DNA from: Methanomicrobiales archaeon
Lineage (GTDB): Archaea > Halobacteriota > Methanomicrobia > Methanomicrobiales > Methanospirillaceae
DNA length: 23,020 nucleotides
Assembly (NCBI GenBank): GCA_037137755.1
Contig: JBAXJR010000035.1
Coordinates: 1 to 23,020, forward strand
Direction: 5' to 3'
The translations under genes and the position numbers were made by a program. The notes below the pieces were generated by a model. The model saw only the letters and a program-made list of their open reading frames with translations, made no database searches and was not told where the DNA came from. Position 1 is the first letter of the stretch, and each line of letters starts with the position of its first letter. Shown one piece after another: positions 1 through 23,020 of the stretch.

Positions 1-123
1 GTTACTAAACAAATTTCCGCATTGCCGATATCAACGTCAGAACCAATTTCGGCACGGGGCCGGGTGTTTGGTTCTCCATCTACAGAGGTTACTAATGTTA
101 ACTTCGTAGGTATATAATACTGT

Positions 124-336
124 TTATACGATTTCCAGCGCGGGTTTTAAGACCGTTCTGGCCACCATTTTCAGTACAATCCGAATCAAGCCTGTACCTT
201 GCAGGGTGTTTGATTCATCATTATCGAGGCTTACTATGTTACCATTATGAGTATATAATGGCTTCCACGTGTCGTTTTCATGAAGGTGAAGAGGTAGGCA
301 TCGAAACGATTCACACCTTTCACCATCATCTGACAT
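124..336 (-). CDS. Possible small hypothetical protein (70 aa); may be non-coding
   Basis: ATG-started ORF in a gap with no other convincing gene; no recognisable motif or clear RBS. Confidence 0.2.
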   Translation of the reverse strand: MSDDGERCESFRCLPLHLHENDTWKPLYTHNGNIVSLDNDESNTLQGTGLIRIVLKMVARTVLKPALEIV

Positions 337-546
337 ATCAGGGCTAATTCCGGTAGCACCGGGTGTTTAGTCCATCATTCGTGCGGGAAATAAAGTTGTT
401 TTTTGTTCTATATGAACATTGTTGCGCGGAGAAAATTTCCCGCAGGACCAGCAATGGTAAAAAATCCATAAAAAATCCTTATTTTGAATCAAGAAGGCCA
501 TATTTGGAGTATATTGAATCAAAGAAAGCGCGGTTAAAGGTCCCGG

Positions 547-552
547 AAAAAA
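547..552 (-). terminator. Candidate oligo(T) terminator of the smc-scpA transcript
   Basis: A6 on + strand (T6 on -) 13 nt past the scpA stop; archaeal intrinsic terminators are oligo-T tracts. Confidence 0.35.
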
Positions 553-565
553 TCACGCAGCGGCA

Positions 566-1288
566 TTATTCCACTGCACGCGCAAGTGGTATAATGTAGA
601 GGTCCCCGAGAAACTCTTCCTGTTCCATCAGGATATCTCCCTCAAACATGAGGAAGAGAAGAGGGATGTAGACTTCCGGAATGCTCCAGCCTAATTTTTC
701 CGTAAGTTCTGTAAGTGCAATACGCTCATTACCCGGGCATGATTCCGTGCAGCAGGAGAGCACCCGTGCGGCAGCATCCTGGTAACCTTCCTCGTGAGCG
801 ATGCTCACGACGTCGTCTGCATCAAAATACTCCTCAGGACCATAGGAGCGGAGGCGCTGTCTCCGCCGTTCCTCTTTCTCCGCGTTCTTCAGCTCGGTAA
901 TCAGTTCATACAACGTGATGGGATGGCGCCTGAACTGCTTTCTGTCAAGCCTGCGCTTTATCTCGCGTTCAAGCCGGTCAACAGGGCCAAGCCTCCCGCT
1001 CACTTCCCCATTGATATCAAAGTCAAAATCGTCAGATTCATCCGATATTTCGTCATCTTCAAAGCTGATATCGACATCCTGTGCCAGTTGTTCAAGGTGG
1101 TCGGACTTCATCCTGAGAAGGAGCGCCGCATAGAAAAGTGTGCGCCCCGATATGCGCAGGTCCAGCTCCTTCCTTCGTTCAAGTTCAGATAAAAAACGGT
1201 CGGTAACCTCGACAATGTCGATATTCCAGGGATCGATCTCCCCGCGCTCAGCCATCTGGACAAGGATCTCGATAGGCTCCTCAGCCAT
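566..1288 (-). CDS. scpA: Segregation and condensation protein A (kleisin)
   Basis: N-terminal 'GEIDPWNIDIVEVTDRFL...SGRTLFYAALLLRMKS' kleisin motif, acidic linker, C-terminal winged helix 'YIPLLFL...QEEFLGDLYI'; overlaps smc 3' end by 8 nt. Confidence 0.95.
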   Translation of the reverse strand: MAEEPIEILVQMAERGEIDPWNIDIVEVTDRFLSELERRKELDLRISGRTLFYAALLLRMKSDHLEQLAQDVDISFEDDEISDESDDFDFDINGEVSGRLGPVDRLEREIKRRLDRKQFRRHPITLYELITELKNAEKEERRRQRLRSYGPEEYFDADDVVSIAHEEGYQDAAARVLSCCTESCPGNERIALTELTEKLGWSIPEVYIPLLFLMFEGDILMEQEEFLGDLYIIPLARAVE

Positions 1289-4200
1289 TCACTTTCACTC
1301 CGGTGACCAGCGTGCTCTTATCGGATCGGACGGTCACACCCATGATACGGTCAGCCCCGTCAATCATCGGTTTCCTGAGTGAGACAATCACAAACTGGGA
1401 CGTCCCCGCACTCGCACGGATCATCTTAGCGATGCGTTCTGCATTTGAACCGTCGAGAGACATATCAACTTCATCAAATGCGTAAAATGGCGCGGGGATA
1501 TATTTCTGGATTGAAAAAATGAACGCAAGAGTGGTGAGTGACTTCTCACCCCCGGAGAGTGAGTTCAGGAGGTGTACTTTTTTATCCCTCGGCTGCACCG
1601 CAAATGAAAGACCCCCTGCGAACGGATCTTCCTCGTTTTCCAGGACAAGGTGACCGTTGCCGCTCGTGAGGGTCGCAAATATCTCCCTGAAATTTCCATC
1701 TATTGCCTGGTATGCCTTGGTAAACGCTTCAAATTTCATCTTGCCAAAGGTCTCTATCCGGTCAAGGAGGGTCGTACGCTCTCTCGACAACACTTCCTTT
1801 CGCGCGGTCCGGTCCTCGGCACGCTTCTCAACCTTATCGTACTCTTCGATTGCAAGCATGTTAACCGCGCCAATCTTCCTCATCGCATGGCCTGCTTCTG
1901 CAATGCCATCATCGATCTGCTGGAGGGTCAGATCCGTGGTAGCAACCCCTGCTTCAGGTTTCATGGCAGCGATCTCCTCTTTAAGAGTGTTTTCCCGCTC
2001 CAGAAGCGCGGAAAGTTGTACCCGTGCCCTTTCGAGTAAGGAATCAAATTCCAGGATCTTCTTCTCAGAATCGAGAAAATGCCCCATGGCATCTTCCCGT
2101 TTGGCCCTCAGACCTTCAAGTTCTCCTGAAAACAGCTTTTGTTTCTCTTCGAGTGCCGCAATCTCACCTTTCGCTGAATCAATCGACAGTTTCAGCGATG
2201 CGGTCTCCCTGTCAATCTCGTTGTTGCGGTCCTGGACCTTTTCGAGTTCCTCTTTCAGGTCGCTCATCCGCTTGGTAAAATGAAGGCGCTCCCGCTGGAG
2301 ATCGGTGATATCAGACTCCTTTTCACGGAGCCTTCGTTCAAGCCCTTCCAGCTCTTTCCTCCAGTGGTCCCGTTCTTCGGTAAGGGCAGGGATCCGGGTC
2401 CCTTCAAGCCTCTTTTTGATGACCTCCATATCGAGGTTCAGCTGGCCGATCTCCTCTGTTATCTCATCAAGGGTCTTCTCAAGCGCTGCAAGCTCCTGTC
2501 CACCCTTCTGCATCTCGGTTTCAAAGGTATTCAGTGTCGAGATGAGTGCGTCGCGTTCGAGGGTAAGATCTTCAATCTGCCGGGAATATTCGTCCAGTGC
2601 CATCCGGTTCCGCTCGGTAACCTGGGAGAGTTCGGCCCTTGCGTGTCGCTTTTCATCGATCACCGAACTGCTGCCTTTAATGGCCGATTCAAACTCTTCT
2701 GCTTCCTCGCGAAGTTCACTGATGCGGACCCTGAGACGGTCTATTTCATCTCCAACCGCTGCACCAAATCCTTTCAGACTTTTCTTGAAAAATCCACCGG
2801 TCATTGCACCGGAACGTTCAAGGAGTTCACCATCGAGGGTAACCATCCGGTGCTGGCCAATCATTTTTCGTGCCCGGTCAAGGGAGTTGACAACGACAGT
2901 CCCTCCGAAAACAACCCCGAATGCATCGCGGAACCGCGGATCAAACGTGAGCAGGTTTATTGCATAGTTTATAACACCCTCATCCCTGATTGCCGCGTAC
3001 TCCTGTTTCTTCAGCCGGGTGAGAGGCAGGAATGTGACCCGGCCCAGTTTTTCCTCTTTTAAGTAACGGATCGCCTGGGCAGCGACGGAATCATTCTCGA
3101 CCACCACGTAGTGGAGTTTTCCACCTGCCGCCACATTCAGCGCAGTCGCATACTCAGACGGGGTCTGGCCGAGTTGCATGACCGTCCCGATGACCCCGTC
3201 CATGGCAAGAACGGTCTTCAGGACACTGCCTCCTGCTTCGCCCCGTGCCTGTGCCTGGGCTTCAAGCCTGACGACGTCCTTTTCAAGGGTCTGGAGTTCC
3301 TCCCTTGTATCTTCAAGCATCTTCCTCTTTGAGAAGGAACCACTTTCGATGGCAGACAACTCCCGGGTAATCTTTCCCTGCTCCTCCCCTGCCTTCACAG
3401 ATTCAGCAGCCAAAGATTCCTTAAGCGACACCTTTTCCGCAATGTTTATTTCTATGGCCTTAATCCGTTCTGAGTGCCGCTCTTTCTCGGTCGTCCTCAT
3501 CCTGCTTCTTTCAATAAGCATGTCCTGCTGGTGAATAATATCCGACCTGGCCCCTCTTTTCTCTTCAATTGTTTTCATTAGGGAGAACAGCTGGTCACGT
3601 GACCCTTCGGCCTCTTTGCTTTCGTTTTTGATCGCAGTTTCGGTCTTTTCAAACTTTGCCCGCGCTGTAGCCGCCTCCATGGCGAGATTTGTCCGGTCAA
3701 TATTCTGGTTCCGGATCCCATCATTGCATTCAGTTATCCGTGTCTCGGCCCTTTTGGTATCCAGGTAATTGCGGGTAATGGCTTCAAGATTGACTTCCTT
3801 GTCCCTCTGGAGCCGTATTATTGTCTGTTCAGCTACTTTTATCGAACCTTTCAGCTCTTCAAGTGAGGATAGCAGTTTCAGGTAATCTGCACCGCTCTTC
3901 TGGTTTATCTGCTCGTCGATCTCCTTTAAGTCAGCCCGGAGGTAGGAAAGTTCATTTTCCTCGATACTCCGGTCTGACTGTATTCGCTGGATTTGAACAT
4001 TCTGATCCTCGATCAGCCCACTCAGTGCCAGCAGCTCTTTTTCACGTTCGCGGATACTCGCAGCAAGCCGGGCATTCTCGAAAAACTGAAGCTTGTTCTG
4101 CCATTCCTGGTATTTCAGCGCCTGCTCACGTTCCTGCTTCAGCTCAACCAGGCGCTTGTTAAGCTCGATGAGCAGCATCTCCTCGCGCTCAATCCGCTCC

Positions 4201-4721
4201 CTGACGACCTCAAGTTCACCCAGTGCCTGGTCCCTTTTCGAATCAAACTCGGCCACACCGGCAATCTCATCGATAATTTTTCTTCTTTCGTAGTCACTCA
4301 TTTCAATAATGCGGGTGATGTCGCCCTGCATCACCACGTTGTACCCGTGAGGTTTAATCCCGACTTTAGCAAGGAGCTCAATGATATCAGTCTGTTTACA
4401 GAGCCGATCATTAAGGTAATTATAACTGTAATACCCGTTTCCGGTCCTTTTAATACGGCGACGTATTTTTGTACCATCAGAAAAAGTAATAGATACTTCG
4501 GCGGTATTTTTCCCGGAGTTCAGGTTGATCAGGTCAGTAAGTTTCTCCGCGCGAAGGTTTCGTGAGCTGGAAAGAGCGAGGACAAAAAGAATGCTATCAA
4601 CAATATTACTTTTCCCCGACCCATTCGGACCCGAGATTACCGTAAATCCTTCAAAAAATGGTATTTTTGTCTTTTTGGAAAATGACTTGAAATTATCTAT
4701 CTCGAGCTCACTGATATACAA
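1281..4721 (-). CDS. smc: Chromosome segregation protein SMC
   Basis: 1146 aa; Walker A GPNGSGKS, Q-loop VMQGD, long coiled coils, hinge 'VTLDGELLERSGAMTGG', signature LSGGEKS, Walker B FYAFDEVD; TTG start preceded by GGAG. Confidence 0.98.
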   Translation of the reverse strand: MYISELEIDNFKSFSKKTKIPFFEGFTVISGPNGSGKSNIVDSILFVLALSSSRNLRAEKLTDLINLNSGKNTAEVSITFSDGTKIRRRIKRTGNGYYSYNYLNDRLCKQTDIIELLAKVGIKPHGYNVVMQGDITRIIEMSDYERRKIIDEIAGVAEFDSKRDQALGELEVVRERIEREEMLLIELNKRLVELKQEREQALKYQEWQNKLQFFENARLAASIREREKELLALSGLIEDQNVQIQRIQSDRSIEENELSYLRADLKEIDEQINQKSGADYLKLLSSLEELKGSIKVAEQTIIRLQRDKEVNLEAITRNYLDTKRAETRITECNDGIRNQNIDRTNLAMEAATARAKFEKTETAIKNESKEAEGSRDQLFSLMKTIEEKRGARSDIIHQQDMLIERSRMRTTEKERHSERIKAIEINIAEKVSLKESLAAESVKAGEEQGKITRELSAIESGSFSKRKMLEDTREELQTLEKDVVRLEAQAQARGEAGGSVLKTVLAMDGVIGTVMQLGQTPSEYATALNVAAGGKLHYVVVENDSVAAQAIRYLKEEKLGRVTFLPLTRLKKQEYAAIRDEGVINYAINLLTFDPRFRDAFGVVFGGTVVVNSLDRARKMIGQHRMVTLDGELLERSGAMTGGFFKKSLKGFGAAVGDEIDRLRVRISELREEAEEFESAIKGSSSVIDEKRHARAELSQVTERNRMALDEYSRQIEDLTLERDALISTLNTFETEMQKGGQELAALEKTLDEITEEIGQLNLDMEVIKKRLEGTRIPALTEERDHWRKELEGLERRLREKESDITDLQRERLHFTKRMSDLKEELEKVQDRNNEIDRETASLKLSIDSAKGEIAALEEKQKLFSGELEGLRAKREDAMGHFLDSEKKILEFDSLLERARVQLSALLERENTLKEEIAAMKPEAGVATTDLTLQQIDDGIAEAGHAMRKIGAVNMLAIEEYDKVEKRAEDRTARKEVLSRERTTLLDRIETFGKMKFEAFTKAYQAIDGNFREIFATLTSGNGHLVLENEEDPFAGGLSFAVQPRDKKVHLLNSLSGGEKSLTTLAFIFSIQKYIPAPFYAFDEVDMSLDGSNAERIAKMIRASAGTSQFVIVSLRKPMIDGADRIMGVTVRSDKSTLVTGVKVNG

Positions 4722-4736
4722 AGACCGGGCTCCTGC

Positions 4737-5210
4737 CTATTTCTTTGACGATTCCTTTTCATCGTCCTCTGCCACGATAAGACTGCTCTTTTTCTGTTCC
4801 GTTGAAGAACCCATCTTCTTACGGCTGGCAAATCCGGCTGATGCGACGATATAGTGGTTGTCCCCGCGACGCTCCTCCATCTTCATCGTACCATCGGGCT
4901 GCATGATCATATCCATGTGTTTTTCTTCCACGACAGGAGCTGCTACACGTTCAGGAGCTGTTCCTTTTTTCTGCATTACAACGGTTCCGGATCCTGATTC
5001 CGGCTGGGCCTGGGGTTTCATCATCTTGAGCTCCTGCCTCCGTTCTTCAGAAAATTTATTCAGCCTCATCGCAATTGACTTTAGGTCAAGGAGTTCTTCC
5101 GTCAGACCCTTGACAAGCGCTTCCATCTCCTTCATCTTTCGTTCAAGAGCCACAACACGTTCCTCGGTCGTGATAACCGGGACATCAGTATTTTTAATAA
5201 TTTCAGCCAT
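4737..5210 (-). CDS. Uncharacterised protein with N-terminal coiled coil and charged, low-complexity C-terminus; probably co-transcribed with smc
   Basis: Heptad segment 'EERVVALERKMKEMEALVKGLTEELLDLK'. Start placed at ATG 5210 (MAEIIK) behind a purine-rich GGAAGGGGGA tract; upstream in-frame ATGs to 5261 are possible. Stop is 15 nt from the smc start. Confidence 0.8.
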   Translation of the reverse strand: MAEIIKNTDVPVITTEERVVALERKMKEMEALVKGLTEELLDLKSIAMRLNKFSEERRQELKMMKPQAQPESGSGTVVMQKKGTAPERVAAPVVEEKHMDMIMQPDGTMKMEERRGDNHYIVASAGFASRKKMGSSTEQKKSSLIVAEDDEKESSKK

Positions 5211-5641
5211 TAATTTTCCCCCTTCCGGGTCTTCGTAACTCATTTCCAATGATATAGCCATTATTTCGCATCATTAAAGACCCTTTAGGATAAACATGAG
5301 CCTGATTACGTATAATAATTATGCTCAGCGTTAATGCATACAATCGACCGTTTGTAAGACCAGGGCTCCAGCCTTTTATACATCTGCCCAACCTTCAGGA
5401 TTTTCTCCTTGTATGACCGACGGGTCTTTCTTGTATTCACCATTTGTCCTTGAAACGAAAAGTCGTAATCAGGGAGTCACACCCTGCTGCTTTCCAGGTT
5501 GCAGGTTTCCGCCCCACACATCATGACATCCACACCTTTTCGCCGCGGTTAACAAGTTTCTCGCTCATATTCGTGGGAATTCCCCGCGTATCCACCATGG
5601 AGAAGAAAAGGTATTACCATATCAGGACGACTTTTTTATAT

Positions 5642-6880
5642 ATGTCACATCTGTCTGCGACTGATCGTGAAATAGCCGATATAATAGAGAGAGAACGTCT
5701 TCGCCAGCTGAACGGGCTGGAACTGATAGCATCAGAGAATCTTGTCAGTAAGGCGGTACTGGAAGCGATGGGGTCGATAATGACCAACAAGTATGCCGAA
5801 GGTTACCCTGGAAAGAGGTACTACGGTGGCTGTGAATTTCATGATATGGCGGAAAACCTCGCCCGTGACCGCCTGAAAAAACTTTTTGGCGCACAGCATG
5901 CAAACGTCCAGCCGCATTCCGGGACCCAGGCGAACATGGCGGTATATTTTGCTTTCATGAAACTTGGCGAGACCCTCATGAGCATGAAGCTATCACAGGG
6001 AGGGCACCTTTCTCATGGGTCACCGGTTAGTTTTACAGGCCAGTTTTATAACGTAGCCCAGTATGGCGTTGATCCAAAGACCGAAGTCATTGACTACGGT
6101 GTTGTGGAAGAGCTTGCACGGAAAGCAAAACCAAAGATCCTCGTCTGTGGCGCGTCTGCATACCCACGCACCATAGACTTCAAGGCATTCCAGGAGATCG
6201 CCGATAGCGTAGGCGCGTACTGCATGGCAGATATTGCGCATATCGCCGGGCTTTGTGCGACAGGGGTCCACCCGAACTCGGTAGGCGTGGTCAATTTTAC
6301 GACGACGACGACCCACAAAACACTCCGCGGACCCCGCGGCGGGGCAATAATGTGTAATACCGAATATGCGCAGGCAATCGACAAGGCCGTATTTCCCGGT
6401 ATGCAGGGGGGTCCGCTGATGCATACCATTACAGCGAAAGCCGTATGTTTCCATGAGGCGCTCCGCCCTTCATTTACTGACTACAGCAGGCAGATCGTGA
6501 AAAACGCAAAGGCGATGGCAGATACCCTGTTAGAGCACGACCTCAGGCTGGTCTCAGGCGGGACTGATAACCACCTCATCCTCCTCGACCTTACCGCACA
6601 GGGGATCACCGGTCTCGAAGGGGAAGTCGCACTTGGCAAGGCAGGTATCACGGTCAATAAGAATACGATACCCAATGAAAACCGGAGCCCGTTCGTTACG
6701 AGCGGTCTTCGGATCGGCACACCGGCAGTAACGAGCCGTGGCATGAAAGAAGAGCAGATGCACCTGATTGGTGACTACATCGCATCGATCCTGAAAGACA
6801 TCAGCAATACCGCACAGATTGCCCGGATTGGAAAAGAAGTCACCGCAATGGCAGGCAACTACCCGCTTTACCCTGAATAA
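5642..6880 (+). CDS. glyA: Serine hydroxymethyltransferase (bacterial-like, probably THF-dependent)
   Basis: 'LIASEN', '[18 protein letters not shown]', 'GGHLSHG', PLP-lysine motif '[14 protein letters not shown]', 'SGLRIGTPA'. Start set at ATG 5642 (MSHLS); the ORF-track extension to 5444 does not look like SHMT. Confidence 0.97.
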
Positions 6881-6881
6881 C

Positions 6882-7724
6882 ATGATTATCGATGGCAGGA
6901 TGGTTGCACAAAAACGGCTGGACCTGGTCCGTAACCAGGTAGATGCATCTGGCCGACAACCCTGTCTTGCAACAGTCCTTGTAGGGGAGGACCCCGGCTC
7001 AAAGATGTATGTGCGGATGAAGCATGAGGCCTGTGAAAAGGTACATATTGTTTCAGTAAAGGCGGACCTGCCCGCTACCGCCACCAACGCGGAGGTCCTC
7101 GCGAAAATCAGGGATTTGAATAATAATCCATCGATCGATGGTATCCTCGTTCAGCTCCCCCTGCCACCCCAGGTGGATACCAGCAGGGTGATCCAGGCAG
7201 TCGCCCCGGAGAAGGACGTGGACGGTTTTCATCCCTGTAATATTGGCCTCCTCTATGCGGGGACACCGAGGTTCGCTCCATGCACCCCAAAAGGCATCAT
7301 AACGCTCCTTGATGAATACAATATTCCACTCCGGGGGGAGAGGGCCCTGGTGGCAGGACGGAGTATCGATGTTGGGCGGCCTATGGCCGCATTACTTCTT
7401 CACCGCGATGCGACGATTACGATAGCCCATTCAAAGACCAGGGACTTAAAGGAAGAGATGATGCGGGCTGATATCGTAGTCAGTGCGATCGGAAAACCCA
7501 GGTTTATCAGCGCGGATATGATTAAACCCGGGGCGGTGATAATCGATGTCGGGATCAACTACTTTGACGGAAAACTATGCGGGGATGTAGACTTTGACCA
7601 TGTAAAAGATGTTGCAGGGGCAATAACTCCAGTACCGGGTGGTGTGGGTCCGATGACGATCGCTTCACTCATGGAGAACACGTACATGGCAGCAATGGAA
7701 CGTTCATGCATCCATGTACCATAA
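6882..7724 (+). CDS. folD: Bifunctional methylene-THF dehydrogenase/cyclohydrolase
   Basis: 'MIIDGR', 'YVRMK', '[10 protein letters not shown]', 'KDVDGFHP', 'PCTPKG', 'DVGIN', '[11 protein letters not shown]'; ATG 1 nt after glyA stop. Confidence 0.97.
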
Positions 7725-8521
7725 ACGGGATGAAAATCGGGGGTGGTGCACCCGTCAGGACCATGGGGGTCATCAATTGCAGCCCGGAATCCTTTTTTTT
7801 GGGATCATACCGTTCAGGTAAGGATATTAGTCAGCGTGCCACGGAAATGGTTGCCCAGGACGCTGATATCATCGACATCGGGGCACGAAGTACCTCCCCC
7901 GTTGCACCCCGGGTAAGCCCTTCCCGCGAGGCAGAACGAATTGTGGCCGCCCTCAAGGAACTTGACGGGACCGGGGTAACGATCTCTGTTGATACCATGC
8001 GGCCCGCCGTGCTCAGGCAGTGCCTGAAATTCGATATCCACGCCATTAACGATATTAATGGCCTTGCTAACCCCGAATATGCAAAAATGGCCGCAGATTC
8101 CGGGCTCCCCTGTTTCCTGATGGCATCCACGGCCACACCTGGTGACTCAACAGACCTGGCAGGTACCTTCAATGCATTGCAGCTCGTCACATCGCGGTGC
8201 GAGTCCCTTTCAATCAGGGAATATGTCCTTGACCCGGGCGTTGGTTTATGGAACCCTGGTCGGAACATAGCCCTCGACTGGGAGCTCTGCCGGCAGTTCC
8301 AGGAATTTAAAAAATTCAACCACCCCCTGCTTGTTGCAATATCCCGTAAGACCTTTATCGGGCATCTTCTCTGCCGGAAACTTCCCGAAGAGCGACTCGC
8401 AGGTAGCCTGGCCCTGACAGCCCTCCTTCTTTCGAAAGGCGCAGCTATTGTCCGGTGTCATGATGTAAAAGAAACGCGGGATGCAATTTGCGTATTTGAA
8501 ACAATGGAGAAAACCGGATGA
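7706..8521 (+). CDS. folP: Dihydropteroate synthase family protein
   Basis: '[11 protein letters not shown]', 'IIDIGARST', 'ISVDT', 'INDING', 'LDPGVG', 'ISRKTFIG', 'IVRCHDV'; overlaps folD end by 19 nt. Confidence 0.9.
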
Positions 8522-9300
8522 ATGCCGAATATCAGGTCAGGGGAGTTTCCACCGGGATTATCAGTCCCGGTGACGATATCGTTTCAGTCCTCACCCATGC
8601 ATTATCATGCACAAATGAGGTGCTTCTTGAGGGAGACATCATTGTTATTGCCGAATCAGCCCTCGCAACCGCGGAAGGTCGTCTGATCGATCTCGACGAA
8701 GTCACACCATCCGTGAAGGCTCTGGCACTTGCAGATGAATTCGCCATGGACCCACGGGAAGTTGAGGTCGTCATCCAGGAAAGCGACAGTATTGTCGGGG
8801 GAATTCCAGGGTTCCTGCTCTGCATGAAAAACGGGACTCTGCTCCCCAATGCCGGTGTGGATGCGTCAAATGCTCCACCCGGGTATCTTGTACCACTCCC
8901 GTCGGATCCTGATGCAAGCGCAGACCGGATCCGGCGGGAAGTTATCAGCCGCTGCGGGGTGAATACCGGGGTGATTGTGGCAGACAGCAGGACACATGCA
9001 ATGAGAGTGGGGTGCAGCGGTGTCGCAATCGGGTGTGCAGGGATCCCATCCGTGATAGACGATCGCGGGAGATGTGACCTTTTTGGGCGGAAACTCCTGG
9101 TGACAAAAAGGGCAATTGCAGATAACATCGCAACAGCTGCCGAGCTGGTTATGGGTGAAGCCGATGAATGCATGCCTATCGCAATTGTCCGGGGCCTGGG
9201 ACTCACCCTGTCAGAGGAGATCGGAATCGAGGCGATTGCTGCAGAAGAATGCCTGTTTATGGGCACGTTGAGGAACATCAGTAAAAAAGGGAATGATTGA
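8518..9300 (+). CDS. cofE: CofE-family gamma-glutamyl ligase (F420-0:glutamate ligase or folate-glutamylating paralogue)
   Basis: 'PNAGVDASN', 'DPDASA..IR', 'RGRCDLFGRKLLVT..AIAD', 'LVMGEADECMPIAIVRG'; ATGA overlap with folP. Family secure, substrate uncertain. Confidence 0.85.
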   Translation: MNAEYQVRGVSTGIISPGDDIVSVLTHALSCTNEVLLEGDIIVIAESALATAEGRLIDLDEVTPSVKALALADEFAMDPREVEVVIQESDSIVGGIPGFLLCMKNGTLLPNAGVDASNAPPGYLVPLPSDPDASADRIRREVISRCGVNTGVIVADSRTHAMRVGCSGVAIGCAGIPSVIDDRGRCDLFGRKLLVTKRAIADNIATAAELVMGEADECMPIAIVRGLGLTLSEEIGIEAIAAEECLFMGTLRNISKKGND

Positions 9301-9374
9301 TCCCGGGATTGGGCAGTCCTGTCATTGTTATTGGGATAATATGCTATTAGAAACGGACATGCCAAAGCAGCACC

Positions 9375-9384
9375 TTTTTATTTT
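9375..9384 (+). terminator. Candidate oligo(T) terminator of the glyA-folD-folP-cofE operon
   Basis: TTTTTATTTT between convergent cofE-like and peroxiredoxin genes. Confidence 0.4.
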
Positions 9385-9419
9385 CCGCCTTGTAACAGAC
9401 CTGCCGGGTGAGAGTTCGG

Positions 9420-9905
9420 TTATGCCGGACTTTTTAGGAATCTGATAATTTCACTGATATCAGGAATACTATGGACCGGATATACCTTAACAAATAATAC
9501 ATTCTGGTTTTCATCCACGATGATATTTGCCCTTTCTGAAAATCCATTGGTATCCCTGAAGATTCCATACGTCCTTGCCACGTTCCCGTGAGGCCAGAAA
9601 TCGCAGAGTAACCTTGTATTCTTAATGCCAAGAGATTCCGCCCATGCCCTTTTACAGGGGATCGAATCAACACTGATCCCTACCGCAAGCGTGTCGAGGG
9701 ATTCCAGCACTTCACGGTTTTTTTCAAGCGAGTCCATCTGTCCTGCACAGAACGGTGTCCACGCAAGGGGATGGAATGAAAGAAGCGTTTTTTTCCCTGA
9801 ATTTTCAAGGAGGTCAAACGTTTTGTCATTCTGGTCCTTAAGAGAGAAATTTTTCCCGATATCCCCGGGTCGTACCATTGGTGGTTGCTCCGTTCTATCT
9901 GCCAT
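9420..9905 (-). CDS. Peroxiredoxin, AhpC/TSA superfamily (AhpE-like)
   Basis: Peroxidatic PxxxTxxC motif 'FHPLAWTPFC', 'DFWPHG.VA..YG', 'SERA'. Start set at ATG 9905 (MADRTE) with AGGA upstream; the track start 9944 is possible. Confidence 0.9.
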   Translation of the reverse strand: MADRTEQPPMVRPGDIGKNFSLKDQNDKTFDLLENSGKKTLLSFHPLAWTPFCAGQMDSLEKNREVLESLDTLAVGISVDSIPCKRAWAESLGIKNTRLLCDFWPHGNVARTYGIFRDTNGFSERANIIVDENQNVLFVKVYPVHSIPDISEIIRFLKSPA

Positions 9906-10081
9906 AGTAAGTTCCTGCCTTTGATCAGATAAGAGACCTTTCATCAGGAGTCAGGATAAGGCAATGGCATTAGTTGAGGTATCGAGGGGGGAACTCCCGC
10001 TATTCCGGGCACATTCAGATGAATGAGGTTACCGGTTTTTCTGCTGCATAGGTAATTCCAGGGATAATCCAGGTGTATTTA

Positions 10082-10711
10082 TTATTCTGTGTTCCGGGAC
10101 ACACCCACACGCCCTTTCTCTATCAATAGGGTGAACCCACATCGCTTCAGAAAATCAACCGCTTTCCCATGACCGTGGATCATCAGTTCCACGAGGTCTT
10201 CCCGCTCATCAACGTCTGTATGGATCCGGAACGAGTCGACGATTTCACAGGAAAGCCCCGCCTTCTTTGCGATTTCCCGGTGTTTTAAGAAACTTGCCCC
10301 ATAATAATCAACATGGAACCGGGAACAGTCTTTGATAAATATCGCATTCGTCCCCCCACCCCTGCCCGGGCCAAGTGCCATGTCACAAGTGGTGGATATC
10401 ATCCGCCGGATGACATCAGGTGTTACCAGCGGTAAGTCTGCCATGATGATGAGCAAAGGTCCTTGCGAACTCCCGATAAGGCCGTTCAGTGCGGGGTTCA
10501 GCTCCTCGGCAGAAACGTTAACTTTCGCATATGCACAGTGGAGAGGGACAGTTGAGAGAATAAATGGGTTGCATCCGGCTTCCTTAAGAGACAGTATTAC
10601 ATCGGTCAGCATCGCTTCCGCGAATAATTCACGTTCTGCAGTTGACAGCACAGATGACAGCCGGCTCTTCGGGTTCACCGGTTTGAATGGGACCACGGCC
10701 TCGATGGACAT
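10082..10711 (-). CDS. cofC: 2-phospho-L-lactate (PEP) guanylyltransferase, F420 biosynthesis
   Basis: 'AVVPFKPVNPKSRLSSVL', 'AMLTDV', 'IMADLPL', 'GRGGGTNA', 'YYGASFLKH', 'DVDE.EDL'. Confidence 0.95.
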   Translation of the reverse strand: MSIEAVVPFKPVNPKSRLSSVLSTAERELFAEAMLTDVILSLKEAGCNPFILSTVPLHCAYAKVNVSAEELNPALNGLIGSSQGPLLIIMADLPLVTPDVIRRMISTTCDMALGPGRGGGTNAIFIKDCSRFHVDYYGASFLKHREIAKKAGLSCEIVDSFRIHTDVDEREDLVELMIHGHGKAVDFLKRCGFTLLIEKGRVGVSRNTE

Positions 10712-10819
10712 TTCATACGAATAGCACTACGGACATCAAAAATCCATCGTTTTTATGCGGATCGATCAATAAATTACCAAAGAACTCCCATCAAGAGTAG
10801 CAACCGGTGTACCCGTACC

Positions 10820-11809
10820 ATGAACAGGAACATTATAACCTTTTCAAAAAATGTCTTCCTGCCGCTCACCACCGTCTGCCGCAACCGGTGTGAGTACTGC
10901 TGTTTCCGGACACCCGTAACAGAACACTGCATTATGCAACCGGGTGATGCAGAACAAACCCTGGCCTGCGGTGCAGCGAAAGGCTGTACAGAGGCACTTT
11001 TTACCTTTGGTGAACGGCCCGAAGAGGAGCCGGGGTTTAAATCCCTTATCAACAGGGTGGGTTATGACAATATTCTCCAGTACTGTCATGCCCTCTGTCA
11101 AAAAAGCATGGGAACCGGTATCCTGCCCCATACGAATGCAGGAATCCTGACTGCAGAGGAACTGGAGTATTTGAAACCCGTAAATGCCAGCATGGGCCTG
11201 ATGCTGGAGACAACCGCAGAAATTCCCGCACATCGTAATTCACCAGGAAAAGTCCCGGAAATCAGGATTGAAATGATCGAAAATGCAGGAATGCTGCAGA
11301 TCCCGTTCACCACGGGGCTCCTTCTTGGTATTGGTGAGACGATGCAGGACCGCGAGGAATCACTCATGGTGATACGTGACCTTCACAAACGGTATGGCCA
11401 TATCCAGGAAGTGATAATTCAGAATTTCTGCCCGAAACCCGGGACACCGATGAGCAGAAGGCAGGAGATCGGTTTTGATGAGATGTGTAGGGTGATAGGG
11501 ATCGCGCGTGACCTCCTTCCGGACGACGTGGCCATACAGGTAGCGCCGAACCTCGCGGATGCTGCATCCCTGATCCCGTGTGGTGTTAATGACCTGGGAG
11601 GGATATCCCCGTTGACAATCGATTATGTGAACCCTGAACATCCATGGCCGGGGGAAGACGAACTCAGGCGCTCGTCGGGGAATTATAACCTCCAGGAGCG
11701 CCTCTGCATTTATCCCCGGTTTATAGAGAAGGGCTGGTATTCAGACGAATTAGAACCACTTATTAAGCGCCTTGTGCAACATTTAACGGACAGGAGACCC
11801 ACGTCATGA
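10820..11809 (+). CDS. cofG: FO synthase subunit 1 (radical SAM)
   Basis: 'ITFSKNVFLPLTTVCRNRCEYCCF' (CxxxCxxC), 'EALFTFGERP', 'LPHTNAG', 'SMGLMLE', 'PFTTGLLLGIGET', 'DLGGISPLTIDYVNPEHPWP'. Confidence 0.96.
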   Translation: MNRNIITFSKNVFLPLTTVCRNRCEYCCFRTPVTEHCIMQPGDAEQTLACGAAKGCTEALFTFGERPEEEPGFKSLINRVGYDNILQYCHALCQKSMGTGILPHTNAGILTAEELEYLKPVNASMGLMLETTAEIPAHRNSPGKVPEIRIEMIENAGMLQIPFTTGLLLGIGETMQDREESLMVIRDLHKRYGHIQEVIIQNFCPKPGTPMSRRQEIGFDEMCRVIGIARDLLPDDVAIQVAPNLADAASLIPCGVNDLGGISPLTIDYVNPEHPWPGEDELRRSSGNYNLQERLCIYPRFIEKGWYSDELEPLIKRLVQHLTDRRPTS

Positions 11810-12516
11810 AACAACTTGAGTTGTTGTATTCCGGGAAAGCAAAGTCTGTGTACCGGACTGATAAGCCCGGAGAACTGGTAATAAAATTCAGGGACGATAT
11901 TACGGCGTTCGACGGCCAGAAGAAAGACACGCTGGCCGAAAAGGGGAGCCTGAATGCCGGGGTTTCAACCTTTTTCTTCGGACTGCTCGAGAAAAACAGC
12001 ATTAAAACACACCTCATCAGGAAAATTGATGACACCACTCTGCTGGCACACAACCTGACCATGATACCACTCGAGGTAATCGTCCGGAATATTGCAGCCG
12101 GCTCAATGGTGAAAAACTACCCCATTGAAAAAGGGACATTACTTAATCCCCCGGTAATAGTGATTGATTTCAAAGACGATACCCATCATGACCCGATGCT
12201 GAACGATGACCTGATCTATGCGCTGAAACTCGCAACACCGGAAGAACTCCGGGAGCTGAAACAGGTTGCATTGCAGGTGAACAGCGTTCTACGGGACTAC
12301 CTGGCCGGGCGGGGGATCGACCTGGTGGATTTCAAACTGGAGTTTGGGAAAAAAGACGGGGTCATCTATGTGGGGGACGAGATCAGCATGGACTCAATGC
12401 GACTCTGGGATAAGAAAACAGGTGAGTCCCTTGACAAGGATGTCTACCGGACCGGGCAGGGGGACGTCATGACGAGTTATCACCTTGTGGCCGTACGGAT
12501 TATTTCAGAAAGATAA
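11806..12516 (+). CDS. purC: SAICAR synthase
   Basis: 'LLYSGKAKSVY', 'FRDDITAFDG', 'IPLEVIVRNIAAGS', 'LVDFKLEFG', 'DEISMDSMRLWD', 'LDKDVYR'; ATGA overlap with cofG. Confidence 0.97.
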   Translation: MKQLELLYSGKAKSVYRTDKPGELVIKFRDDITAFDGQKKDTLAEKGSLNAGVSTFFFGLLEKNSIKTHLIRKIDDTTLLAHNLTMIPLEVIVRNIAAGSMVKNYPIEKGTLLNPPVIVIDFKDDTHHDPMLNDDLIYALKLATPEELRELKQVALQVNSVLRDYLAGRGIDLVDFKLEFGKKDGVIYVGDEISMDSMRLWDKKTGESLDKDVYRTGQGDVMTSYHLVAVRIISER

Positions 12517-12804
12517 TTGCCGTGGATTTCGTGGTTTGAAAAGGTCTTATCTCCAGAAATGGATTAGGTCTCATACCATTTGTGAGGGCAGGAAACCGGG
12601 AATAAGTTAATGTACCAGGGTACTTTAAGCAATCCCGGCCCTGGCGTTTGTAAAAAAAAGGGGTTTCATTCCATAACAGACTATATCAGCTGTTATGAAG
12701 AATAGCGATAATAAACAGGGCCTCCGTACTGTCCTCTGTAAGACAGGACATTATGGGAGCAGTGAGAGAATGCAGGTATACCAGACACAGGAGAACGGGG
12801 AATA

Positions 12805-13092
12805 ATGACAGACGGTGAGGAAGAGAAAGAAATTCTTGCATGGGCAGCGGGGTACGTTAAAACGCATGGTTACAGGCTGAATCCTGAAGAAAAGCGGCTC
12901 GATGGCGTGATCAGGGGACTGGCACGAAATAAACAGCGGTTTGGTGCAAGGTATTGTCCCTGCCGGGTCAGGAGCGGCGATATGGAAAAGGACAAGGACA
13001 TTATATGCCCCTGCATCTACCATGAGCAGGAGATAAAAGAACAGGGCTCCTGCCATTGCAATTTATTTTTCAGCGAAGAAACATCAGGTTAA
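12805..13092 (+). CDS. Ferredoxin:thioredoxin reductase catalytic (beta) subunit-like protein
   Basis: 95 aa; 'GL..NK.RFG..YCPCR', 'ICPC', 'CHCNLF' = CPC/CPC/CHC [4Fe-4S] plus active-site disulfide pattern; GGGGA RBS. Confidence 0.92.
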   Translation: MTDGEEEKEILAWAAGYVKTHGYRLNPEEKRLDGVIRGLARNKQRFGARYCPCRVRSGDMEKDKDIICPCIYHEQEIKEQGSCHCNLFFSEETSG

Positions 13093-13259
13093 AAAAATGC
13101 CACCCAGGTACAGGAGCAACGATCAAAAAAGAAACCAGGGGTCCAGTAGAAAAACGCATGAATGGGAAGTTCACACCCGGACCATGAAAATGCCCTTTCA
13201 ATAATATCAGCCTTGTAGAAATCCTGTGGGTAATAAAAAAAAGTTAACAGAACTGCTTA

Positions 13260-13440
13260 GACAGGAGGGGGTTTCACCCTCTGCCTGTCCTACCCCCATT
13301 AAGATAAACTTTCGGGCAGGGTTTACCAAAACCCGATTAATTTAGTGTGTTTGGGAACTATCTCTATCCCAACTGGGGTCGCCACAACGGCGGGGCGTAG
13401 CCCTGTGAGCGTTGGAAAATTAAGGGATAGTCCGAAACGG
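13260..13440. ncRNA. Candidate structured non-coding RNA, family not recognised
   Basis: Four consecutive stem-loops plus long-range complementarities between convergent genes, flanked by AT-rich sequence; strand unresolved (see findings). Confidence 0.5.
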
Positions 13441-13630
13441 TAAGGATATATTAGAGCATTTCTAAAGAGCAGAAACCTGAATATTTGCCGGCATTTCTTA
13501 TTTTTGAGGCGAAATACGTTCATTTTCCATTGGATTAATCAGAAAAGGTCCAACCCATATTTTCAGGTGAATAATTCCCTGTACCGGACAGCAACCGGAT
13601 AGAATCGTCCCCCGTGTGATTTTAGTGATG

Positions 13631-15271
13631 TCAGCTGAACCTTGACGCGAGGATATGGTAGAGTGCATAAAAACCGACCAGCATTGCCGCACTGTACCCG
13701 AATACTGCGAGTATCCAGACAAAGTTGGGAAGCTGGATATTTGAGGACAACAAGACCAGCGATGACCCGATTACGACGGCAGCAGTGATAATTCCTACAA
13801 GAAGTTTATCGCTTGTCCTCTCCAGTGACTGCTGGAGTTTCATGATGTCTGTCTCGACAATTTCAACCCTGACGGTTCCGGTTGCAAGTTTCTTGAGGGT
13901 CCTGTTGACATTCCTTGGCAGGTCAAACATACCATCTGTCGCCTCCAGCAGGGACCGTGTCGCCTGCCTGAGGAGGTGATCGGGAAGGTGCATCCTGTCA
14001 GACATCTGTTCCAGGAATGGATGAGCGCGTTTCTCAAAACTGAAGCCCGGATCAAGTTTCATCCCGATATCAAGGATCATGATGATTACTTTCAGCATCA
14101 GCATGAGGCTGATCGGTACCCGGATCTGGTAACGCCGGAGTACCTCAGTCAGGTCATTGACAATCGCCGAGAAATTATTACTCCCTGGTGTGAATCCCTC
14201 GGCATCAATGAGGGCACTATACATTTCATCCCGGATTGTTTCCCGGTCTTCTTCCCTGATGTTGACACCCAGTTTCTCAAATGCCGAAAGCAGTATGTCA
14301 ACATCGTTATGGATTATCCCATGGAGCAGCCTGATAAAGATAAACCGCTTTTCGGGCCTGAGTATCCCCACAACCCCGAAATCCAGGAAGACCAGGTCTC
14401 CTTTTGCAGTAACCATCAGGTTCCCGGGATGCGGGTCACCATGGAAAAACCCGTCTTCAAAAATCTGTTTCAGATAGGAGTCGAATCCAACCCCGGCAAT
14501 CGTTACCGGATCGATACCCAGCTTTCGGATCTCATCAACATTCGTGATTTTGACACCGTCAATAAACTCCATGGTGAGCATACGCCGGCTGCTGCAATCC
14601 CAGTAGATCTTTGGGAACCGTACCCCTACAACACCTTCAAAATTGTTTCTGAAACGGTCTGCATTTCTTCCATCCTTTACAAAATCAAGTTCTTTTCGTA
14701 TCTGCCCGGCGAAGTCCAGCACAATTCCCGAAGGGTTATAGATGCGTGACTCGGGTACGGCTCTCTCAAGTCTTGCCGCAAGGGATTCGAGAATTGGGAT
14801 GTCTGTTTCTATAATGTCTTCAATTCCGGGCCTCTGAATTTTTATGGCTACAACAGTACCGTCTTTGAGGCGTCCCCGATGTACCTGTGCAATGGACGCG
14901 GATGCGATGGGTTCCTCCTCGATCTCGAGGAATATCTCCTTGTAATCAGGACATGACTCCCTGATCACGGGAAGGATCTGGCTGAACGGGAGCGGGTTAT
15001 TGTGGTCCTGGAGCTTTTCAAGCTCCTCTATGAGGGGTTGGGGAAGCAGTTCCTGACGGGTGCTCATAATCTGGCCCAGTTTTACAAACGTGGGGCCGAG
15101 TTCCTCTATAGCAAGACGGATCCTTACATAGACAGAAAGCTCTTCACCCCTGGTACGGCCGATGAGCCGGAACCGGCGGACACCGGGGAACAGGTCTTCA
15201 AGGAAAGCTCCGAACCCGTATTTAACGAGTACATCGGCAATCTGACCATAACGCCTGAACCTGGTGACCAT
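13631..15271 (-). CDS. UbiB/AarF/ABC1 family atypical kinase with two C-terminal TM helices
   Basis: 'LGPTFVKLGQ' (KxGQ), Ala-rich loop 'ASASIAQVH', 'VAIKIQRP', 'ELDF', 'FFHGDPHPGN', 'DFG'; hydrophobic C-terminus. Confidence 0.93.
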   Translation of the reverse strand: MVTRFRRYGQIADVLVKYGFGAFLEDLFPGVRRFRLIGRTRGEELSVYVRIRLAIEELGPTFVKLGQIMSTRQELLPQPLIEELEKLQDHNNPLPFSQILPVIRESCPDYKEIFLEIEEEPIASASIAQVHRGRLKDGTVVAIKIQRPGIEDIIETDIPILESLAARLERAVPESRIYNPSGIVLDFAGQIRKELDFVKDGRNADRFRNNFEGVVGVRFPKIYWDCSSRRMLTMEFIDGVKITNVDEIRKLGIDPVTIAGVGFDSYLKQIFEDGFFHGDPHPGNLMVTAKGDLVFLDFGVVGILRPEKRFIFIRLLHGIIHNDVDILLSAFEKLGVNIREEDRETIRDEMYSALIDAEGFTPGSNNFSAIVNDLTEVLRRYQIRVPISLMLMLKVIIMILDIGMKLDPGFSFEKRAHPFLEQMSDRMHLPDHLLRQATRSLLEATDGMFDLPRNVNRTLKKLATGTVRVEIVETDIMKLQQSLERTSDKLLVGIITAAVVIGSSLVLLSSNIQLPNFVWILAVFGYSAAMLVGFYALYHILASRFS

Positions 15272-15368
15272 TGTTGACTATCCTGCTCTTATGTTCCATT
15301 CACCTGATAACCAGAAAAAAGGTTGGATACATCCGCCGGAACGCAACGTTACCTGAATTTTCCGGGTT

Positions 15369-17057
15369 TCATTTGTGGCAGAAATAGGCAGTTATACCCT
15401 TATCAGTCACGCGGTCAATTCTCGCAAATCCTACCCGTTCGAACTGGACGACCGTATCAGCCATCGATCCGACAACGCTCTCACAAAGACCCTGTATATC
15501 CCCCTCCGGCGTGTGGAGCGTACACACCGTGGCGTCTCCGGCTGGAAGCCACTGGACAATCGGGGCTTTCACCGCACGGGCATCAGACAGTGCTTCCCCG
15601 GCATAGGAAAGAACGGGTTTTCCGTCTGACCAGTCGACATGTACATTGAAAAGGTCTTTCAGCCGGATCATCTTCACTTCTTTTTGAAATTCCTGGCCTG
15701 GAAGAACTACGTCCCCTTCAAATTTTAACGTGCGGTACCCTTTCTTTTCATCCCCGGGGTGGAGGAGAGCATGAGCTTCCCTCGCGGTTGCACCAGCGAT
15801 GGTGAATCGTACCGGGTCTGGCACAAAAAAGAACCGGTCAGCCACCGGGTCAATGATGTCGCGGTTTTTCGCAAAGAGATTATCCCACGAGAATGATATG
15901 TCAGTCTCTCCTATCCCGATATCGAGAACGACCTGCCGGACCGCTTCAGGCTTTATCCCGCGCCTCGCTAGGGCCCGAAGTGTCCCGAGCCGGATATCAT
16001 CCCATCCCGAATACGTACCTGACCTGATACCTTCCCGCATCTGGGAGGTAGAGAGTACGACCCCCTCAATTCCCATCCTTCCATAATGGCGATAGACGGG
16101 CTCATCCCAGCCAAAGTACTCGTAAATATATTTCTGGCGGCGGGTATTCGCAATATGGTCCTTGCCACGGATTACATGGGTGACCCCCATCAGGTGGTCG
16201 TCGACTGCCACCGTGAAGTTCATCAGGGGATACACATGCGCCTCAATCCTTGGGTGCATAGGTTCATTCAGGATACGAAATGCAGGAAAATCACGCATGG
16301 CAGGATCGGGGTGGTCGAGTGAGGTCCGTACCCTCACCGATGCCTCACCTTCATAGAACCCTCCATCAAGCATCTTCTGCCAGAGGTCCTGGTTCTCCTC
16401 AATCGTCTGACCACGGCAGGGACAGGGTGTTTTTGCCTGCTTTAACAGGCGGAACTGCTCATTCTCGCAGGTACATACATATGCGCCGCCGAGTCCTATC
16501 AGCTCCCCCGCAATCCTGTAATACTGGTCAAAACGGTCACTCTGGTAGAAGACGTCGGTAATCCGGAGGCCCATCCATCCGATATCCTCCTGGACCATCC
16601 GGTATGCCTCCGGGTCTACCCTTTTCGGGTCGGTATCCTCGATACGAAGGATATACCTGCCACCATACCGTTCGACATAGGCATCATTCAACACGGCTGC
16701 CCGAGCGTGGCCGAGATGGAGCGGTCCGCTGGGGTTGGGTGCAAATCTCATCACGACACCATTTTCAGCCCGTTCGAGATGAGGGAGCTCATGAGTGTGC
16801 ACTTTTGGTGCATTCATCTCTTCGATCAGCTCGGGAGCGAGGTCTGCAAGTTTTTTCCTTCGCTCCTCAGGGCTGAGTAGTTCCACCTCTGCGAGTACTT
16901 CCCTGGCAAGCAGGGCAATTTCCTGTGCCCGTGACCGGAACCCGGGATATTTTCCCATTACCATCCCGATAACCGTGCCGCTTTTCGGGAGGCTGTTATG
17001 CTTGACTGCATTCTGAAGTGCGAAAATAAAAAGAGCGTTTTTTGGGTCTGTATCCAT
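15369..17057 (-). CDS. gltX: Glutamate--tRNA ligase (archaeal type)
   Basis: 'RFAPNPSGPLHLGHAR' (HIGH), 'RIEDTDP', Zn-type 'CTC...CPCR', 'THVIRGKDH', 'LSTS' KMSKS equivalent, 'QFERVGFARID'. Confidence 0.97.
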   Translation of the reverse strand: MDTDPKNALFIFALQNAVKHNSLPKSGTVIGMVMGKYPGFRSRAQEIALLAREVLAEVELLSPEERRKKLADLAPELIEEMNAPKVHTHELPHLERAENGVVMRFAPNPSGPLHLGHARAAVLNDAYVERYGGRYILRIEDTDPKRVDPEAYRMVQEDIGWMGLRITDVFYQSDRFDQYYRIAGELIGLGGAYVCTCENEQFRLLKQAKTPCPCRGQTIEENQDLWQKMLDGGFYEGEASVRVRTSLDHPDPAMRDFPAFRILNEPMHPRIEAHVYPLMNFTVAVDDHLMGVTHVIRGKDHIANTRRQKYIYEYFGWDEPVYRHYGRMGIEGVVLSTSQMREGIRSGTYSGWDDIRLGTLRALARRGIKPEAVRQVVLDIGIGETDISFSWDNLFAKNRDIIDPVADRFFFVPDPVRFTIAGATAREAHALLHPGDEKKGYRTLKFEGDVVLPGQEFQKEVKMIRLKDLFNVHVDWSDGKPVLSYAGEALSDARAVKAPIVQWLPAGDATVCTLHTPEGDIQGLCESVVGSMADTVVQFERVGFARIDRVTDKGITAYFCHK

Positions 17058-17058
17058 A

Positions 17059-18021
17059 TCAGTACCCTCTGGTCACGAAATAGTCCCCGATATCTATGAG
17101 GAGACTTTTTGCCTCCGAGTCAGGCAGTATTGAAACAATTTCTTTTCCTTTCCGGACAAGTTCCAGGGCAGTCTCTCTCACTTCCCCGATTACCCCGAGG
17201 GAATCAAGCCTTTCAATAAGATCATCTATCTCCTTGTTGGTCAGCTCACGTTTATATTCAGAAAGATCCAGGCCTTTTTCTTTTGCTTTAAGGGTAATAA
17301 GCGTCTGTTTGCCCTCCCGGATATCAGATGCGCGGTCCTTGCCGCTCTTTTCAGGAGTAGTCATGATATCGATCAGGTCATCCTGGATCTGAAAGGCCAT
17401 ACCGGTATAAAGCCCGTAATGATAGAGCGCGTGGGTCTTGACGGCATTCCCGCCAGCGAGTATACTCCCGATACCAGCTGATGCGGCATACAGTGCGCCG
17501 GTCTTCTTGGAGACCATCTCGAGATACTCCCCAACCGTTACATCGTTGCGTTTCTCGAACGACATGTCCATGTGCTGGCCATTGCAGATTTCAACGCAGG
17601 CTGCTGCAAGCATCGAGATCGCCCGTACTTTGGCATTGTCTGATGCCTGTGAAATACTGATAAACTCGAATGCACGAGCATAGAGCACATCCCCGGCAAG
17701 AATCGCAGTAGCGTCATCCCACTTTGTGTGGACAGTCGGGACACCCCGGCGAAACGCATCACCATCCATGATGTCATCATGGATCAGGGTAAAACTGTGG
17801 GTCAGTTCAAGCGCCAGTGCCGCAGGCATTACCTCATCTGAGCTCCCTCGTTTCACTGCATCCGCAGCGAGCATTACCACGGCCGGGCGCAGACGTTTTC
17901 CACCGGCAAGCAGGAGATGGGCACTTGCTTTCCCTAACTCCAAAAATTCATCACCAAAAAACCGGTCGATCATCCTGTCAACCTGTTTCTGTGTTGAATC
18001 CAGATACTCCATCAGATCCAT
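17059..18021 (-). CDS. idsA: Short-chain polyprenyl (geranylgeranyl) diphosphate synthase
   Basis: 'GGKRLRP', FARM 'FTLIHDDIMD' with aromatic residue at -5, 'RRG', 'GQ', 'KT', SARM 'FQIQDDLID'. Confidence 0.93.
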   Translation of the reverse strand: MDLMEYLDSTQKQVDRMIDRFFGDEFLELGKASAHLLLAGGKRLRPAVVMLAADAVKRGSSDEVMPAALALELTHSFTLIHDDIMDGDAFRRGVPTVHTKWDDATAILAGDVLYARAFEFISISQASDNAKVRAISMLAAACVEICNGQHMDMSFEKRNDVTVGEYLEMVSKKTGALYAASAGIGSILAGGNAVKTHALYHYGLYTGMAFQIQDDLIDIMTTPEKSGKDRASDIREGKQTLITLKAKEKGLDLSEYKRELTNKEIDDLIERLDSLGVIGEVRETALELVRKGKEIVSILPDSEAKSLLIDIGDYFVTRGY

Positions 18022-18039
18022 GATTGTCTCCAGTTATTG

Positions 18040-19377
18040 TTAGTTTATTTTTATCTTCTGCCCATTTGACATGATATGCACGTCATTATGGAGGGTATAA
18101 CCAATTCCCGCTGCAAATTCTGCGTAGGCAGATGTCATCCGGATATTCCCGTGCGCCGGGATGATATGTTGTGGGTTCAACAGGTGGATGAATTCATAAT
18201 GGTCCTCGCGATACGCATGCCCACTCACGTGGAGGTCTTCAAAAACCCTCGCCCCGGACATTCCAAGACGTGCTTCCACCATGTAGCGCTGGCCCCGGTT
18301 CATGGGGTTAGGAATAACTTTTGCTGAAAATATGACTTTATCACCTTTTTCAAGCTGGTACGGGGTGTCGCCAAGCGCCAGGCGCGTGAGGATTGACCCG
18401 GGTTCACCCTGGTGACCGGTAATGATGGGGAGGAATTTTTCCTTACCGGACTTCATAATCCGCCTCAGCATGCGGTCAACCGTCCTCCGCTCCCCGAACA
18501 TACTTACCGTATCTGGGAATGCAACGAGTTTCATCTGCTCGGCAATGGAACTGTAACGCTCCATTGACCGCCCAAGGAGTACGGGTTTCCTCCCAATCTC
18601 GTGGGCACACTCTGCAATGGTTTTTATCCTGGCGATATGCGATGAGAAGGTGGAGACAAGGATGGCATTTTTATCGTCCTCGTAGCTGGTGATGGTATCC
18701 CTTACAAGGTCCCTTGCAATCCGTTCACTTGGTGCACGCCCGCTATTCTCAACATAGGTACTCTCGACGATCAGCGCAATGACACCTTCTTTTCCGATCT
18801 GGGCAAGGCGGGCAAAATCAGGAGGCTCCCCAATCACCGGTGTGCGGTCCAGTTTATAATCACACGAATATACGATGGCCCCGTGTGGTGTATGAAGAAC
18901 CGGTATAACGGTATCAATAATACTGTGCTGCATCCTTACAAACTCAAGGACAAGGTTCTGTGAAAGTGTATACTTCTGGCCGGCCTTTAATGCGAATAAC
19001 TTGTTATTAACCCCGAATTTCTGTTCCCCCGAAATCTGCTGCCTTATTAACTCGGTAGTATAGGGTGTACTGATGATCGGGGCATTATAGCGGTGTGCAA
19101 GTTTTGGTATGGCTCCGATGTGGTCAAGGTGCCCGTGAGAACAGACAATTGCCTTGACACTCCCTTCAACGGTATTCATCACGGTATCGTCAGGGATTGC
19201 CTTCATCTGGATCAGGTCCAGAGAATGCATATTTTCCAACTCGGCATCCTCATGGATCATGACCTGGTCAAGCCGGAGACCCATATCGAAGATAACAATC
19301 TCTTTCCCGCAGCGGACGGCGGTCATATTCCTCCCGACCTCGTCATATCCGCCAACTGCAATAATTTCAATATCCAT
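18040..19377 (-). CDS. rnj: Ribonuclease J (beta-CASP metallo-beta-lactamase)
   Basis: 'GGYDEVGRNMT', 'SHGHLDHIGA', 'HSI', 'FSSHIAR', 'TGHQGEP', 'HVSGHA', 'PAHG'. Confidence 0.95.
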   Translation of the reverse strand: MDIEIIAVGGYDEVGRNMTAVRCGKEIVIFDMGLRLDQVMIHEDAELENMHSLDLIQMKAIPDDTVMNTVEGSVKAIVCSHGHLDHIGAIPKLAHRYNAPIISTPYTTELIRQQISGEQKFGVNNKLFALKAGQKYTLSQNLVLEFVRMQHSIIDTVIPVLHTPHGAIVYSCDYKLDRTPVIGEPPDFARLAQIGKEGVIALIVESTYVENSGRAPSERIARDLVRDTITSYEDDKNAILVSTFSSHIARIKTIAECAHEIGRKPVLLGRSMERYSSIAEQMKLVAFPDTVSMFGERRTVDRMLRRIMKSGKEKFLPIITGHQGEPGSILTRLALGDTPYQLEKGDKVIFSAKVIPNPMNRGQRYMVEARLGMSGARVFEDLHVSGHAYREDHYEFIHLLNPQHIIPAHGNIRMTSAYAEFAAGIGYTLHNDVHIMSNGQKIKIN

Positions 19378-20458
19378 TATATTCCTCCATTATACTGTCC
19401 ACCATCTCACGGATTTTCCCGGTAATAATTGCATGTTTTGCCTTAAGATCTGAGATAGTACGAGACCCGGTCAGGAACATCGCTACCCTGAACTGGTGCT
19501 CAATCGTATCAATCGCGTCGAACAACGCTTTTTCTCCTGCCAATGCAGGTTGTAAGAGTGGCAATGCCATTCCACAGAGGTCAGCCCCGAGCACAACGGA
19601 CTTTGCCATATCCACGCCACTCCTGATACCACCCGTGGCGATTATGGGCCCGCCAGTCCGGGATACATCACACAGGCTCACGACAGTGGGTATCCCCCAG
19701 TCTGTAAATTCCAGGCCAAGGCCGATCAGTCCCTTATCTCTCTCGCTTGGACTTTCCTCTGCCCTTATACCCTCAATTGCGGCCCAGGATGTACCACCCC
19801 AGCCGCCAATATCAATGGCCTTTGCACCTGCTCCAAAGACTGCACCGGCAGTCTCTGCTGAAATTCCACTCCCGGTTTCTTTTACGATTACCGGGTACTT
19901 AAAATCTTCACATAATGTCCTGAGTGCACCGAGGCACCCTGAAGCATCATGGTCTCCCTCGGGCTGGATTGCCTCCTGCAGAAAGTTGACATGGATGGCG
20001 ATGGCATCTGCCCGGATCATCGATACAGCACGGTCAGCCCATTCATTTCCATGGTCACGGAGCTGGACAATCCCGAGGTTCGCGACCAGGAAGGCATGGG
20101 GCGCTTCATCCCTTGCAACTGAAAATGTTTCTTCCAGGTCCGGGTTTTGAAGGGCGGCCCGTTGTGACCCCACACCCATCCCGATACCATACGTATGGGC
20201 AGCTCTTGCAAGGCGCCTGTTAACCTCAAGGGTCTCAGGGTGACCACCTGTCATCGCAGCGATGAACAGGGGGAATTTACACTGGTGCCCGAGAAACCGG
20301 GTCCCGGTATCTATCCGGTCCATGTTACATTCAGGCAGGGCATTATGGACAAGCCGGACATCATCAAACCCGGTGTACCCGCGTTCTATTGACTTATCGG
20401 TACATATGCGGAGATGGTCCAGTTTCCTCGAAGAGGTGAGTGATACAGGGTCAGACAT
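19367..20458 (-). CDS. fni: Type 2 (FMN-dependent) isopentenyl-diphosphate isomerase
   Basis: 'RKLDH', 'AMTGG', 'GVGSQR', 'NFLQEAIQPEGD', 'KETGSG', 'GGTSW', 'GGIRSGVD'. Start ATG 20458 behind GAGGGG (20464 possible). Confidence 0.96.
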   Translation of the reverse strand: MSDPVSLTSSRKLDHLRICTDKSIERGYTGFDDVRLVHNALPECNMDRIDTGTRFLGHQCKFPLFIAAMTGGHPETLEVNRRLARAAHTYGIGMGVGSQRAALQNPDLEETFSVARDEAPHAFLVANLGIVQLRDHGNEWADRAVSMIRADAIAIHVNFLQEAIQPEGDHDASGCLGALRTLCEDFKYPVIVKETGSGISAETAGAVFGAGAKAIDIGGWGGTSWAAIEGIRAEESPSERDKGLIGLGLEFTDWGIPTVVSLCDVSRTGGPIIATGGIRSGVDMAKSVVLGADLCGMALPLLQPALAGEKALFDAIDTIEHQFRVAMFLTGSRTISDLKAKHAIITGKIREMVDSIMEEYNGY

Positions 20459-21215
20459 GCACAAAACCCCTCACTTTTGTGCCGCCATGCGGCAGAGCAT
20501 CAAGAAAGTCGCCAATCCTTGAGACATGGAAGATATCTGACGGGATCCCCGCTTCGGCAAGCTGGCAAAGCTCTTTCACCTTTCCCCTCATCCCCCCGGT
20601 GACATCAGTATGACGTGAATCCCCAAGCAGGAGAGTATCTGCCATCGCAGGTGTGATCTCGGGCAGCACACGCCCATCACTGTACACACCCGGTACATCC
20701 GTGGCAAGTCCGATGCGCTGCATGCCAAGAGAGAGAGATAGTACCCTTACCAGCTGGTCACCTGATACCACACATGCGCCTGATGTACAATCCATAACCA
20801 TGTCCCCATGAAGGACCGGGACAATCCCAAGATCGAGCATGCATTCAAGCTGCCGGTACTCGCATGAGATGAGCCGCCCCTTATCCGCAATGCAGGCTGA
20901 AAGGGGCTGTACACCCACGGCTTCCACTCCTGATCCGCGTAACGCCCGGACGATAGAGTCATTCAGTCTTCTGACCGCCATGTGTGTAATAAATATCCCT
21001 TCACGATTTTCTGCAGAAACCCCGGAACTTACCCGGTACCGACTCGCTTCGGGGTGACCGCAGGAACCTGCGCCATGCACTATCACGAGTGATATCCCTT
21101 TCCGCTCGGCTATTGTTTCTGCGATCCATTCGATCTCGTCGGACCGGATGATGCCATCTGCAGCCTTATCAGTGATTACGCTGCCACCCAGTTTCAGGAG
21201 AACCCGTTCAGACAT
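20451..21215 (-). CDS. ipk: Isopentenyl phosphate kinase
   Basis: Amino-acid-kinase fold 'LKLGGSVITDK', 'VHGAGSCGH' (catalytic His), 'PVLHGD', 'SGD', 'DVTGGMRGK'; lies between mvk and fni. Confidence 0.93.
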   Translation of the reverse strand: MSERVLLKLGGSVITDKAADGIIRSDEIEWIAETIAERKGISLVIVHGAGSCGHPEASRYRVSSGVSAENREGIFITHMAVRRLNDSIVRALRGSGVEAVGVQPLSACIADKGRLISCEYRQLECMLDLGIVPVLHGDMVMDCTSGACVVSGDQLVRVLSLSLGMQRIGLATDVPGVYSDGRVLPEITPAMADTLLLGDSRHTDVTGGMRGKVKELCQLAEAGIPSDIFHVSRIGDFLDALPHGGTKVRGFVHV

Positions 21216-22077
21216 CCTTCTCCTTCCTCATCCCCTCGGTATCGATATTGGTAACAAAGGCACGTGCCTCGCATACCTCAATCGCGCTTGCAACACGGCT
21301 TTTCAGGTGCTTCGGGCATAACGCAACCATGCAGCCCCCACCACCGGCACCGGTAATTTTAGCCCCGTATGCACCTGCAGCCCTGGCAGACAGAACAAGC
21401 CGCGACAATGTGGGATGACCGACACCAAGCACATCGAGAAGCGAGTGGTTCATGTTCATCAGCCTCCCGAGCTGGACAGGATCGATCAGGTGATGCATCG
21501 CGCACATTGTTATCCCCCCGATCGCATCAAGGACAGGGTCACATATTTCCGGGTTTTTTTTCTTCAGGTCGGCAACCATCTCGACCATTTTTGATGTGCT
21601 GTGGGAGACCATGGAGTTCCCGATAACCATCTGGAAGCTTTCCGGTGGCAGGCGCCGTCTCGACGAACCCATGATGAAAACCAATCCCCCATAGGTGGAC
21701 ACCGTGGTGTCCGTAAGGCTGGCCCGCCCTTTCTGGACTTTCTTTTCAATATTAAAAGCCATTTCCGCGATCTGCTCCCGGGAATAGTTTATATCGAATT
21801 CGTCGTTGATCGCGGCAAGTGTTGCGACCGTGACTGCCGCTGAAGACCCGAGGCCCGATGAACTCGGTAGCTGGGAGTTGATGTACACGCTTCCTTTTAC
21901 CCCCATCTCATCAAAACAACTGTCAATATACGGAGATTTTGCAGGGTGAGCAGTCCTGCTTTTCCGGACGGTAACAAAAACGCGGGGCTTGATTGCCATT
22001 GCGATGGCAGGTTTCCCATATACCACTGCATGCTCACCGAATAGGAAAACCTTTCCGGGTGCACTCCATGTGACCAC
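21208..22077 (-). CDS. mvk: Mevalonate kinase
   Basis: 'SAPGKVFLFGEHAVVYG', GHMP loop 'PSSSGLGSSAA', 'KITGAGGGGC'; GTG start overlapping the upstream TAG. Confidence 0.96.
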   Translation of the reverse strand: MVTWSAPGKVFLFGEHAVVYGKPAIAMAIKPRVFVTVRKSRTAHPAKSPYIDSCFDEMGVKGSVYINSQLPSSSGLGSSAAVTVATLAAINDEFDINYSREQIAEMAFNIEKKVQKGRASLTDTTVSTYGGLVFIMGSSRRRLPPESFQMVIGNSMVSHSTSKMVEMVADLKKKNPEICDPVLDAIGGITMCAMHHLIDPVQLGRLMNMNHSLLDVLGVGHPTLSRLVLSARAAGAYGAKITGAGGGGCMVALCPKHLKSRVASAIEVCEARAFVTNIDTEGMRKEKDV

Positions 22078-22865
22078 TATATCACCGCGAGGGCTGCATA
22101 TCCCACAACAGCGGAATTATCCCCCGTAATGTCCCCGCTCGTGGCATAGTGGATTAATTCTGCTTTCCGGCCCCCGTCCATCTGGCACGCCAGGAGCATC
22201 GCGGAAATTGGCCCATAACCACATACCGTGATATTTCGTTCTCCGATACGACGGTAAAATTCAGGAATATCAAATGTGTTCAATGCCTCAATAGCATAGA
22301 GGTCATTGTTCCGTGCAACATCCGAAGGGACGTAATGAGAGAAATCTGATGATGCAATAATCCTGACATCCCGCCCCGTGCGCTTGACTGCACTGGTAAT
22401 CTGCTCCGACAATACCATTGCGCTCCTGTAATCCTGTCTTCCCATCATTACCGGTGTTATCCTTGCCCTTGGAAACCTGTACTTGATAAACGGGACCTGG
22501 ACTTCAAGGGAGTGCTCCTCCAGGTGTGAGATCTCATCAGGATCAATATTCAGGGCCTCACCTAATTCGGTGTCGTTGTCCACGATACCAAGTGGCGTCT
22601 CCCAGGGTACCATCGAAATGCATGTCTCAAAGCCGGGATGACTTGGGCCGACCAGGATAAATGTTCCGGAAAAACCGGGATTTATGGATGCATACGAAAG
22701 GGCAGCTACTCTCCCGGAATAGATATACCCGGCATGAGGTACGACGACCCCCTTCGAATTACGGCTGTTTCCGGCATCAGAAAAAAATTTAGCCAGCAGT
22801 TGTTCAAGGTGGTCCGGATCGCCTGGATAGAACATGCCTGATACAGCGCATGGACGCATCTTCAT
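22077..22865 (-). CDS. MEMO1 family protein
   Basis: 'RPCAVSGMFYP', 'PHAGYIYSG', 'GPSH', 'EHSLEVQVPF', 'SSDFSHY', 'CGYGP', 'VVGYA'; GAGGT RBS. Confidence 0.93.
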   Translation of the reverse strand: MKMRPCAVSGMFYPGDPDHLEQLLAKFFSDAGNSRNSKGVVVPHAGYIYSGRVAALSYASINPGFSGTFILVGPSHPGFETCISMVPWETPLGIVDNDTELGEALNIDPDEISHLEEHSLEVQVPFIKYRFPRARITPVMMGRQDYRSAMVLSEQITSAVKRTGRDVRIIASSDFSHYVPSDVARNNDLYAIEALNTFDIPEFYRRIGERNITVCGYGPISAMLLACQMDGGRKAELIHYATSGDITGDNSAVVGYAALAVI

Positions 22866-22894
22866 CGGACTAACCTCTTAAACTGATGGTATAT

Positions 22895-23020
22895 CTAGAA
22901 CTCGGTCTCGAAATCTTCAGGAGTGAGTGAGGTCGTAATTCCACGGAGCCGGAGCATCTCCCGTGTGAGGAGATAATAAATCATACCAAGTGCTTTCCGG
23001 CCCTTGTTGTTGGTCGGTAT
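22895..23020 (-). CDS. rpsB: 30S ribosomal protein S2, C-terminal 41 aa (truncated by window edge; absent from the ORF track)
   Basis: Manual translation: [41 protein letters not shown]; 'IPxNNKG' is the archaeal/eukaryotic uS2 motif, and rpsB normally precedes this cluster. Confidence 0.93.

Follow-up and report, generated by a model that had tools for sequence, protein, structure and literature searches.

A small coiled-coil gene of family DUF7518 precedes smc and scpA across much of an archaeal phylum and may encode an accessory factor of Smc-ScpA

INTRODUCTION

What is encoded by the small gene that heads the smc-scpA operon of a methanogenic archaeon, and does its product work with Smc-ScpA? 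Bacterial Smc requires ScpA together with the kite protein ScpB. The kite-less Smc-ScpA of Halobacteria and most Methanomicrobiales is therefore an acknowledged puzzle (PMC7055376; PMC11840125): scpB is reported in 0 of 285 Halobacteria and as absent from 25 of 28 Methanomicrobiales, and binding between archaeal ScpA and ScpB is reported as absent in vitro (PMC7055376). The DNA analyzed here, referred to as the window, is a stretch of 23,020 nucleotides from a Methanomicrobiales archaeon of the Methanospirillaceae (assembly GCA_037137755.1, contig JBAXJR010000035.1). A sequence-only reading had drawn attention to an unnamed coiled-coil protein encoded directly upstream of smc, and had proposed a conserved three-gene system in which this protein acts as a loader, a regulator, or a functional stand-in for the missing ScpB. 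Here, we examine the locus itself, the family to which the small protein belongs, its gene context across the phylum, its predicted architecture, and its relation to ScpB.

RESULTS

Organization and transcription of the locus

The features of the locus are listed in Table 1. The small gene ends at a TAG stop codon (4739-4737, minus strand) and encodes 157 aa if the ATG at 5210 is used, a start that has a Shine-Dalgarno-like run of G 7 nt to its 5' side. Close homologues are mostly 154-159 aa long and begin at the methionine equivalent to this ATG (Met-Ala-Glu or Met-Glu). A second in-frame ATG at 5261 may be an alternative start, giving 174 aa, and was kept as such because one RNA-library contig extends to 5265. 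The smc genes of relatives start at the same TTG or at GTG. Our ORF reading and terminator scan bore out what had been read at the junction between the two genes, namely a common strand, a stop codon 15 nt from the smc TTG, a ribosome-binding site in the gap, and no oligo-T. The consensus scan found no terminator-like site between the small gene and smc, and the sole operon-end site was the one at the end of scpA. In the upstream region, the AT-rich box may be a TATA box, part of a putative promoter.

Table 1. Positions of the small gene, its operon partners, and its protein features in the window (residues refer to the 157-aa form)
Feature	Position	Strand	Detail or basis
Small gene, 157-aa DUF7518 protein	4737..5210	-	Stop codon included; ORF reading and Pfam PF24362
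Spacer between small gene and smc, 15 nt	4722..4736	-	AGGAG (4730-4734), 8 nt before TTG; no T-run
smc, 1146 aa, TTG start (4721-4719)	1281..4721	-	TIGR02169, 1004 bits; SMC_N and SMC_hinge domains
scpA, 240 aa	566..1288	-	PF02616, E 2e-16; overlaps the smc end by 8 nt
Hairpin then T-run at scpA end, candidate operon end	554..580	-	Consensus scan
Upstream region, common to divergent glyA	5211..5330	-	GGGGG at 5218-5222; AT-rich box at 5311-5320
Predicted coiled-coil helix, residues 15-64	5019..5168	-	AlphaFold2; canonical a/d heptads, residues 19-50
Core motif KGLTEELLDLK, residues 34-44	5079..5111	-	Family alignments
Predicted beta-hairpin, residues 99-113, core IMQPDGT	4872..4916	-	Only in Methanomicrobiales members
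First IIVA-type motif, YIVA, residues 120-123	4842..4853	-	Sequence and alignment
Second IIVA-type motif, LIVA, residues 144-147, then acidic run	4770..4781	-	Sequence and alignment

On the 5' side of the small gene, glyA and further C1 and F420 genes are oriented the other way. The segment at 5444-11809 (both strands) is a C1-carrier and F420 gene cluster divergent from the operon, ordinary in a methanogen, with genes for serine hydroxymethyltransferase, a FolD-type dehydrogenase/cyclohydrolase, a pterin-binding enzyme, F420 gamma-glutamyl ligase, a CofC-type guanylyltransferase, a peroxiredoxin, and a radical SAM protein. Farther along, isoprenoid-lipid genes at 17059-22865 (minus strand) look like an archaeal mevalonate-pathway cluster; they include genes for a polyprenyl synthetase, an RNase J-type beta-CASP nuclease, an FMN-dependent dehydrogenase-type enzyme, an amino-acid-kinase-fold kinase, a GHMP kinase, and a Memo-like protein. 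Just 3' of scpA, past the terminator-like site, a 70-aa ORF (124-336, minus strand) gave no Pfam or NCBIfam match.

Parts of this stretch are present in twelve metatranscriptome runs, and the best four, from one study and at most three samples, were examined over positions 3900-5700. In three of these runs, contigs span the border from the small gene to smc (4644-5148, 4635-4772, and 4644-5044), with at least 31 nt on each side; they represent joined sequence present in RNA libraries rather than proof of one transcript, as DNA carry-over is possible. The contigs of these runs give no cover of smc at 4253-4634 or of the intergenic region at 5266-5660. At the haloarchaeal-type loci (L002-L031), about 27 nt separate the ATG of the small gene from a conserved TTTAT-type box on its 5' side. 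This is the distance of a TATA box and suggests that the haloarchaeal-type small gene carries the operon promoter and that the transcript is leaderless.

Family membership and homologues

The small protein passes the PF24362 cut-off of 27 bits in both its forms (29.8 bits at 174 aa; 30.3 bits at 157 aa), and scored 31.2 bits in a genome-wide profile search. It has a GLTEEL coiled coil and an IIVA-type motif in common with the haloarchaeal members, the best of which reach E 1e-33 as DUF7518 matches. By profile match and motif content, the small protein is a member of DUF7518 (PF24362), a catalogued family without assigned function. NCBIfam models gave no match to it. At E<=1e-3, 548 homologues were found; the close ones are named Methanoregula, Methanolinea, and Methanoregulaceae, and their annotation is always "hypothetical protein". 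The Pfam model is tuned to haloarchaea: it recognizes 27 of the 40 family members aligned here and misses Archaeoglobaceae-type and many Methanosarcinaceae-type proteins. A family profile searched against 1.84 billion representative proteins matched 673 clusters at E<=1e-3, of which 252 reached E<=1e-10, and the best 150 of the 673 were all 79-300 aa long. A search among longer proteins yielded no relatives of 276-2000 aa, which is weak evidence against fused forms. A search of the ESM Atlas returned DUF7518 clusters only.

Weak matches to generic coiled-coil families occurred among the 40 members (SlyX, 8/40; FlaC, 5/40; ZapB, 3/40). Weak sequence matches to solved structures, 6cfy (a UPF0335 coiled-coil chain; E 0.002) followed by CREB and GCN4, were rejected as compositional. 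No pairing with a paralogue was found on inspection of five second weak Pfam matches in haloarchaeal-type genomes, four of which are unrelated proteins of about 180 aa and one a 195-aa ORF; no ORF longer than about 600 aa lies within 4 kb of any of the five, so they do not stand beside an SMC-sized gene. Our literature search found no paper naming or describing the small gene or DUF7518, with supplementary tables, which might list the gene, outside its scope.

Gene context across the phylum

Gene context was surveyed in 301 genomes drawn evenly from the phylum of the window, using models for DUF7518, Smc (TIGR02169), and ScpB (PF04079); the families of the sample carry anonymised labels (f1, f2, etc.). 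DUF7518 matched in 148 of the 301 genomes at E<=0.01, with 84 above the cut-off. Adjacency was counted among the matches listed (150 in 137 genomes), with 20 further weak matches outside the count. Among these listed matches, 129 of the 137 genomes had DUF7518 immediately 5' of smc and on its strand, and adjacency by E-value was 80/80 at E<=1e-5, 124/130 at E<=1e-3, and 129/150 at E<=0.01. The 21 non-adjacent matches among those listed were all weak (E>=1.7e-4). Seven of the eight exception genomes are Methanosarcinaceae-type, and there Pfam had matched another coiled-coil ORF of about 1072 aa. Reading of the DNA upstream of smc revealed the true homologue in 13 of 13 such genomes, 42-138 nt away, with a GLVRELLD-like core and two motifs of the YIIA or FIVA kind.

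Lineages in which the Pfam model finds little were read in the same place. Pfam-negative Archaeoglobaceae-type genomes had a homologue upstream of smc in 5/5 read, and in another genome of this type (G142) a weak Pfam match also adjoins smc. Homologues were likewise present upstream of smc in f16 (2/2), f30 (1/1), and f9 (1/2), and in a Pfam-negative genome of the window's own family. In f14, a coiled-coil protein occupies the same place in 3/3 genomes, with a related N-terminal helix and another C-terminal motif. This protein (L057-L059) is 139-157 aa long and has an RLE-type N-terminal helix and a conserved FFH/FFK followed by xxRN in place of IIVA; it may be a diverged branch of the family with another docking peptide. 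No homologue was found upstream of smc in f17, f18, and f24 (0/2 each), f11 (0/1), or f12 (0/3). In the f11 genome (L062, 1248-1457), a 69-aa ORF before smc has a GLTTELLD-like stretch and no other family features, and may be a remnant of the small gene. Across relatives, the gap from the small gene to smc ranges from about 1 to 138 nt, and at haloarchaeal-type loci it reaches 130 nt.

Named genomes were scanned with an alignment of Archaeoglobaceae-type and Methanosarcinaceae-type proteins as the query, which gave 143 confirmed loci, of which 80 were kept. At 79 of these 80 loci, the DNA that follows encodes the N-terminus of Smc in the same orientation; at the remaining locus, the contig ends 575 nt after the match. 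These loci belong to Geoglobus, Archaeoglobus, Ferroglobus, Methanolobus, Methanohalophilus, Methanomethylovorans, Methanosalsum, and Methanococcoides, and to a Candidatus Methanovorans record. In f15, Smc, ScpB, and DUF7518 were each matched in 0/38 genomes; those listed are 91-99% complete, and f15 appears to be an SMC-less lineage inside the phylum. The gene arrangement of the proposed three-gene system was thus found in the sampled genomes, at the named loci, and in the 13 further Methanosarcinaceae-type genomes alike, and it is strongly supported that the order small gene-smc-scpA is conserved more widely than the Pfam family suggests.

Predicted architecture of the small protein

AlphaFold2, run with a 26-sequence alignment, predicted a single long helix (pLDDT 87-97) and a short hairpin (pLDDT about 88) at the positions given in Table 1, with the rest of the 157-aa protein, including both IVA motifs, at low confidence. 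The helix has the 3-4 heptad spacing of a coiled coil, with hydrophobic residues at 19, 22, 26, 29, 33, 36, 40, 43, 47, and 50. The coiled coil noted in the sequence-only reading agrees with both the model and the heptads. Among the 26 Methanomicrobiales sequences, L36, E39, L41, D42, and K44 never vary, and conservation is 90% or higher at K34, G35, and T37. Several invariant or nearly invariant positions in this order face outward from the helix (E23, K34, G35, T37, E39, L41, D42, and K44), which suggests that the helix surface itself is a putative binding face beyond self-association.

A common design could be traced across the family. It consists of an optional N-terminal helix, (D)(I/F)(V/I)IERLE, which is absent in the window's family and in haloarchaea; a core coiled coil with G-L-T-x-E-L-(L/V)-(D/E); a linker that varies freely in length and composition and is strongly acidic in haloarchaea; and a hydrophobic motif of four residues, present in one to three copies and usually with D, E, or Y before it and an acidic or small residue after it. 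The pattern [ILVFYM]I[IVY][AC] was present in 56 of 63 ORFs upstream of smc, against a mean of 0.94 and a maximum of 4 in 500 shuffles. The statement in the sequence-only reading that haloarchaea encode a protein with a similar GLTEEL coiled coil and a terminal IVA motif just upstream of smc proved accurate: all 30 haloarchaeal-type proteins read have GLT(E/D)EL and a C-terminal II(V/I)A, and the motif is single in 29 of them, the other (L022) having an additional internal copy. Archaeoglobaceae-type proteins have one copy and end in IIVCD, proteins of the window's order and of f10 mostly have two copies, and Methanosarcinaceae-type proteins have two or three. Conservation of the outward-facing coiled-coil residues and of the IIVA motif spans four classes.

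Distribution of ScpB

In line with the lack of ScpB that had been supposed for this organism, the window's genome (90.6% complete) gave no PF04079 match, and neither did the 43 other genomes sampled from f1 (0/17), f2 (0/10), f3 (0/8), f4 (0/2), and f6 (0/6) in the same order. Nothing over the cut-off was found in the haloarchaeal-type families f13, f19, f21, f22, f25, f27, and f33; one weak ScpB match (E 7.8e-4) occurred among the 19 f13 genomes. The ScpB-less families comprise 90 genomes, and the small gene was verified beside smc in 89 of them; the ninetieth has a Pfam match to DUF7518 at a position outside those listed.

ScpB and the small gene occur together in 37/37 Methanosarcinaceae-type genomes, in 4/4 genomes of f5, which belongs to the window's own order, and in the f10, f16, f30, f34, and Archaeoglobaceae-type genomes examined. 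The small gene is accordingly not a simple replacement of ScpB, nor is ScpB loss a necessary consequence of having it. Of the two outcomes expected from a neighbourhood analysis by the sequence-only reading, adjacency to smc was found, and a general anti-correlation with scpB was not, ScpB being co-present in several lineages; the proposed role as a stand-in for ScpB is therefore too narrow. Among the lineages examined, those without the small gene keep ScpB (f17, 5/7; f18, 4/4; f24, 8/8; f11, 3/3). In f12, where three Smc-bearing genomes have no homologue upstream of smc, ScpB was matched in 1/5 genomes, which are 75-91% complete. In a control with Methanocaldococcus jannaschii, Smc was matched and ScpB and DUF7518 were not, within the limited sensitivity of the Pfam models; ScpB-less archaea with Smc thus need not all carry DUF7518. 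Methanococcales are reported to be without ScpB. The simplest history, which the f12 and M. jannaschii results limit, is that the small gene arose while ScpB was present and that ScpB was then lost at least twice, only inside the clade with the small gene. The ScpB open frames of Methanosarcinaceae-type genomes and f24 measure about 357-414 aa, against about 160-240 aa elsewhere, and seem to contain a large extension or fusion.

DISCUSSION

Our data lead us to lean towards the view that the small gene encodes a dedicated accessory factor of archaeal Smc-ScpA, expressed from the same operon. This explanation is preferred because the gene context is unusually consistent over a very deep clade, and it is this context that makes an association of the small protein with Smc or ScpA a candidate one. 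A complex prediction with the Smc head (N-terminal part, 1-215; C-terminal part, 905-1146), full ScpA, and the full small protein, based on 20-row alignments, scored 0.00 in both runs and gave no answer either way.

An accessory factor of this kind could work as follows. The N-terminal helix would form a parallel coiled coil, most likely a dimer, with the conserved outer face around GLTEELLD as one contact surface. The flexible linkers would carry one to three IIVA-type hydrophobic peptides, flanked by acidic residues, that may dock into a pocket of a partner or extend its beta-sheet. One of these surfaces, either the helix face or the IIVA peptides, would hold Smc or ScpA, and the other would bind either another Smc-ScpA or a landmark on the chromosome or in the cell. 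The small protein might thereby function as a loader, a regulator, or a bivalent adaptor. With it present, the kite ScpB might also have become dispensable, which would have allowed its loss in Halobacteria and most Methanomicrobiales. A bolder version of this scheme, which we put forward tentatively and doubt more than we believe, would make DUF7518 a third kind of SMC-kleisin accessory, neither kite nor hawk: a dimeric coiled coil that holds Smc-ScpA via IIVA peptides, arose in the ancestor of Archaeoglobi, Methanosarcinia, Methanomicrobia, and Halobacteria, and took over enough of the ScpB role to permit two losses of the kite. On this bolder version, DUF7518 would be the missing subunit of the "binary" archaeal condensin.

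Three other explanations were weighed. In the first, the small protein is co-transcribed for a separate role, as a division, segregation, or nucleoid-binding coiled coil that has only its dose tied to smc and makes no contact with Smc-ScpA. Operon partners may be functionally linked without physical contact, an IIVA peptide could fit any partner, and the weak matches to SlyX, ZapB, FlaC, and the UPF0335 chain of 6cfy would agree with a general coiled-coil function, although such matches are what coiled-coil composition alone would yield. Adjacency to smc without a robust exception over at least four classes would be unusual for genes that are merely dose-coupled, and genomes without Smc give no robust DUF7518 match. 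We regard this separate role as improbable.

Less probable still, in our judgment, is strict substitution, in which the small protein would sit on the middle of ScpA, where a kite would be, and do the job of ScpB. It draws on the occurrence of the gene in all 90 genomes of the ScpB-less families, 89 of them verified beside smc, on the confinement of the ScpB losses to the clade with the small gene, and on the published absence of scpB from all 285 Halobacteria and 25 of 28 Methanomicrobiales (PMC7055376). Against it stand the coexistence with ScpB in every Methanosarcinaceae-type and f5 genome sampled and in f10, f16, and Archaeoglobaceae-type genomes, a predicted model made up of helix, hairpin, and disorder rather than a winged-helix fold, the absence of a PF04079 signal from the small protein at E<=0.01, and M. 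jannaschii, which at Pfam sensitivity has Smc without ScpB or DUF7518. Finally, a leader ORF whose translation couples or tunes smc expression while its product has no role would suit the very short spacer, the smc ribosome-binding site just past the stop, and the weak TTG start, but is very improbable given that specific residues and motifs persist between very distant relatives whose proteins differ freely in length and linker, and that the haloarchaeal-type gap of up to 130 nt is too long for simple translational coupling.

The small protein can be set beside several known systems. Like ScpB, it is small, is not an ATPase, has its gene within the smc-scpA operon or next to it, and is expected to be a dimer. 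ScpB is a tandem winged-helix protein, whereas the small protein is predicted to be a coiled coil with disordered tails bearing short motifs, and the two have no sequence similarity by PF04079. By profile and predicted fold, the small protein is not a kite. Bacterial SSB has an oligomerising N-terminal part, a disordered linker, and an acidic-hydrophobic C-terminal tip. By analogy, the small protein would combine an oligomerising N-terminal part with a long linker of low complexity, often acidic, and a very short peptide, first acidic and then hydrophobic, located at the C-terminus or close to it. It differs from SSB in that its putative oligomerization would use a coiled coil rather than an OB fold, and in that its peptide is IIVA-type and, in methanogens, internal and repeated.

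Among published systems, the small protein RdfA comes closest. Of 54 RdfA-family genes, 42 stand directly beside an SMC-superfamily gene; in Haloferax volcanii, RdfA and Sph3 are both reported to be needed for the same phenotype, cell shape (PMC10869688). This pair is an earlier example of a small partner dedicated to an archaeal SMC-type protein. The partner of RdfA is Sph3 and not the canonical Smc (HVO_0689), and the passages of PMC10869688 consulted make no mention of the gene upstream of smc.

Because the small gene is short, conserved, placed at the head of smc-scpA, and found in all genomes sampled from the ScpB-less families, it is an obvious candidate for a helper of the kite-less Smc-ScpA of Halobacteria and most Methanomicrobiales. 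The candidate is directly testable in Haloferax volcanii, where genetics exist and for which Hi-C maps of the wild type and an smc deletion have been published (re-used in PMC11840125). The functional claim is a well-founded hypothesis that deserves follow-up.
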